Source: Candidatus Marinacidobacterales bacterium
Lineage (GTDB): Bacteria; Acidobacteriota; Vicinamibacteria; Marinacidobacterales; SMYC01
Direction: 5' to 3'
Assembly (NCBI GenBank): GCA_965224085.1
Contig: CBDCYI010000004.1
Span: 32,001-96,000, forward strand
DNA length: 64,000 nucleotides
Shown: positions 1-64,000 of the stretch, piece by piece
Layout of the letters: each line of letters starts with the position of its first letter
Position numbering within the stretch: the first letter of the stretch is position 1
Notes under the pieces: generated by a model
The model's input: only the letters and a program-made list of their open reading frames with translations
Told to the model about the DNA's origin: nothing
The model's database searches: none
Made by a program: the position numbers and the translations under genes

Positions 1-248
1 AACACCAACTCAAAATGACCTTCGAGCACATGCCACACCGGCTTCCAATACACTCCGGTCGCTTCCATCGCTACAATCGTGCAACCGCACTGCCCCAGCC
101 AATCCAACATTTCCAGCAATTCGCTCGTGGCCGTGCCGAACACACGCGTCTCGCGCACCACCTTCCGCTTCGACGCTACCCGCACGCAAGCCGTAATCGA
201 TTTCTGGTGGACGTCCAATCCGGCGCATCGCTTATGAACCACTCTCAT
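1..248 (-). CDS. IS110-family transposase, N-terminal part (runs off window edge; not in ORF track)
   Basis: Minus strand from ATG 248 reads MRVVHKRCAGLDVHQKSITACVR...VAMEATGVYWKPVWHVLE, the DEDD_Tnp_IS110 GLD/MEATG motifs; RBS GAAGGAGG upstream. Confidence 0.9.
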   Translation of the reverse strand, partial: MRVVHKRCAGLDVHQKSITACVRVASKRKVVRETRVFGTATSELLEMLDWLGQCGCTIVAMEATGVYWKPVWHVLEGHFELV

Positions 249-479
249 CGCAGCCTCCTTCACGTCGCACCGGCGTGGAGCCCACGAACTTGTAATCTAA
301 TAGACGCGCTCAACTATCCCAGCTGGAATAGAAAACGCAATTTGGGGTACGCGCAGGACTCCCAGCCAAACTTGACAACGGGCTCAGTCGCACCAACGTT
401 AAGCCGACCTCTGAGCCGGTGCCACCTTCACAGACTACCGCGTTTCATTTATTCGGGGTGACCGCCAGGCCGTGGAAAA
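249..479 (-). ncRNA. Non-coding left end of IS110 element, putative bridge RNA region
   Basis: ~230 bp non-coding region upstream of transposase; internal GTTGTCAAGT (379->370) repeats the flanking ATTGTCAAGT (488->479). Confidence 0.6.
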
Positions 480-777
480 CTTGACAATAACCGCGTCGAC
501 CATGGCGGAAGCTGCATGTAGGCGACGGCGACTCCTCTGCCGCAGGCTCGCCGAAGGTCACGACGGTTTGATCTCGAAGGCCGCATCGATGCCAGCGAAT
601 GCGAAGACTCTGGTCGCGTTCGCGGAGAGGGTCTGTCTCATTTTCTGAAGGGACACACCTCGCGCGACAGCCAGTCGCTCGGCTGTTGTGGTGGCATGCC
701 CTGCTCCGCCTATCGCGGAGCGCCATTGGCCGAGTCACGACCAAGAGGACAACGATGGAGCCTGATCAGAAGCCTGC

Positions 778-1548
778 ATGCAGTGCACCCTCAAGCGCGT
801 CTGGTCAAAATACTCGAACGCCCATCACCGCGAGAGGAATCATCAAGCCAAAGAGCTTCAAGCCGACGAGATTCGCACGTTCGCGGGCAACAAGAAGACG
901 CCGAGTTGGGTCTTCGTTACGATCGAGGTCTGGTCTCGGCTCTGGCCATCGACGGTGACGGGAAGGCGAAGCTACCGGAACACTCACGCTCTGTTTCGCG
1001 ACCTTTCGAAGCGGATGAATTTCGGACGTCTTCCCCTGATCGTCACGGATGGATTCGAATTCTACCAGAAGGTCATCCGTCGCTTCTTCGGTCCAGCGTA
1101 TCTTTACGGCCAGGTCCTCAAGACGCGCAGGAACGGTCGTATCATCAAGGTCGAACGGAGAGCGCTGCACGGAGCCGCGTGGCGATTCGAAGACGCGCTC
1201 AATAACTCCGAGGACTCCTCAACATTGAACACGTCGTTCATCGAGCGGTTAAATCTGACCATCCGGCAAAGCTTGGCATACCTTTCGAGACGAACGCTTT
1301 CCCACGCTCGCTCGACGGAGAGGCTCGATGAGCACATGGAATTGCTCCGTTGCTATTACAACTTCGTCCGACCGCACGGAGCTCTGAAGTTCGGACGTGA
1401 GATCCGAACTCCGGCTATGCAGGCCGGTCTGACCACGCGACGGCTCACCTTTCGAGACATCTTCTTGGCGACGACGATTCCTTTGTGGCTGCGGATCGAG
1501 GTTTTCCTGCTCACTGGGGCGCGCCAACCCGGTCTCTTCCGCACCTGA
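778..1548 (+). CDS. IS1-family-like DDE transposase (5' part degenerate)
   Basis: LQADEIRTF, IVTDGF, TSFIERLNLTIRQ, YNFVRPH, TPAMQAGL motifs. Confidence 0.75.
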   Translation: MQCTLKRVWSKYSNAHHRERNHQAKELQADEIRTFAGNKKTPSWVFVTIEVWSRLWPSTVTGRRSYRNTHALFRDLSKRMNFGRLPLIVTDGFEFYQKVIRRFFGPAYLYGQVLKTRRNGRIIKVERRALHGAAWRFEDALNNSEDSSTLNTSFIERLNLTIRQSLAYLSRRTLSHARSTERLDEHMELLRCYYNFVRPHGALKFGREIRTPAMQAGLTTRRLTFRDIFLATTIPLWLRIEVFLLTGARQPGLFRT

Positions 1549-1575
1549 ACCACTGCCCGCAGCCGCGTAGCAACA

Positions 1576-1875
1576 TATCTGGACTCCTCAATCAACACCT
1601 TTCTCAAAAAAGTCTTCCTCAGAGCTGCTCGTCCAAATCGGTGACGAGTGGGTCAGACTGCAAACATATCTACGGCCTCAGTGAGGAGCGTCTTGGGTGC
1701 TCCGGGCCATGACGGAAAATCCGCGCGCGAGGAGCCAATCACTTTGAGCGACCTCTGAGGGCCAGTGTTGCTATCGGCTTGACCCCGCGCCGGTCCGACC
1801 GGTACGCCATCAGTTGGAAGGGTATCGTCGCAGCCTCTGTTGGAAGGGAAGAAGGAAAACACGAGAGTGGAGCCT
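1576..1875 (-). ncRNA. IS1111 3' non-coding region, putative seek/bridge RNA
   Basis: Segments match the target (1764-1773, 1740-1744) and the predicted donor junction (1710-1717, 1665-1671). Confidence 0.75.
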
Positions 1876-2910
1876 CTATGCGGCCGCGGGCACCGACTGG
1901 AATTCACTCTCGCGGGTGGAGACGGCCCAGACTATCCGGGCGAGTTTGTTGGCGACAGCAATCGCGGCTTTGTTGTGTCCCCGCGAGCGGTGGACCTTCC
2001 GCGCCCAGGCGCGGAGCTTGTCGGGCGGGCTCTTGCTGACGTTGGCCGCTCGGAGCACGGCGCGTCCGCCCTGCGTGAGGAGCGTACGGAGGTAGGAGTC
2101 GCCACGCTTGGTGATGCGCCCGAGGCGGCGAATGTCACCACTGGAGTTCTCTTTGGGAACGAGGCCGAGGTAACTCGAGAAGCGGCGTCCCGATGGGAAG
2201 CGGCGCAGATCCCCAACGAAGCCGACGATGGCGGTCGCGGTCAAAAGTCCGATGCCGGGAATGGTGAGAAGTCGTTGCACCTCAGGAAGCTGCTTGGCGA
2301 GCGCCTTGAGCTCGTGCTCGATGCCAGCGCACTTGTCCTTGAGCTCTCGAATCTCGGAGCACGCATCACGCAGGTGCGGACGGAGCACGTCGGGCAAATC
2401 AGAATCAGCGTCTTCGACGAGCTCGGAGATGGCGGGCACGACGAAGTGAGCGCCCTTGGGGATGAAGAGTCCGAGCTCGCGCAGGACCCCGCGTACGGCA
2501 TTGATGCGTGCGGTTCGTGTGGAGAGCCATCCTGAGCGTAGGCGATGGAGCGCGGCGAGGGTGTGCTGGCGCACGGACTTGATGGGCACCGAAAGAATCT
2601 CCTCGTTCCGGTAAGCCTCGAGCAAAGCTTTGGTGTCCGCGCGGTCGTTCTTGCTCCCGCGTCGATACGGCCTTACGAGGTGAGGTGGGAGCAGGACGAC
2701 GTCGTGTCCCAACCGTCGCAACGTCCTTGCCCAAAAGTGAGCCGAGCCGCAGGCTTCGAGAAGCACGGTGGCAGCGCTCTGTTTCGCAAAAAACGACACC
2801 AACTTGGGTCGACTCACACGGAGTTGCTTGGACACCTTCCCCGCTTCGCGCGAGATGGCAATCTCGAAGACGTTCTTTGCAAGACCCACAGCGATCGTCG
2901 TATCTTTCAT
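1876..2910 (-). CDS. IS110/IS1111 transposase (first catalytic Asp reads Gly in this copy)
   Basis: IAV(G)LAKNVF, LEACGSAHFW, KNDRAD, IPGIG, GLVPKENSSG, AVANKLARI; start MKDTT after GGAG. Confidence 0.92.
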   Translation of the reverse strand: MKDTTIAVGLAKNVFEIAISREAGKVSKQLRVSRPKLVSFFAKQSAATVLLEACGSAHFWARTLRRLGHDVVLLPPHLVRPYRRGSKNDRADTKALLEAYRNEEILSVPIKSVRQHTLAALHRLRSGWLSTRTARINAVRGVLRELGLFIPKGAHFVVPAISELVEDADSDLPDVLRPHLRDACSEIRELKDKCAGIEHELKALAKQLPEVQRLLTIPGIGLLTATAIVGFVGDLRRFPSGRRFSSYLGLVPKENSSGDIRRLGRITKRGDSYLRTLLTQGGRAVLRAANVSKSPPDKLRAWARKVHRSRGHNKAAIAVANKLARIVWAVSTRESEFQSVPAAA

Positions 2911-3014
2911 TCGGACTCCTCCTTTTTCGATGCGTTCTTTCGACTGACTTTGGCACATCGATGCCGTCTATGTCAGCGGAGGAGTCCATCCCATCACTTG
3001 ATGGCGGAAGCACC

Positions 3015-3202
3015 CAGCGAGGAGTCCGCGGTCGCTTTGCTGTTTGGGCTTATCGCCTCTGGCCAGATTCAACTACGACGCATCGACGGCTACCAACGTC
3101 TGAGCGAGGTTCTCGAACACGCGGAGGTTGCCGCCTGATATGATACTCTGATGACGGAGTAGAGGGTGCTGTTCTTTTTCCACGGACCTCGGGACACATC
3201 CC
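3015..3202 (+). pseudogene. 3' remnant of a transposase (IS256-like) plus end
   Basis: ...LLFGLIASGQIQLRRIDGYQ...AA* followed by TTCCAC...CGGGACACATCC terminus-like sequence. Confidence 0.5.
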
Positions 3203-3487
3203 AAAAACTAGGCCCTTTTGAAATAGACCATGAATCAGCAGCTTAGTGTCTGTGTTTGCGCCCGGGCCAAGGGCCTAGCTCTGCTCCATGGTTGTCGCGG
3301 GCCCCACCGTCCACGCTGCATCGACTGTTCGCTTGTAATGTTGCCAGTGAATCAAGTTTTGGCACAGGACGCCGGGGTCCCGGTACGCCGTGGTACCCGC
3401 ACCGATCCGCGTGATATATTCTTGGGTCCGGAAACCGATGCAACGTGTCCACGGAGTTGAGAAAGGCCAAGAACTTGGGAGGTTTCA

Positions 3488-4078
3488 ATGAAAGACAATA
3501 GAATGATTGCCGAGTTGATATCGGAGTTTGTAGCACAGTTGGAGAAGCAGCTGCATGAGCTAAATTCACGAATTACTACTGTTCTTGCTGAGCCGGAGGC
3601 TTCTGAACCGGAGGCTGCCGAGCCAGAGGCTGCCGAGCCAGAGGCTTCTGAGCCAGAGGCTGCTGAGCCGGAGGCTGCTGAACCGGAGGCTGCCGAGCCA
3701 GAGGCTTCTGAGCCAGAGGCTGCTGAGCCGGAGGCTGCTGAACCGGAGGCTTCTGAGCCAGAGGTTGCTGAGCCAGAGGCTGCTGAGCCGGAGGCTGCTG
3801 AGCCGGAGGCTGCTGAGCCGGAGGCTGCTGAGCCGGAGACTTCTGAGCCGGAGGCTGCTGAGCCGGAGGCTGCTGAGCCGGAGGCTGCTGAGCCGGAGGC
3901 TGCTGAGCCGGAGGCTGCTGAGCCGGAGACTTCTGAGCCGGAGGCTGCTGAGCCGGAGACTTCTGAGCCGGAGGCTGCTGAGCCGGAGGCTGCTGAGCCG
4001 GAGACTTCTGAGCCAGAGACTTCTGAGCCAGAGGTAGACGATGGCGATTCGCAATCCCAGGAAGACCGCGCAAAGTAA
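3488..4078 (+). CDS. Acidic pentapeptide-repeat protein, (EPEAA)x30
   Basis: GGAGG RBS, 34-aa helical N-terminus, 30 EPE(A/T/V)(A/S/D) units, C-terminus [12 protein letters not shown]. Confidence 0.7.
3590..4039 (+). repeat. 15-bp coding tandem repeat GAGCCGGAGGCTGCT, 30 units
   Basis: Read directly from sequence. Confidence 0.97.
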
Positions 4079-4119
4079 TGGACGGCAATAGAACTGAGAC
4101 AGGGGATAGGCGTTAGTGC

Positions 4120-4701
4120 ATGAAACCTGTGATCCGCAAAAAAGAAGATCGCGTGCCGCCTGGATCGACTTTTTGCGGAGCACAGGAGGTGCCAACGGGC
4201 GAGGGAGATGTTGGCGAACGGGTTGCTACCCTTGAACAGTCCTTCGCCAGCGAGTCGATGATGCACCACTACAACCTATCGACGCGCCACGTGTTCCAGA
4301 CGCGACGCTCGGATATTCGCTCCGAGACGTTGGCTGCGTTGCAGTCCAACATCGAGGTGGCCACCAGCGGGCAAGCGGTGCCGTTACCCGGATTCCCCGA
4401 ATACTTTCTAAGCATCAGGAACACCTGGGTCGGCGCAGTGGGGTGGCTCATCCAGGGACCCGAGCACCGGGTCATGGTTCAGTGCGTGACAGCCTGGACG
4501 ATTGAGGGCGCAGCAAAGGGCGTGCGCTGGTTGGGGGCGGAGCTACCGGAGGAGTTGGACTTGCCTTGTTGTCTGGTCAAGCTTGGACTACCCCTGCTTA
4601 AGGATCCCGGTGCGGCAAGTTGGCTTGATGATGCCGAGCGGTGCATTAGCTGGGCGATGCTACCCACGCCTCCTCTTGGCAATGGCACAGGGTCGCCCTG
4701 A
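4120..4701 (+). CDS. Hypothetical ORF whose N-terminus is encoded by the MITE (probably a gene fragment)
   Basis: 193-aa ORF; first ~22 codons overlap repeat 4128-4184. Confidence 0.3.
   Translation: MKPVIRKKEDRVPPGSTFCGAQEVPTGEGDVGERVATLEQSFASESMMHHYNLSTRHVFQTRRSDIRSETLAALQSNIEVATSGQAVPLPGFPEYFLSIRNTWVGAVGWLIQGPEHRVMVQCVTAWTIEGAAKGVRWLGAELPEELDLPCCLVKLGLPLLKDPGAASWLDDAERCISWAMLPTPPLGNGTGSP
4128..4184 (+). repeat. MITE family A, short 57-bp variant
   Basis: TGTGATCCGCAAAAAAG...CTTTTTGCGGAGCACA inverted termini. Confidence 0.85.
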
Positions 4702-5182
4702 TAGGTGTATCGAGGCGCTAACCCTTGGAAGACGAGTCATAGGGGTAGACGTTAACCCTAATTGCAAATAAACGTCACCGTGTCTGAGGTCTTTGGCCCC
4801 GTGAATAGCACCTTTTCCAGGTTCTGCATACACCGTGCAGAATCACCTATAGTGGCGGCGAGCGGGTGCCCCAGCACGAGCTTCTCGCCTGCGCCCAGTG
4901 CGGCTGTTTCGCGTTTTCGTGCTTCGAAGATTTTGCGATTAGGGTTAATTCTCTCGCGCACTTCGTAGCAAGGACCCGGACCACGCCATGTCCGCGACAG
5001 ATCAGGACGCGATTCTCTCGTGGGCATCCAAAACAAAGGATCGACTTTCCGTCTCCGACGTAAGCTGGGTGTCGGTCCCACGTATTAAGAATCTGCCACC
5101 TCCTGTCGAGACTTTTCTCGCCGGCGCACTAGCCTTGTCTAAGCGTCTCAAGTTTCAACGCCAGCAAGACTTTGCCCGCTGC

Positions 5183-5897
5183 GCTCCCCTGAGGGAATGT
5201 GTGCCACTCTTAGTTGAAATTTGAAACGGCTCCCTCTCGGGTGGTTTGATGACGTTGTCAAAAGCGAAATCAAGCCGCTCAAGAAAGGAGCCGATATGGG
5301 AAGTCTGCTACGAAGGGTCAAGGAACGCAAGAAGACGCGTCGTCTAGGTGAAGTAGAGGTCATGGAGCAAGAGGGATACGGGGAGCTCGAGGTGGACTCG
5401 AAGGTCGAGATGATCCGCGCACTGGTGCCTCTCGGCCTGATGCATGTTCACGAGTTGCTGGACGCCGAGGTCAGTGAGCTTGCGGGAGAGCGATACGTTC
5501 GGAAATCGGAGACGGTGCAGGGACGACGTCACGGGACGAATCCGGGCACGGTGAACTCGCGGGTCAGCGAGTTCCGGTCCGCGGTCCCCGTGTTCGCGGC
5601 CGCGACGGAGAGATCCCGTTGAACTCGTACGAGAGTCTGAGTCACCGCGGAGAGGTGGACGAGTTGCTTCTACGAAGAGTGCTGTACGGGATCTCGTGCC
5701 GGAACTATGAGTCGGCGGCGGAATTGGTTCCGGGCGCGATCGGTCTGTCGAGTTCGTCGGTGTCGCGCGGCTTCGTCGAAGCAAGCGCAGCGAAGCTGCG
5801 TGAGATGCAGGAGCGTGATCTCTCGGGTGAGGACGTGGTGGCGATGGTCCTGTACGGCAAGACGTTCGCCGACGCGACGATGGTGGTGGCTCTCGGC
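5183..5897 (+). pseudogene. IS256-family transposase, frameshifted and 3'-truncated
   Basis: LLDAEVSELAGERY...RHGTNPG then GISCRNY...SSSSVSR...ERDLS in another frame. Confidence 0.75.
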
Positions 5898-5977
5898 GGT
5901 ACTGTCAAGTTTTCCACGGCTTGACGGCCACCCCGAATGAATGAAACGCGTTAGTCTCTGGAGGTGGCACCGGCTCA
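5898..5977 (+). repeat. Diverged partial copy of the IS110 left end at ~412-492, with its flank
   Basis: TGTCAAGTTTTCCACGGC..CACCCCGAAT.AATGAAACGCG.TAGTCT.TG.AGGTGGCACCGGCTCA shared. Confidence 0.9.
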
Positions 5978-6407
5978 ACACGACGCCTGAGGGAGCTCGG
6001 GTTTGGCGTCACTGCCCCAGAGGTGTGATGAGCTCGTTGCCGAGACCTTGGTGGTTCCGTTCTGCGTGATAGTGCTCGGCAACACAGTGCCCACAATCGC
6101 GAGTTTCTTGAACTCCACTATCCTTGGCATCCGCTCCACGGACGTAGGATTCTCGTCCGCGGCCGGCGAAAGTGGGGCAAGCACACAGCCGTTCGCTTCA
6201 CGGTAGAAGACGAACCGCAACGAGTCTGGACCGAACTTCCGGTCTGGATGTTTGACCGTGCCGTCTGTTCACGGATGCGTTTGACTGGCCGACCCCGCGT
6301 TCATTGGAAAGCCTTGGTAGAACTTAGGCAACTGCTGGACGAGACGGTGTGTGCGCCTCCGTTGGCAAGGGTACAAGATCAGCATCGTTGTTCGAACGTA
6401 GAAGGAG

Positions 6408-6605
6408 GTGCTGATGAAGGCGATACATCGATTTCGTCGAGCGGAGCAACTTCGGTTTTTCGATCGAAACAGAGTTCTCCCCCTGTGGAGCAGTCTTGCG
6501 GAAGACGTCAGGCAAGCGGTAACTCGATTGACGGCGGAGATGCTCCGTGAGCACTGGGCAACAAAATCCACGAACGAAGTAGAGAGGAGGACAAAGGATG
6601 AGTGA
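6408..6605 (+). CDS. Small hypothetical protein overlapping recombinase start
   Basis: Short ORF overlapping the recombinase ATG by 8 nt. Confidence 0.4.
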   Translation: MLMKAIHRFRRAEQLRFFDRNRVLPLWSSLAEDVRQAVTRLTAEMLREHWATKSTNEVERRTKDE

Positions 6606-8769
6606 GAAGATCAGAAAGCAACACCTCGCACGTAAAGCTGTTCTTTATGTTCGGCAATCCTCCCCCCATCAGGTTGCCCGTAACGAAGAGAGCCGACGGC
6701 TCCAATACGCCATGGAGGACCGACTCAAGGAACTCGGCTGGGAGGAAGTCGAGGTCGTTGACGAGGACCTCGGCCGCTCAGCGGCTGGTGGGACGCACCG
6801 TAGCGGGTTTGAAGGTATGGTGGCCGAAGTGTGCCTAGGCAAAGTCGGTGCGGTAGCCGCCCGGGAAGTATCACGCTTCGCTCGAAACAGTCGGGATTGG
6901 CAGAAGCTGGTGGAAGTGTGTCGAGTGGTCGACACTCTTCTTATCGATCAGGAGACGATCTACGATTCTCGCCGCGGTAACGACAGGTTGCTTCTAGGAT
7001 TGAAAGGCAGTCTCAACGAATACGAGCTCGATATCCTAAGGCTTCGCGCCGTAGAGGCTCGTCACGAGAAGGCGCGACGTGGAGAGTTGGTCGTCATAAG
7101 GTCTGCTGGCTATATCACGACCGACGAAGGCATCGTGAAGGAGCCAGACCGCCGTGTCCAGCGGACCATAGGATTAGTGTTCCAAAAGTTTCTCGAGCTT
7201 GGCTCAGCCCGCCAAACCTTGCTGTGGTTCATCGAGCACGGTTTAGAAATCCCTGTGCGCGAGTATGGCACAACGGGCTGGGAGACCGTATGGAAACGCC
7301 CCACCTACCAGCTGGTAATACGAATTTTGCAGGACCCGATCCACGCGGGCGCCTACACCTACGGCAAGACCGAAGTAACGACTGAGTTTGAGAGTGGAGT
7401 CGCTCGCAAGAAAATCAGGCGAAAACCGAAAGAAGAGTGGCTTGCTTTGCTCTACGATCACCATGAGAGCTATATTGCTCGCGAAGAGTTTGAGCGGATC
7501 CAAGAGATGATCTCAAACAACGCTCAATGGCCGAACGGCCCTGGACCTGGAGCAGCAAAAAAGGGGCGAGCGCTCCTGTCGGGCTTGCTGCGGTGCGGGC
7601 GTTGCGGCCGCAAGCTGATGGTGGTCTACACGGATCCATCTCAAACAACGCTCAATGGCCGAACGGCCCTGGACCTGGAGCAGCAAAAAAGGGGCGAGCG
7701 CTCCTGTCGGGCTTGCTGCGGTGCGGGCGTTGCGGCCGCAAGCTGATGTGTGGTCGGGGAGCGCTGAACAATGCGGAAGCTCGTTGTATCAGTTTCGGAA
7801 GTCAGCCAGTAGACGATGCTGTAGCCGGTGAAGTGCTCCGGGTGATCGAGCCTGGTGCCATAGAGGCAGCGATGCTCGCACAGCGAGAAGTTGCTTGCGA
7901 GCAGGATGACGTCGTCGAAGCGCTGCGTCTGGACCTCGAGGCAGCACGCTACACAGCGGAGCGCTCTTGGAAACAATACGATACCGCTGACCCAGCAAAC
8001 CGCCTGGTGGTTGATGAGCTGGAAAGACGGTGGAATATCGCACTCGAAACATTTCAAGAGCTCGAAGATAGGATCACGCAACAGGAAGCTCAGCGAAAGC
8101 AAGTGGTGGCGCCGGACCTGAAGGTTTTCGAACAGCTAGCCGAAGATCTCGGTCGCGTATGGAGTGATCCAGAGACGGACGTCCGGCTGAAGAAACGCAT
8201 CGTTCGTGCGCTGATTGAAGAGGTGATTGTCGACATCGACCGAACAATCGGTGAAACCTCACTCGTGATTCATTGGAAAGGCGGCACGCACAATGAATTG
8301 CGCGTACCGATTCGTCGCCGCGGGCAAAACAGTCTCCATACGTCAAAGGACATCGTCGATGCGGTACGAACTCTGACGCTGGTTTGTACTGATGATGTCG
8401 TAGCAGCTTACCTGAACCGTAACGGCCTACTCACCGGTCGTGGAAACCGCTGGACCCGAGAGAGAGTTGTTTCCCTTCGAAATAAGCGCGGGATCGCTAA
8501 GTATTCACCCCGACGGCAAGAGGCAGAAGGCTGGATGACCCTAACTCAAGCGGCCGCCTATCTTGGCGTCTCTGGCAGCGCCCTCCGGCACAGGGTCGAA
8601 CGAGGTGAGCTGAAAGCCATGCATCCCGCTGCCTGATGGACCTTGGGTTCTTAATAGGCAACAACTTGATCAACCGGGTGTTCGCAAGGTTATCGAGAGG
8701 ATCCGTCAGAATCGGAACCCCGCATCGCAATCACTCGAACAACGAACCCTTTTTGAAACAACAACATGA
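6598..8769 (+). pseudogene. Large serine recombinase, disrupted (111-bp duplication; frameshift near 8625)
   Basis: YVRQSS catalytic motif, EDLGRS, EVSRFARN, LLSGLLRCGRCGRKLM zinc ribbon, coiled coil; split over ORFs 6598-7746 and 7527-8636. Confidence 0.88.
7510..7748 (+). repeat. Perfect 111-bp direct repeat (7510-7620, 7638-7748)
   Basis: Identical ATCTCAAAC...AAGCTGATG blocks 17 bp apart. Confidence 0.95.
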
Positions 8770-8796
8770 CATGATGAGGCAGTATGAAACGTCATT

Positions 8797-9135
8797 CTAG
8801 TGCACGACGTATTCGGTTACCGCTGTCCGCAGGTGTCCCTCACTGAGAGGTACGAAGCGGTCGAGACACTCTCGACGTATGGAGAGAACGAATCTTTCCG
8901 CGTATGCGTTCAGATTCGGACTATTGGCGGGAAGGCGGAGGGGCTTCACGCCTGAATCTCTCAAGAGCCCACGTACCGCCTCGGTGAATAGTGGGTCCCG
9001 GTCGTGGATGAGGTACTGCTTGCGAAGGAGCAAACCATCCCACATGTCCGTGAGGTTTCTTGCCACCTGCTTCATCCACTTCCCGTTTGGGTCCGAGGTT
9101 ATCCCACCGATGCATACGCAGCGAGTGGCGATTTC
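8797..9135 (-). pseudogene. rve/integrase-core DDE transposase internal fragment
   Basis: [10 protein letters not shown]...[21 protein letters not shown]. Confidence 0.8.
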
Positions 9136-9137
9136 GA

Positions 9138-9210
9138 TAAGCTGTTGATTTATCGGCTATTTCAAGAGGGCCGAGTTTTGGCACAGGACTGGGTTCAAAC
9201 TGCAACACGA
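9138..9210 (+). repeat. Repeat family B (TAAGCTG.TGATT...GAGTTTTGGCACAGGAC)
   Basis: Related copies at 3201-3245(-), 3355-3371, 10245-10269(-), 18382-18443, 23066-23078, 23988-24012, 31989-32010, 32635-32664(-). Confidence 0.85.
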
Positions 9211-9219
9211 CCTGGCACC

Positions 9220-9894
9220 TTATTTCTTGCGTCCTACTAGGAGAGTGTTCGGGGGTTCCCGCCAGGCACATTCAGCGTGAAATCCGGCTTCGCGCATGGC
9301 GGTGAGCTCGTCGTCGAGCGGGAAGTAGGTGTCTTCGGACGCCCACTCGTCGAAGTGCTCATAAGCGCGCCGTTCGTCGATGCCGCACGAAACCAAGTGG
9401 GCAGCCCATATGCGGTAGCACTGCTCCTGCGTTGCCGGGTGTGCGCTCATGGTCACGTCGGCGTTCACGAACACCCCGCCGGGGCGAAGCGCCCGAAAAA
9501 TACCCTCGTACAAGGCACGCTTGCGTTCCATCGTGGGAACGTGGTGCAAGGCCAGGCAAGCAGACACGGCGTCACATTCCGGGAGCGGAGTTTCGAAGGA
9601 ACACCTCTGGAAACGCGCGCGGGCTCCGAATCGCTTGAGTCGGATACGCACCCGGTCTAGCATCTCTGGATCGACGTCGATGGCCTCGACGGCGCCCACG
9701 CCTTCATGTTCCAGCATCGCCTCGGCCAGAGCCCCCGTTCCCGCACCGAGGTCTAGCACTAGGGTGGGCCGGATGCCGGCGATTTCACGGGCAGCCCGAG
9801 TCAATCCTTCCTCGTAGCCCGGGATGAACCGGCGAATGGTCTCGTCGTAGGAATCGATCTCGAGGCGAAGGTGGCTGCGAACGGAGTGACTCAT
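9220..9894 (-). CDS. Class I SAM-dependent methyltransferase
   Basis: VLDLGAGTG, LALHH, LRPGGVF motifs. Confidence 0.9.
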   Translation of the reverse strand: MSHSVRSHLRLEIDSYDETIRRFIPGYEEGLTRAAREIAGIRPTLVLDLGAGTGALAEAMLEHEGVGAVEAIDVDPEMLDRVRIRLKRFGARARFQRCSFETPLPECDAVSACLALHHVPTMERKRALYEGIFRALRPGGVFVNADVTMSAHPATQEQCYRIWAAHLVSCGIDERRAYEHFDEWASEDTYFPLDDELTAMREAGFHAECAWREPPNTLLVGRKK

Positions 9895-9912
9895 AACTTG
9901 AAGGCCACAGGC

Positions 9913-10176
9913 TTAAGTCCTACGCTCGCGACCCCGCTTTTCAAAAATGACGTTGAAGTTCGAGAGCTCGAATTGTCCCGTGGCCGCCTGGAGAGACTTC
10001 AAAAATTCAAAAAATGGACCACTCGTGTCCTTCTCTCCACACTCGATCCAGTTGTAGAGTGTCTTCTCGGAGATGCCAGCCACCTGAGCAGCGGCCCTAT
10101 TGCTCATGCCAATTCGAACGCAATCGAGAATCTTCTCCTGCCGGTCAGGCGTGAGTTTCGTTTTCCTACCTGCCAT
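9913..10176 (-). CDS. Phage terminase small subunit-like HTH protein (truncated)
   Basis: GRKTKLTP...AAAQVAGISEKTLYNW...FFEF pattern. Confidence 0.5.
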   Translation of the reverse strand: MAGRKTKLTPDRQEKILDCVRIGMSNRAAAQVAGISEKTLYNWIECGEKDTSGPFFEFLKSLQAATGQFELSNFNVIFEKRGRERRT

Positions 10177-10398
10177 GATGATGCTCCAGTAAATCTTTCA
10201 TTTTCAAAACGAACACACGCCTTCGCCTGTTTTCGATCTCCGACCCCGTCCTGTGCCAAAACTCGGCCCAGCCGGCATCGACGAAAGAACTGCGCCTCTC
10301 GAAATCAGGCTAAAACTCTAGCACGCGAACAGGTTACGCGGCGGCCGCCAATACTTGACTGCGGAAGCACCATTTGGACCAGACGCGAGAGAAAGAGG

Positions 10399-11022
10399 TC
10401 AAGATTCTATCTGAATATTGGCGTTGCTCGGGTTACAGCATTCCGAGTCCCGCACACAGCGACAACCGCCGACCGCGAGGAGAGCGCCGAGCACCGGAGC
10501 CGTGAGATAGATCCAGAGAGCTTGGACGTGTCCACTCACCAGCGCGGGTCCGAGGGAGCGCGCAGGATTCATTGACGCACCCGAGACGGGTCCTCCTAAG
10601 AGAGACCCTAGGGCGACGGCTCCACCTACGGCGACTCCTGCCAATAGGCCCTTCTCTTTTGCGCCGGTGGAAACGCCGAGAATCACGAACATCAGAATGG
10701 ATGTGAGGAGCACCTCGAGAACGAAAGACTGCGAAGCCCGACCAGCGGGAATTGTCGCGCCGAGGGTCTGGCTCTCCAGAAACAACGCACGAACGATGAG
10801 GCTGGCAGCGAGGGCACCTGCGGACTGACTAACGACGTAGGGCGCAACCTCACGGCGTGACATTCGCCCCGAGGCCCAGAACCCTAGTGTCACGGCGGGG
10901 TTCAAATGCGCACCGGAAACGTCCCCCACCGAATAGATCATTGCCATGACCACCAGACCGAACGTGAGGGCCACGCCTACGTGGGAAATAACTCCCCCGT
11001 TGAGCGCGTTAATGACGATGGC
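10399..11022 (-). pseudogene. MIP/aquaporin copy 1, 5'-truncated by junction with IS fragment
   Basis: SGAHLNPAVT and SMNPARS; first ~20 codons replaced by IS sequence. Confidence 0.88.
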
Positions 11023-11737
11023 AGTGATTGATGAAGAGCGTGTGCCTGCGGAGGAAAAGGTCGTTTCGATCTTCGAAGAACACACCGACATTATTCGCAA
11101 AGACCGGCGCGAGACTCTCTACGGTCACAAGGTGTGTTTGACTGGTGGCTCGTCCTCGATGATTTTGGATTGCGTGATCTTGGATGGGAATCCGTCCGAT
11201 TCAACTCTCGCGGAAACCATGATCGACCGTCAAGTCGAACTCTACGAACGGGCCCCGCGCCAGGTTGCCTACGATGGCGCGTTTTCTTCAAAGGCAAACT
11301 TGGAAGCCATCAAAGGCAAGGGAGTTGAAGATGTTGCCTTTACCAAGGCTCACTTCGCGGTGACCGATATGGTCAAGAGTTCCTGGGTCTATCAACGCCT
11401 ACGGCGATTTCGCTGCGGAATCGAAGGCGTCATTTCGTTCTTGAAACGAGTCTTTGGTCTCGACCGATGCACATGGCGCTCATTGCCTTCTTTCAAATCC
11501 TACGTATGGAGTTCCATCATCACCTGCAACCTGTTGGTAATGGCAAGGCACCTATTACGATAATAATGATTACTCTTACTGCGTTTATAGCCATGGATTG
11601 CTGACGATTCGCCTCTCGTTTCGTCCAAGATTTTCATTCGCTTCCGAGCCTACGAGGTGCCGACTGAAAACGTATAATACCCACATCTTCGATAGGCCTC
11701 TCGTACACCACAAGTTATGGTGTTTCTGGACAGGAAC
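11023..11737 (+). mobile_element. 3' part of ISNCY/IS5-like element, in tandem with full copy
   Basis: Matches 12713-13427. Confidence 0.92.
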
Positions 11738-11743
11738 TAGTTA

Positions 11744-13427
11744 GTACCCGTCCTGGCGGACGTAAGAGGTTGAGAAAAAGGGAGTAATCGCAAATTTAGG
11801 GCTAGTCTTCTGAGGGGTTGTCGCTTAGAATCGAAGTCGTCAAAAACAAGAGTCTAAACGACTTAACTCCAAAGGAGACCAGCCCTAAATGCGAAAAACA
11901 ATCATTCCACAACCAAGCCTATGCGAGCCCTGGCTGGAGCTGGAGCACGCACGCGAACTCGAAGCGATCTCGTCGGTGCTCGATGCCCATCCTAAGCTCA
12001 ATGAGCTGGTACTGCAAGACCTGAGGTCGGTCACCCCATCGGCAGGGAGCGATGTTGGTCGTGGGGGAATGAGCGCGGAGCAGGTTCTCCGGGCGTTGTT
12101 GGTCAAGCAGCTGAATCAGTTCACCTATCGGGAGCTGGCGTTTCACTTGGCAGACTCTCGAAGCTATCGGACGTTTTGCCAGTTCGGCATCATAGAGCCG
12201 AGCCCGTCGAAGTCGACCCTAGCAGCAAACATCAAAGCCGTGAAGTTCGAAACGCTGGAGAAAATCAACCGAGAGTTGGTGAGTGTTGCCGAGAAGACCG
12301 CGATCGAAAAAGGAAGAAAAGTACGAGTGGACTGCACGGTAGTGGAGTCGAATATTCATTCTCCTACGGACTCCGAGCTTCTTTATGACTGCGTCCGAGT
12401 TCTCACTCGCCTCATGTGCCGAACTCGCGAACTGCTGGGTACAGTAGTGGTCTTCGGCAATCGAACGCGTCGAGCGAAGAGACGTCGACTGGGAGTTCTA
12501 AACGCGAAGGATAAGGAACAAAGGCGTCGCGTCTATCGAGATCTACTGAAGGTGTCGGAAGAAACCTATCGCTCCGCTCAACGCGTTGCAGACCAGTTGG
12601 ACGAGTCCGGCTTGACCGAGCCGGTGAAGCGAGCGAGTGCGGAGAAGATCGCCGCGGATTTTAAGCACTTTCTCGTCCTCACCGAAAAAGTCATCAACCA
12701 AACTCGGCGTAGAGTGATTGATGAAGAGCGTGTGCCTGCGGAGGAAAAGGTCGTTTCGATCTTCGAAGAACACACCGACATTATTCGCAAAGACCGGCGC
12801 GAGACTCTCTACGGTCACAAGGTGTGTTTGACTGGTGGCTCGTCCTCGATGATTTTGGATTGCGTGATCTTGGATGGGAATCCGTCCGATTCAACTCTCG
12901 CGGAAACCATGATCGACCGTCAAGTCGAACTCTACGAACGGGCCCCGCGCCAGGTTGCCTACGATGGCGCGTTTTCTTCAAAGGCAAACTTGGAAGCCAT
13001 CAAAGGCAAGGGAGTTGAAGATGTTGCCTTTACCAAGGCTCACTTCGCGGTGACCGATATGGTCAAGAGTTCCTGGGTCTATCAACGCCTACGGCGATTT
13101 CGCTGCGGAATCGAAGGCGTCATTTCGTTCTTGAAACGAGTCTTTGGTCTCGACCGATGCACATGGCGCTCATTGCCTTCTTTCAAATCCTACGTATGGA
13201 GTTCCATCATCACCTGCAACCTGTTGGTAATGGCAAGGCACCTATTACGATAATAATGATTACTCTTACTGCGTTTATAGCCATGGATTGCTGACGATTC
13301 GCCTCTCGTTTCGTCCAAGATTTTCATTCGCTTCCGAGCCTACGAGGTGCCGACTGAAAACGTATAATACCCACATCTTCGATAGGCCTCTCGTACACCA
13401 CAAGTTATGGTGTTTCTGGACAGGAAC
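11744..13427 (+). mobile_element. ISNCY/IS5-like element, 1684 bp
   Basis: Ends GTACCCGTCC and GGACAGGAAC; flanking TAGTTA at 11738-11743 and 13428-13433. Confidence 0.92.
11889..13253 (+). CDS. DDE transposase (ISNCY/IS5-like)
   Basis: RVDCTVVESNIH, AYDGAF, FRCGIEGVISFLKR. Confidence 0.92.
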   Translation: MRKTIIPQPSLCEPWLELEHARELEAISSVLDAHPKLNELVLQDLRSVTPSAGSDVGRGGMSAEQVLRALLVKQLNQFTYRELAFHLADSRSYRTFCQFGIIEPSPSKSTLAANIKAVKFETLEKINRELVSVAEKTAIEKGRKVRVDCTVVESNIHSPTDSELLYDCVRVLTRLMCRTRELLGTVVVFGNRTRRAKRRRLGVLNAKDKEQRRRVYRDLLKVSEETYRSAQRVADQLDESGLTEPVKRASAEKIAADFKHFLVLTEKVINQTRRRVIDEERVPAEEKVVSIFEEHTDIIRKDRRETLYGHKVCLTGGSSSMILDCVILDGNPSDSTLAETMIDRQVELYERAPRQVAYDGAFSSKANLEAIKGKGVEDVAFTKAHFAVTDMVKSSWVYQRLRRFRCGIEGVISFLKRVFGLDRCTWRSLPSFKSYVWSSIITCNLLVMARHLLR

Positions 13428-13430
13428 TAG

Positions 13431-14297
13431 TTAAGCTGGCGAAGTCATCATCCGTCGTTCGAACTCGGCCGGACTGACCTGGCCGAGGGTCGAGTGTCGT
13501 CGTCTCTGGTTGTAGAATACCTCGATGAAGTCGAAGAGGGCCATCTTGGCCTCGCCGCAACTGAGGAAATGCTCCCCAAGCTCGTGCTTGACCGTGGAGA
13601 ACCAGCTTTCGATGACGGCGTTGTCGTTGCAGTTGCCCCGTCGGCTCATGCTCCCGGTCATGCCATGCGTCTCAAGGAGACGTTGGTAGTCTTTGCTGGC
13701 ATACGGACTACCCTGATCGGAGTGATGCAAGAGCCCCGCGGCCAGTTGGCGACGTTTCAGTGCCATCCGCAACGCCTTGATAACCAGGTGACGGTCGTTA
13801 ATAGCACTTACGGCCCACCCAACGAGGAATCGCGAGTAGAGGTCGAGGAGCGCCGCGAGATAAAGCTTCCCGCCGCTGCCGATCACGAACTCGGTCGTGT
13901 CCCCGACCCACCGTTGGTTCGGCGCATCGGCGACGAAGTCTTGCCCGAGCACATTGGCCGCGTCGGGCTGGTCATGACCGCTTACCGTCGTGCGCTTGAA
14001 GCGTTTGCGTACTCGAGCAATGAGGCCTTCTGCCTGTTTCAACCGAATCACCCGCTTCCGACTCACTCGATACCCCTGCTCGTGCAGGTCGTGATGAATC
14101 CGCGGACTCCCATAGGTGCGGCGACTCGCCTCATGGGAGGCACGAATCAACACGCGCAACTGGCGGTCCCGGCGCGCGTGGGCCGACGGCGGCCGACGTA
14201 CCCAGGCATAAAAGCCACTCCGAGAGACGTTGAGAATCTGACACAGGTGAGCGACCGGTACGGTGGCCTTCTCCGCCTGGATGAACGCGAATCTTAC
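13431..14297 (-). CDS. IS3 transposase OrfB
   Basis: TYGSPRI, WVGDTT, HHSDQGS, DNAVIESWF, YNQRRRHS; 5' limit approximate. Confidence 0.88.
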   Translation of the reverse strand, partial: VRFAFIQAEKATVPVAHLCQILNVSRSGFYAWVRRPPSAHARRDRQLRVLIRASHEASRRTYGSPRIHHDLHEQGYRVSRKRVIRLKQAEGLIARVRKRFKRTTVSGHDQPDAANVLGQDFVADAPNQRWVGDTTEFVIGSGGKLYLAALLDLYSRFLVGWAVSAINDRHLVIKALRMALKRRQLAAGLLHHSDQGSPYASKDYQRLLETHGMTGSMSRRGNCNDNAVIESWFSTVKHELGEHFLSCGEAKMALFDFIEVFYNQRRRHSTLGQVSPAEFERRMMTSPA

Positions 14298-14611
14298 TCG
14301 CTCTCCTTCGCGAAGAAGGCCGCGGCTTTTTTTAACACGTCGCGCTCCACCCGCAACCGCCGATTCTCTTTGCGGAGCCGCCGAAGCTCCTCGCGTTCCA
14401 CACCCGTCAAGCCCGTCCGGCCCTTCGTCCGATCGGCCCGGGCCTGACGGACCCAGTTGCGAAACGCCGATTCGGTGAGGTCAAGCTCCCGGGCCACCCG
14501 ACCCACGCTCTGGCCCTCATCAAGCACCAGCCGGACCGCGCCTGCCTTAAACTCGTCATCAAACTCCCGGCGGGGTCGCGGGGGCTGCGTTGTCTTTGCC
14601 ATTGTGGACAT
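14294..14611 (-). CDS. IS3 transposase OrfA
   Basis: EFKAGAVRLV..VARELDL..LKKAAAFFA. Confidence 0.9.
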   Translation of the reverse strand: MSTMAKTTQPPRPRREFDDEFKAGAVRLVLDEGQSVGRVARELDLTESAFRNWVRQARADRTKGRTGLTGVEREELRRLRKENRRLRVERDVLKKAAAFFAKESE

Positions 14612-14740
14612 CGTATCCGCCTTTCAGAAAGTGTCCACGAAACTGGATCAAGCCCAATGTATGAGAAGCTGAGTAGAAACCCTTGCCCGAGGCAAAACGG
14701 TTTCGTGCATCATCCCCTGCCTCAGATCTATTGTACTCCA

Positions 14741-15460
14741 TTACTTTGCGCGGTCTTCCTGAGATTGCGAATCGCCATCGTCGACCTCTGGCTCAGCAGC
14801 CTCTGGCTCAGCAGCCTCTAGCTCAGCAACCTCCGGCTCAGCAGCCTCTGGCTCAGCAGCCTCTAGCTCAGCAACCTCCGGCTCAGCAGCCTCTGGCTCA
14901 GCAGCCTCCGGCTCAGCAGCCTCTGGCTCAGCAACCTCTGGCTCAGCAGCCTCTAGCTCAGTAACCTCCGGCTCAGCAGCCTCTGGCTCAGCAGCCTCCG
15001 GCTCAGCAGCCTCTGGCTCAGCAACCTCCGGCTCAGCAGGAGCGGAGCGTTCCTCGTTGGCCGTCATTTGGATCGCCCCCTTGAAGATGGCTCCTTCGGC
15101 AACCGCGATGCGTGGGGCGCAGAGATTCCCGAACACCTTTCCTGTGAGGGTGATCTCAACTTTGTCGCTTGCCGTGCAGTCGCCCTCTAGCTTGCCACGT
15201 ATCGAGACGTTGGCCGCCTCGATCTTCGCTTTCACTCGACCGGCTTCGCCGATTACAACCATTCCGCTGCTCTTGATCTTGCCTTCCACCCGCCCTTCGA
15301 TCTGGAGCACCTCGCTGCTGTTCAACTCGCCGCTGATGATCGTTTTCGCCCCGATCAACGTTTGCGGCGCGACCGATGGTGATTCGTCCCGTGCCGGAAC
15401 ACCGTGGGGACCGGTCGCGAGGTTGAGTTTTTGCGGTTTCGATTTTCCAAACAATCCCAC
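14741..15460 (-). CDS. Bactofilin (CcmA family) with acidic (EPEAA)x17 tail
   Basis: [13 protein letters not shown]...IEGRVEGKI...[22 protein letters not shown]; GGAGG RBS. Confidence 0.9.
14780..15034 (-). repeat. 15-bp coding tandem repeat, 17 units, same family as 3590-4039
   Basis: GGCTCAGCAGCCTC(T/C) units on + strand. Confidence 0.95.
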
Positions 15461-15568
15461 GTTACCTCCTGGAGTTGGCGCTCACACTGCAGCGTTCAAG
15501 AAGAAAGAAGGGCTAGATCGCCGCAGCGATGAAGGTCGTCCTCTTCTCTCATACCTCATCATTAATTA

Positions 15569-17252
15569 GTTCCTGTCCAGAAACACCATAACTTGTGGTG
15601 TACGAGAGGCCTATCGAAGATGTGGGTATTATACGTTTTCAGTCGGCACCTCGTAGGCTCGGAAGCGAATGAAAATCTTGGACGAAACGAGAGGCGAATC
15701 GTCAGCAATCCATGGCTATAAACGCAGTAAGAGCAATCATTATTATCGTAATAGGTGCCTTGCCATTACCAACAGGTTGCAGGTGATGATGGAACTCCAT
15801 ACGTAGGATTTGAAAGAAGGCAATGAGCGCCATGTGCATCGGTCGAGACCAAAGACTCGTTTCAAGAACGAAATGACGCCTTCGATTCCGCAGCGAAATC
15901 GCCGTAGGCGTTGATAGACCCAGGAACTCTTGACCATATCGGTCACCGCGAAGTGAGCCTTGGTAAAGGCAACATCTTCAACTCCCTTGCCTTTGATGGC
16001 TTCCAAGTTTGCCTTTGAAGAAAACGCGCCATCGTAGGCAACCTGGCGCGGGGCCCGTTCGTAGAGTTCGACTTGACGGTCGATCATGGTTTCCGCGAGA
16101 GTTGAATCGGACGGATTCCCATCCAAGATCACGCAATCCAAAATCATCGAGGACGAGCCACCAGTCAAACACACCTTGTGACCGTAGAGAGTCTCGCGCC
16201 GGTCTTTGCGAATAATGTCGGTGTGTTCTTCGAAGATCGAAACGACCTTTTCCTCCGCAGGCACACGCTCTTCATCAATCACTCTACGCCGAGTTTGGTT
16301 GATGACTTTTTCGGTGAGGACGAGAAAGTGCTTAAAATCCGCGGCGATCTTCTCCGCACTCGCTCGCTTCACCGGCTCGGTCAAGCCGGACTCGTCCAAC
16401 TGGTCTGCAACGCGTTGAGCGGAGCGATAGGTTTCTTCCGACACCTTCAGTAGATCTCGATAGACGCGACGCCTTTGTTCCTTATCCTTCGCGTTTAGAA
16501 CTCCCAGTCGACGTCTCTTCGCTCGACGCGTTCGATTGCCGAAGACCACTACTGTACCCAGCAGTTCGCGAGTTCGGCACATGAGGCGAGTGAGAACTCG
16601 GACGCAGTCATAAAGAAGCTCGGAGTCCGTAGGAGAATGAATATTCGACTCCACTACCGTGCAGTCCACTCGTACTTTTCTTCCTTTTTCGATCGCGGTC
16701 TTCTCGGCAACACTCACCAACTCTCGGTTGATTTTCTCCAGCGTTTCGAACTTCACGGCTTTGATGTTTGCTGCTAGGGTCGACTTCGACGGGCTCGGCT
16801 CTATGATGCCGAGCTGGCAAAACGTCCGATAGCTTCGAGAGTCTGCCAAGTGAAACGCCAGCTCCCGATAGGTGAACTGATTCAGCTGCTTGACCAACAA
16901 CGCCCGGAGAACCTGCTCCGCGCTCATTCCCCCACGACCAACATCGCTCCCTGCCGATGGGGTGACCGACCTCAGGTCTTGCAGTACCAGCTCATTGAGC
17001 TTAGGATGGGCATCGAGCACCGACGAGATCGTTTCGAGCTCGCGCGCGTGCTCCACCTCCAGCCAGGGCTCGCATAGGCTTGGTTGTGGAATGATTGTTT
17101 TTCGCATTTAGGGCTGGTCTCCTTTGGAGTTAAGTCGTTTAGACTCTTGTTTTTGACGACTTCGATTCTAAGCGACAACCCCTCAGAAGACTAGCCCTAA
17201 ATTTGCGATTACTCCCTTTTTCTCAACCTCTTACGTCCGCCAGGACGGGTAC
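15569..17252 (-). mobile_element. ISNCY/IS5-like element, inverted copy, 1684 bp
   Basis: Near-identical to 11744-13427; TSD TAATTA at 15563-15568 and 17253-17258. Confidence 0.93.
15743..17107 (-). CDS. DDE transposase (ISNCY/IS5-like)
   Basis: 3 aa differences from 11889-13253. Confidence 0.92.
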   Translation of the reverse strand: MRKTIIPQPSLCEPWLEVEHARELETISSVLDAHPKLNELVLQDLRSVTPSAGSDVGRGGMSAEQVLRALLVKQLNQFTYRELAFHLADSRSYRTFCQLGIIEPSPSKSTLAANIKAVKFETLEKINRELVSVAEKTAIEKGRKVRVDCTVVESNIHSPTDSELLYDCVRVLTRLMCRTRELLGTVVVFGNRTRRAKRRRLGVLNAKDKEQRRRVYRDLLKVSEETYRSAQRVADQLDESGLTEPVKRASAEKIAADFKHFLVLTEKVINQTRRRVIDEERVPAEEKVVSIFEEHTDIIRKDRRETLYGHKVCLTGGSSSMILDCVILDGNPSDSTLAETMIDRQVELYERAPRQVAYDGAFSSKANLEAIKGKGVEDVAFTKAHFAVTDMVKSSWVYQRLRRFRCGIEGVISFLKRVFGLDRCTWRSLPSFKSYVWSSIITCNLLVMARHLLR

Positions 17253-17318
17253 TAATTAGATACGGCGTTAGGCATCTAGGCCTAGGCCCCACCGTTCACC
17301 GCTCGCAGACAAGCCCGT

Positions 17319-17412
17319 TGTGATCCGCAAGAAAGAAGATTGGCCAGAAGCAGCCGAACATAGCAGGTCTAGAACGCGCAATCAACGCTGGATCGATTTC
17401 TTGCGGAGCACA
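17319..17412 (+). repeat. MITE family A, full 94-bp copy
   Basis: Inverted termini and conserved core CAGGTCTA.AACGCGCAATCAAC. Confidence 0.9.
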
Positions 17413-17459
17413 ACAGGTCGGTTAGCCCTATTCTGCTCAATACCTTTCGGTGCGGCCGC

Positions 17460-17482
17460 CAACACTTGATTGCGGAAGCGCC
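17460..17482 (+). repeat. Repeat family C (CAACACTTGATTGCGGAAGCACC), putative IS1-like terminal repeat
   Basis: Copies at 1571-1575+2997-3014, 10349-10371, 22676-22698(-), 23046-23065, 23886-23908(-), 24123-24145; homology stops at GCACC (GCGCC in this copy). Confidence 0.85.
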
Positions 17483-17513
17483 CGAGACTCGTTCCATTTC
17501 ATAATGCATATAT

Positions 17514-18152
17514 TTATACGACGGATGCGAAGTGTTGACTCCATGGCGAAGCGAGAAAGTCTTTGCGGCGCCCGGTCAACCGTTCAGCATGCTCCGGCGC
17601 GGGAATTACGAAGTACGCGCGTGAGGTGCCGCGCCGGTACCGAAGTGCGAACGCGGCAGTGGCGTCCTCGAAGCGCTCGCGCAGCGTGGCGAGCCGAGCG
17701 GTTATCTGTTTCTCCGCAGTTCCCTTACGTCCGATGTGCTGGTAGACAACAAGGCTTTGTCCTCGACTCCAGCATGGGCGCAGATCATCGTAGTAGGCGT
17801 ATTTCGGTCCCTTCAATGACAATCGACCAACGTTGGGGATCTCGAAGCCATTGTCGGGATCGACGAACACGACCTCCGCATCGGCAACCCGCGCAAGCCC
17901 TTCCTCAAGCCAGTCACGACGCTTGTCACACCTTTCACGTGGGCGCTCTGCCCGGCAGAAGATTAGCTCTTTCCTGAAGAAGACGGTGCCAGTGGGTAGT
18001 GCCCCGCTTACCTCCACTGCCTCGACCGACCGCTCGTTGCGAACGATCGACTGCATCTGTTCAAAGAGATCCGGATCGCACTTGCGAAACTGCACAGCGC
18101 GCGGCGACTTAAGAGCGACAAAAGCCTCTTCGGTCGTAGAGGTGTTCGGCAA
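17514..18152 (-). CDS. Hypothetical protein (FVDPDNG motif), probably 5'-truncated
   Basis: 212-aa ORF with protein-like composition. Confidence 0.6.
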   Translation of the reverse strand: MPNTSTTEEAFVALKSPRAVQFRKCDPDLFEQMQSIVRNERSVEAVEVSGALPTGTVFFRKELIFCRAERPRERCDKRRDWLEEGLARVADAEVVFVDPDNGFEIPNVGRLSLKGPKYAYYDDLRPCWSRGQSLVVYQHIGRKGTAEKQITARLATLRERFEDATAAFALRYRRGTSRAYFVIPAPEHAERLTGRRKDFLASPWSQHFASVV

Positions 18153-18230
18153 ACCGCTTGCGGGCAGTTGAGTTTGATTTTGCTGAGGAACGGACGGTAG
18201 CAGCCTTCTTCAAAGTCGCGTCGGGGCGGC

Positions 18231-18269
18231 TGTGCCTTCCATTTATTCATCCGCGCGCCCCGAACTTGA
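18231..18269 (+). repeat. Repeat family D (TGTGCCTTCCATTTATTCATCCGCGCGCCCCGAACTTGA)
   Basis: Copies at 19988-20026 and 31081-31108(-). Confidence 0.85.
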
Positions 18270-18285
18270 TTAGTCTACGGGCACC

Positions 18286-18379
18286 TGTGATCCGCAAAAA
18301 AGAAAACCGGCCAGAAGCAGTCGACCATGTCAGGTCTAAAACGCGCAATCAACACCGGATCGATTTTTTGCGGAGCACA
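18286..18379 (+). repeat. MITE family A, full 94-bp copy
   Basis: As 17319-17412; abuts family B at 18382. Confidence 0.9.
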
Positions 18380-18530
18380 ACTAAGCTGCTGATTTATGGT
18401 CTATTTCAAAAGGGTCGAGTTTTGGCACAGGGCGGGTTCAAACCTGAGTTAGAATCGGAACCGAGATAATGGCCGTGAAGAGGAGCGATCATAAAACGAA
18501 CCCGTTTCACGGAGGAGCAGATCTCGCACC

Positions 18531-19025
18531 GTGAGCTTGTTAGCGGTCGTACTCGTTGCTTTTGGTTTGGGTTTTGACGCCCCGGCGGAGTGGGTGTCGA
18601 AGCAGTCGTCTTCTTCGATGCGCGTCGCCGTTTGGGAGCTCACCGGCGACGACGCTCCTGCCGAAGTCGTGATCTTTTATTTTGGTGAGGGGTCTGGAGG
18701 CGGTGTCGAAGCCAACCTCGCGCGTTGGTTCGGCCAGTTCGAGCAACCGGACAGGTCGAGCACGCGCGACAGAGCGACCATCACCGAGCGCACCGTGAAC
18801 GGACTCAAGCTCACTGTCGCAGACATGCACGGGACGTTCGTTGCTCCGGTAAGGCCGGGAGCGCCGCGACGCAACAACAACAACCGTCCTGGATACCGGA
18901 TGATCGCTACCATTGCTGAAGGAGGCACGGGGCCGTGGTACATCCGCGTGCTCGGCCCCGAAGCGACGATGGCGAAATGGGAAGCGAGCATCGAGGATTT
19001 TCTCTCGTCGCTCCGCCTCGAATAG
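18531..19025 (+). CDS. Hypothetical secreted protein
   Basis: Hydrophobic N-terminus; GGGVEANLARWFGQF motif. Confidence 0.65.
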   Translation: MSLLAVVLVAFGLGFDAPAEWVSKQSSSSMRVAVWELTGDDAPAEVVIFYFGEGSGGGVEANLARWFGQFEQPDRSSTRDRATITERTVNGLKLTVADMHGTFVAPVRPGAPRRNNNNRPGYRMIATIAEGGTGPWYIRVLGPEATMAKWEASIEDFLSSLRLE

Positions 19026-19092
19026 ACGTTAAGGCGAGCGGTCCAAAGAACCCTCCGGAAAAAGTGGTTGTGCTCCGCAAAAAGTCTATCCA

Positions 19093-19848
19093 GTGTTGAT
19101 TGCGCGTTTTAGACCTCGTCGCCTGGGATGGATGCAGGATTTGATCGTGGAGTCCAAGTTGTACTTCGCGAAGCCGAGCAGTTTCAATGACCCGTTAGAC
19201 TGCCGGATTCCGCCTAGCTACGATGCCTCCGCTCTTGTGATAGAGCAGTACTGGCGTGGCTTCGTAAAGCAGAACCACCCGCAAGATAAGCTTCGCAACC
19301 ACCGGAAGGCCATCCGGCGGATGATTCGAGCTTCCAAGACCCCGGTCGGGCAAGCTCGCTTGAAGAAGGGGTTTTTCGAGTCGGTGGATCAGAACGGGAT
19401 CGCCTGTTTTGCGAAAGATGCCACGAACATGTTGTTGTGGTCGTACTACGCCGAGGGCCATAGTGGCATCGCCGTGAGGTTCAGGTTCGCGCCGGAGAAC
19501 CTATTACAGATGCAGAGGCTCCTCATCCCCCTTGAGGTCCAATACCAAACGCACTTCCCTGACATCAACTTCTATAGCGATACCAATCACTATTTGCTTA
19601 GAACTGTCCTGGGTACGAAAGCAGTAGCCTGGGCACATGAGCAGGAATGGCGATTGGTCTTGGTGGGATACCAAGGGTTGTTGCGTCTGCCGCTCAAGAT
19701 GATCGACGGTGTCATCATGGGCATGCGAATCGATCCAGACGATGAGCGTAGTCTGCGAGAGTGGATCGAAAAACGAGAGTCGAAGATCGAGCTGCTCCGT
19801 GTCTCGAATCGGCCCAGAAACTTCGAACTCAAAATTGTACCCGCCTAA
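19093..19848 (+). CDS. DUF2971-like protein, native 5' end replaced by MITE A fragment (19069-19116)
   Basis: FNDPLD, LLWSYYAEGHSG, TKAVAWAHEQEWR motifs. Confidence 0.75.
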   Translation: MLIARFRPRRLGWMQDLIVESKLYFAKPSSFNDPLDCRIPPSYDASALVIEQYWRGFVKQNHPQDKLRNHRKAIRRMIRASKTPVGQARLKKGFFESVDQNGIACFAKDATNMLLWSYYAEGHSGIAVRFRFAPENLLQMQRLLIPLEVQYQTHFPDINFYSDTNHYLLRTVLGTKAVAWAHEQEWRLVLVGYQGLLRLPLKMIDGVIMGMRIDPDDERSLREWIEKRESKIELLRVSNRPRNFELKIVPA

Positions 19849-19928
19849 CCTGCCAGGTCTAAATGGTTGAAAGGGCGGCACGTAAACCGCTCGTCCCTTA
19901 TTTCCGCGGTCCGCACACCCCTAGCGTC

Positions 19929-19983
19929 TGTTAACGGTGGCTGTAAATTGCACACTTGTGGCGGACGAAAATTGCACACTCGG
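19929..19983 (+). mobile_element. Isolated IS21-family end
   Basis: TGTTA start with repeated AAATTGCACACT; matches 27037-27068. Confidence 0.7.
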
Positions 19984-20366
19984 CACCTGTGCCTTCTATT
20001 TATTCATCCGCGCGCCCCGAACTTGAAGGGCTTGCTTACCCAGACGCTATCCGATCTCGGCCAGAGACCTGTGATCCGCAAAAAAGAAAACCGGCCAGAA
20101 GCAGCCGACCATGTCAGGTCTAAAACGCGCAATCAACACTGGATGGTACTTTCGAGTGACCGAAATCGTTCGTTCACTCAAAAGCACCTTCGCCACCTAT
20201 CTGCAGACCTTAGATCCAAGCGCAGAGGTGCCCGCTCCTGACGTTCTGCCGGTCCGGCCGCAGCGCGCAACTCCCTACCTGTATAGCATGGCAGGTCTAA
20301 ACCGCGCAATCAACGCCGGATCGACTTTTTGCGGAGTACAACGGCTTCTGGTTTACCAGGCCCTCA

Positions 20367-21179
20367 TCACCATGGGTCTCCCAGGTCGACGCCGACCTCG
20401 AATGTGGTAGAGGAACTGAGAAGATGGATGCCACCGTTCTTGAACTTGTCCTGCCTTTGGCGCGCCTCGTCGCTGTCAATTTGCGCGGTATGCTCTTCCA
20501 CGCTTAGCGCGGGGGGCAAATCGGTGCTTTCGTAGAGGATTCGGTAGTGGTTCTCCTTGAGGCGCCTCTGGTTGGCGCGCACCAAGGTTCCAGGGCAACG
20601 ATTCCGAGGACAGACGCTGCGAATGTTGTGGGTGCTCAAGGTCGCGCAGGCGTCGCACTCCCAGACCTCGTCAGATCCGGCAAGCTTGATCCGCAGCCAG
20701 CGCGGGTCGAATCGAAATGTCCCGTTCGCCGTTCCAGGCGAAAGAATGGGGTCGTCTGCATGATTCCGTAACGCGCCCCATACATCCTTCATGAGCTTCG
20801 TCGATGCCGATTGCTTCTGGTCGTCCGACAAACCGCTGTCCACGAGCAACCGGCGAAGAAAATGTCTCACGACCGCAGATTGGGGGCCACCCCATTGGGA
20901 GACGTTCCGTCGTCTACCCGGCGACCCGATGCCATATGCCGACTGCGGCCAAGGCGATATATCACTCCATGCCGGCGTTCCGGCACCCTCCGGCAAACTC
21001 ATGGCGCGGCGCGGGCGCAACTCGTCCAGAACGTACGCGATCAGGCGACGCGCCCCGTCATCCGTGAAGTTCCATGGCGACTGTCGCATGACCTCCGGCA
21101 AGCTCAACTCGTCTGGAATTCCGACGAACCACTTGACTAAGCCAACCCCGCTCAGGGACAGCCTCTTCTCGTCCGTCAC
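20367..21179 (-). pseudogene. Internal fragment of large DEAD/DEAH helicase
   Basis: CxxC..CPxxxC, EEHTAQ, LLSSSTTFEVGVDLGD; truncated at both ends. Confidence 0.75.
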
Positions 21180-21721
21180 CGCCTCCCGCAGGATAGACGT
21201 CCAGGCTCTCGCTGATGCGCAGACTGGACTCGCTCAGCTGGGAGAGGCGGTCTCGCAGCGCCTCGTTCTCCGCTCTCAACTCGTCGGCTGGCTTCAACTC
21301 CCCACCTTGGCTGGACGGCGGGCGACACCGTCCCGCCTCGTCACGCAACCGGCTCGATGCAGCAACCGGATTCGAAAAGGACACCGGTCTCGCCGGCACC
21401 GATCGTATCGTGTGGAGTGAGAAATCACAAGACTGTCGCCATAAACAGCATAAACGTCACGCTTCCGCCACACACCTAGCCTGTCGAATGTTTTAAACTA
21501 CTGAATTGTAGAGGTCACGCGTGGGGTGGTTCGACAACCCACGGGCGGGCACGGAACACATGATCCAAGAGGCCAATAACGAGGCAGGACTGGCAGCGCA
21601 TCCGTCGGGCCGGATCGACATCAACCGCAATCATTTTCCCTTCGCAATCAACGCTGGATTGACTTTTTGCGGAGTACAAGCCTAGGTTGCAACGAAGGAT
21701 AATAGGCTTATCACGAAACCG

Positions 21722-22552
21722 ATGACACGCGCTCTTGACGCTCCTCCCCCGCGAACAAAGAAGCTTTGGAACCACTGGGGCCAAGCGGCGGTGGTAGCTT
21801 CGAGCGCGGCTGCGGTGTGGCTGCTTCCCGAAACGGTCGCGGCTGAAGACATCTACCTGCGAGCAGGGATTGGCCTAGACCGGCCGGCCGAAACCCAATT
21901 CACCGACGAGGACTGCTCAAGCGTTTTCCCAGCCGCTCTTTACGGTTGCGGCACGGGCGGCGACGGCGCGCCGCTCCGTTCGGTTGGGAACTTCAGTACG
22001 GCTGCGGGCCTTGAGCTTGGGCTCGGTTACGCCGTTGCCCCCTCCGTCAGACTAGAGACTCTAGTTGAATATTGGCCGCGATTGACTTTCGATGGTCGTG
22101 CCAACTTCCTAGACCCCGAACGCCTGCAATCGGTTTCCACGGACCTATCCTCTCTCTCCGGGATGCTGGCCGCTTATGTTGATCTCCCGGAATTGGGTTT
22201 ACACAAGCTCGGCCCGTTCAGCCCATTCGTCGGCGGAGGCATCGGGGTCGCCCGAGTTGCAATCGGTGAGACGCGCATGACGTTCCCAAAGACGACGACC
22301 ATCATTCCGGGCACCAGCCGGAGTGGTTTGACCTGGATGTTGACAGCCGGACTGGGGATGTCGTTGGGCGAGCGGACGACGCTCGAACTCACCTGGCGTT
22401 ATACGGATTACGGCGTCATCGAAACCGGCGAAGGTGAAGGCTTGGTAGAATGGCGCGACGGAAGCCGGGAACCGTTGGCGCTCGATCTAGCCCCGACACA
22501 GGCGAAATTGAGGAACCACGGGCTTCGACTGTCCCTGCGTTACGCGTTCTGA
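21722..22552 (+). CDS. Outer-membrane beta-barrel (opacity/porin-like) protein
   Basis: Signal-like segment, PFVGGGIG, C-terminal LRYAF. Confidence 0.8.
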   Translation: MTRALDAPPPRTKKLWNHWGQAAVVASSAAAVWLLPETVAAEDIYLRAGIGLDRPAETQFTDEDCSSVFPAALYGCGTGGDGAPLRSVGNFSTAAGLELGLGYAVAPSVRLETLVEYWPRLTFDGRANFLDPERLQSVSTDLSSLSGMLAAYVDLPELGLHKLGPFSPFVGGGIGVARVAIGETRMTFPKTTTIIPGTSRSGLTWMLTAGLGMSLGERTTLELTWRYTDYGVIETGEGEGLVEWRDGSREPLALDLAPTQAKLRNHGLRLSLRYAF

Positions 22553-22589
22553 TTGGCGCTATTGCACGATTCAACCCGTGAGACGGAGC

Positions 22590-22675
22590 TGAACCGCCCC
22601 GGGTTTTTCGGAGACTGTTTTAGTTGAGTCTCGCCATCTCTAGCGAGCCTTCCTGCGACCGATAGTAGTTCATCT
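22590..22675 (-). mobile_element. IS3-family right-end remnant
   Basis: TGAACCGCCCCGGG..CGGAGAC terminus and last codons of an orfB. Confidence 0.65.
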
Positions 22676-22757
22676 GGTGCTTCCGCCATTAAGTGTTGGT
22701 GAGATGATGCTAAGACATTACGGTGCATTTAATTACAGCCAATAGCGCTCGTGACCT

Positions 22758-23047
22758 TCCCAACCGTCGCAACGTCCTTGCCCAGAAGTGAGCCGAGCCG
22801 CAGGCTTCGAGAAGCACGGTGGCAGCGCTCTGTTTCGCAAAAAACGACACCAACTTGGGTCGACTCACACGGAGTTGCTTGGACACCTTCCCCGCTTCGC
22901 GCGAGATGGCAATCTCGAAGACGTTCTTTGCAAGATCCACAGCGATCGTCGTATCTTTCATTCGGACTCCTCCTTTTTCGATGCGTTCTTTCGACTGACT
23001 TTGGCACATCGATGCCGTCTATGTCAGCGGAGGAGTCCATCCCATCA
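22758..23047 (-). mobile_element. 5' fragment of second IS1111 copy
   Basis: Near-identical to 2707-2996; retains IAVDLAK; inserted at same CA core of a family C repeat. Confidence 0.92.
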
Positions 23048-23173
23048 CTTGATAGCGGAAGCACCGGCACAGGACGGGATGGCGATGCGAGACGATCGGT
23101 CAGGAGCATACTGCGGATCATCTCGTGCGACTCACCGTAGCAACTTTCGCCTAGCCGTTATAATCGGGGCCCC

Positions 23174-23858
23174 ATGAAACACTATCTGGCTGAATCCATT
23201 GGTACCTTTGCGCTCGTGTTCGCGGGCACCGCCGCCATCGTCATTAACGCGCTCAACGGGGGAGTTATTTCCCACGTAGGCGTGGCCCTCACGTTCGGTC
23301 TGGTGGTCATGGCAATGATCTATTCGGTGGGGGACGTTTCCGGTGCGCATTTGAACCCCGCCGTGACACTAGGGTTCTGGGCCTCGGGGCGAATGTCGCG
23401 CCGTGAGGTTGCGCCCTACGTCGTTAGTCAGTCCGCAGGTGCCCTCGCTGCCAGCCTCATCGTTCGTGCGTTGTTTCTGGAGAGCCAGACCCTCGGCGCG
23501 ACAATTCCCGCTGGTCGGGCTTCGCAGTCTTTCGTTCTCGAGGTGCTCCTCACATCCATTCTGATGTTCGTGATTCTCGGCGTTTCCACCGGCGCAAAAG
23601 AGAAGGGCCTATTGGCAGGAGTCGCCGTAGGTGGAGCCGTCGCCCTAGGGTCTCTCTTAGGGGGACCTCGTCTCGGGTGCGTCGATGAATCCTGCGCGCT
23701 CCCTCGGACCCGCGCTGGTGAGTGGACACGTCCAAGCTCTCTGGATCTATCTCACGGCTCCGGTGCTCGGCGCTCTCCTCGCGGTCGGCGGTTGTCGCTG
23801 TGTACGGGACTCGGAATGCTGTAACCCGAGCAACGCCAATATTCAGATAGAATCTTGA
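23174..23858 (+). CDS. MIP/aquaporin copy 2 (full length, +1 frameshift near 23668)
   Basis: AESIGTF, NPA motifs; comparison with copy 1 shows one extra base. Confidence 0.85.
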
Positions 23859-24437
23859 CCTCTTTCTCTCGCGTCTGGTCCAAATGGTGCTTCCGCAGTC
23901 AAGTATTGGCGGCCGCCGCGTAACCTGTTCGCGTGCTAGAGTTTTAGCCTGATTTCGAGAGGCGCAGTTCTTTCGTCGATGCCGGCTGGGCCGAGTTTTG
24001 GCACAGGACGGGATTGAGACATCTGCTATTCTTCACTTCTGCTCGGCCCTTACGATGAGAGAATTGTGTCTTCAGAATTCTGGTTCAAACTCTAGCACGC
24101 AGACGGGTTAAGGGCTGACCGCCAACACTTAATTGCGGAAGCACCGTTCGTTTCATAAAAGGTGCCGAGACGTGCGTGGCCGTGATCCCCGTGGAAAGGT
24201 TAGACTACGGCGTGGCAATCCCAGAGGATGCTTTTCAAGACGGTGGGAAGGCGGCAGACCGGCTAGCGGATGCGAGGCGCGTCAACGAGGACGCCGGGTC
24301 CGGTCCAGAGCCCGTGTGACAGGAGGCTCTAAGGTTGAATCCAAACAGAAAGACTCTAGTCATGGATATAAGCCCCAAAAAAAAGCCTCCGAGCTCCTGG
24401 GGATCCCCCTGAACCCGATCGACGACGACGATAACGA

Positions 24438-25577
24438 TTGATCGTGGCGGCCGAGGAGCTGGCGGGTCGGATTGGACAAACGGCGGAAGCTTGCGAGGCG
24501 CTGGGCGTGTCTCGTTCCACGTTGTATCGTCGACGCCGACCGGTGACGTCCAAGCCGAAGCGCCGTCCTCGGCCGCAGCGAGCCCTCGACACGACCGAGC
24601 GCGAGAGGGTCCTCAGTGCAGTGCATTGCGAACGGTTCGTCGACAAGGCGCCGGCCCAGGTGTGGGCCACGCTTCTGGACGAGGGAATTTACCATTGTTC
24701 GATCCGCACGATGTACCGGATTCTGTCGGAGCACGGAGAGGTGCGTGAGCGCCGGAACCAGCTGCGGCATCCGAACTATCAGAAGCCGGAGCTCGTGGCG
24801 GAAGCGCCGAACCAGGTTTGGTCGTGGGACATAACGAAGCTGCGCGGCCCGGTCAAGTGGACCTACTTTTACCTCTACGTGATTCTCGACATCTTCTCCC
24901 GGTACGTGACCGGGTGGATGTTGGCTCGGCGAGAAAGCGCCGAGCTCGCCCGTCGTCTCATCAGCGAGAGCTGCCTCAAGCAGAACATCGAAGCCGACCA
25001 GCTCACCATCCACGCAGACCGCGGCAGCTCGATGCGAAGCAAGTCCGTCGCCTTGCTCCTGGCCGACCTCGGCATAACCAAGACGCACTCGCGGCCGTAC
25101 GTCTCGAACGATAATCCCTACTCCGAGTCCCAGTTCAAGACGATGAAGTATTGCCCTGAATTCCCAAGCCGCTTTGGCTGTCTGGAAGACGGCCGCCTGT
25201 TCTGCGGCGGTTTCTTCGACTACTACAACAACGCGCACCGGCACTCGGGACTGGGGCTCATGACGCCGGCCGCCGTTCACTACGGTCGCGCCGACGAGCT
25301 CAACGCCGCCCGGCGCCAGGTCCTTCTCGAAGCTCATCGGGCTCACCCCGAGCGCTTCGTGCACGGAACACCTCAACCTCCGGTTTTGCCTCGTCAGGTC
25401 TGGATCAACCCGCCGCTCGAGAAAACGACGCCACAGGAGGCCCTAGGAGCCACTTTCTCGGGGCGCCCCATACCTGAGCTACCCCCGGATTCAAGCTATC
25501 CGGACGCGACCGCGTCGGAACCCAATCGCGACCGCACCGCGCTCACGCCCCGTCCTTCACTGATCGAGGCTCACTAA
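24438..25577 (+). CDS. IS3-family transposase OrfB (orfA mostly deleted; right end ...GTTGACA at 25610)
   Basis: WSWDITKL, IHADRGSSM, DNPYSESQFKT, YNNAHRHS. Confidence 0.9.
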   Translation: MIVAAEELAGRIGQTAEACEALGVSRSTLYRRRRPVTSKPKRRPRPQRALDTTERERVLSAVHCERFVDKAPAQVWATLLDEGIYHCSIRTMYRILSEHGEVRERRNQLRHPNYQKPELVAEAPNQVWSWDITKLRGPVKWTYFYLYVILDIFSRYVTGWMLARRESAELARRLISESCLKQNIEADQLTIHADRGSSMRSKSVALLLADLGITKTHSRPYVSNDNPYSESQFKTMKYCPEFPSRFGCLEDGRLFCGGFFDYYNNAHRHSGLGLMTPAAVHYGRADELNAARRQVLLEAHRAHPERFVHGTPQPPVLPRQVWINPPLEKTTPQEALGATFSGRPIPELPPDSSYPDATASEPNRDRTALTPRPSLIEAH

Positions 25578-25621
25578 ATGCAGCCTGCGGGTGTCTCAAA
25601 GTCGTTGACACGTTCCGCAGG

Positions 25622-25750
25622 ACGGCCCCTGGCCATGATGGGCGAGCGCGTAGCCGGCCTCCCGAAACGGAAGTGAGGGAACGGCGTCGTCCGCGAGCTT
25701 CGTCTCCTGCATCAAGAGCACGTCTGGTTTCGCGCGCTCGAGCCACCACA
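25622..25750 (-). pseudogene. Exodeoxyribonuclease III fragment
   Basis: WLERAKPDVLLMQETKL..GY. Confidence 0.6.
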
Positions 25751-25864
25751 CGGCGACCCATACAGGAATGGAAAAACGTCGCATCCTTATGCCTCCCCTT
25801 TTCAGACTGGCCGCCGCGTCGGGATGATGCGGTCGCAGCCAGTCGGCCTACGCCCACCCGAGAA

Positions 25865-26737
25865 TCAGTGGCCGACTGAGAAATCGTTCCGTCCCGAGCG
25901 GTCGCGCCCGCGCAGGAGGAACAAGGCCCGCTTGCCGTAGTCGTGGGCCTTGTGCGGTTCTGCCAATCGGAGGCCCAGCTCGTGGTCGTAGTGGCAATGG
26001 CCGGGCATGAACCGCCCCACCAGTGCCGCGCGCCGGCGGCCCGAGGGGTTGGCGCGCGAGCCGTGGATGATGTAGACGTCGTGAAACGAGATCTGGCCGG
26101 CCGCGAGAACTAGATCGCGCGCCGACGCCTCGTCGAAGTGCTCCGAGTCGCAGACCCGGTTGATCGTGAGATCCTGATCCTCTTCCCAATGATGAGAAAA
26201 GATTTTGCGGTCCTTGTGGGAGCCGGGGATGAAGCGCATGCAACCGTTGTCCGGTACGGCGTCGTCGAGCGCAATCCAGATTGACAGCGTCTCGAGTGGT
26301 CGAATGGGATAGTACGCGCCGTCCTGATGCCAGGGAGTCGCCTTGCCGCCGTGCGCCGGCTTGCCGAAGATGGTCGTTCCCCAGAGGATAATGTCCTCCC
26401 CTATCAATTGCTCGACCATGTCGAGTAGCTCGGGTCGAGTGACGAAACTGAGCCACCGTCGTGAGCCCCGAACACCCTGTGCGCCGGTGGTCTCCAGGTG
26501 CGGCCCCAGCATGAAGTCCGAGGAGAAACCCGGATTGGCTGACAGCAGCTCATCATAGGCTTCGCGCATCTCCGCCACCACGTCCTGCGGCAGGCGGCAG
26601 TCCGGCACCACGAATCCGTCGTTATGGAAACGCCAGAGCTCCTCGGCGCTCAGGCGATCGCAATTCCTCACCACGGGACATCTCGCAAATAAAGATGGAG
26701 GAAATCTAGCACGAGAGCCGTCGGAGGTGAACTCCAT
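25865..26737 (-). CDS. Phytanoyl-CoA dioxygenase (PhyH) family protein; start uncertain
   Basis: TPWHQD, WIALDDA..NGCMRFIPGSH, HGSRAN. Confidence 0.9.
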   Translation of the reverse strand: MEFTSDGSRARFPPSLFARCPVVRNCDRLSAEELWRFHNDGFVVPDCRLPQDVVAEMREAYDELLSANPGFSSDFMLGPHLETTGAQGVRGSRRWLSFVTRPELLDMVEQLIGEDIILWGTTIFGKPAHGGKATPWHQDGAYYPIRPLETLSIWIALDDAVPDNGCMRFIPGSHKDRKIFSHHWEEDQDLTINRVCDSEHFDEASARDLVLAAGQISFHDVYIIHGSRANPSGRRRAALVGRFMPGHCHYDHELGLRLAEPHKAHDYGKRALFLLRGRDRSGRNDFSVGH

Positions 26738-27036
26738 CTTGCGGTGCTTCCATCGCGGTATTCAGCGATTTCGTTGATTCGAGCCGGCCAACAAAATCGA
26801 AACGAAGTGCGTAGACAAAGGAAACTGGGTGCCCGACCGTAACGAGCGTCTCCTCGAACTGGCGAAGAGGATCGCGGACGCCACGCCTGTCGATTGGAAG
26901 GATACGGAAAGACCGCGCCCGGGACGAAGAGGAGATCCAGCTTCTTCAGTTGTTGGCAGAGATTCAAGGTCTGGCCCCGCTCGCAGGAAGTCTGCCGAAG
27001 GGAGGGTTTCGTGGTCGCGTTCGTCGTTAAGGCAGG

Positions 27037-27261
27037 TGTTAGCGGCGGACGAAAATTGCACACTCGGGGCCGACCGTAGAGGGAGCCGAGGGCGTGTCTG
27101 GCGCGAGCCAGGCAGGACCGCGGCCCTTCAGACAAAGTGTCCTCCAGAACGGAGGCGACCGATGTACGGAAGGGAGAAACGAGTGTTGCTACGAGAGTAT
27201 TTTGTAGCAGGGATTGACGAAGGCAGCCCTGGTAGACAAGCTGGGAATTAGCCGCCGCACC
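27037..27261 (+). mobile_element. IS21-family left end with truncated istA start
   Basis: TGTTAGCGGCGGACGAAAATTGCACACT; GGAGG then MYGREKRVLLREY and HTH; RBS/ATG block repeated at 28648-28679. Confidence 0.7.
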
Positions 27262-27321
27262 AAGGTGAAAGCAGATGTCCCCAGTCGGTTTCCAGTGCGT
27301 CAGCATTCAGGATACGGCGGG

Positions 27322-28563
27322 TTACTCCGTCGCGCGCGTCGGCACCCGAAGGCGCTGTCCGATCCGGATTGTGGTCTTGCGCCCCAGGTTGTTGGCGGAC
27401 TGGATCGCCCGGACGCTCGCGCCGTACTTTCTCGCGAGGCCCAGGAGGGTGTCGCCGCGCGACACCTTGTGGGTGACGTAGGTTGGTTTGGGCGGCGACG
27501 GTCTCACCTTGAGCACCGTACCGGGCCGAAGCGTCTCGTCCCAGAACAAGTTGTTGTCCCGGATGATCCGCCACGGCTGAGACTTCATCACCTTGGCCAC
27601 CGACCCCAGGGTGTCACCCGGCTTCGTCTCGTACTCGTTGTACTTTCCCTTCCAGGTCAGCGGAATCTGTAGCACCTGGTCGGCCGGAAGTGTCTGCAGG
27701 CGCCAGAGCCCGTTCTGATCGCGCAGCGCGTCTCGGTCCACGTCGAGGACGAACGACAGGAGCAGGTAGTTGTCGCCGTGGCGGGCCCGATATTCGAGTC
27801 CCTCGCCATTGGGCACGAACAGATCCGTGCGCGGCGTCGGCGGGAACGCGACGAGTTGTCCGACTCTCAGCGCGCGGGTCGCCAGAAACGGGTTGTGCAT
27901 GCGGAGCTGGAACACCGGCACATCAAGCCGTTCGGAGATCGTCCACCAGTCGTCGCCCTCACGGACCTCGTCAAGCTGCATTTGGGACGCGTGGTGTCGG
28001 ACCGACGGCTCGTGCAGCTTCAGGACGTTGCGGTACTGGCCTACGAACAGGATGTACTGCAGGGTCTCGAGCAAGGGACGGCCACGGGCGATCCGTCCCG
28101 GCCCACCGTTGTAGGCGCCAAGCGCGTAGTCCTCACGGTCGAACCGCCGGATCATCTGCGACAGGTACTTGATGCCCGCCTCGATGTTCGTCTTGACCTT
28201 CAGCGTCCGGAACGTGGACGGCATGACCTGGAAGTAGCCCTTCGCGCCGGCCCACGAGTTCAGGTTCGCGTTGCCCCCAGATTCTTGGATGCAGAGGGAG
28301 CGTGCCAACGTCAGGTCAACGTCGTACTTGTCAGCATACTTGGAGATGTCGTCCTCGATCTCCATGACCTTGCGATACATGCCCAGAAATCCCGGCGAAA
28401 GGGCCTCGACCGGTAGCAGGCCGTCGGGTGCCTGGGGCGTCTCGGCGTGTAGCGGGGCAGGCAGGAGCATCGCGACGACGATGGCCGCGACAGCGCTCCG
28501 GGTGGTGTGGGCTAGCACGTGCAGCATCAGAATCTCCCTGTTTGCACTATCGAACGTTCCCAC
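27322..28563 (-). CDS. Lytic transglycosylase (SLT) with LysM domains
   Basis: QESGGN, GYFQVMP, AYNGGPG; HKVSRGDTL LysM. Confidence 0.9.
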   Translation of the reverse strand: MGTFDSANREILMLHVLAHTTRSAVAAIVVAMLLPAPLHAETPQAPDGLLPVEALSPGFLGMYRKVMEIEDDISKYADKYDVDLTLARSLCIQESGGNANLNSWAGAKGYFQVMPSTFRTLKVKTNIEAGIKYLSQMIRRFDREDYALGAYNGGPGRIARGRPLLETLQYILFVGQYRNVLKLHEPSVRHHASQMQLDEVREGDDWWTISERLDVPVFQLRMHNPFLATRALRVGQLVAFPPTPRTDLFVPNGEGLEYRARHGDNYLLLSFVLDVDRDALRDQNGLWRLQTLPADQVLQIPLTWKGKYNEYETKPGDTLGSVAKVMKSQPWRIIRDNNLFWDETLRPGTVLKVRPSPPKPTYVTHKVSRGDTLLGLARKYGASVRAIQSANNLGRKTTIRIGQRLRVPTRATE

Positions 28564-29520
28564 CTTTCATATTAAAGCATAATGACCGCCATGTCGAAGC
28601 TCGCGACAGCTCAGCGCACCCACGGCTTTACCGAGTCGGTCATTCGAGTGTCTTCCAGAACGGAGGCGACCGATGTACGAAGGGTGATGTCGGCGATGGC
28701 GGAGGCGACGTCGACGCGGTGTTTCCGTTCCGGGTTCGGTTGTCATGACCAGCGTATTCTACTCCGCCGGTCTGCTTGGCGAGCGCGGGACATGGTCGGC
28801 CGCGCGGCTCACCACGTACGGCCGTCGGTACCCGCGCAGAAACGGCGTCCGCAAGGTGTGGCGACAATTGGACCGGGAACGTGGGCGCTCGGTGTATCGG
28901 TCGCCCGGTTGATGCAGGAGATGGGGGTTGCAGGGGGCGGTGCGGCGTCGGCAGTACAAGAAGGCGGTCCCGACCGCCGCGGCGTCCTAGTCCCCTGGGT
29001 CTTTGATTACTATACAAAATTAGACTTTTCTCCAGCCCATACGATTCATAAGAATCATGCACTTAGAATGGTTTCGGCAAGATCTGCTTTGTCTAGTTTT
29101 TTCTGCTACAGGGGACTAGTGGAGGACGTTCGGCACTGTCAACGGGGTGGCGCAGTCAGTCAGCTAGTATCCGCTCACACAACGGGCAGCCGCGGGGTCC
29201 GGCTTCGTCGATCGCCTCTTTGATCGTGTCGGTTAGCTCTCGCAGTGATGCGAAATCCGTCTGTAGTTCACCTGCCTTAAACCGTGTTAGCGATCATGTA
29301 AAAGCGCGGGTTTCTGACACATGGGGTCGGGGGGGCTAGCAAGGAAGTTGGAGTTGCCGATGTCGGGGTCGTTTGGCCTGATGGGTGTGGCGTTTCAGTA
29401 CCAGGAGCTGAAGTCGTTTCAGGCTGATCGGCAGTAGAGGTAGAAGGTGGTGAAGACGCGGAACGCGAGGCAGGAAAAGAAGGGGGAGCGTCAATCCACC
29501 CGTGAAGTGTTTGACGGCTC

Positions 29521-30015
29521 CTATCGTCGCCAGTCCTCGGAACGAGCGATCCATCGCCTGAGCGAAGCGCGGTGTGTTCTTTTTTTTGAGGAGAGGTCGT
29601 CGTCGAAGTACCAACGGAAAGTTTTGATTTCCTCGAGGATGTCGAGGTGCGGAAAGTCGCGTTGAAGTTCCTCGACGAAGAGAGTGTCGGTAGCTGTGAG
29701 GAAAGGATATCCAGGGAGGTGATGTTCAAGGTAGTCGAGGATTCCCTGAATGGTGGGGTCGAAGCCGACGAAGGATTGCGGATGGTTGTGATCCATGAGA
29801 GATCTCCTTTGGATTAGAGAAGGAGTTTTTGCCTGACGGCGACGACGAAGGAAGGGTCGACGGACGACGAATCGGTCATCGGGCCGAGGGCGAGCTGGCG
29901 TGTGAGGCAGCGCGGAGTAGAGCGCGAGAACGGAACGGACGTAGAGTGAGGAAGGAGGGTTGCGTCCTTTAGGCTGGGGCTTTTTTCTGTCGCCGTCTTT
30001 GTTTGCGCTCGTCAT
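29521..30015 (-). CDS. Hypothetical, possibly fused fragments of mobile-element genes
   Basis: 164-aa ORF with internal RBS GGAG-ATG at ~29796. Confidence 0.35.
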   Translation of the reverse strand: MTSANKDGDRKKPQPKGRNPPSSLYVRSVLALYSALPHTPARPRPDDRFVVRRPFLRRRRQAKTPSLIQRRSLMDHNHPQSFVGFDPTIQGILDYLEHHLPGYPFLTATDTLFVEELQRDFPHLDILEEIKTFRWYFDDDLSSKKRTHRASLRRWIARSEDWRR

Positions 30016-30338
30016 TTTCCTGCTCGCTTTCTCGGACGCGGTAACTCTTACCTGGCATCGAAGACTCGTGGCACGGAAGTGAGACTACAGCGAGCGGCGG
30101 AAACAGCTCGGACGGCTGTGCTCCGCAGAAAGCCGATCCAGTGTTGATTGCGCGTTGCGACTGACGAGCGCCGCCGGATTGGTGCCGTCCGAGTCGTTGG
30201 TCCCGTAATCGGGCTCATCCCAGACATAGGCGATCGCGACCGAGCGATGCGTCCGGTTGGAGAACCTGACTGGAAGACCAGGAGTACAACGGCTACTTCC
30301 TGTGCGTCTCCGGTTCCGGACGGAGCCTTACCCTACCG

Positions 30339-30702
30339 CTAGCGGGCAGTTCGCAGCAGCGCCAACGCATAGACAATACCGATGGCCGGAACCACCGAAA
30401 ATGCCAGCGCAAGCTCCCAATCTCCTCGCACTCTTCCCGCGGCAATCATCTGCGCAACCCACAGGTCGGCAATCACGTTCGCCGTCAGGAGCGCCATTAT
30501 GGCGAGGATCTTCGTCGTGGCGAGGCGGGGCCGCAGCACGAGCAGAAGTAATCCCGCGGCGCCAAGAGGGTGCAGGAGGACCACCAGCAGCCGTTGCCAG
30601 ACGTCTCCACCGTTAGCGAATGCTCCAACCAGGGCCGTGAATCCTGCGAAGACCGCGTGAATCACAGCGAGAACCGTCACCGAAATCCGGAAGCTGGTCA
30701 TG
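30339..30702 (-). CDS. Small membrane protein
   Basis: Four hydrophobic segments from MTSFRIS. Confidence 0.65.
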
Positions 30703-31165
30703 GAGACATGATATATCCCTGCTGGGGAGCTACCTAATTGCCGGCCAAAACAGTCGGCGGCTTCGGACATGTAGGGGACGAGACGTGCGTGGTAGACGTT
30801 GCGGTTTTGACCGCGGCACACGGGCTGTGTGCCGGGGAAGAACTGCAGGAGGTCAGTGCGGAGTTGAGGCCAAATCCGAGACAAGTAAGGAAATCAAGAA
30901 GGCTCAGTCGCACCTGGACCAGAACATGCTAGGGCAGCTACGCCGCAGTAGCCTCGGCATCGATTCTGGGCTTCTCGGGTGGTATCTTTTCCGCTGCCGC
31001 ACGGCCCGGTCAACGCCTCACTCAATCGGGCGAGGTCGTTCAGGCGGTAGTTTCTTAGGAGAATGGGCTTGACTCTCCGTGCGTGCGGATGAATAAATGG
31101 AAGGCACAAGGTCTTTCGCCGCGAAGGGTGATGGAATCCCCTCAGCCGCTCCCGGTTCGGCTCTA

Positions 31166-31800
31166 TCACCCCTCGGCCTTCGCATCCGAAAGCGAGAGCG
31201 CTTCGAACATCCGGTTCTCGGGTTTCGGGCACGGTCGGTATTTCAAGTGGTCCACGGACCATTTTGGATAAGTCAGTTTTTTCGCCCGGCGATTGAGTAA
31301 TAGCATCCGTCCCACTGTGCTATTCCACCATGCGCAGATTGCCTTTTCATAAGCTCGGTCTGGCCCCTTAGCAGGGATCCAGCCGAACCCGAATGTCGAG
31401 ACTTCGCTCCACAGCGCCGTCAACCGGCCGCTAACCGTATCGTAGCCGTGGCAAGCATTAGGTGTCCCTTACTTTGAAGGACACGCTCGTGCAAATGCGC
31501 TCGCCGCCCGCCGGGGACAACAGGTTGCTCTGGAGCATCCAGCATCGTGCGCCTGATATTGGCGGAAACGCTGTCGAAGACCCAAACTCGCCGCGGGTTC
31601 TCACCTTCGGAGTCCCGCTTCCACGAATCCATCGCAGCCTGGCCGGTGGCCCCTGTTATCAGGACCGAGCCTGCCGGCACCAGCTCGCTATGTCCCTCTA
31701 ATTGGCGTACGGTTTCGGCAAGTTTCTCGTCGTACCACTGTACGGGTGTCCAGTCCCCTGCCTCAGTGTACGGAACTCGCACGCCGTCGTCGACTCAGAG
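31166..31800 (-). pseudogene. Fragment of large restriction-modification-like protein
   Basis: Two adjacent frames; AWWNSTVGRMLLL resembles TRD region of type IIG/Eco57I-like enzymes. Confidence 0.35.
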
Positions 31801-31841
31801 CCTGCCCGAGCCCGGACTTTTGCCACAGGCTGCCAATTACC

Positions 31842-31935
31842 TGTGACCCGCAAAAAAGAAAACCGGCCAGAAGCGGCCGACCATGGCAGGTCTAAAACGC
31901 GCAATCAACGCCGGATCGACTTCTTGCGGAGCACA
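31842..31935 (+). repeat. MITE family A, full 94-bp copy
   Basis: As 18286-18379. Confidence 0.9.
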
Positions 31936-32105
31936 CCGACCCCACCGTCCACGCCGCGTCAACTGCTCGCTTGTAACGTTGCCAGTAGATCAAGTTTCGG
32001 CACAGGACGCCACCATCTTGGGCGTTGGTCAGCCGAGTTTTAATTAACTTGACAACACCTGCGAGAAGACTTTCCGGCCCCGATGACGCCTGCGTCAGAG
32101 AGACT

Positions 32106-32420
32106 TCAGTCTCTCGCTACCGCGAACAGACTCTTAACCGCTACGACCAACGTGCCCACCATGAAGATCACGAGATTCGCGATGATCCGGGTCACCAGCT
32201 CTCCGATGTAGGGGATCGCTCCGACGGCGTTTGCCGCTACGATCAACGCTATCGCTGCTAAGAGGAAAGTCTGCCTCTCCTTGTCACTGATATTCAAGAA
32301 TCCGACGATCAGGCCGAGCACTGCGAGTACCCAGCCAAACCAGGCCTGTTCAAAGCCTAAGCCTCCGGCCACAGCTATCACTAGTCCAACGATAAAAGCG
32401 CCCTTGCCCACTAGCACCAT
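32106..32420 (-). CDS. Small membrane protein
   Basis: GGAGGGAG RBS; four TM segments; GFLNISDKE. Confidence 0.75.
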   Translation of the reverse strand: MVLVGKGAFIVGLVIAVAGGLGFEQAWFGWVLAVLGLIVGFLNISDKERQTFLLAAIALIVAANAVGAIPYIGELVTRIIANLVIFMVGTLVVAVKSLFAVARD

Positions 32421-32869
32421 TTGCTCCCTCCTTACCTAGGAAACGGAATTGCAGGTAGTGGGGTCTTTTGAAATTTCGATGCTCGATTCCACGCGCCACT
32501 GACCTGACCCCACGGTTAGTGCCACGTTGTATCTCATTAATTCGGTGCTGACAAGGGCTGGTTGAAGGCGTCGGAGCGGAGCGCAGCCGGCCTCCACCAA
32601 ATAGCTTCCGGCGGCGGAAACACCAACTGCGCGCCCCGTCCTGTGCCAAAACTCGGCCCTTTTGGAGTATTTTGACCAGACGCGTTCAAGTTCTTGGACA
32701 CGACGGGGTGGCTCATCAGGTCGTGTAGTTGGACTTGCGAAGTTCTAACCGGGCCCAGAGGAAACCACGACCAAGACTCATAACGACTTGGCCGAGCACC
32801 TTTCCGATGAGGACGAAGAAGTGGAGCAACTTCGGAGGGTCGCGTGTGAGCGAACCGAGGCGTCGGCCG

Positions 32870-33932
32870 TCAGATGGTGATGCCGTGGTCACCCGGTGCG
32901 CGGCCGGTGCGGAACGCGTGATAAGCGAGCGCGCAGGCAACAACCGTGTCCGGCGGGTGATCGTTGCCAAAGAGAGCATCCACGCTGCAGTACTTGTGCT
33001 CGCGGTAGAACGGTTCGAGCCGCGGCATCTTGAGCTCATGCCGTTCGAGCGCCGCGATGTAACTGATAAAAAGGTCCCGGCGTTGACGCCCCGTCATTTG
33101 AAAATCGATGACTTCGCGTGCCGTTACGTACTCGGCGACCACGGACCCACCGCCGGTGGCATCGTGAGCGACCGGCCCCGGGTAGCGAACCGCGGCGCTA
33201 TTCAGCAAGTCGATCATGACAGGCCATGGACGCCGGTGAGTGCGAACGGCGGCCACTAGCTGGAGCGGGGTCACGTCACACTTTAGGGTTACCACCACCG
33301 TGAAGTCGACCGCTTGCGCCCAGTCGGCACCGTGGGCGTATCGGCCGGGGCGAGGCTGCTTCCCCGGTCCGTCGTGCACGACCTCCCACCGGGTCGATGA
33401 TAGACTGCACGTGCCCGGGCAAGATTTCCATGGCGTGGCAGACGCGTCCGAGTCGTTCCGCAGCAATTACCGCGGTGCCGCTGCCAGCAAATGGGTCGTA
33501 CATCGCCTCGCCAGGCTCGGTATGGTTCAACAGCGGTGTCTCGAAGAGGGCTACCGGTTTTTGGGTCGCGTGTCCCGTCGGCGCGTTCGCCGCCGCCGCG
33601 TCACCGCGGAAAGGGTTATTGTTTGGCACCGACCAGATCGTCGTCTGTGTGCGGTCGCCCTTCCACCGGGACGCGCGACCCGTCCGCACCGCATACCAAC
33701 AGGCCTCATGCTGCCAATGATAATCGCCACGGCTCAACGCGGTCGCGACCACCCCGCCGTAAAGGCTCGCGTGCCAGCAATACGCAACATTCCCCGGAAA
33801 CAGCTGGAACGCCGCCGTCCAGTCGACACGGTCATCATTGGCCACGGGACCCACCGCATGTGCCCTGCCGCCATCGACCCTCGCCCGCCAGCTCGGATCG
33901 TATTCCACGCCGTAGGGCGGATCGGTAGCCAT
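32870..33932 (-). pseudogene. Phage relic: N4/N6 DNA methylase fragment joined to terminase-large-like fragment
   Basis: TDPPYG, HATQKPV, YDPFAGSGT; then GADWAQAVDFTV..HDATGGG..HPPDTVVA. Confidence 0.65.
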
Positions 33933-34078
33933 GAGTTCGGGCCTCGACCCAACGTCACCGGTGCTAAGACTACTCGACTTGGTGCGTGAACCCTATGGCG
34001 GCCCTTACGAAAAGCGTGCCGTTAGCACTAGAGTGAACAGCGTTCGGAACGACGACCCGGACATTCTTGCTCCTAGGT

Positions 34079-35166
34079 GGCGTTGTTGCACCGCTCTTGG
34101 CTGAGCGCGAAATCTACCCTATGGTGGTGGCCGAGGTAATGTTCGACCATGAAGTATCCCAAGCGCAGCCAGTACAAACACGCGAAGCAGAAGAAGTACC
34201 ACGTTTCCAACTGGGCGGAATACAACGAAGGGCTGCGCCGCCGGGGCGATTTGACGGTCTGGTTTGACGAGGAGGCAATCGCGAACTGGAAGGCCGACAA
34301 GAGCGGTAAGCCTGGCGGTCAACGGGTCTATTCAGAGATGGCGATTGAAACGGGCCTGGTTGTCCGGATGGTGTACAAGCTTGCCTACCGCCAAACCGAA
34401 GGCTTCTTGCACTCGATCGCCTCGCTTCTCCGGCTGTGTATCGAGATCCCGGACTACTCGACGTTGTGTCGGCGGTCGAGGCTGCTCCGCAAGAAGCTGC
34501 GGATTCGGAAAGCCGCAAGCAATCAACCAATCCACCTGATGATCGATAGCACGGGCTTGAGGATTCATGTTGGAACCACCCGCAAACCGCCAAAGCAGCG
34601 CGCCTGGCGCAAGTTGCACATCGCCGTTGATCGCAAGACCGGCAACATTGTTGCGTCCGAACTGACGGTGTCACGAGCTCGCGACGCAACGCGAGTCCCC
34701 CCTTTGCTAACACAGATTCAAGCACCTATAGCGTCGGTGGCGGCGGACAGTGCATACGACAAGGAAGCGGTCTACGAAGCCATCGAAGCGCACAGCCCTG
34801 GACGAAGGACGCGCGTGGTGATTCCGCCGCAACGAAACGCCACGCTCAGTCAGAATTCGAACACCGCCATGCGGGAACGCGACCGCCATATTCGTGCCAT
34901 CGAAAGACACGGCCGACGTGAATGGTACAAGCTCTCAGGCTGCACCGAGCGAAGCATGGTGGAGAACGCGGTCTATCGTTACAAGGCGATCATGGGGCCC
35001 GAGATGCGGGCTCGAACGTTGGCGAGGCAACGAGTTGAACACCGAATTGGGTGCGAGATACTCAACAAGATGACCGCGCTCGGTATGCCCGATACTTACT
35101 GCGCCGGGTGACTCTCCGACCGGCACAGGGAGGTCAGCGATTTGCTCCGGGCCGTGCAACAACGCC
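34079..35166 (+). mobile_element. IS5-family (IS903-like) element
   Basis: TIR GGCGTTGTTGCAC at both ends; no TSD visible. Confidence 0.9.
34149..35111 (+). CDS. IS5-family transposase
   Basis: NWAEYNEGLRRRG, PDYSTL, IDSTGL, WRKLH, ADSAYD. Confidence 0.92.
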   Translation: MKYPKRSQYKHAKQKKYHVSNWAEYNEGLRRRGDLTVWFDEEAIANWKADKSGKPGGQRVYSEMAIETGLVVRMVYKLAYRQTEGFLHSIASLLRLCIEIPDYSTLCRRSRLLRKKLRIRKAASNQPIHLMIDSTGLRIHVGTTRKPPKQRAWRKLHIAVDRKTGNIVASELTVSRARDATRVPPLLTQIQAPIASVAADSAYDKEAVYEAIEAHSPGRRTRVVIPPQRNATLSQNSNTAMRERDRHIRAIERHGRREWYKLSGCTERSMVENAVYRYKAIMGPEMRARTLARQRVEHRIGCEILNKMTALGMPDTYCAG

Positions 35167-35224
35167 TACAAATTGTGCGGTTTAATTGGGATGGAGGCGC
35201 AGGCGATTGGGGTTAGTAGCTGAA

Positions 35225-35485
35225 CTACTTTTTCCAGCGGGATTGAGCCGCTTTACGGGCAATCTCTGACCGACGCTTAGGGGTTAGTTTCTTTGACCTA
35301 GCTGGCCCGCCAACGCGGCCAGCCTTGCGCGCTCGTTCAATAAGCCTCTCGTTCTTTTCGGCGGATTCGAGTGGCGTCCCGTCGAGGTGTTCGCCGATGG
35401 CTTGCTCTAGAATTGAGCGGGCCTTCACGGTGAAGTCGTGATCCTTCGATGTGCCTTCCCGTTTCTTCGCTATTCCGCCTGGCAT
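35225..35485 (-). CDS. Small protein with basic C-terminus (IS-associated type)
   Basis: GGPARSKKLTPKRRSEIARKAAQSRW. Confidence 0.7.
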   Translation of the reverse strand: MPGGIAKKREGTSKDHDFTVKARSILEQAIGEHLDGTPLESAEKNERLIERARKAGRVGGPARSKKLTPKRRSEIARKAAQSRWKK

Positions 35486-35569
35486 CGTCTACCCATGCTG
35501 ACAGAGGCGTACGCAGCAATCAATACCTCATGATTTCAAAAGACCCCACTACCCTGAATGCTGGCTACT

Positions 35570-36616
35570 TCAATGCTTCCATGATCTCGAGAAGCACGCT
35601 TTGCGGAGGACGGATTCTGTCGAGCCGCAAGGTGGCGAGCGGCTCGTCGACAGGTTCAAAAGCTCGATGAGGTTTTGCTTTTTAGTATCGACATAGATGA
35701 GCCCGGTGAGGAATTGCTGCTTTTCACCAGAATCCAGGAGCAGCTCGAGCGCGGTCCGGCGATCGGTCGGATCGTAGTCGCGCTCGATCTTCTTAAGAAT
35801 GATGTGCGAGCCGTCATGGAGCTCCACATCGGCCCTCTCACCTTCTTCATATTCAATATCGATGTCCTCGAAGAACGGCACGAAGTCGACTTCCTGAATG
35901 AGCTCCTCGTTCTCTTTCCCCCACGTGTAGCTCTTGGTCGAACCCGCGTGGTTGTTGAATGTTACGCAAGGGCTGATGATGTCGAGAACCGCCGTGCCAT
36001 TATGCCCAAAGGCTCCCTTCAGGAGGGCTACGACCTGCTTCGGGTCACCGGCGAATGACCGGGCGACGTAAGTCGCGCCGAGCTCGACGGCCAGACCGCA
36101 CAGATCGATTGCTGGCAGGTCGTTCACGACGCCCGTCTTGAGCTTCGACCCAAGATCCGCGGTCGCGGAGAACTGGCCTTTGGTGAGCCCGTAGACGCCG
36201 TTGTTCTCGACGATGTAAACGATCGGGAGGTTCCGGCGCAAGAGATGGACGAACTGACCGATCCCAATCGACGCCGTGTCGCCATCGCCGGAGACGCCGA
36301 CGGCGACGAGGTCGCGGTTCGCGAGAACACTACCGGTGGCAACGGACGGCATGCGGCCGTGCACGGCGTTGAAGCCATGGCTTTGGCTCAGCCAATAAGC
36401 AGGTGTTTTCGAAGAGCAGCCGATGCCCGAGAGCTTCGCCACCCGATGTGGCTCGATGCCATATTCGTAGAACGCTTTGACGAGCTGGCTGCTGATCGAG
36501 TCGTGCCCGCAGCCTTTGCACAACGTGGACGGCTTTCCTTTGTAGTCCGCTTGCGCGAGCCCCAAGCGGTTGACCTTCTTCTTCAATGCAGCCGCAGGTT
36601 GTGCCGTAGTTGCCAT
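35570..36616 (-). CDS. 2-oxoacid:ferredoxin oxidoreductase beta subunit (probable frameshift near 3' end)
   Basis: CKGCG, SGIGCS, HGR, GDGD..NNGVYGLTKGQ, SPCVTFN. Confidence 0.93.
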   Translation of the reverse strand: MATTAQPAAALKKKVNRLGLAQADYKGKPSTLCKGCGHDSISSQLVKAFYEYGIEPHRVAKLSGIGCSSKTPAYWLSQSHGFNAVHGRMPSVATGSVLANRDLVAVGVSGDGDTASIGIGQFVHLLRRNLPIVYIVENNGVYGLTKGQFSATADLGSKLKTGVVNDLPAIDLCGLAVELGATYVARSFAGDPKQVVALLKGAFGHNGTAVLDIISPCVTFNNHAGSTKSYTWGKENEELIQEVDFVPFFEDIDIEYEEGERADVELHDGSHIILKKIERDYDPTDRRTALELLLDSGEKQQFLTGLIYVDTKKQNLIELLNLSTSRSPPCGSTESVLRKACFSRSWKH

Positions 36617-36647
36617 GGTCTTATCTCCCAATCTCGTTGCGCCAGCG

Positions 36648-38501
36648 TCAGGCCGAGGGACGTTCCGACTCCTTCGCGAGGAGTTTTTCGGTCACCGATC
36701 GCGCGTCGATCGGGTGTCCGTCATAATTCAAAATACTGCAGAGCTTTTTGAGAAGCTCCGGGCGGTGGGCAAGCTCGAGCTTGATGAGCTGCATTACCTG
36801 AGCGTCATGGTTCTGCTCCACGACGTAGACCCGCTCGTTTTGATCGACAAAGGGCTCGAGCTCTTCGTTGAACGGAAGTGCGCGAACGCGCATGTAGCTC
36901 GCCCTAAGATCGCTCTCGTTTTTCAACTGATCGCGGGACTCAACGATCGCCCAATGCGTCGAGCCGTAAGCGATGATCCCGATCTCGGCGCCATCAACGG
37001 CATCGATCACCGGGGCAGGCACGTGCTTGCGTGCCGTATCGAACTTGCGCTGCAGACGGTCCATCAACTTTAGATAGTCGTCGGGGCGCTCCGTATATTC
37101 CGCGTAGGCGTTGTGACCGCTTCCGCGGGTGAAGTAAGCCGCGCGAGCGTGTTTGGTTCCGGGAAGCGTGCGATAGGGGACGCCATCGCCGTCCACATCC
37201 TTGTAACGGCCCCAGTCGCTTACCTTCTCGAGCTCCTCCGCATCGAGCACCTTGCCTCGGTCGATCGGCTGTTCCGGATAGGCGAACGGGTCGGACATCC
37301 AGATATTCATGCCCAGATCCAGGTCGGACATGACGAAAACCGGGGTCTGGAACCGCTCCGCTAAATCGAAGGACGTGCCGCCGAACTCAAAACATTCCTG
37401 AACCAAGGAAGGGAACAGCAAGATGTGTTTGGTGTCGCCGTGGGAAAGCAAGTACGTGCTGAGAATGTCGCCCTGCGCTGTACGCGTCGGAAGTCCTGTG
37501 GATGGTCCCACGCGTTGGATGTTCCAAATGACGGCCGGGATCTCGGCGAAGTATCCGAGCCCGACGAATTCCGACATGAGCGAGATGCCGGGTCCGCTCG
37601 AAGAGGTCAGCGAGCGCGCTCCCGCCCAGGCGGCGCCGAGCACCATCCCGATCGCAGCGAGCTCGTCCTCGGCTTGAACGACCGCGAAAGTAGCCTTTCC
37701 CGTCTCTTTGTCGATACGATGCTCCTTCATGTAGTGAATGAGAGATTCGACGAGACTCGAAGACGGCGTGATGGGATACCACGTCACGACGGTGACGCCG
37801 CCAAACATCGCTCCGAGGGCGCCGGCGGCATTCCCGTCGATGAGAATCTTGCCCGCGGTCTCGTCCATCCGCTCGACGCGCAACGCATCCGCCTTCTTCA
37901 AGTTCTTCTCGGCATATTCGAAGCCGACATCGATCGCTTTGACGTTGAGCTCAACCGCCTTGGCTTTCGCTTTGAACTGCTTCGAGATCGCATGTTGAAT
38001 CTCCTCGCGTTCGATCGAGAGCAGATGACCGACGACACCCACATAGATCATGTTCGCGAGCAGTTTCCGGAGCCGCGGCTCGTGGATCACGTCTTTGGCG
38101 AGCTCGCCGAAGGGCACCGGGTAGAAGATCAAATCGTCCCTCACGTTGTCGAGCCCGAGACTCTGCTCATAAACAACGGTGGCACCGGGATTCAGCGACT
38201 GCACGTCCTCGCGCGCGGTTTGCGGGTTCATCGCGATCAGCATATCGACATCGCGTTTTCTCGCGACGTAGCTGTGCTTGCTCGCGCGGATGGTGAACCA
38301 CGTCGGAAGGCCTTGAATGTTCGAAGGGAACAGATTCTTACCGCTGACGGGAATACCCATCTGGAAAATGGCGCGCATCAAAACACTGTTCGAAGATTGG
38401 CTCCCCGATCCGTTGATGGTGGCGATTTGGATCGAAAAGTCGTTGACGATGCTCGATTGGACGTCGGGCTCCGACTTGCCTACGACGGTCTCGGTTGACA
38501 T
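36648..38501 (-). CDS. 2-oxoacid:acceptor oxidoreductase alpha subunit
   Basis: YPITPSS, QAEDELAA, SSGPG, QRVGPSTGLPT. Confidence 0.95.
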   Translation of the reverse strand: MSTETVVGKSEPDVQSSIVNDFSIQIATINGSGSQSSNSVLMRAIFQMGIPVSGKNLFPSNIQGLPTWFTIRASKHSYVARKRDVDMLIAMNPQTAREDVQSLNPGATVVYEQSLGLDNVRDDLIFYPVPFGELAKDVIHEPRLRKLLANMIYVGVVGHLLSIEREEIQHAISKQFKAKAKAVELNVKAIDVGFEYAEKNLKKADALRVERMDETAGKILIDGNAAGALGAMFGGVTVVTWYPITPSSSLVESLIHYMKEHRIDKETGKATFAVVQAEDELAAIGMVLGAAWAGARSLTSSSGPGISLMSEFVGLGYFAEIPAVIWNIQRVGPSTGLPTRTAQGDILSTYLLSHGDTKHILLFPSLVQECFEFGGTSFDLAERFQTPVFVMSDLDLGMNIWMSDPFAYPEQPIDRGKVLDAEELEKVSDWGRYKDVDGDGVPYRTLPGTKHARAAYFTRGSGHNAYAEYTERPDDYLKLMDRLQRKFDTARKHVPAPVIDAVDGAEIGIIAYGSTHWAIVESRDQLKNESDLRASYMRVRALPFNEELEPFVDQNERVYVVEQNHDAQVMQLIKLELAHRPELLKKLCSILNYDGHPIDARSVTEKLLAKESERPSA

Positions 38502-38624
38502 GTAATCTCCAATTGGCAGAGCTTTTTGCGGCTCAACGTGGTCGACGTTCTATTGGCGATCATAGCAAATAGGAACTTGTGAACGTAAGCGTTCAGAGGA
38601 CAAAAATTTAACTTTTTCCACGGT

Positions 38625-40019
38625 TTACGGCTTTCCAAGGACCACCTCCGCGCGCTTGCGGCGAAACCCGTAGCGGGCGATTTTGTAGTGCAGCGCCCGA
38701 GGACTGATGCCGAGAATACTCGCGGCCTTTTGCCGGTGATCGGTGAGCTCTTCGAGCGTACGCCGGATCACGATCTCTTCGACTTTGCGCAGCGGCGTCC
38801 CGAGCTGAATGAAAATCTGCCGTCCTGCACCGCCCTCGTGCACCATTTCCGGAGGCAGGTGCTCCGGGCGGATCGTGCCCGCATATACCGTGACGGTGAG
38901 CCTCTCGATGACGTTCCGGAGCTCCCGGATGTTGCCGGGCCAGTCGTAGTGCGACAGCGCTTCCATCGCGTCCCGCGAGAACCGTTTCGCGGGCTTGCCG
39001 CTCATGCGCGCGAATTCCTGTAGAAAGGCATCGACGAGGAGGGGGATGTCCTCCCTCCGCTCGCGCAAAGACGGCAGATGGATGGGCACGACTGCGAGTC
39101 GATAGTAGAGGTCCTGGCGGAACCGGCCAGCTCCGACCTCCTGCAACAGGTCCTTATTGGTGGCCGCGATGATGCGCACGTCGACGCGGACGAGCTTGTC
39201 TCCGCCGAGCCGTCGGAACTCTCGCTCCTGGAGCACTCTCAGGAACTCGACCTGGGTCTTTGCGCTCATCTCGCCCACCTCGTCGAGGAACAGCGTCCCG
39301 CCATCGGCAAGCTCGAACCTTCCCGGCTTGGCGTCGATGGCGCCGGTAAAAGCGCCCCGCTCGAACCCGAAGAGCTCGCTCTCGAGGAGCCCCTCGGGAA
39401 GGGCGCCACAATTGATCGACACGAACGGATGGTCCTTCCTCCGGCTTCGTTTGTGGATGGCCTTCGCGACGAGCTCTTTCCCCGTGCCGCTGTTCCCCGT
39501 CAAGAGCGCGGTGGCGGACGTATCGGCGACTTGACTCGCGATTTCGTAGACTTCTGTGATGAGGCGGCTCTTACCGACCACGTTCCCGTATTCGTCTTTG
39601 AGCGAGAGCCGTTGGCGCAGCGAACGGTTTTCTTCCGAGAGACGGCGTCTTTCAAGGGCCTTATGCACAAGCACGGGGAGCCGGTTCGGGTCGAGCGGTT
39701 TGACCAAGTAGTCGAAAGCGCCTTCTCGCATCGCCGAAACGGCCGCCTCCACGGAGCCTTCGCCCGCCTGGGTCGTCAGAATGAACTCCGTCTCGGGCGC
39801 GGATTGTTTCACGCGGGACAAGTGGCGAGACCATTCGCCTTGGAGCAAGTCCATGTCCAAGATGATGAGGCCGTAGCGAGAAAGCACCGGCTTGCGCAAG
39901 TCTGCGGCGATTTCAACGCTCAACCCGCAGACTTCTAGCCATTCCGCCGCGCGCCTGCCGTCTGCCTCGACGGAGTCGAGAACGAGGACGCGATCGGAAG
40001 CGGGGTCTCGAATGGTCAC
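38625..40019 (-). CDS. Sigma54-dependent NtrC-family response regulator
   Basis: REC, GTGKE, ESELFG, GAFTGA, WPGNIREL, Fis HTH. Confidence 0.95.
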   Translation of the reverse strand: MTIRDPASDRVLVLDSVEADGRRAAEWLEVCGLSVEIAADLRKPVLSRYGLIILDMDLLQGEWSRHLSRVKQSAPETEFILTTQAGEGSVEAAVSAMREGAFDYLVKPLDPNRLPVLVHKALERRRLSEENRSLRQRLSLKDEYGNVVGKSRLITEVYEIASQVADTSATALLTGNSGTGKELVAKAIHKRSRRKDHPFVSINCGALPEGLLESELFGFERGAFTGAIDAKPGRFELADGGTLFLDEVGEMSAKTQVEFLRVLQEREFRRLGGDKLVRVDVRIIAATNKDLLQEVGAGRFRQDLYYRLAVVPIHLPSLRERREDIPLLVDAFLQEFARMSGKPAKRFSRDAMEALSHYDWPGNIRELRNVIERLTVTVYAGTIRPEHLPPEMVHEGGAGRQIFIQLGTPLRKVEEIVIRRTLEELTDHRQKAASILGISPRALHYKIARYGFRRKRAEVVLGKP

Positions 40020-40033
40020 GGTGCTACCGCACG

Positions 40034-40297
40034 TTAAAAACCCAGAAAACGGTGAAGGCGAAGTCCGATGAGAAGCCGCTTGGCCTCAGGCAACGATGGC
40101 GACGTCGCGACGAGCCGCTCCGCCTCTTCGAAGGCCTCCCGATAACGCCCGGCGCGGCCGAGATGGGATGCGAGAGAGTGCCGAAGACGGACGTTAGCAG
40201 GCTCTTCTCGGAGTCGTCGTTGCATGAACGCAATGAGATTACCGAAGGGTGAACGGGGCTGTCTGCGCTTCAGGATGTTTCGCCAAGATGAATGCAT
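40034..40297 (-). CDS. Small TPR-like protein
   Basis: EEPANVRLRHSLASHLGRAGRYREA pattern; lies between sigma54 promoter and regulator. Confidence 0.55.
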   Translation of the reverse strand: MHSSWRNILKRRQPRSPFGNLIAFMQRRLREEPANVRLRHSLASHLGRAGRYREAFEEAERLVATSPSLPEAKRLLIGLRLHRFLGF

Positions 40298-40333
40298 GTT
40301 TTCAGTCCTTCCCAAGTATCGTGCGCAAAAGAA

Positions 40334-40349
40334 AGCAACTGCCGTGCCA
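40334..40349 (-). promoter_or_regulatory. Sigma54 -24/-12 promoter
   Basis: TGGCACG-GCAG-TTGCT consensus match; palindrome TTGCAAATATGCAA at 40427-40440 as candidate enhancer. Confidence 0.8.
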
Positions 40350-40644
40350 GATGTACACTAAAGAGACAAGCCTATTGTTTGCATCGTTTAGAAAATCCCA
40401 CTCTAGACCCAATAAGGGGGCAATATTTGCAAATATGCAATAGTTGCACATACAAATCACTCTATATCAATGGCTCCCTGGCATCAAGATCGCGGAAGAC
40501 ACCGCAAAATCGAATATAAGCTGATTCATTTCAATGATTACATACTACGCATTTTTTTCGCATCACCGACCTAACGTATACGCACTTATTGCAGATTTGA
40601 AGCACTCCCAGCTCCGAATAGCGTGGAGTAAATTTGGGCGCGTC

Positions 40645-40674
40645 TTGACAGGCTGGCGATAGCGCCTCTACACT
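40645..40674 (+). promoter_or_regulatory. Sigma70-type promoter for ku
   Basis: TTGACA-N18-TACACT. Confidence 0.6.
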
Positions 40675-40695
40675 CGACTTTCGGAGGAACGCGAC

Positions 40696-41511
40696 ATGAG
40701 ACCAACGTGGAAGGGCTTTCTCAAGCTTTCGCTGGTGAACATACCCGTCCGTCTTTATCCGGCCGCCCGTTCCCAATCTCTTTCTTTCAACCAGATCCAT
40801 AAGGAGTGCAACAGTCGCATCAAGTTAGACAAGCGCTGTCCCAATTGTGAGCGCAGCGTCTCGAACGACGAGCTGGTGAAGGGCTACCAATACGCGAAAG
40901 AGCAGTACGTCATCATGGACGAGGAGGACTTCACCAAGGTCCGACTCGAAACGACGAAGTCGATCAATATCGTCCAATTCGTCGAGCGTGGTGAAATCGA
41001 TCCGCTCTACTACCACGGCTCGCACTACATCGTGCCCGACGGGCCTGTCGCGGTGGAGAGCTTCGCCACCATTCGGCAAGCCGCGGAAGACAAAGAGCGG
41101 ATCGGGCTCGCCCGCGTCGTGATGAACGGAAAAGAGCAGGTCGCCGCGATCCGCCCGCGGGAGCGAGCGTTCGTCATGTCGGCGCTTTATTACGCCAATG
41201 AAGTGCGAGCCCTTTCCGGTATCGAAGAGCTCGAAGCAACACCCGAGCTCAATCCCGAAGAGCTGCAGCTCGCCTCTCAGCTGATCGACTCCATCACCAC
41301 GGCTTTCGAGCCCCAGGAGTTCGAAGACAACTACCGCAAGAAGCTTCTCGAGATCATTAAAGCCAAAGCCGAGGGTAAAGAGATCGTGGCGCCTCCCGAG
41401 GTCGAGACTGGAAAAGTCATCAATCTCATGGACGCGTTGAAAACGAGCCTGGAGCAAAGCCACCTCGCGCCACCCGAGGCCGGCGAGATCGCAAAGGCCG
41501 CGGGCGAGTAA
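40696..41511 (+). CDS. ku: NHEJ Ku protein
   Basis: WKGFLKLSLVNIPVRLY, VKGYQY, VINLMDALK. Confidence 0.95.
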   Translation: MRPTWKGFLKLSLVNIPVRLYPAARSQSLSFNQIHKECNSRIKLDKRCPNCERSVSNDELVKGYQYAKEQYVIMDEEDFTKVRLETTKSINIVQFVERGEIDPLYYHGSHYIVPDGPVAVESFATIRQAAEDKERIGLARVVMNGKEQVAAIRPRERAFVMSALYYANEVRALSGIEELEATPELNPEELQLASQLIDSITTAFEPQEFEDNYRKKLLEIIKAKAEGKEIVAPPEVETGKVINLMDALKTSLEQSHLAPPEAGEIAKAAGE

Positions 41512-41543
41512 GCGCGACGCCGAGCCATTCTGGCCATTCAAGA

Positions 41544-42497
41544 ATGCGTGATTGGTTGCATTCCCGGATCGCAGCCATGCTCGCGGGCGCCGGCACGCCC
41601 TTCGACTCGGACAAGCACTTGTTCGAGATCAAATGGGACGGGATCCGTGTGCTCGCTTTTTTCGGCGAGGGCGTCCACAGGCTTCAAGGTCGCAAGCTCA
41701 CCGATGCTTCAGAGCGCTATCCCGAGATCGTCGGCGCTTTAGAAGCTCTGCCTGGCGACGGCATTCTCGATGGCGAGGTCGTCGTTCTTGATCAAGACGG
41801 CCGTCCGGACTTCCAGCGCGTGCTGGTTCGGGAACAAACGAAGACGCGCGATGCGGCCTTGGTCAAAGCTGCACGGCACCCCGTCGTCTACATGGCTTTC
41901 GACTTGCTGTACCGAAATGGGGAGCCGCTTTTCGACCGCCCGCTCATCGAGCGCAAGAAACTTCTCTCCGAGCTCCTCGTCTCGCCGCCCTCCCCCATCG
42001 TCGAGAGCACCTACGTCCTAGGCCAAGGCAAAGCGCTCTTCAAGGAAGCTGAGGCGCGCGGGCTCGAGGGCGTCGTCGCCAAAGCGATCTCGAGCCGATA
42101 TGTCGGCGAACGGTCGAACGACTGGCTAAAGCTCAAGGTGCGACGCCGCACCGACGCCGTCCTCATCGGCATCGTTCGCGCACGCGGGACGAGGAGCGTA
42201 AAGTCGCTCGTCCTAGGCGCCTACGACAACGAAGAGCTCGTTTGGCTCGGAAATGCCGGGAGCGGCCTCGACCACCAAACCGCGCACCAACTCGGAACCG
42301 AGCTCGAGCCCCTGAGTTCTGCGCCGCCCCCAAACTTCTTGGCCGAAGCCCCAGGGGATATCGAATGGTTGCGTCCCGCTCTCGTTGTCCGGATCGAATA
42401 TTCCGAGCTGACGCGGGAGGCGCGCCTCCGCCACCCCGTCTTCATCGGCTTCGTCGACAAGAAGCCAAGAGACTGCCTCCGGCCCGAGCGCTCCTAA
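41544..42497 (+). CDS. ATP-dependent DNA ligase (LigD ligase domain only)
   Basis: EIKWDG, LDGEVV, AFDLL, EGVVAK, WLKLK, LRHPVF. Confidence 0.92.
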   Translation: MRDWLHSRIAAMLAGAGTPFDSDKHLFEIKWDGIRVLAFFGEGVHRLQGRKLTDASERYPEIVGALEALPGDGILDGEVVVLDQDGRPDFQRVLVREQTKTRDAALVKAARHPVVYMAFDLLYRNGEPLFDRPLIERKKLLSELLVSPPSPIVESTYVLGQGKALFKEAEARGLEGVVAKAISSRYVGERSNDWLKLKVRRRTDAVLIGIVRARGTRSVKSLVLGAYDNEELVWLGNAGSGLDHQTAHQLGTELEPLSSAPPPNFLAEAPGDIEWLRPALVVRIEYSELTREARLRHPVFIGFVDKKPRDCLRPERS

Positions 42498-42600
42498 CGA
42501 ACCGAACCAGATGCTCCAAGAGATCAATAATTAGAAAAGCACAACGCAAAGTGTCCTGCTTTACGCCTTTTTTATTGTTGTTTTTTTTTGCTTTCGACGG

Positions 42601-43112
42601 CTAGTGCTCCACCCGGATGAGATCCAGGAAATCCTTGATGAGCTGCCCCGTGATCCCCCAGATGTCGTGACCTTCGAAGTGGTAGTGGTAGACATCGCGC
42701 ATCGAGCCGTCGGGCATGCGCCGATTCTCGACCTCGAGAATGTCCGGATCCCGTAGGGTCTCGATCGGCACTTCGATGAGAACGTCCACTTCGTGATTCG
42801 TGCGAAATGGATAAGGGCCGTCGACCGTTCCCACAAAGGGCGTGATACGGAAACCCGTGACCGTGGCACGCAGCTTTCCCTGAGCGCCGCATGGAGCGCC
42901 GTAGGGTCCCCCGGATCGACCGCGCCACCCGGAAACGCGATGTCGCCCGGTTGACGTCGCAGCTTGTCGGAGCGCCTGGTCAGAAGAAGCTTCTCAGGGA
43001 CGTCGCCGACGAGGATCGGAAGGAGCACCGCCGCGGGCCTCAAGCTCGAGCGCAGGCTCCTCGCGGCTCGCCCCTGGAGCCGGCGGCGCGTGCGTATGAC
43101 CCAATTTGTCAT
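42601..43112 (-). pseudogene. Nudix CoA pyrophosphatase with internal deletion/frameshift
   Basis: AAVLL..LLTRRS..FPGG..AALRES breaks before Nudix box ends; IWGITG in another frame. Confidence 0.8.
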
Positions 43113-43192
43113 GCGTGTCCTTCTTCTGGGAAGAATAGTATCCGACGTGAAGCATTGATGATGCTCCGAAGCCTTGGATATAATCCACTCTC

Positions 43193-43717
43193 ATGATCCA
43201 ATGGAATGCGAGAGGGGCGCTGCGATGCGCCGCGGTAGCACTGCTGTTTCTGGGTCTCGCGGCGAGATCGTCCGCCGGAGACGCTTTTCTTCGAGGCGGC
43301 ATCATCTTCCACCCAAGCGATGTCGAGTTCGCGGGTCGCTGGCGCGCGAGCTTCGGCTCGGACTACGCCGTGAACTTCTCGCAGACGATCTATATCGGCT
43401 TCGAGGTTCAGTCGTCGGTGTTCCGGCAAGACGTTGCCGGAAGCGAGAGAACGGCGACGCTCATCCCCGCCAACGGCTTCGTCAACGTAAAATACAAATC
43501 CGGAACAATCGGGGCCCGCCCTTTTGCCGGCGGCGGCATGGGTCTCATCAACACCTTCGTGATACTCGCCGGAGATAATAGCTGGAACCACAACATGGGT
43601 TTTCACTTGCTCGGCGGCGTCGAGCTCGGGTCGCTCAGCCTCGAAGCGCAACTGCAACGGGCCTTCGAGTCCGGCTCCGTTACGAGCTACGCCTTCTACG
43701 TCGGTTTCATCTTCTAA
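43193..43717 (+). CDS. Small outer-membrane beta-barrel protein
   Basis: Signal peptide, PFAGGGMG, terminal Phe. Confidence 0.75.
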   Translation: MIQWNARGALRCAAVALLFLGLAARSSAGDAFLRGGIIFHPSDVEFAGRWRASFGSDYAVNFSQTIYIGFEVQSSVFRQDVAGSERTATLIPANGFVNVKYKSGTIGARPFAGGGMGLINTFVILAGDNSWNHNMGFHLLGGVELGSLSLEAQLQRAFESGSVTSYAFYVGFIF

Positions 43718-43732
43718 GGGCGCGCGCAAGCC

Positions 43733-44731
43733 ATGACGCTACGCGCGCGAGCACCGACGCGGATCGATCTCTCCGGTGGCACGATAGATCTCTGGCCCGT
43801 CTATCTCCTGATCCCGAAAGCAGCAACGGTCAATCTCGCGATCGACCTCTATACAGAGGTCGAAGTCGAGCCGTCACCGGACCAGCAATGGCACGTTCGC
43901 GAGCGCGTCTCGAAGCGCACGACCTCCGCCGTTTCGACCGAAGCCCTCGCCGAAATGGAAGGGGCTGAGATCGCGGGCCGGCTGCTGACATTTTTCGCTC
44001 CCCACAAACCGTTGCTCCTGAACACGCATTCAAACGCCCCGCCCCAGGCTGGGCTCGGCGCTTCATCTTCTCTCGGGATCGTGATCGCGGGCGCCTTGAA
44101 TGGCCTCACCGGCTTTCGCTACGGGAACCTCGAGCTCATCGAACTCGTGAAGGACATCGAAGTCGAGCTTCTTCGCATGCCTACGGGCGCGCAAGATCAC
44201 TACCCACCGGTTTTCGGCGGCGCCATGTGCCTGTGGTGGGAAAAGCTCCGCCACCGCCGCGAGCCACTCCCAATCGACGCGAACGCTTTCCGCGAGCGGT
44301 TCCTTCTCGCATACTCGCATCAGCCCCACCGCTCGGGCGCGACCAACTGGGAAGTCGTGAAGCGATTCTTCGAGTCCGACCCGACGACGACGGCCGCCGT
44401 GGAACGTAGCGGTCGCACGGCGGCGGAGGTGCGCGACGCACTCGTCGACGGGGACCTCGACCGCGTGGCCGTGCTCATCGGCAAAGATTGGCAAGCGCGA
44501 CGCGAGATGGCCCCGGCGGTGTCCAGTCCCGAGCTCGAGACCATCATCGCCGCGGCCCGCGAAGCCGGCGCTACGGCCGAGAAAGTGTGCGGCGCAGGTG
44601 GGGGGGGATGCATGATTCTCGCGGTTCCCGGGGGCAAGCGTCCGGCGGTCAGCGCGGCGGTGGTCGAAGCCGGCGGGTCGGTGCTCGACTACAACGTCGC
44701 GCCGCGCGGGCTGGAGCTCATGATCGAATGA
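43733..44731 (+). CDS. GHMP-family sugar kinase
   Basis: APTRIDLSGG, P.AGLGASS, GAQDH, GAGGGG. Confidence 0.9.
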   Translation: MTLRARAPTRIDLSGGTIDLWPVYLLIPKAATVNLAIDLYTEVEVEPSPDQQWHVRERVSKRTTSAVSTEALAEMEGAEIAGRLLTFFAPHKPLLLNTHSNAPPQAGLGASSSLGIVIAGALNGLTGFRYGNLELIELVKDIEVELLRMPTGAQDHYPPVFGGAMCLWWEKLRHRREPLPIDANAFRERFLLAYSHQPHRSGATNWEVVKRFFESDPTTTAAVERSGRTAAEVRDALVDGDLDRVAVLIGKDWQARREMAPAVSSPELETIIAAAREAGATAEKVCGAGGGGCMILAVPGGKRPAVSAAVVEAGGSVLDYNVAPRGLELMIE

Positions 44732-45327
44732 GCCCGTCTCGCTCGCGGGCCAGTGTGGTGGCAGTGGGGACGACGCGTCAGCCCAAGCTCGACGCGGTAG
44801 AGCTCGTGTTGCGCGAGCTTCACGAGCGCTTTCCGGAATTCTTACCGGGCGAACTCGGCCTCGAGCCGCGTCAAGTCCCATCCGGGGCTCCGTCTACACC
44901 GACCTCGACCGAAGAAACCATGCGGGGCGCGAAGAATCGTGCGCGGAACACATTCGAGCTCCTCAAGCGCGAAGGTATCACGCCGGCTTTGAGCATCGGG
45001 CTCGAGGGCGGTGTCGCCGCGCAGGACGGCGCCGTGTTCCTCGAATCTTGGGCCTACGTCACCGACGGCAAGCGCGGTTTCTTCGGTGGAAGCGGCTCGA
45101 TCGCACTCCCCGAAGAGCTTTCGGGGGCCGTCCTCGTGCATCGTGAAGATCTCGGCGCCGCCGCCGATCGCTATTTCGAGCGCCGGGACGTCGCAGGACA
45201 TGAAGGAACGTTCGGTCTACTCACGCAAGGGATGGTGAGCCGCAAGGCAGCGTTCGTCCGCTCCATGCTGCATGCGCTCGCGCCGTTCTATAATGCGGGG
45301 GCCTATAGAAGTAAGGAGCAAGTTTAG
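44728..45327 (+). CDS. Inosine/xanthosine triphosphatase (YjjX/DUF84)-like
   Basis: [28 protein letters not shown]. Confidence 0.85.
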
Positions 45328-45331
45328 AAAC

Positions 45332-45964
45332 ATGGACGTTTTTCGTTCCTATCCCGGCTGCATCGAAGTGATCACGGGCAGCATGTTCAGCGGCAAGAGC
45401 GAAGAGCTCATCCGCCGCTTGCGTCGGGCGCAGATCGCGCGGCAGCGGGTTCAGATCTTCAAGCCCCTCATCGATGGGCGCTACAGCCAAGAACATATTG
45501 TCTCGCATAGCGATATGCGTATCGACGCCGAGATCGTGGAGCACGCGGATGAAATCCTCGAAAAGCTCGATCATCGGACCGAGGTCATCGGCATCGACGA
45601 AGGGCAGTTCTTCGACCTGACACTCGTCGCGGTATGTAATCAGCTCGCCAATAGCGGGAAGCGGGTCGTCGTCGCAGGTCTGGACACGGACTTTTTGGGG
45701 CAGCCTTTCGAGCCCATGCCGCAGCTGCTCGCGGTGGCCGAGTACATCACCAAGACTCTAGCGATCTGCATGCGCTGTGGAAGCCCCGCGAACCAGACGC
45801 AGCGGCTCGTCGCGTCGAAAGATCGCGTGGTGGTCGGGGGTGCTGGCGCGTATGAAGCGCGTTGCCGGCGTTGCTTCGAGCCCGAAGTCGACAAGGATCA
45901 GAAGCGCGACGCAATCGCCGCCCAACTCAAGAGTCCTGCTCAGCAGGGTGGCGCTTCTGACTAG
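45332..45964 (+). CDS. tdk: Thymidine kinase
   Basis: [33 protein letters not shown]. Confidence 0.96.
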
Positions 45965-46122
45965 CCGCCGCTCAGCGCGGCGCGCGAAACGTAAGGCAGG
46001 GAACGGGCGGATAGCGGGAATGTCTAGGGTCTAGCTTTTATCTCCCCTCCAAACATCCGCACCTCTCTTACACATTTGACAGGCTGCAGTCTTCAGCAGC
46101 GTGCCGCTGCTCGCGGTCTCAG

Positions 46123-47768
46123 TTAGTTCTTCCCCTGGCTCTGGAGCTCTTCGGACTCGAACAAGCTCGGCTGGTAGCTTTCGGCATCCGGCGTGCCGTC
46201 GCGCCGCCTCTTCCGGCGCGCTTTGTCCTCGTACATGTTCTTGTCCGCAGCCATCAACAAGGACTCGAGGTTCTGTCCCGCCGCGGGATAGGACGCGAGG
46301 CCGAGCGAGACGCCGACTTTGAGCATCGTGCCAATCCCAACGTCGAGCTCCGTCTCCTCGACAGCCTCCTGTAGACGATAGGAGAACTGGCGCGCCTGCT
46401 CGTAGGTGGTCTTTGGCAAGATCGCGATGAACTCGTCACCCGCATAGCGTACGAGCACATCCGCGTCTCGCATATGGCCCTTCAAGATGCGGCCCACTTC
46501 CTTCAAGAAGCGATCGCCGCTGTGATGGCCATGTCGATCGTTCACGCTCTTGAAATCGTCGAGGTCCATCTCGATGACCGTGAGCGGCTCTCCGTAGCGT
46601 TTCGCCTCAGAAAGCGTCTGCTCGAAAAAGATGTACAGAAAGCGTGAGTTCGGAAGCCCTGTCAAGCGGTCGGTGAAAGCGTCTTCCTGTGTCTCTTCGA
46701 ACCGGGTGGCGTTAAAAAGCGCAATCGAGGCCCGGTTGGAGACGATCTCCATGAGCCGGATATGATCATCGGTATAGCGTTCGTCACCGGCAACGTAAAG
46801 GGCGATCGTGCCGAGCCGGCGGTCCCCGTGAACGAGCGGCGCGAGCAGAGAGTTCGCGTAGAGGCTCTTGATCTCTTCTGGAAGAGCCATCGTGTCGGGT
46901 CCGGGGTGTACGTTGTAGAGAAAACGGTTATTCGCGGCCACCCAACCGGCGAGTCGGGTGCCCATCTCGATCGAAAGCCCGGAGAAAGCTTCTTTGTGCT
47001 GGCCCGCGATATGCGCCGGCCTGAGCTCTTCCGTGGCTTCCTCCGCGAGATAGATGACGAGCGTCGTGAAGGGCACGATCTTCTCGAGCTTGGACGCCAG
47101 AATGGTGAGCGTATCCGTGCGCGATAGTGAGTTGCCAATGTTTTGAAGAATCTCGAACAGGGTGAAAATCTCTTGTTGTGGCTCGGAGATCGAGCTGCTT
47201 AGCGTCGCGGCCTTCGGCGTCCCGACGACGTCGGGCGCGCGCTTTTGATCCCTATGCTCCTTCGGCTCCGAGAGCGAGCGCACGTCGATCGACTTCAGCT
47301 CCTGCTGGAGCTTCGGGATCACGTCGAGGAAGCGCTCGAACACGACCGGATCGAATTTGTGCTTCTCACGCTTCATGATGGTGATCGCCTCGTCGCGACT
47401 GAGCGAGCGCCGGTAAACGCGCCGCGCGGTCAACGCTTCGTAGCAGTCGGCGACCGAGAGAATGCGCGAGCCCAGCGGGATGGCCGTACCTTTGAGCCTG
47501 TCTGGGTATCCCGTGCCGTCCCAGTTTTCGTGATGGTGGCGCACGATCTCGACGACCGGGAATGGAAAATCGATCGAAGAGAGAATCTGGGCGCCGACGG
47601 CGGGATGCGTGCTCATCTTCTGGAACTCGCGCTCGGTCAAGCGTGTCGGCTTGTGCAGGATGTAGGACGGGATCGAGATCTTTCCGACATCGTGCAGCAC
47701 CGAAGCGTAGCGGAGACCCTCATAAGTTGTCTCATCTACCCTCAGCTCTCGAGCCAGGCCCGCCGCCT
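46123..47768 (-). pseudogene. HD-GYP/GAF/GGDEF protein, 5'-truncated
   Basis: LHDVGK, HHENWDGTGYP, DRLTGLPN, RYAGDEF; frame extends to ~47768 and abuts a truncated SBP. Confidence 0.85.
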
Positions 47769-49051
47769 TCTAGGGGCGCGAGCGTGACGTCGATGCCGAG
47801 CTCGCTCAAATCCTCCTGGATGAACGCCCCGGTTCGCTGCCGCTCGTTGCTACCGGTGGTCGTGACGATCGTCAGCTGCACGCGGTTGCCGTCGCGATCC
47901 GAAAGCCGCCCGTCGTCGTGAAAACGGAACCCCGCCACCTCCAGGAGACGGCGCGCCTCGTCCAAATCCTGCTCTGTCGTCACGATGGCCGTGTTGCGCC
48001 AAAAACGGTTGGCGGGCGAGACGGATCCGCTCGCCGCGGAGGCAAGTCCAGAATAGACAACGCGAGCGAGCCCCCGACGGTCGATGGCGAGAGAAAAAGC
48101 GCGGCGAAAACGCACATCCGCGAACCACCGCTTCTTATAGCTCTCGATGGGGCTGTCCGGATTGAGGTTGAACCAGAGCCGTTCAGACACCATTCCGGGG
48201 CCGAGATCCTCGAGCTTGAGCGACGGCTGGCTCTCGATGGTGAGGGCTCGGAACGATTCGGGTGAAATCCGCTCAAGAAGATCGACCTCTCCGGCAGAGA
48301 GTCGCAACGCCCGGGTGCTGCGATCGGGGACGACATCGAAGACGAGCCCGGTGAGCCGCAGATAGACATCCTCTTTCGCGGATCTCCAGTAATAAGGATT
48401 ACGCTCGAGCACGATGCGCTGTCCCGCTTCGTAGTCTCGAAGCCGAAACGGCCCGAGCCCGACGATAGTGTCAACGCCCGCGCCGAGGCCAGTATCCCGC
48501 ACGAGCGTCCCGTTCTGAAGGCTCTCAGCCAAGCGATGCGCAGGAAGGATGCGGATGCTGTCGAAGATGCGATCGACCGTTGCGGTCCGCCGCGGCAACC
48601 GGAAGGCGACAGTCACATCATCGACGAGCTCGGCCACGATCCGCTCGCCGTCGATCTGAGCGGTGTCCACGAGGGGACTTGCGACTTCGGGATCGTTCAG
48701 GACACGGAACGTGAAAACGACGTCCGCCGCTGTCAACGGCTCACCGTCCGAAAACCGCACGCCCTGCTTCAGCCGAAATACGAGCGTCTTGCCATCCTCA
48801 GAGAATTCCCAGGACTCGGCGAGCGCCGGCTCCATTGCCTGGGTTTCCTGGTTCAGCCGTATCAGCGGCGCGTGGAGCTGGTCCGTCACTAGCTGCGTGG
48901 TGACGTCCGCGGAGAGCAGACTATTGAACGTCGTGGGCTCGCGGTTGATGGCCACGCGCAGAACACCGGTGTCCGGAGCGGGTCGTGATGAGCACCCGGC
49001 GGCGAATCCCCCCCAAATAACGAGAACGCAGAAGAACAACCTTTGCGGCAT
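47732..49051 (-). pseudogene. ABC peptide-binding lipoprotein (SBP_bac_5), 3'-truncated
   Basis: Lipobox AAGC, PALAESW, FSDGEPLTAADV, GLGPF; ends at LGIDVTL. Confidence 0.85.
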
Positions 49052-49302
49052 GGCAAATCTCCTTCTTCTGCTAAGAAGCGCGAAAAACGTGCCGTTGATC
49101 CTATCACTGCTGTCAACGCCACGAGGTGCTCGAAAAGATCAATCTTAGGACGAAATTTCTCTCTTTTTTCGTTTTTTTCTTTTTTCTTTTGCGCCTTGCG
49201 CCTTTGCGCTACGCTTTTCCCAATATTGATCCTTTCGTCGAAGCGCCCGTCCCCGCACTAGCCGCAAATTGGAATCGAGCTTGCTATAGTGTGATCGACG
49301 CT

Positions 49303-50127
49303 ATGGAAAGTGGGATTCACGCTCAAAACATAATCCTGCCGACGCTCTACGCGCTGTTATGGGCTGACTACGCTCTTTTGTTCTTCCGTAACGACCCGTT
49401 CGCGGAACGGACCGCAAAACACTTGCTCCGCATTACGGTAGGCGCGCACGCGATCTACCTCGTGATGCGCTCGATGACCTACCACCACTTTCCAATCGCA
49501 ACTGTTTTCGAAGCCTTCTCGGTACTCGCTTTCTCCGTGATCGCTCTCTATTTGGTCATCGAGTCGCGTATCGGTGTGCGGACGACCGGGTTTTTCATCA
49601 TCGGCATTGTTTTCGTTTTTCAAACAATCTCCTCGGCCTTCGTAGAAGCGCCGGAGAGCTTCAGCGATCTCCTCTGGGAGCCCGCCTTCATTCTCCATGT
49701 GACGACAGCACTTCTCGGTTATTCGGGGATGGCCATCTCCGCGGTCTACAGCCTGCTCTATCTGATGCTCTTTTACGACATCAAGAAGCACCGCTTTGGC
49801 CTCATCTACAAGCAGCTACCTTCGCTCGAAGTCATGTCGAGCTTTACCTATCGTTCGGCCACGCTCGGCCTTGTCTTTCTCACCATCGCCATGGTGGGTG
49901 GACTCGCGTTGCTCGTGAGGGTCTACGGGACCTATTGGAGCTGGGACCCGAAGCTCATGATCACATTCGTGGCCTGGCTCTTTTACGGTCTCTGCGTAGC
50001 GGCGAGCCGCTTTTGGGGATGGTCGGCCAAACGGGTCGCCTTTACTTCGATCACGGGATTCGCCATCATCCTCTTTTCACTGGTCGTCGTGAACCTCGTC
50101 TTTACCCGTTTTCACGAGTTCGTCTGA
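49303..50127 (+). CDS. Cytochrome c assembly family membrane protein (CcsA/HemX-like)
   Basis: LPSLE, WSWDPKL, multiple TM segments; coupled to hemA. Confidence 0.88.
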   Translation: MESGIHAQNIILPTLYALLWADYALLFFRNDPFAERTAKHLLRITVGAHAIYLVMRSMTYHHFPIATVFEAFSVLAFSVIALYLVIESRIGVRTTGFFIIGIVFVFQTISSAFVEAPESFSDLLWEPAFILHVTTALLGYSGMAISAVYSLLYLMLFYDIKKHRFGLIYKQLPSLEVMSSFTYRSATLGLVFLTIAMVGGLALLVRVYGTYWSWDPKLMITFVAWLFYGLCVAASRFWGWSAKRVAFTSITGFAIILFSLVVVNLVFTRFHEFV

Positions 50128-51413
50128 TGGATCTCATCGTAGTCGGGATGAACCACCGAACCGCGCCCATCGACGTACGTGAGCTCGTGGCTTTCTCGGA
50201 GGAGGAGATCCGAGACGTGCTCGCCCATATCCACGCGGATGACACGCTCTCGGAAGCGATCCTGCTCTCGACGTGCAACCGCACCGAGTTCTACGGGCTT
50301 TCGACGGATAACGGCGCCGCGGAAACGTACATCCGCAACCTGATCGTCGAAAAAAAGCAGATCGACCTCGAAGCGCATCCGGGCTACGCCTATACGCTCA
50401 CGCGCAACGAGTCCGTACGGCACTTACTGAGGGTCGCGGCAGGCCTCGACTCGCTCGTTCTCGGCGAATCGCAGATCCTGGGACAAGTGAGGCGCGCCCA
50501 CGAGCTCTCGCTCGAAAGCCGCGCCTGCGGCATTGTTCTCAACCGTATCCTTCAATCCGCGGTGAGCGTCGGCAAGCGGGTACGCAACGAGACCGTCATC
50601 GGCGCCGGCGCCGTCTCGATGGCGAGCGCAGCTTCCGAGCTCGCGGGCAAGATTTTCGAAGACCTCAAAGCGCGCAGAGTGCTCCTCATCGGGGTCGGCA
50701 AGATGGGAGCTCTCACCGCACGCCATATGGTAGAGCGAGGCGTCCGTCAGCTCGTCATCGCGAGCCGAACCTACAGCAGAGCGGAAGAACTTTCGCGCCA
50801 GCTTGGCGGCAAGGCCGCGCCCCTCGACCGCCTCGAAGAGTGCTTGGCGGAAGCCGACATCGTCATCAGCTCCACGGGCGCGACGGCGCCCATCGTGACC
50901 CGCGAGATGATGTTGCCCATCGTGAACCGGCGGGGCAGCCGCCCAATCTACGTCATCGACATCGCCTTGCCGCGCGATTTCGAGAGCAGCATCGCCGATC
51001 TGGACGGCGTGTTTCTGCACGATCTCGACGATATGAACGTGCTCGTCGATCGCAATCTCGGGAAACGCCGCGAGGAGATCCCGAAAGCCGAGGCCATCGT
51101 CGAGCAAGAGCTTGAGAACTTCGCCTCCTGGCGGAGCTCGCTCGCCGCCACGCCCGTTATCAAGAAGATCCGCGAGCGCTTCGAAGCCCTGCGCAAACAC
51201 GAGCTCGAGCGCCATCGGAAAGGGTTCTGTCGAGACGATCGCGAGCAAGTCGACCTTTTGACCGAGAGCCTCGTCAACAAAATCCTTCACCCGCTGATGG
51301 ACCATGTGCGCGATTGGAGCAATACGGACGAACTCGGTGCCCTGCGTATCGACACACTTTACGAGGCGTTCGACCTCGAACGCTCCGGCGAGGACTCGAA
51401 CAAGAAGCACTGA
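50127..51413 (+). CDS. hemA: Glutamyl-tRNA reductase
   Basis: GMNHRTAP, STCNRTE, GESQILGQV, DIALPRD. Confidence 0.97.
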   Translation: MDLIVVGMNHRTAPIDVRELVAFSEEEIRDVLAHIHADDTLSEAILLSTCNRTEFYGLSTDNGAAETYIRNLIVEKKQIDLEAHPGYAYTLTRNESVRHLLRVAAGLDSLVLGESQILGQVRRAHELSLESRACGIVLNRILQSAVSVGKRVRNETVIGAGAVSMASAASELAGKIFEDLKARRVLLIGVGKMGALTARHMVERGVRQLVIASRTYSRAEELSRQLGGKAAPLDRLEECLAEADIVISSTGATAPIVTREMMLPIVNRRGSRPIYVIDIALPRDFESSIADLDGVFLHDLDDMNVLVDRNLGKRREEIPKAEAIVEQELENFASWRSSLAATPVIKKIRERFEALRKHELERHRKGFCRDDREQVDLLTESLVNKILHPLMDHVRDWSNTDELGALRIDTLYEAFDLERSGEDSNKKH

Positions 51414-51432
51414 TCGCTGTGAACGGATACTG

Positions 51433-52344
51433 ATGCGCCCCTTACGTGTCGGAAGTCGCAAAAGCGAGCTGGCGCTCATCCAGAGCCGGTCGATCATCAC
51501 CGCTCTCGGGGGAGAAGCCGAGCTCGTCCTTATCCAGACGCAAGGGGACCGCGTTACCGATCGACCGCTCAACCAAGTAGGGAGCGCGGGACTGTTCATC
51601 AAGGAGATCGAGTCCGCGCTCCTCGAAGAGCGGATCGATCTCGCCGTCCACAGCATGAAGGACATGCCCTCCGAGATCCCCGAAGGACTCGCGCTGGCAG
51701 CCACGACGAAACGGCTCGACGCGCGCGACGCGCTCGTGAGCCGGGGCGCGGACAGCCTGGCCTCGCTTCCCGAAGGAGCGAAGATGGCGACAGGAAGTTT
51801 GAGACGGCGCTCGCAGCTTCTCGCGGCGCGGCCGGATCTCCACATCGAAGATCTCCGGGGAAACGTGCAGACGCGGCTCAAAAAGTTCGACGCCTCGTCC
51901 TGGGAAGCCATCGTGCTCGCGGGCGCCGGGCTCGTGCGTATGGGGCTCGATGCGCGCATCACGTCTTATTTCTCTGTCGACGAAATGATCCCGGCCGTCG
52001 GTCAGGGAGCGCTTGCGCTCGAAACCCGCTACGACGACGATCTTCGAAATCGGCTCCGAGAGATCAACCACCCGGCATCCGAGAGTGCGATCCTTGCAGA
52101 GCGCACCTTTCTCCGCCGTCTTCAAGGTGGTTGCCAGGTCCCGATTGGCGCCTACGGCGAGATCGAAGCGGGAGAGCTTCGCCTTCGCGGCTTCGTGGGC
52201 GGGGTCGATGGCCGCCGCTATGAGAAAAATGAGAGGCGCGGCCCAGTCGCCGCGGCGCAAGAGCTCGGGCTCGCGCTCGCGGAAGACATGCTCGCGGGCG
52301 GCGCTTCGGAGATCATCCAGGAACAGGCGGAAGTCGATGAATGA
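51433..52344 (+). CDS. hemC: Porphobilinogen deaminase
   Basis: GSRKSELA, AVHSMKD, GSLRR, RGNVQTRL, GGCQVP. Confidence 0.97.
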   Translation: MRPLRVGSRKSELALIQSRSIITALGGEAELVLIQTQGDRVTDRPLNQVGSAGLFIKEIESALLEERIDLAVHSMKDMPSEIPEGLALAATTKRLDARDALVSRGADSLASLPEGAKMATGSLRRRSQLLAARPDLHIEDLRGNVQTRLKKFDASSWEAIVLAGAGLVRMGLDARITSYFSVDEMIPAVGQGALALETRYDDDLRNRLREINHPASESAILAERTFLRRLQGGCQVPIGAYGEIEAGELRLRGFVGGVDGRRYEKNERRGPVAAAQELGLALAEDMLAGGASEIIQEQAEVDE

Positions 52345-53101
52345 CAAAAAACTCCTGGCGGGCCGGCGCGTCGTCGTGACGCGCCCCGCACGCCAGGCGA
52401 CGTCATTAGTCGCACGGCTCGAAGCTCTAGGCGCAGAGGTCATTCACGCGCCGGCGATTCGCATCGAGCCGCCAGAGAGCTGGGCGCCACTGGACGAAGT
52501 GCTCGCTCGGATCAAAAGCTACGACTGGATCGTTTTCACAAGCGTCAACGGTGTGGAAGTCTTCCACGAGCGTGCCGCCACGATGCCGGCCGTGCGCTAC
52601 GCCGCGATTGGACCGGCGACAGCGGAAGCCATCGCCGAGCGCGGCGCGCGCGCGGAAGTTATCGCGGAGCGCTCCATCGCTGAAGCGCTATTCGACGCCT
52701 TGTCGGAGCACACGGACGTGAAGGCGCAAAAGTTCCTGCTCCCACACGCTGCGATCGCGAGAGAAGCGCTGCCGAATCTATTGCGCGCCGCGGGAGCAAC
52801 GGTCGACGTCGTCGCCGTCTATCGGACGCTGCCGGCAACAAAAGAAATCGAGCACGCGGTGAAGCTCGTCCGCGAAGGCAGCGCGGACGCCGTGACCTTC
52901 ACGTCGGGCTCGACGGTGCGCGCGTTTTTCGACGGCGCGGACGAGGCCGTTCGAGCGCAAACGGTCTCCGCGAGCATCGGCCCCATCACCAGCGCTGCCC
53001 TGCGTGCGGAAAGAGTCGAGCCGGCGATCGAGGCGGAACGCTACACGACCGAGGGCCTCGTCGACGCCATCCGCGGCCATTTCTCGAAGCTGTCAGGCTA
53101 A
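52337..53101 (+). CDS. hemD: Uroporphyrinogen-III synthase
   Basis: [29 protein letters not shown]. Confidence 0.93.
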
Positions 53102-54387
53102 TGAGCAAAAACGAAGAGCTGTTCCTGGAGGCCACCGGATACATGCCGGGCGGCGTCAACTCGCCGGTGCGAGCGTTTCGCGGCATCGAGATGGCCCCGC
53201 GATTCATCCGCGAAGGCCAGGGCTGTCGCATCACGGACGAAGACAGTCAGGACTACATCGACTACATCGGCGCCTATGGCCCGCTCATCCTCGGACATCG
53301 TCATCCGAGTGTCGTTGCGGCTTTGAAAGAAGCGGTCGACCGCGGAACGGCGTTCGGCGCACCGACCGCTCCCGAAGTGCACTTGGCGAAGAGAGTCACA
53401 GAGTTCGTCCCGTCCGTCGACGTCGTCCGTATGGTGAACTCCGGCACCGAAGCGACACTCTCGGCCATCCGTCTCGCGCGCGCCGCGGTTGGCCGTGACG
53501 GGATACTCAAGTTCGAAGGCTGCTACCACGGCCACGGCGACTCGTTTCTCATCAAGGCCGGCTCTGGAGCCTTGACGATGGGCGTTCCCGATAGCCCGGG
53601 TGTCCCCGCGTCGCTCGCTTCTTTGACCAGAACGGCCACGTTCAACGACCTCGAGTCGGTGAAGCGCGTGCTCGAAACCGAGCCGGACGCGATCGCCGCC
53701 ATGATCGTCGAGCCCGTCGCCGGTAACATGGGCGTTGTGCCGCCCGCAAAAGGCTTTCTCGAAGGCCTGCGTGAGCTTTCGACCGACCACGGTGCTCTTT
53801 TGATCTTCGACGAAGTCATGACAGGCTTTCGCGTCAGCCGCGGCGGCGCTCAAGAACTTTACGGCGTCACGCCCGACCTCACGACGCTCGGTAAGGTGAT
53901 TGGCGGCGGCCTTCCGGTCGGCGCCTATGGCGGACGCCGCGATCTCATGGAGCAAGTAGCCCCGGCGGGCCCCGTCTATCAAGCAGGAACGCTGTCCGGC
54001 AATCCGCTGGCCATGAGCGCGGGGCTCGCACAGCTCGAAGCCCTCGAAACCTCGAATGCGTGGGAGCGCCTAGAATCCACCTCCGGGCTCCTCGAGACGG
54101 GAATCCGAAACATCCTCGAGGAGCTCGGCTTGTCGCTGGCTTTGAACCGCGTCGGCTCGATGATGACGCTCTTTTTCACCGAGGGCGAAGTAACGAATTT
54201 CGAACAAGCCACGAGCGCCGATACAAGACGCCACGCTCGCTTTTTTCGCAACATGCTCGAGGCCGGCATACACCTACCGCCATCCCAATTCGAAGCGCTC
54301 TTCGTCTCACTCGCCCACGAGCAAGACGACCTCGACCGAACGCTAGAAGCCGTCCGCAAGAGCTTGAGAGCTACCTACCAAGATTAA
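53101..54387 (+). CDS. hemL: Glutamate-1-semialdehyde aminotransferase
   Basis: [33 protein letters not shown]. Confidence 0.97.
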
Positions 54388-54492
54388 AGATCAGTTTTCT
54401 TAACATTGATCCGGTTTACTCGCGCAGCGGAAAGGTTGCTCGCCGTCCGCGCTCGGCGTAACATCGGGTGGTTGTGTCGCTCGAAGCTTTGC

Positions 54493-54795
54493 TTAGAGCT
54501 CTATCCAGATGGCGCCGCGGTCGATGCGGACGGGATAGGTTCGGATCTTCGAAAGCGGGTTCACCGGGGAGCAGCCGCTTGTGAGTTCGAACTGCCATTG
54601 GTGCCACGGGCACACGATGATTCCGTTCTCGATCGTGCCTTGGTGAAGCGGCGCGCCGCGGTGTGGGCAGGTTTCGTCTAGGGCGAAATAGCGTCCTTCG
54701 TAGCAAAAAATCGCGATGCGCTTGTTCCCGATGTCGACGGCGAGGGTCGCGCCGTCGGGGACATCCTCGAGAGCGGCGACGCGGTGCTCGCTCAT
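54493..54795 (-). CDS. Rieske 2Fe-2S ferredoxin
   Basis: CPH..CPWH. Confidence 0.92.
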   Translation of the reverse strand: MSEHRVAALEDVPDGATLAVDIGNKRIAIFCYEGRYFALDETCPHRGAPLHQGTIENGIIVCPWHQWQFELTSGCSPVNPLSKIRTYPVRIDRGAIWIEL

Positions 54796-55658
54796 TGCGC
54801 CGCGGCGCGGAGCTTCTCGAACGCTTCTTCGGCGAGCTCGGGACAGCCGAGACGCGGCGGTTCATCGCCGAGCTGGCGATGGAAGTCCGAACCGCCCGTT
54901 TTGAGAAGTCCTAGCTCCTCTGTGAGTCTCTCGTAGCGCGCGACCTTCTCGGGCGTGTGATCGCAGTGATAAACCTCGAGAGCATGCAGCCCGCTCTCGG
55001 CCATGTCCATGATCGGCGTGTCATCTACGAGAAGGCCTGGATGCGCCAACGACGCGATACCACCCGCGCGTCGAATGAGATCGACGGTGTCCTCGAGCGT
55101 GACGTTGTCGTAGCCGACATAAGCGGGCCCGTCTTCCCCGAGAAAACGGCCAAACGCTTCCGCGATATCCGCCACTTGGCCGGATTCGATGAGCACTTCC
55201 GCGACGTGCGGCCGACCAACGGTTCCATGGCTCGATTTGGCGAAAACGGCATCGGCAGCGATGTCGAAGCCCAGCGTTTCGAGCTTCTGACACATCTGGC
55301 GGACTCGGTCCACACGACACCGGCCCACCTCCAAGAAAAAGGCGTTGAGCTCGGGGTCGTGCTCGTCAACGAAGAGGCCCAAAATGTGCACCGGCGCGTC
55401 GCCGAAATGCGCGCTCACTTCGACGCCGGCCACGATTTCAAGGCTGAGCCCATCGGCCTCGCGTTTGGCCTCAGCAACACCTTCAACGGTGTCGTGGTCC
55501 GTAATCGCCAGCGCTTTCAAATCGTGAGCCTTCGCCAAGCGTACCAACTCCCTCGGCGACAACTTTCCGTCCGACGCCGTCGTGTGCGCATGGAGATCGT
55601 AGTGCCCGAGTCTTTCCATGATGCTGTTTTTATCTTCTAAGAAGCGAGAACCGTTCAT
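54792..55658 (-). CDS. PHP-domain phosphoesterase
   Basis: DLHAHTTASDG, AITDHD, GRPH, LAHP, GGSDFH. Confidence 0.93.
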   Translation of the reverse strand: MNGSRFLEDKNSIMERLGHYDLHAHTTASDGKLSPRELVRLAKAHDLKALAITDHDTVEGVAEAKREADGLSLEIVAGVEVSAHFGDAPVHILGLFVDEHDPELNAFFLEVGRCRVDRVRQMCQKLETLGFDIAADAVFAKSSHGTVGRPHVAEVLIESGQVADIAEAFGRFLGEDGPAYVGYDNVTLEDTVDLIRRAGGIASLAHPGLLVDDTPIMDMAESGLHALEVYHCDHTPEKVARYERLTEELGLLKTGGSDFHRQLGDEPPRLGCPELAEEAFEKLRAAAQ

Positions 55659-55720
55659 GGTAGAAAACGCTCCCGCGGGTTGTCAACCCATCTCGACGCG
55701 CCATGCACGTGCGGATCGGG

Positions 55721-55780
55721 TTGACACTCTTTTCGCCGCCGGCCTATACTAGCGATATCTGAGTGTCTTAGTCAGATATC
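55721..55780 (+). promoter_or_regulatory. Sigma70 promoter plus IscR/Rrf2-like operator
   Basis: TTGACA-N18-TATACT, then GATATCTGA-N9-TCAGATATC (55754-55780). Confidence 0.75.
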
Positions 55781-55848
55781 CGGGAGCCACCGCGCGTTCA
55801 AAGGGTTATCCTGTGGGGAACTGGCAATCGAGATTCTAGGAGAAGCAA

Positions 55849-56172
55849 ATGATTACGATGACATCACTGGCCGCCACGAAGGTTCAGGATTTCCTTGCGC
55901 ACAACGGCCGCCCGGAAGCTGCGCTTCGCGTGCGCGTCGTGGGCGGTGGCTGCTCCGGATTCCAGTACCAGCTCGCACTTGACGACGCCGCTTCGGAAGG
56001 TGACGAAGTCTTCGAGCACGATGGCGTGAGGCTCTTGGTCGATCAACGCAGCCACCTCTACCTCGACGGCACGGAGATCGACTACGTGGAAGACATTATG
56101 GGATCAGGGTTCCGTTTCAACAACCCGAACTCGACCGGAAGTTGCGGCTGCGGCGAGTCGTTTCAAGTCTAG
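55849..56172 (+). CDS. A-type Fe-S carrier (HesB/IscA/ErpA)
   Basis: GGGCSG, NPN, CGCGESF. Confidence 0.95.
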   Translation: MITMTSLAATKVQDFLAHNGRPEAALRVRVVGGGCSGFQYQLALDDAASEGDEVFEHDGVRLLVDQRSHLYLDGTEIDYVEDIMGSGFRFNNPNSTGSCGCGESFQV

Positions 56173-56230
56173 GGTCAGAGCCAGATCTAAAGAGCGCAGC
56201 GCCTACGCGCGGAGTCCAAGGACCTCCTCT

Positions 56231-56518
56231 TTGAGCACGTCCGATCTCGTTCGGATCGAGATCGAGGGTACCCCTTTCGACGTCCCGCGAGGCGAGGTCC
56301 TTCTCGCCTGTGTCCAATATATAGTTAGGGATGAAGTCACTGTCTTGGGGCGCTTTTGTTGGAGCAACGAGTGCGGCAATTGCGAGATGAGTATCGCGAA
56401 GGAGGGGTTGTTGTTGCCCACTCGCGCCCGCGGCTGCCAGACCATCGTGGAAGAAGGCATGCGCGCCTCCGAGCTCACGCCCGACCTCCGCTACTGGATC
56501 CACCACAAGCTGTCGTAG
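56231..56518 (+). CDS. 2Fe-2S ferredoxin-like protein
   Basis: C-x4-C-x2-C...C. Confidence 0.75.
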   Translation: MSTSDLVRIEIEGTPFDVPRGEVLLACVQYIVRDEVTVLGRFCWSNECGNCEMSIAKEGLLLPTRARGCQTIVEEGMRASELTPDLRYWIHHKLS

Positions 56519-56531
56519 CGACGCGCGACCA

Positions 56532-57302
56532 ATGATCGGGAACATCTCAGCTCTCCTCGCCGGCCATATGGCCTCGGGGGGGCTCTTCATCGCCGCGCTT
56601 CTGGCGTTGGCAAACGAGCTCCCGAAGAGCTTTCTGCGCTTCTGCGCGGCCTCGGCCAGCGCGTCAGCGTCCTTGGCGGCGCTTTTCGACGTGGGCACGT
56701 CGCGATTCGTGTGGCTTGGCCTCGCCATCGTCGCCGGGCTCTGGTACGCCTCCCTTCGCCGCAGCGGGGGCACCGGAAGGGTAGGTCTCGTGCTCCCGGC
56801 GACCGCCGCCGTCGCCGCATCCGTACTCTTCGCCGTCACGTCCAACACCCGCGGCACCGATCTGCTCGCGCTTTCCATTGCCGGTAGCCTCAGCTCGTCG
56901 CTAATGCTCGGCGCCGTGCTCGGTTCCCTGATTCTGGGGCATTGGTATCTCGTCGATACTAGCCTCTCGATCGCACCGCTACGCAATGGGGCGCTATGGC
57001 TCGTTGTCGCGGTCTTGGTGCGTTGGGCGGTCGTCGTGGCCGTGCTGCTCTATGGCGGCTTCGAAGTGTTGAAGGTGGGCCGCGCCGCGGATCTCATCTA
57101 CTCGACGGGAGGCCTGTTCTTCTTGTTCCGTACCCTCATGGGTCTCATCGCACCGCTCCTTCTGTGCGGACTCATTTGGCAGACGGTCAAGATTCGGTCG
57201 ACGCAATCGGCCACCGGGCTTCTTTACGTGGCCTCGTTTCTCGTGCTCTTCGGCGAGAGCTTCTCGCAGTTTCTACTCGTGGCGACAGGTTATCCCCTAT
57301 GA
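56532..57302 (+). CDS. Polytopic membrane protein
   Basis: LGHWYL and STQSATGLLY motifs; many TM segments. Confidence 0.8.
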   Translation: MIGNISALLAGHMASGGLFIAALLALANELPKSFLRFCAASASASASLAALFDVGTSRFVWLGLAIVAGLWYASLRRSGGTGRVGLVLPATAAVAASVLFAVTSNTRGTDLLALSIAGSLSSSLMLGAVLGSLILGHWYLVDTSLSIAPLRNGALWLVVAVLVRWAVVVAVLLYGGFEVLKVGRAADLIYSTGGLFFLFRTLMGLIAPLLLCGLIWQTVKIRSTQSATGLLYVASFLVLFGESFSQFLLVATGYPL

Positions 57303-57754
57303 CGGCGCTGTCGGTCGGTTATTACTGCGATCAATGCTCGCTCTACAACATGTACAGCCTGCCCCCGGAAAACGGGGCGGGGCGGTGCGAGCATTGCGGT
57401 CACGAGCACGCGGTGCAGCCGAGCGAAGACGCTTTGAACGGCGGTCCTCTCGAGCGCTGCCCCCAATGCGAGAACCTTTTTTTGTATCAGCGCAAGGACT
57501 TCCCGCAGCAGCTCGGCTGCGCGGCCGTCACGGCGACGGTAGTGCTGTCATCGATCGCCTATGCTTTCTGGCACTTTCCGGCGGCGCTTGCCGTGCTCGT
57601 CGTGGCGTCCATCGCGGATCTCACGCTCTACCATTGGCTCAGCGAGGTCACGGTTTGTTACCGATGTCACGCCGAGCTTCGTGGGTTCGTGCCGAATCCG
57701 GAACACGGTGCCTTCGACATGCACCGTGCAGAGGAGTACGAGGCCGGACACTGA
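57299..57754 (+). CDS. Cys-rich membrane protein
   Basis: Four CxxC pairs around two TM segments; ATGA overlap with upstream gene. Confidence 0.75.
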   Translation: MTALSVGYYCDQCSLYNMYSLPPENGAGRCEHCGHEHAVQPSEDALNGGPLERCPQCENLFLYQRKDFPQQLGCAAVTATVVLSSIAYAFWHFPAALAVLVVASIADLTLYHWLSEVTVCYRCHAELRGFVPNPEHGAFDMHRAEEYEAGH

Positions 57755-57765
57755 AAAGCATCGCG

Positions 57766-58218
57766 TCAGCCGTCCGTTTGAATGGAGATGGGCGTCTGCC
57801 GGCCATGGTGGGGGGCTTCAAGCATCGTGGCCATCGTCACACCGCCCAGAAATTCGACCAACCGCGTTTGCGCCTGATCCCACACATACTGCATCTCGCA
57901 ACTGTCGAGAATCGAGCAGTCCTCATGCTCCGACTCCACGCATTTGTTGAGCCGCAGAGGTCCCTCCACCGACTCGATCACGTCGAGAAAAGAGATGGCT
58001 TCCGGTGAGCGCGCAAGGGCGTAGCCGCCATGCGCCCCTTGCTGCGACTTGACCACGCCGCGATTCGCGAGAATCGGCAGGATCTGGGCCAGAAACGCCT
58101 GTGGGATGTCCTTGGCTTTGGCGATCTCAGATACGCGACCGTAGCTGCCTGAGGAGATACGCGACAGGTAGATGACGGCGCGAAGGGCGTAATCACTCTT
58201 GCGGGAAAGCTCTAACAT
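57766..58218 (-). CDS. Rrf2-family regulator with three Cys
   Basis: DYALRA, GAHGGYAL, C-x7-C-x5-C. Confidence 0.93.
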   Translation of the reverse strand: MLELSRKSDYALRAVIYLSRISSGSYGRVSEIAKAKDIPQAFLAQILPILANRGVVKSQQGAHGGYALARSPEAISFLDVIESVEGPLRLNKCVESEHEDCSILDSCEMQYVWDQAQTRLVEFLGGVTMATMLEAPHHGRQTPISIQTDG

Positions 58219-58293
58219 AAAGCCCTATGTCGACCCCTTGGAAAGTATATCCCACACGAGCGAAGGCCCCAACGGCGTTAGAATGCCCTCGTG

Positions 58294-58359
58294 ATGAAGC
58301 TCGTCATCTTCGATCTGGACGGCACCCTGATCGATTCCTTCGTTGGAGTCGGAGCTTGA
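58294..58359 (+). pseudogene. HAD-hydrolase stub
   Basis: MKLVIFDLDGTLIDS (HAD motif I), then FVGVGA*. Confidence 0.7.
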
Positions 58360-59027
58360 GACGGGTGCCGATCTTTCCGCTGCCGGAGACGGTGTTCTTT
58401 CCTCACGTCGCGCTGCCGCTTCACCTCTTCGAGCCCCGCTACCGCCAGATGGGCGAAGACGCGTCGAAAGGGGACGGCCTGCTCGTCGTCGTCTTGCTGA
58501 AGCCCGGATGGAAAGTTGACTATGAGAGCACACCGCCGGTGCACGACATCGCAACGCTCGGGCGGCTCGTAGAGCATGAAAGACTCGAGGACGGCCGATT
58601 CAGAATCGTACTCCGAGGTGTCGAGCGGGTGCGGATTCTGGAGCCCGAGGCCTCGGAGCTCGCCGAAGGCAAGCTGTATCGGGTGCGTCGCATCGAGCCC
58701 GCCCGCGAGCACTCACCCGAGCCCAGCGAAGCGACGTCGGCGCTTCTTCGCGCGGTACGTTCTCGATGGAACGAGCTTCTCCAAAAAAGCGGTCGCTCCG
58801 AGCCCGAATCTCAACGCGTGCCAGACGACGCGCCTTTCGAAGAGCTCGTGAATCACGTCGCGACCTTCGTGGACATCCCACCGCACGAGAAACAAAAACT
58901 CTTGGACGAAGATAACTTGATCATTCGCGCCGCTCGCCTAGAAGGCCACCTGGACGAACAGCTCAAATTATGGCGCACATTGTCCCGCTTCCGAGAGTTT
59001 TCACCTGATGACCCGTCCGTGAATTGA
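58356..59027 (+). CDS. Lon N-terminal substrate-binding domain protein
   Basis: PIFPL..VFFP..LPLHLFEPRY. Confidence 0.88.
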   Translation: MRRVPIFPLPETVFFPHVALPLHLFEPRYRQMGEDASKGDGLLVVVLLKPGWKVDYESTPPVHDIATLGRLVEHERLEDGRFRIVLRGVERVRILEPEASELAEGKLYRVRRIEPAREHSPEPSEATSALLRAVRSRWNELLQKSGRSEPESQRVPDDAPFEELVNHVATFVDIPPHEKQKLLDEDNLIIRAARLEGHLDEQLKLWRTLSRFREFSPDDPSVN

Positions 59028-59108
59028 TTGATCGTATTTGCGTGTCGCTACCGGCTATCTGCTCCCAGCCACTCTTCAATCAAAGAGGAGGCGGCGGGTA
59101 GCCGTACG

Positions 59109-59668
59109 TCAATACGGTGAAACTGCCATATCCGGCTCCAGATCCACCCCAAGAGCATCGGCGACGCGGTTGATGTGATTGAAATAGCCGATGACGTGGA
59201 CTAGGCTGCCACGAGGATGTCCTCATCCGAAAGGCCATGAGCCCGTAGCGGGTCGAGGTCGCCGCGCGCTGCATCTCTCGGCTTGTCGGTTAGCTTCAGG
59301 GCGAAGTCCACGATCGCTCGCTGCCGCGGCGTGAGCTCGGCCGCAGCCGGGTCATCCATCACCGCACGCGCGAGCGCGTCGTTCTCGGAAGCTTGACGGA
59401 GATCCTCCCCGTGAGCTTCCGTTCAGTAATGGCAGTGATTGGTCTTCGAGACGACCGTCGCCACCATCTCGCGCTCGGCGCGCGTGAGCCCCGAAGCTCC
59501 GTGCATCACTTTGATGTAGAACTCCATGAACGTGCGCAAGATGTCCGGCCTCAAGCTCTGGATCTTGACGATCTGAAAGACTTTCCCTGCGCGCTTCAAG
59601 GCGGCGGAATATTGACGCTGAAGATCTCCGGTCGCGTCCTTTTCCGAAACGGTGTCAATCCAAGCCAT
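59109..59668 (-). CDS. AhpD/CMD-family peroxidase-related protein, putative selenoprotein (UGA 59423-59425; frameshift ~59203)
   Basis: EREMVATVVSKTNHCHY-TGA-TEAHGEDLR...FALKLT...GLSDEDI, then VIGYFNHINRVADALGV in another frame. Confidence 0.85.
59386..59421 (-). promoter_or_regulatory. Bacterial SECIS-like hairpin
   Basis: CGGAAGCU/AGCUUCCG lower stem, ACGGGGA/UCUCCGU upper stem, GGA loop, starting 1 nt after UGA. Confidence 0.75.
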
Positions 59669-60959
59669 GTCGCGTTCCCTCCCTTTTTTGCCCAAAAGAA
59701 GTCTAAGATGTTATCTTCTCTTTATCACCTTATCCTGAGAAACTTCTTGCCATCGATTCTGATCGTCGACGACGAAGAAACCGTCCGCGCCACTTTCCAG
59801 GATGTCCTTGAAGCCGAAGGACATCAAGTGGTCACGGCATCCAGTTTCACTGAAGCCAAAGAGCGCCTCGAGACCAGGCGTTTCGACGCCGCGCTCACGG
59901 ACCTCATGCTCCCCCGGGAGAGCGGACTGTCTTTGCTTCGCTATGCCGCCGAGCGCGACGAGACGATGAGCGTGGTCATGGTCACCGGCCATCCCGATCT
60001 CTCGACGGCGGTCGAAGCGTTGAAAGAAGGCGCTTACGACTACATCACCAAGCCCGTCAGCCGACGCGCTCTGCTCGTCGTGGTCGAACGTGCATGCGAG
60101 CGCAACACTCTCCTTCGAGAGAAACGCCGCCTCGAATCCGAGAACGAAGACTACCAACGATCGCTGGAAGGCAAGGTTCGCGAGCGTACCGCCCGGCTTC
60201 GCGAGTCTGAGAAGCGCTATCGCGAGCTTTTTCAGGAAACGCGCCGCGCTTATGAAGAGCTGAAAGAAATTCAAGAAAAGTTGATTCGCTCTGAGAGACT
60301 CGCCGCCATGGGAGAACTCGCCGCACAAATCGCTCACGAGATTCGAAACCCACTCGGCGCGATCTCGAACTCGGTCGGTGTGCTCAGACGCGACCTGGAG
60401 CTGCACGGCGACGATCGGCGGCTCCTCGAAGTGGTGGACGAAGAGTCGCAGCGGCTTGACGGGATCGTGGCGGATTTTCTTCGCTTCGCGAGGCCGCGCC
60501 CGCTTCACAAGACACCGCATTACATCACGGAGATACTCGACGATCTGCTGTTGCTCATCTCGCAAGAACCCAAGGGGAACAAGATTTCCATCCAGAAAGG
60601 ATACGAGCCCGATTTGCCCCAAGTGGAGCTCGATCCGGCACAAACGCGCGAGGCCCTTTGGAACCTTCTCATCAACGCCGCGGAGGCGATGCCGGATGGT
60701 GGCGATTTGCACGTCTCCGTAACCCGATCCGACAAAGGTGACGGCTTTCTCGAGGTCGTCGTGACGGATTCTGGCACGGGCATCAGCAAGAGCGAGCAGG
60801 AAAAGATCTTTCAACCTTTTCATACAACCAAAGCCGACGGGACCGGGCTCGGTTTGGCCATCGTAAACCGCGTCGTCGAGGCGCATGCTGGTGAGACAGA
60901 AGTTGAAAGCGAGGTGGGGCAAGGGAGCTCGTTTCGACTCCGATTCCCCCTGACTTCAA

Positions 60960-62393
<1,434 letters not shown>

Positions 62394-62425
62394 CTGTCGC
62401 TTTTCAGTGCATGGTGAGACTCTGC

Positions 62426-63853
62426 TTACTCCGACGCATTCAAGCTCGGATCAATCGCGCGCGCCTTCTCCAACGATTTTTGGGCGCGCAGGTGTAAGCC
62501 CGCCTCTTCATAGAGTTTCGCCAGCTCGAGCTGATAGGAGGCCTTGAACGGGTCCAAGTTCGCGGCGATCTTCAGATTTTTTTCCGCGTCCTGGCGCCAT
62601 TTCGGATTCTGCAAAAGCGCCAAGCCCAGCAGGTGGTAGTAGGCGGCGACGTCCGGGGCCACCTCGACCGCTTGTCGGGCCAACTCGATAGCACCCCAGA
62701 AGTCGCCGCAGTCATAGGCTTGCCTGGCACGGTGATAGAAAGCCTTCGCGTCGTCCGGGTCCCCTCTCTTCACCGACTTCATTTCGGCCGGCGAAGCCCC
62801 TGGTTGCTCTGTCCTTTGATACTGCTCTTCTTTGTCGTGAAGCGACTCGTAATCCGCCCTCAGCTCGTCGTTGGAAAGTGTCGTGTGGGCCTCGTCGATC
62901 CGATGGAAAACGAAGGAAAGTTTTTCCTGGAACTCCGGCTCGGTGATACGACGAAAGCGGTCCGGGTGAAATCGTTTCGCTCCTCGAAAAAACGCCTCCT
63001 TGATTTGCTCTTGGCTCGCGCCCCGCTCAATCCCCAAGACGTGCCAGTGGTCCTGGTCTTTCATGTCTTCGAAGAGCTGTTCCACCGACGTTCGTTCCAG
63101 ATCTCTAGGGGCCTCTTGATGCAGCGTCTGACCAGTGTCAAGGTCATCATCCGGCACTGGCTCAACGATCGCGTTTTCCCCCACTTCGACGACATCGGCC
63201 GCCAGCAAGCCCATGAGCGTGCGTGCCGTCTTCTCTTCGGGGAGCGGACTAACGGCAAAGATGTCCTTGGCAGCCTGGGTGCCGTCGATGCGCGAGAGGA
63301 CGAAGCCTTCATCTGGCTGGAGGTGGATCCGCTGAAACCGCTTTAGGGGATCCGTCGGAAACCCAAGCGTCCGCTCATCGTTCTTGAGAGCTTCGAGCTG
63401 CTCGGAGATATCGGGTGTCCGACGTACAGCTTCCATAAGGATATCGGCCACGGATAGGGGCGCTTCGAGGCATGCGTCGACACTCGACAAGGTTGAAAAC
63501 GCCACGCGGCTGGGCGGTGTGATGAGCTGCGTACATGCGATGTCGAGAAGCTGCAGCCTCACGAAGGCCTCGATATCGGGCTCTTTGATGATTTTCAGCT
63601 CGGCGAGGATCTCGCCCAATTTCCAGCCGCTCTTAATAAAATTGGAAGCGTCTTCGAAGTGCTGCCGGGTAATGCGGCCATGGCGGATCATTACTTCACC
63701 GAGGCGGTCTTCCTCCTCGCTCGAAGAGGCGCTCACGACGAAACCTGACTGGAAGTAGACAGCACGGCGCGCCGCAGCGGCTTCGCACGTGAGCACACCG
63801 GTGCGCTTTTCGTCGTAGAGCTTCTTGAAAGCCTCTGCCACTTGTTGGTTCAT
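62426..63853 (-). CDS. DUF4388-like/J-domain/TPR protein
   Basis: RLGEVMIRHG, DHWHVLG..FHPDRF, C-terminal TPRs. Confidence 0.85.
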   Translation of the reverse strand: MNQQVAEAFKKLYDEKRTGVLTCEAAAARRAVYFQSGFVVSASSSEEEDRLGEVMIRHGRITRQHFEDASNFIKSGWKLGEILAELKIIKEPDIEAFVRLQLLDIACTQLITPPSRVAFSTLSSVDACLEAPLSVADILMEAVRRTPDISEQLEALKNDERTLGFPTDPLKRFQRIHLQPDEGFVLSRIDGTQAAKDIFAVSPLPEEKTARTLMGLLAADVVEVGENAIVEPVPDDDLDTGQTLHQEAPRDLERTSVEQLFEDMKDQDHWHVLGIERGASQEQIKEAFFRGAKRFHPDRFRRITEPEFQEKLSFVFHRIDEAHTTLSNDELRADYESLHDKEEQYQRTEQPGASPAEMKSVKRGDPDDAKAFYHRARQAYDCGDFWGAIELARQAVEVAPDVAAYYHLLGLALLQNPKWRQDAEKNLKIAANLDPFKASYQLELAKLYEEAGLHLRAQKSLEKARAIDPSLNASE

Positions 63854-64000
63854 GGGCAGTTTCTGAAAAGGAACGAGATTGTTATTGTAGTTAGATTCTA
63901 TCAAACGAACGAGGCATGCGGACGAAGGAACGACACCTCAAGGAAAAGTTGATTGGGTGTTTCATTTTTTAATGTAAGAATGACACGATCAGTTTCAATA

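Follow-up and report, generated by a model that had tools for sequence, protein, structure and literature searches.

A defective IS110-family copy whose leader very probably encodes a two-domain guide RNA directed to the tips of IS6-family elements

The 64,000-nt stretch of DNA analyzed here, called the window below (G000:C4:32001-96000), opens inside an insertion sequence, and the locus raises the question of what the long non-coding leader of this element encodes and what sets the place where the element inserts. A preliminary description of the same DNA had read two short segments of the leader as guides for an IS110-type recombinase and had proposed that the element homes on the ends of other insertion sequences. 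Our answer, which we hold to be very probable, is that the window starts with a defective IS110 copy carrying a two-domain bridge (seek) RNA with guides to TGTCA-AG-TT, and that the tips of IS6 elements are its main home. The first 6 kb of the window are a mosaic of mobile-element pieces; an open frame at 778-1548 (plus strand) has a marginal match to an IS1-type transposase (PF03400, 26.1 bits against a cut-off of 24.1). The parts of the element and of its insertion site that lie at the start of the window are as follows.

1 to 479, minus strand: edge copy, the left part of an IS110-family element, with the left end from base 479 and the first 82 codons.
3 to 248, minus strand: recombinase gene, the part from the ATG at 248-246 that encodes residues 1-82 of 412.
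442 to 446, minus strand: GAAAC motif of the left end, inverted partner of the right-end GTTTC that stands just before 5 variable bases and AG.
480 to 492, minus strand: left insertion half-site, GGTTATTGTCAAG, the outer tip of an IS6-type terminal repeat, with the AG core at 481-480.

The remainder of the edge copy is outside the window, at G000:C4:30995-32000. The genome contains nine full copies of the element, each of 1483 bp and 98-100% alike, along with about 15 miniature derivatives, and the edge copy has matches of 100% or 98% to the eight other full copies. A 16-bp tandem duplication causes a frameshift after residue 327 of the edge copy, and its right end is without the last 11 nt; with these two defects, the copy is dead and unable to move.

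The protein of the intact copies matches the Pfam families DEDD_Tnp_IS110 (98.5 bits) and Transposase_20 (83.2 bits), both above cut-off, as well as the NCBIfam model of IS110-family RNA-guided transposases (NF033542, 292.8 bits against a cut-off of 140), and the element at 1-479 is a member of the IS110 family. The 412-aa recombinase has the catalytic D, E, D and D residues plus the serine (serine 298), within the motifs GLDVH, MEATG, KSDISDA and HESAG at residues 10, 61, 96 and 296. Among solved structures, it has distant matches to IS621 (E 1.3e-10) and ISCro4 (E 6.4e-8). In the alignment with IS621, the ES of HESAG falls on an ES, and MEATG and KSDISDA fall on EATG and KTDTVDA within a weak N-terminal stretch; the first catalytic D (GLDVH) was judged solely from the Pfam match over residues 9-155.

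The non-coding left end measures 231 nt before the ATG and the right end only 14 nt after the stop codon, the long left and short right ends that characterize the IS110 group. The termini are unlike each other and form no terminal inverted repeats. Elements of the IS1111 group have the guide region downstream of the gene and subterminal inverted repeats of 7-17 bp; here the guide region is upstream and the only inverted pair is the 5-bp GTTTC/GAAAC, so the element does not belong to that group. TGTCAAG precedes 21 of the 22 left ends, and TTATTAG followed by TT is found at the right end of 6 of the 8 full copies in which that end is present.

The word TGTCAAGTT occurs 99 times in the genome: 9 are internal guide copies, 22 are occupied left junctions and 68 are unoccupied, of which 31 are the left terminal repeat of an 872-bp IS6 element and 37 are elsewhere. 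This element is present in about 30 copies and has the ends GGTATTGTCAAGTTGACG and GGTACTTTCGAGTGAACG, with terminal repeats starting GG; the tip GGTATTGTCAAGTT starts its 31 unoccupied copies. The transposase that it encodes is of the IS6 family (PF13610, 130.4 bits; NF033587, 213.5 bits against a cut-off of 125), which bears out the earlier proposal that the IS110 element homes on IS6-family ends. The GG-NNN-TGT start presumably resembles the terminus of IS26. In the one copy of the IS6 element that was inspected by eye for an 8-bp target duplication, the flanks did not match.

All the strings on which the preliminary description was built are present in the window: GGCTTAAC at 405-398, GTTGTCAAG at 379-371 and the flank ATTGTCAAG at 488-480 (all on the minus strand), GGTACTGTCAAG at 5898-5909 (plus strand) and GGTGTTGTCAAGTTAA at 32059-32044 (minus strand). 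A 16-mer modelled on the IS6 tip and allowing up to 3 mismatches matches the window three times, against a mean of 0.27 in shuffled sequence (0 of 100 shuffles reached 3), and these matches are exactly the flank at 488-480, 5898-5909 and 32059-32044.

Occupied sites have AG at both junctions, and the unoccupied IS6 tip has a single AG. When the two flanks of the full copies C4:171267 and C4:223788 are joined at AG, they rebuild the IS6 tip exactly; together with the existence of unoccupied sites, this assigns TGTCAAG to the target and not to the element, as had been proposed. Four further occupied sites are at a second TGTCAAGTT within variants of the 872-bp element. To the left of the 22 occupied sites we found GGTAT in 10 (with up to one mismatch), the context of the inner site in 4 and neither in 8. 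Because these 8 sites are without IS6-like bases, we take the 9-mer as the recognized word and IS6-type tips as its main carriers; the 9-mer is carried most often by the IS6 tip, which is not required. On the other side, the 16 readable right junctions have TT in 14 cases, TC in one and GG in one. Both insertions in the window are 12-13 bases inside an IS6-type tip, and it is because the 9-mer is the outer tip of the abundant IS6 terminal repeat and of related repeats that the element lands in other mobile elements. Guide and flank are both the same in an independent homologue, L101 (57% identity). In a Planctomycetota genome with four copies (L033-L036), the left flanks adjoin palindromic, REP-like repeats, so relatives use other repeat classes as targets.

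Some copies form nested or head-to-tail pairs, one within the left junction of the other (L009:2983-3130, G000:C4:1724566-1724730 and C4:496070-496382), and the homologues L043, L072 and L088 show the same arrangement. The left junction of a resident copy is itself a target, as it retains the left target, the core and a TT like that of the usual right flank. Two copies in opposite orientation, 4.2 kb apart (C9:13669-15151 and C9:19402-20705), have identical 40-nt left flanks, as would result from an inverted duplication or from inversion between copies.

The leader was compared with those of related elements. With one genome scanned per species, 573 pattern matches were obtained, of which 550 encode a relative, and the homologue set consists of the best 80 of these 550 relatives, with 53-65% protein identity and hosts in the Acidobacteriota, Gemmatimonadota, Planctomycetota and Proteobacteria. 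The alignment holds 47 of the 56 distinct leaders with a placeable left junction, same-genome near-duplicates being left out, and its RNAalifold consensus defines the following elements in the edge copy.

267 to 423, minus strand: putative bridge-type guide RNA gene, closed by helix P1 (422-415 with 274-267), from the consensus of 47 homologues.
364 to 409, minus strand: helix P2 (409-406 with 367-364), which closes the target loop; 99.5% paired.
379 to 395, minus strand: apical hairpin P3 (395-390 with 383-379), which sits between the two target guides; 98.7% paired.
277 to 362, minus strand: helix P4 (362-356 with 283-277), which closes the donor domain; 97.2% paired.

Over the 28 predicted pairs, 95.4% of the alignment cells are paired, against 86.1% in shuffled alignments and 33-50% in slid controls. 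Changes on both sides of a pair are found in 137 cells (39 shuffled, 14-36 slid) and affect 20 of the 28 pairs (10.8 shuffled, 8-15 slid), including all 7 pairs of helix P4. The leader has, then, a conserved fold with two guide-bearing loops, as is expected of a bridge or seek RNA. An Rfam scan of window positions 1-8000, with E values up to 1, returned no matching family. Two local helices near the loop (GCACC/GGTGC and GGCTCAG/CTGAGCC) were considered as well and were overturned by the alignment, which has the long-range P1 plus P2 and P3 in their place. In one homologue (L084:2223-2503), a tandem duplication of ~40 nt in the target loop takes in the right guide, the hairpin and the left guide, so that the target guides are doubled.

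Within this fold, the guides of the edge copy are placed as follows.

396 to 405, minus strand: 5' side of the target loop, 8-10 variable bases with the right-target guide, of which UUAAC (402-398) lies opposite the core G and the right flank.
371 to 378, minus strand: left-target guide, UUGUCAAG, on the first loop's 3' side and immediately preceded by the conserved GAGCCCG.
369 to 370, minus strand: extension of the left guide, UU, a copy of the first two bases of the element; guide and extension together span 369 to 378.
297 to 304, minus strand: left-donor guide, UCUAUUAG, which, if one base is skipped, agrees with TTATTAG, the right end of the element.

The left-target guide of the edge copy (UGUCAAG, within 378-371) is a sense copy of the left target together with the AG core. 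Among the homologues, 52 of 64 loci repeat their 7-mer, which ends in AG, at the left junction of their element; the different 7-mer of another locus stands there in 18 of 3924 cross-pairings, and the 40 distinct 7-mers change together with the flank. The column of the extension is 98% identical to the column of the second left-end base, which means that it copies the start of the element and not the right flank. A left-donor guide, which had gone unmatched in the preliminary description, has now been located in the second domain, directly after GAGC(A/G)CG: it is a variable 7-mer ending in AG, found at the own right end in 53 of 68 loci, compared with 61 of 4408 cross-pairings.

The string GGCUUAAC (405-398) is part of the right-target guide loop. 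A single fixed register gave a weak signal only and was replaced by one for which the base opposite the invariant core G was the sole criterion. In this way, 53 of 57 distinct loop/flank pairs could be assigned, 29 to one register and 24 to the other (L065, L079, L097 and L105 were dropped as unassignable). The first base of the right flank is complementary to the loop in 32 of 53 pairs (15.2 expected, 0 of 2000 permutations as high) and the second in 23 of 53 (14.3 expected, 11 of 2000 permutations as high), permutation counts that ignore relatedness and are not exact probabilities; past the second base, the 53 homologue pairs have no covariation with the loop. The data support the right-target guide at the core G and the next two bases only. 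Covariation is found, then, for the left-target, right-target and left-donor guides, and with it the earlier reading of the two leader segments as guides holds, the left guide covarying with the left flank and the loop with the right one. A right-donor guide was found neither by eye nor by mutual information against the first 22 columns of the left end, a test of little power here because the start of the left end is largely invariant. The candidate CGUGG at 286-282 turned out to be part of helix P4.

The core was first read as GT or TT, from the AGTT common to both junctions in this genome; we take AG as the core because multi-copy homologues share only AG between their left and right junctions. 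Left guides read like the top strand and the right guide is complementary to that strand, the core being included in the pairings. The complement of the top strand (402-398) stands 5' of the match to the bottom strand (378-371) in the edge copy and likewise in 47 of 47 aligned homologues, which is not the order of the IS621 or ISEc21 type. The 5-bp pair of the two ends also covaries among the homologues (for example, L072, L081, L086, L102, L105 and L073): GAAAC goes with GTTTC, GAAGC goes with GCTTC in six loci, and none of the 56 loci that show both motifs, out of 60 listed, is discordant. In L099, GAAAA goes with TTTTC.

Scans for a sigma-70-like promoter gave no sites in the leader or at the natural joint of right and left ends, so the earlier suggestion that TGTCAA is a reversed -35 box finds no support. 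In two metatranscriptome runs, contigs over the leader cover positions 1600-1839 and 1673-1860 of the locus L009 at a depth of 2.7-3.6. These low-depth contigs are insufficient to claim transcription because the flanking repeats are covered too, and they could be DNA carry-over in the RNA libraries. No circle junction was seen in the contigs of these two runs.

The second insertion in the window is one of the miniature derivatives.

5898 to 5909, plus strand: left half-site before the miniature derivative, GGTACTGTCAAG, with the core AG at 5908-5909.
5910 to 6018, plus strand: miniature derivative, made up of bases 1-68 of the left end, counted in the element proper, and of right-end sequence without the right tip.

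The preliminary description had listed a diverged left-end copy at 5898-5977; the copy is there, and instead of a stray fragment it is one of about 15 derivatives of ~147 bp, in which the first 75 nt of the left end run directly into the final ~72-80 nt of the right end. All have one common deletion joint, and their flanks differ from place to place (for example, at C11:397356, C5:692627 and C9:752072), which suggests that they may be mobilized in trans by the full copies. They retain both tips and the GAAAC/GTTTC pair and none of the guides. As they keep the unlike ends of the parent, they do not have the terminal inverted repeats of a MITE and are better called non-autonomous deletion derivatives. 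One full copy is inserted into the left junction of such a derivative. The gene broken at 5897, possibly that of an IS256-type transposase, has paralogues with a differing continuation right after CTCGGC, and for this reason the 12 bases before 5910 can be recognized as foreign to the interrupted gene and similar to an IS6 tip. The frames at 5221-5619 and 5619-5921 had no match in Pfam.

The third match to the IS6 tip is an uninterrupted site.

32027 to 32059, minus strand: unoccupied target site, with the core AG at 32049-32048; it agrees with the left guide at 9/9 bases and with the right guide over GTTAA.

This site had been proposed as an empty target, and the comparison with the right flank of the edge copy agrees with it. 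The broken right end of the edge copy adjoins a 590-bp element of the IS200/IS605 family (NF033573, 158.7 bits) located at G000:C4:30404-30994 (L001:1-494), just before the start of the window, and represented by about 10 full copies and about 30 shorter relatives. Ten of 11 copies of it end in ...TCAGT, which leaves the right boundary ambiguous by one T, so that the flank past this element reads TAAGCAGAA or TTAAGCAGAA, followed by TCGGCTGACC. The flank was expected to begin with TTAAGCC or similar; it is TTAAGCA, with six of seven bases as expected, if the ambiguous T belongs to the flank, and TAAGCA with the other boundary. The empty site reads TTAATTAAAAC and then the same 10-mer, TCGGCTGACC, at an offset nearly equal to that of the edge flank. 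The 9-mer TCGGCTGAC has 64 matches in the genome, and only the empty site and the edge flank have GTTAA shortly upstream. From the shared 10-mer and this GTTAA unique to the two places, we take the empty site to be a paralogue of the edge copy's own target; the similarity between the two does not extend beyond ~35 nt. The small gene at 32109-32420 had no match in Pfam. As a side observation, four IS200/IS605 elements are located exactly at the right tip of an IS110 miniature or remnant and a fifth on the truncated right end of the edge copy; left flanks of the IS200/IS605 relatives end in TAG in 38 of 42 cases, and the IS110 right end finishes in TTAG, which explains these positions.

The close agreement of the empty site with both guides gives weight to a different view of the target, in which the full 16-mer is the true one, the right guide pairs with 6-7 bases (GTTAAGC) and the insertions into IS6 tips are relaxed half-matches. 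We consider this unlikely, and it seems to us just as improbable that the natural home is a rare repeat of ~35 bp like that at 32059-32027. The empty site does match the left guide at 9/9 and the right guide at 5/5 bases and is paralogous to the site of the edge copy, and GCUUAAC could pair with seven straight bases of the edge flank if this flank is TTAAGCA; the place of the first T in the flank is, however, uncertain, given that ...TCAGT is the end of the intervening element in 10 of 11 copies. There is a preprint on half-match recombination, of which a part was available to us, yet the 53 homologue pairs have no covariation past the second base of the flank, only one of the nine full copies is in such a site and TTAAG is found at none of the 16 readable right junctions elsewhere. 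Of the 16-mer predicted in the preliminary description, the left half and the two bases after the core stand, and the rest of the right half does not hold in general, as 14 of 16 right junctions share only TT.

Two further explanations do away with the guides or with mobility. TGTCAAG could be the terminal sequence of the element itself, and its internal copy a second protein-binding site, with no RNA guide involved, which would account for its presence before 21 of 22 left ends and for the near-copy inside the element. We regard this as extremely improbable, given that 68 TGTCAAGTT sites have no element attached, 31 of them in one IS6 repeat, that this repeat continues exactly as the right flank of two occupied copies, and that the 7-mers of the homologues differ (40 distinct ones) and always change with the flank. 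It is also very unlikely that the family is immobile here, its copies and miniatures having spread passively through duplications carried by IS6 elements or recombination between repeats. The identical 40-nt left flanks of C9:15151 and C9:19402 and the truncation of several copies would fit passive spread, but the other seven full copies and ~15 miniatures differ in both flanks and are 98-100% alike, each is precisely at the same 9-mer, and a full copy is inserted into the left junction of a miniature.

The reading that we prefer is that of an element led by a bridge RNA to TGTCA-AG-TT, and it would work as follows. The 231-nt non-coding left end would encode the two-domain bridge (seek) RNA. 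In the loop of the first domain, the right-target guide AAC (possibly plus UU) on the 5' side would pair with the core G of the top strand and the bases that follow it, and the left-target guide UGUCAAG on the 3' side would pair with the bottom strand; in the second domain, UCUAUUAG matches the right end of the element itself. The recombinase (412 aa, DEDD plus serine) would be supplied by intact copies, and together with the RNA it would bring circular or joined ends of the element to TGTCA-AG-TT, where strands would be exchanged at AG. The present data show the membership in the family, the boundaries of the copies, the covariation of guides and flanks, the conservation of the fold and the contrast of occupied with empty sites; we infer the production of the RNA, its binding by the recombinase and the strand exchange at AG by analogy with IS621, ISEc21 and CazIS110-1.

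It is possible, though we consider it rather doubtful, that these elements make up a large and widespread clade (550 relatives) with a guide-RNA architecture of its own, nested or tandem arrays and miniatures mobilized in trans. Its RNA would be encoded upstream as in IS110-type elements, with the target guides in the order of the IS1111 type and a fixed AG core; the left guide would be followed by two bases of the element's start, and the covarying 5-bp pair GTTTC/GAAAC would bracket the donor. The arrays would arise at the left junctions of resident copies, each of which the extension turns into a perfect new target, and the guide-less derivatives of 147 bp would be moved in trans. In the portions of the literature available to us, we found no paper on IS110 elements aimed at IS6/IS26 repeats and none on miniature IS110 derivatives, and the architecture described here may already be in the extended figures of PMC11208160.

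The locus is a natural case, worked out in full, of an insertion sequence that is led by RNA into the terminal repeat of a different one, and because occupied and empty sites share one genome, the rules from guide to target can be read directly. The aligned set of about 50 related guide RNAs comes from a subgroup with recombinases of ~410 aa that has been little tested at the bench, and it offers 40 distinct left guides as cases of natural re-targeting, along with another core and short natural donors that have no cargo, which makes it useful for the engineering of bridge recombinases.

Among the known systems, we compared the element with IS621, as described in the available portions of Durrant et al. 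2024 (PMC11208160) and Hiraizumi et al. 2024 (PMC11208158), which place position 53 of its bridge RNA in the left guide and 74-82 in the right guide plus handshake bases. The two have in common a recombinase with DEDD and serine, a long non-coding left end, loops for target and donor, left guides in the sense of the top strand with a complementary right guide, a 2-nt core within the pairings and a right-target guide effective over ~2 bases past the core. However, the proteins are distant (E 1.3e-10, mostly over the C-terminal domain) and differ in length (412 residues here, 328 in IS621), the core is AG here and CT in IS621, and the right-target guide is 5' of the left-target guide here, the reverse of the order given there. 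Moreover, the left guide has here a 2-nt extension that copies the start of the element, and the right-donor guide is not recognized.

ISEc21 is also of the IS110 type, with a non-coding region upstream and a target inside another insertion sequence, namely a conserved part of the transposase genes of the IS3 family (Siddiquee et al. 2024, PMC11187229, in the part available to us). According to the same part of that paper, the match to the bottom strand comes first in ISEc21, whereas the complement of the top strand comes first here, the order reported for IS1111-type RNAs; the target here is a terminal repeat and in ISEc21 a coding stretch; and the 412-aa recombinase falls within the class of 395-455 aa of the subgroup that holds IS110 itself. 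IS4321 and IS5075, of the IS1111 group, target the terminal repeats of the Tn21 family, as cited in the available text of PMC11208160, and resemble our element in that they insert site-specifically into a terminal inverted repeat of other mobile elements; they differ in their downstream guide region, long subterminal repeats and other target family. CazIS110-1 (bioRxiv 10.1101/2025.10.25.684509) is, from the part of the preprint available, a multi-copy IS110 with loops described as pairing with the left and right junctions, and it has a long recombinase with the serine near residue 312 (298 here), a likeness by description. Homing into other mobile elements is, as far as the available portions of these sources go, already known (ISEc21; IS4321/IS5075), and the published bridge/seek RNA model fits the present element with the known mechanism unchanged.

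What the first reader, a model, noticed from the sequence alone, without database searches (positions are those of the whole stretch)
1561..3014. IS1111 element whose non-coding RNA region matches another IS's terminal repeat
Seen: removing the element at its CA core rejoins TAGCAA[CA]CTTGATGGCGGAAGCACC. This sits just downstream of the IS1-like transposase and belongs to repeat family C (7 copies, one from the aquaporin duplication). A second copy of the element sits at the same CA in a different family C variant (23046, CTTGATAGCGG). Read on the minus strand, the 3' non-coding region has four segments in order: UAGCAACAC (1773-1765), the reverse complement of one target half; AAGUG (1744-1740), the other half but only 5 nt perfect; UUCCGUCA (1717-1710); and AGAUAUG (1671-1665). 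The last two fit the predicted circle junction AGATA-TG-ATGGGA, the first imperfectly. The five empty C copies lack TAG at the guide-distal positions. The full copy has Gly at the first catalytic Asp, while the fragment has Asp. Established: IS110/IS1111 use bridge/seek RNAs, and IS4321/IS5075 target Tn21-family IRs. Inference: this element parasitises the ends of an IS1-like family.
Basis: partly seen in the sequence, partly recalled or inferred. Interest (0 to 1): 0.82.

Follow-up and report, generated by a model that had tools for sequence, protein, structure and literature searches.

The report
RNA-guided IS1111 element targeting IS ends
This is a 1.4-kb jumping gene of the known IS1111 type that carries its own guide RNA, and that RNA directs it into the end repeat of another, IS1-like jumping gene; it is a clear new example of a known mechanism, not a new kind.

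Summary
Window 1576-2996 (minus strand) is a 1421-bp IS1111-group insertion sequence. It has a DEDD/IS110 transposase, 9-bp subterminal inverted repeats, no target duplication beyond a shared CA/TG core, and a 300-nt 3' non-coding region.

That region holds a 161-nt structured RNA. In 19 relatives, 95% of pair cells are paired and 14 of 34 pairs show compensatory changes. The same model matches the 3' regions of ISPa25 and ISPa21.

Two guide segments sit in an internal loop and read the target TCAAG-TG-TTGCTA. Across 14 elements the guides covary with the elements' own flanks.

The target lies inside the terminal inverted repeat of an IS1-like IS/MITE family. It holds 5 of 11 left junctions in this genome, and 11 of 11 and 20 of 21 in two related genomes.

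The third segment lies in a conserved RNA stem, not a loop. About half the insertions in this genome are outside IS ends. The Gly-for-Asp change affects 2 of 9 copies that keep the N-terminus.

Verdict: a new member of a known kind, of moderate interest.

The parts
1576..2996 (-). Whole IS1111-group element, 1421 bp. The crossover is ambiguous within the CA/TG core.
   Evidence: There are 7 full-length copies at 98-100% identity whose flanks diverge exactly here. A metagenome contig skips exactly 1421 bases (weak).
1876..2910 (-). Transposase CDS (MKDTT... start at 2910; an in-frame upstream ATG lies at 2958).
   Evidence: Pfam DEDD_Tnp_IS110 PF01548 (39.2 bits) and Transposase_20 PF02371 (90.5 bits). 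NCBIfam 'IS110 family RNA-guided transposase', 300.4 bits against a cutoff of 140. The GLVPKENSSG motif is present.
2884..2886 (-). Gly codon (GGT) at the first residue of the DEDD motif. Most copies have Asp here.
   Evidence: Read. Copies compared (Gly in 2 of 9). The column is Asp in 8 of 9 aligned relatives. It aligns with the ID(T)AK motif of IS621 (weak domain score). Mutating D11 abolishes IS621 recombination (PMC11208158, passages).
2979..2987 (.). Left subterminal inverted repeat (GGACTCCTC in transposase orientation). The terminal extension lies at 2988-2996.
   Evidence: Read.
1581..1589 (.). Right subterminal inverted repeat. The terminal extension AGATA lies at 1580-1576.
   Evidence: Read.
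1650..1811 (-). Structured bridge/seek RNA module, 162 nt.
   Evidence: Covariance model R1 scores 147.2 bits here. Seven helices: 95% of cells paired and 14 of 34 pairs with compensatory change. The model also hits the 3' regions of ISPa25 and ISPa21.
1765..1773 (-). 5' target guide UAGCAACAC, complementary to the top strand of core plus right target. Its U is the last pair of helix P3.
1740..1748 (-). 3' target guide CUCAAAGUG. AAGUG matches the left target plus core exactly; UCA(A)AGUG matches TCAAGTG with one bulged A.
1710..1717 (-). UUCCGUCA. It is complementary to the left end TGATGGGA (6 Watson-Crick pairs and 2 wobbles), but CCGUC pairs with GAUGG at 1811-1807 in helix P1.
1665..1671 (-). 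AGAUAUG, same sense as the right end plus core. It is single-stranded, 3' of helix P5.
   Evidence: The guide reads AGAUA where the right end is AGATA and AUAUA where it is ATATA.
1568..1575 (.). Right half of the target (TAGCAACA on the + strand), which is the inner part of the IS1-like terminal repeat.
2997..3014 (.). Left half of the target (CTTGATGGCGGAAGCACC on the + strand), which is the outer 18 bp of the IS1-like terminal repeat ('family C').
778..1548 (+). 5'-truncated IS1-like transposase gene of the host element.
   Evidence: Pfam DDE_Tnp_IS1, 26.1 bits. It is 81.5% identical to part of a complete 1207-bp IS at C4:505269-506475.
22758..23047 (-). Second copy: a 290-bp left-end fragment next to a family C end (23048-23065).

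Best explanation
Window 1576-2996 is a copy of an IS1111-group insertion sequence. Its 3' non-coding region encodes a bridge/seek RNA of about 160 nt.

An internal loop of that RNA, between helices P3 and P4, carries two guides. [quoted passage not shown] Together they specify TCAAG-TG-TTGCTA.

This motif lies 11 to 23 bases inside one of the two terminal inverted repeats of an IS1-like IS/MITE family. The element therefore lands, in one orientation and with no duplication, inside those ends and splits them. It also lands in the rare other sites that carry the motif.

By analogy with IS621, ISEc11 and ISKpn4, movement runs through an excised circle whose RE-TG-LE junction recombines with the target. 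This step is inferred, not shown here. A 3' single-stranded segment (AGAUAUG) probably reads the right end. How the left end is read is unsettled.

The window copy has Gly at the first DEDD residue, so it is probably catalytically dead. Its RNA and ends are intact, so the Asp-bearing copies could move it in trans (inferred).
For: Family features:
- Transposase domains and NCBIfam model.
- Subterminal repeats and a 300-nt 3' non-coding region.
- The GL-P----SG motif.

RNA:
- On 19 sequences, 95.0% of 637 cells are paired against 87.1% in shuffles.
- 14 of 34 pairs have compensatory change, and 0 of 500 shuffles reach any of the five measures.
- Slid controls give 22-48% paired. The alignment was fitted to the model.
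- The model scores 96.2 and 90.9 bits in the 3' regions of ISPa25 and ISPa21. ISPa25's seekRNA region is discussed in PMC11187229 (section read).

Guides:
- Coordinates verified.
- Across 14 elements, the longest match of the 5' guide to the element's own right flank averages 6.79, against 4.66 for other elements' flanks. Only 1 of 20000 permutations does as well.
- For the 3' guide the figures are 3.50 against 2.82, and 66 of 20000.
- Natural retargeting: L031 has a 94%-identical transposase but the guides ACAAUCG and CAG-CG, and its flanks are TGATTGTTAT and CTCCAG.

Sites:
- All 11 genuine left junctions of 13 pattern hits end in AG|TG.
- 8 of 10 external right junctions read TG-TTGCTA with at most 2 differences.
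- The 6.87-Mb genome holds no unoccupied perfect 13-mer. Repeat variants reading GTGTTGGTG stay empty.

IS ends:
- 5 of 11 left junctions here, 11 of 11 and 20 of 21 in two relatives, 4 of 4 loci examined in a further genome, and 3 more sites elsewhere.
- Outer flanks all differ beyond GGTGC.
- Inverted pairs of the repeat bound a 1207-bp IS with an IS1-type transposase, and 260-276-bp MITEs.

Independent insertions:
- In 8 copies (28 pairs) the IS part is 99.4% identical and the MITE remainder 90.0%.
- The MITE part is the lower of the two in 28 of 28 pairs.
Against: - Nothing here shows the RNA is made or binds the protein. The RNA-library contigs laid may be DNA.
- Rfam gave no hit.
- Single-sequence folds are no better than shuffles (z -0.47 and -1.27).
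- The 3' target guide is only 5 nt perfect and needs a bulge to reach 7.
- The putative left-end guide sits in helix P1. That helix is kept by compensatory change (CG 12, GC 6, UA 1) while the left end stays TGATGG. In ISPa21 the helix is kept but does not match the left end.
- A helix that would close a donor loop has no covariation support (223 of 500 shuffles as good).
- Two external right junctions (C4:1157904, C4:999257) do not fit the target.
- No target-site duplication was seen around family C elements. The IS1 NCBIfam score (84.5) is under its cutoff of 100, so 'IS1-like' is a loose label.
- The covariation tests use related sequences, so the permutation counts overstate independence.
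Confidence: 0.88

Rival explanations
1. Hitch-hiking. The IS1111 element is cargo inside an IS1-like or MITE element and spreads when that composite is moved by the IS1-like transposase. Its constant position in the repeat would then reflect one old insertion, not repeated targeting.
For: In one related genome, the 16 full-length copies whose flanks were read (L032-L043, L046-L049) all sit at the same position of the same roughly 250-bp MITE family, each with different outer flanks.
Against: IS parts are 99.4% identical but the surrounding MITE parts only 90.0%, and the MITE part is lower in 28 of 28 pairs. In this genome 6 of 11 left junctions lie outside any family C end but share the 13-bp motif. 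The host elements differ: a full IS1-like element in the window and in G033, MITEs in G010. Relatives with other guides sit in other targets.
Confidence: 0.04
2. The transposase protein alone reads the target. The matches between the non-coding region and the target are leftovers or chance.
For: The 5-nt match is not significant by itself. No expression or binding data are available here.
Against: Guides covary with flanks across 14 elements. L031 has a 94%-identical transposase but a different guide and a different target. The guides sit in a loop framed by covarying helices. Published experiments on relatives show the RNA is essential and programmable (PMC11187229, sections read).
Confidence: 0.03
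3. The element aims only at a short motif, and its presence in IS ends is incidental. It is not a specialist of IS1-like ends.
For: 6 of 11 left junctions in this genome are in unrelated DNA. Only about 13 bp are read.
Against: The motif is expected about 0.2 times per genome by chance (my arithmetic), so the repeat is its main reservoir. 11 of 11, 20 of 21 and 4 of 4 junctions in three other genomes are in the repeat. Only the repeat variant with GCTA is hit.
Confidence: 0.1

Closest known systems
IS1111-attC group (ISPa25, ISPa21; ISKpn4 and ISPst6 as described in PMC11187229)
   Same: These are the nearest named transposases: 47.4% identity to ISPa25 and 42.9% to ISPa21 by tblastn. They share the element layout, with subterminal repeats built on GGACTC and a right end ATATA/AGATA. 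The RNA is homologous over its full length, at 96.2 and 90.9 bits. The guide order is also shared: the top-strand complement comes first (PMC11187229).
   Different: Those elements target attC sites of integron cassettes. This one targets an IS terminal repeat. Its 7 loop nucleotides read GCAACAC, not ACAAUGC or ACAAUCA. Its host is a sponge-associated Acidobacteriota lineage (record titles; run labels).
IS4321 / IS5075 (IS1111 family; target the 38-bp terminal repeats of Tn21-family transposons)
   Same: The lifestyle is the same: an IS1111-family element that inserts in one orientation inside the terminal inverted repeat of another mobile element. I know this from the title of Partridge & Hall 2003, seen in reference lists. 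I did not read the paper.
   Different: The host element is a different family (an IS1-like IS or MITE, not a Tn3-family transposon), and the target sequence differs. I made no sequence comparison with IS4321/IS5075.
IS621 bridge RNA system (IS110 group)
   Same: It has a DEDD plus Ser recombinase. Two guides in an internal loop read opposite strands and overlap at a core dinucleotide. A discontiguous guide has precedent (PMC11208160 passages; PMC11208158 passages).
   Different: In IS621 the RNA is at the 5' end and the guide order is reversed. Only the C-terminal domain aligns at the single-sequence level. No clear donor-binding internal loop was found here.
ISPpu9 modular minicircles
   Same: ISPpu9 has extra solo copies of its 3' RNA module and forms circles that hold the RNA gene alone (PMC12288879, abstract only). 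Here 15 full RNA modules stand against 11 transposase 5' parts, and right-end fragments are stacked in arrays.
   Different: In ISPpu9 the small RNA was not needed for transposition. Here the module is the presumed guide RNA. No circles have been observed here.

Membership tests
IS1111 group of the IS110 family | DEDD (RuvC-like) N-terminal domain plus IS116/IS110/IS902 C-terminal domain | tested here: met
   PF01548 39.2 bits and PF02371 90.5 bits. NCBIfam NF033542 300.4 bits against a cutoff of 140.
IS1111 group of the IS110 family | Subterminal inverted repeats with short asymmetric terminal extensions | tested here: met
   A 9-bp perfect repeat GGACTCCTC/GAGGAGTCC. Extensions are 7 nt plus core on the left and 5 nt on the right. 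The literature gives repeats of 7-17 or 11-13 bp and extensions of 7 and 3, so the repeat here is at the short end and the right extension is longer.
IS1111 group of the IS110 family | Long non-coding region downstream of the transposase gene | tested here: met
   300 nt, window 1875 to 1576.
IS1111 group of the IS110 family | GL-P----S(T)G motif in the C-terminal domain | tested here: met
   GLVPKENSSG; the G, L, P, S and G columns are invariant in 9 of 9 sequences.
IS1111 group of the IS110 family | Site- and orientation-specific insertion without target duplication | tested here: met
   All 11 left junctions have the same orientation and motif. Only the 2-nt core is shared between the two junctions.
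IS1111 group of the IS110 family | Circular intermediate with abutted ends | not testable with these tools
   All runs laid were contigs, and no RE-LE joint was reported.
Bridge RNA / seekRNA | Structured RNA with two guide segments, complementary to opposite strands of the target and overlapping at the core | tested here: met
   The guides lie in the internal loop between helices P3 and P4.
Bridge RNA / seekRNA | Guides covary with the target among relatives | tested here: met
   Permutation counts of 1 in 20000 (5' guide) and 66 in 20000 (3' guide) over 14 elements.
Bridge RNA / seekRNA | Second loop with guides for the element's own ends (donor) | tested here: inconclusive
   The right-end guide tracks AGATA versus ATATA. 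The left-end candidate lies in helix P1, and its match to the left end fades in distant relatives and in ISPa21. No closing helix was supported.
Bridge RNA / seekRNA | The RNA is expressed and bound by the transposase | not testable with these tools
   Only contigs of RNA libraries were available. They cover parts of the element but may be DNA.
IS1 family (host element, 'family C') | IS1-type DDE transposase | tested here: inconclusive
   Pfam PF03400 scores 35.7 bits against a cutoff of 24.1. NCBIfam transpos_IS1 scores 84.5 bits, below its cutoff of 100. The gene is a single 368-aa ORF.
IS1 family (host element, 'family C') | Terminal inverted repeats bounding the element | tested here: met
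   Imperfect repeats of about 28 bp at both ends of a 1207-bp IS and of 260-276-bp MITEs. Outer flanks diverge at GGTGC in 30 or more junctions.
IS1 family (host element, 'family C') | Target-site duplication of 8-9 bp (value recalled, not from a call) | tested here: not met
   No direct repeat was seen flanking the 4 of the 6 listed pairs that look like true family C elements, nor around the MITEs. This was checked by eye only.

The most novel reading that the evidence does not exclude
The long form of the IS1111-type guide RNA may keep its left-end (donor) guide locked in a conserved helix (P1). The other strand of that helix is an RNA copy of the element's own left end: UGAUGGCGU against TGATGGGAT. 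This built-in donor mimic would have to be displaced before the RNA can read DNA.

The same family may also spread its RNA module on its own. Stacks of right-end fragments that start at TG or CG, and 15 RNA modules against 11 transposase 5' ends, would be traces of mini-circles holding only the RNA gene that re-insert at the half-target left at the right junction.
Probability: 0.15. Interest if true: 0.65.

Novelty: new member of a known kind. Interest (0 to 1): 0.42.

Why it matters
This is a well-populated natural case of RNA-guided recombination in uncultured, sponge-associated Acidobacteriota. Across six genomes, about 50 distinct junctions agree with the guides read from the RNA.

It offers three things. 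It shows natural retargeting inside one clade: relatives whose flanks resemble attC sites, an element aimed at a palindrome, and this lineage aimed at an IS end. It gives a guide with a bulge opposite the left target. And it yields a covariation-backed structure for the 'long' seek RNA, whose role is still open in the literature.

It also shows one mobile element using the multi-copy ends of another as a safe landing site and splitting those ends. That should disable them, though this is inferred.

Tried and rejected
- Rfam: searching 1400-3200 gave only two chance-level hits (E 0.98 and 5.1).
- Thermodynamic folds of 315 nt and 162 nt are no better than shuffles. The structure rests on covariation instead.
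- RNAalifold on the MAFFT alignment paired CCGGC with GCGCGG. I replaced the outer part with a hairpin (12-15 with 22-25) because two sequences have compensatory changes there. The revised structure was then tested.
- A helix that would close a donor loop (columns 95-102 with 159-165) is 78.6% paired, but 223 of 500 shuffles do as well. Rejected.
- I asked whether the internal points where right-end fragments join are pseudo-targets of the guides. Only 1 of 7 ranks in the top 5% of positions in the element, and 4 of 7 rank below 70%. They share little beyond a TG. Rejected as RNA-guided target events; the arrays remain unexplained.
- An 11-mer search for family C with 1 mismatch gave 343 mostly unrelated hits and was dropped.
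- No target duplication was found around family C elements.
- A single-sequence PDB search aligned only the C-terminal domain. A 9-sequence profile aligned the N-terminal motifs weakly, at 6.6 bits.
- RNA-library contigs cover parts of the element, including a 338-nt contig across the right junction. This does not show transcription, and uncovered parts show nothing.
- Structure prediction, complex prediction, the protein atlas and the large protein searches were not used, because the family assignment was already clear.
- Supplementary files of papers were not opened. The supplementary figures of PMC11187229 (seekRNA folds of ISKpn4 and ISPa25) and Extended Data Fig. 10 of PMC11208160 (IS1111 donor guides) may already show helix P1 or a donor guide. 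I could not check this.
- I ran no literature search for an IS1111 element that targets IS1-family ends, so I do not claim that none is in print.
Full report
WHAT IS THERE

The window is C4:32001-96000 of a 6.87-Mb, 12-contig genome. Window 1576-2996 is a 1421-bp element read on the minus strand. BLAST against the genome finds 7 full-length copies at 98-100% identity, 2 near-full copies and a dozen fragments. Similarity stops at the same two bases in every context. In window + orientation the junctions read ...TAGCAACA|TATCTGG...CCCATCA|CTTGATGG..., so only the dinucleotide CA (TG on the element's strand) is shared between the two junctions.

The ORF (CDS 2910-1876) carries the Pfam domains DEDD_Tnp_IS110 and Transposase_20. 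It scores 300.4 bits on NCBIfam 'IS110 family RNA-guided transposase', against a cutoff of 140.

The ends carry a perfect 9-bp subterminal inverted repeat (2979-2987 and 1581-1589). The 300-nt non-coding region lies downstream of the gene, and the protein has GLVPKENSSG. These are the marks of the IS1111 group given in PMC11187229 (introduction and 'family features' sections read) and in PMC11208160 (passages).

The nearest named relatives are ISPa25 (47.4% identity) and ISPa21 (42.9%) on Pseudomonas plasmids.

THE RNA

Relatives were found in public genomes: 99% and 94% transposase families in two Marinacidobacterales MAGs, and relatives at 62%, 58% and 45-49% in other Acidobacteriota and a few other phyla. 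Their 3' regions align over about 160 nt.

I built a covariance model from 16 sequences with a hand-revised structure. I then re-aligned 19 matches to it (the window scores 147.2 bits at 1650-1811, minus strand). On that alignment:
- 95.0% of 637 pair cells are standard pairs, against 87.1% in shuffles.
- 14 of 34 pairs show changes on both sides.
- None of 500 shuffles reaches any of the five measures.
- Sliding the partners by 1-3 columns drops pairing to 22-48%.

The alignment was fitted to the model, which favours it. Even so, all 5 pairs of helix P2 show compensatory change, and so do 2 of 4 pairs in Pa and P4 and 3 of 5 in P6.

The model also matches the 3' regions of ISPa25 and ISPa21 end to end, at 96.2 and 90.9 bits. 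The RNA is therefore homologous to the seekRNA region of the attC-targeting IS1111 elements. Its 161 positions fit the published 'long' form of 145-170 nt, and the P2-P3-P4 arm fits the short form of 70-100 nt (PMC11187229 discussion). Rfam holds no matching family. Single-sequence folding energies are not unusual.

THE GUIDES

The first two lie on the two sides of the internal loop between helices P3 and P4. UAGCAACAC is the complement of the element-strand sequence GTG-TTGCTA, which is core plus right flank. AAGUG equals AAG-TG, which is left flank plus core. With one bulged A the match extends to UCA(A)AGUG against TCAAGTG. The order, top-strand complement first, is the one reported for IS1111-type seekRNAs.

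The strong test is covariation with the flanks:

| Element | 5' loop guide | Own right flank (reverse complement) |
|---|---|---|
| Window | GCAACAC | TAGCAACA |
| L031 | ACAAUCG | ATAACAATCA |
| L052 | ACAACCG | TAACAACCG |
| L058 | GCAGGGU | TAGCAGGGT |
| L059-L062 | ACACGGC | TAACACGG(C/T) |
| L067 | ACAGCGU | TAACAGCGT |

Over 14 elements, the longest common run between a guide and its own flank averages 6.79, against 4.66 for other elements' flanks. Only 1 of 20000 permutations does as well. For the 3' guide the figures are 3.50 against 2.82, and 66 of 20000. The elements are related and share a UAACA stem-loop edge, so these counts are indicative, not exact probabilities.

Several relatives also show a 1-2 nt bulge in the 3' guide, for example CUG(AU)CAG-CG against CTGCAG-TG. 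A discontiguous guide has precedent in IS621 (PMC11208160 passage).

L031 has a 94%-identical transposase but different guides and matching different flanks. It is a natural retargeting.

THE TARGET AND 'FAMILY C'

In this genome, 11 genuine left junctions (of 13 pattern hits) all end in AG|TG: TCAAG 7 times, TCGAG twice, GAAAG once and ACGAG once. Of 10 external right junctions, 8 read TG-TTGCTA with at most two differences. Two do not fit.

No unoccupied perfect TCAAGTGTTGCTA remains in the genome. Two sites with one mismatch at the last base are empty. So are the many repeat variants that read GTGTTGGTG, and the five empty family C copies in the window.

Five of the 11 left junctions lie in GGTGCTTCCGC(C/T)ATC(A/G)AG. 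That sequence is a mobile-element terminus, for these reasons:
- Sequence outside GGTGC differs at every copy.
- Inverted pairs of it bound a complete 1207-bp IS (C4:505269-506475) with a 368-aa single ORF. The ORF matches Pfam DDE_Tnp_IS1 (35.7 bits, cutoff 24.1) and, below cutoff, NCBIfam transpos_IS1 (84.5 against 100).
- Inverted pairs also bound 260-276-bp MITEs.

The two repeats of such an element differ at the guide-distal bases, GCTA against GGTG. Only the GCTA repeat is hit. I saw no target duplication around these elements, so 'IS1-like' is a working label.

In other genomes the association is nearly complete:

| Genome | Left junctions in the repeat |
|---|---|
| OZ240210 | 11 of 11 distinct |
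| OZ250169 | 20 of 21 distinct (the exception is the retargeted L031) |
| G033 | 4 of 4 loci read, of 33 matches |
| G012 and G003 | 3 more sites |

A 62% relative in G013 instead sits in a palindrome, GCAACTGCG...CGCAGTTGC.

The hitch-hiking alternative fails. In 8 copies the IS parts are 99.4% identical but the MITE remainders only 90.0%, and the MITE part is the lower in 28 of 28 pairs.

A DNA contig of a sponge metagenome run joins 1573 to 2995, which is the empty site. With only 20 letters on one side this is weak.

AGAUAUG (1671-1665) is single-stranded, 3' of helix P5. It tracks the right end: AGAUA where the end is AGATA in 5 elements (WIN, L033, L031, L052, L055). Most elements whose right end is ATATA have AUAUA; L067 has GUAUA and L065's end reads differently. 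That amounts to one change between two clades, so it is modest evidence.

UUCCGUCA (1717-1710) can pair with the left end TGATGGGA, with two wobbles. In the 94% family both partners differ (UUCCAUCA, TGATGGAA) and pair perfectly.

But CC(G/A)U(C/G/A) is also the 3' strand of helix P1. Its partner is the 5' segment (G/C/U)AUGG at 1811-1807. The outermost P1 pair is CG in 12 sequences, GC in 6 and UA in 1, while the left end keeps TGATGG. In ISPa21, P1 is kept through two further compensatory pairs although nothing in its left end matches.

So in the free RNA this segment is in a stem. Whether it opens to read the left end is open. The 5' strand of P1 looks like an RNA copy of the left end. A helix that would make a classic donor loop is not supported.

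THE Gly/Asp POINT

The codon at 2886-2884 is GGT. Of 9 copies that keep the N-terminus, 7 have Asp and 2 have Gly. The column is Asp in 8 of 9 aligned relatives. In a profile search it aligns with the first DEDD motif of IS621 (the N-terminal domain score is only 6.6 bits, but the D, E and D..D motifs coincide). Mutating D11 abolishes IS621 recombination (PMC11208158 passage). The window copy is therefore probably inactive but has intact ends and RNA.

DISTRIBUTION

8 of 61 related genomes searched, this one included, have a match at E <= 1e-30. The matches are patchy within the family. The 94% type occurs in two different families, which suggests horizontal spread (inference).

VERDICT

This is a new member of a known kind: an IS1111-group element with a bridge/seek RNA. 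Its habit of landing in another element's terminal repeat parallels IS4321/IS5075. Interest is moderate.

Noticed in passing
G000 C9:514556-517317 (L091); C4:1230824-1232926; C5:1162059-1163743; C11:839659-841141; L032, L040, L041, L047: A full element is followed by stacks of right-end fragments of 19 to 793 bp, many holding the whole RNA module. No left end is ever preceded by element sequence. In this genome 6 of 7 distinct join points start with TG; in the 94% family 3 of the 4 distinct join points (4 of 6 junctions seen) start with TG and the rest with CG. The genome holds 15 full RNA modules against 11 transposase 5' parts. The join points are not good matches to the target guides. One idea, untested: mini-circles holding only the RNA module re-insert at the half-target left at the right junction.
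   Followed up: partly
L031 (OZ250169.1:5243621-5249655): A sister element in the same genome as the 94% family has a 94%-identical transposase, but both target guides differ and its flanks match them. This is natural retargeting.
   Followed up: partly
L052, L055, L058-L070, L078, L093: Distant relatives have right flanks ending in GTTAGGC or GTTAGCC, like the flank of ISPa25, which sits between integron cassettes. They probably target attC-like sites. The window lineage would then have been retargeted from attC-like sites to an IS end. The attC core motif is recalled, not tested.
   Followed up: no
A2 columns for the 3' target guide and the right-end guide; In most relatives the two same-sense guides spell the core as CG, while the left junction reads TG. 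The window and L065 spell UG in both guides. The 94% family mixes UG and CG. The meaning of this first-core-base mismatch is unclear.
   Followed up: no
window 3-263 (minus strand) and 250-486: The N-terminus of a second, unrelated IS110-family transposase runs off the window start (PF01548, 38.9 bits). The adjacent 237 bp recur at 98-100% identity at 8 other places in the genome.
   Followed up: no
window 412-486, 3014-3201, 3204-3278: Three further short repeat families lie here: one of 75 bp with 28 further matches, one of 188 bp with 13, and one of 75 bp with more than 60. The neighbourhood is a mosaic of mobile DNA.
   Followed up: no
window 3488-4078 (+): This ORF consists largely of about 30 tandem pentapeptides of the form EPEA(A/S) or EPET(S).
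   Followed up: no
L100, L107 (G013): A 62% relative is inserted in the centre of a palindrome, GCAACTGCG...CGCAGTTGC, at two loci. This is another target class within the clade.
   Followed up: no
G033 versus G010: The same 94% type is present in many copies (33 and 22 matches) in genomes placed in two different families. This suggests recent horizontal transfer among these symbionts.
   Followed up: no
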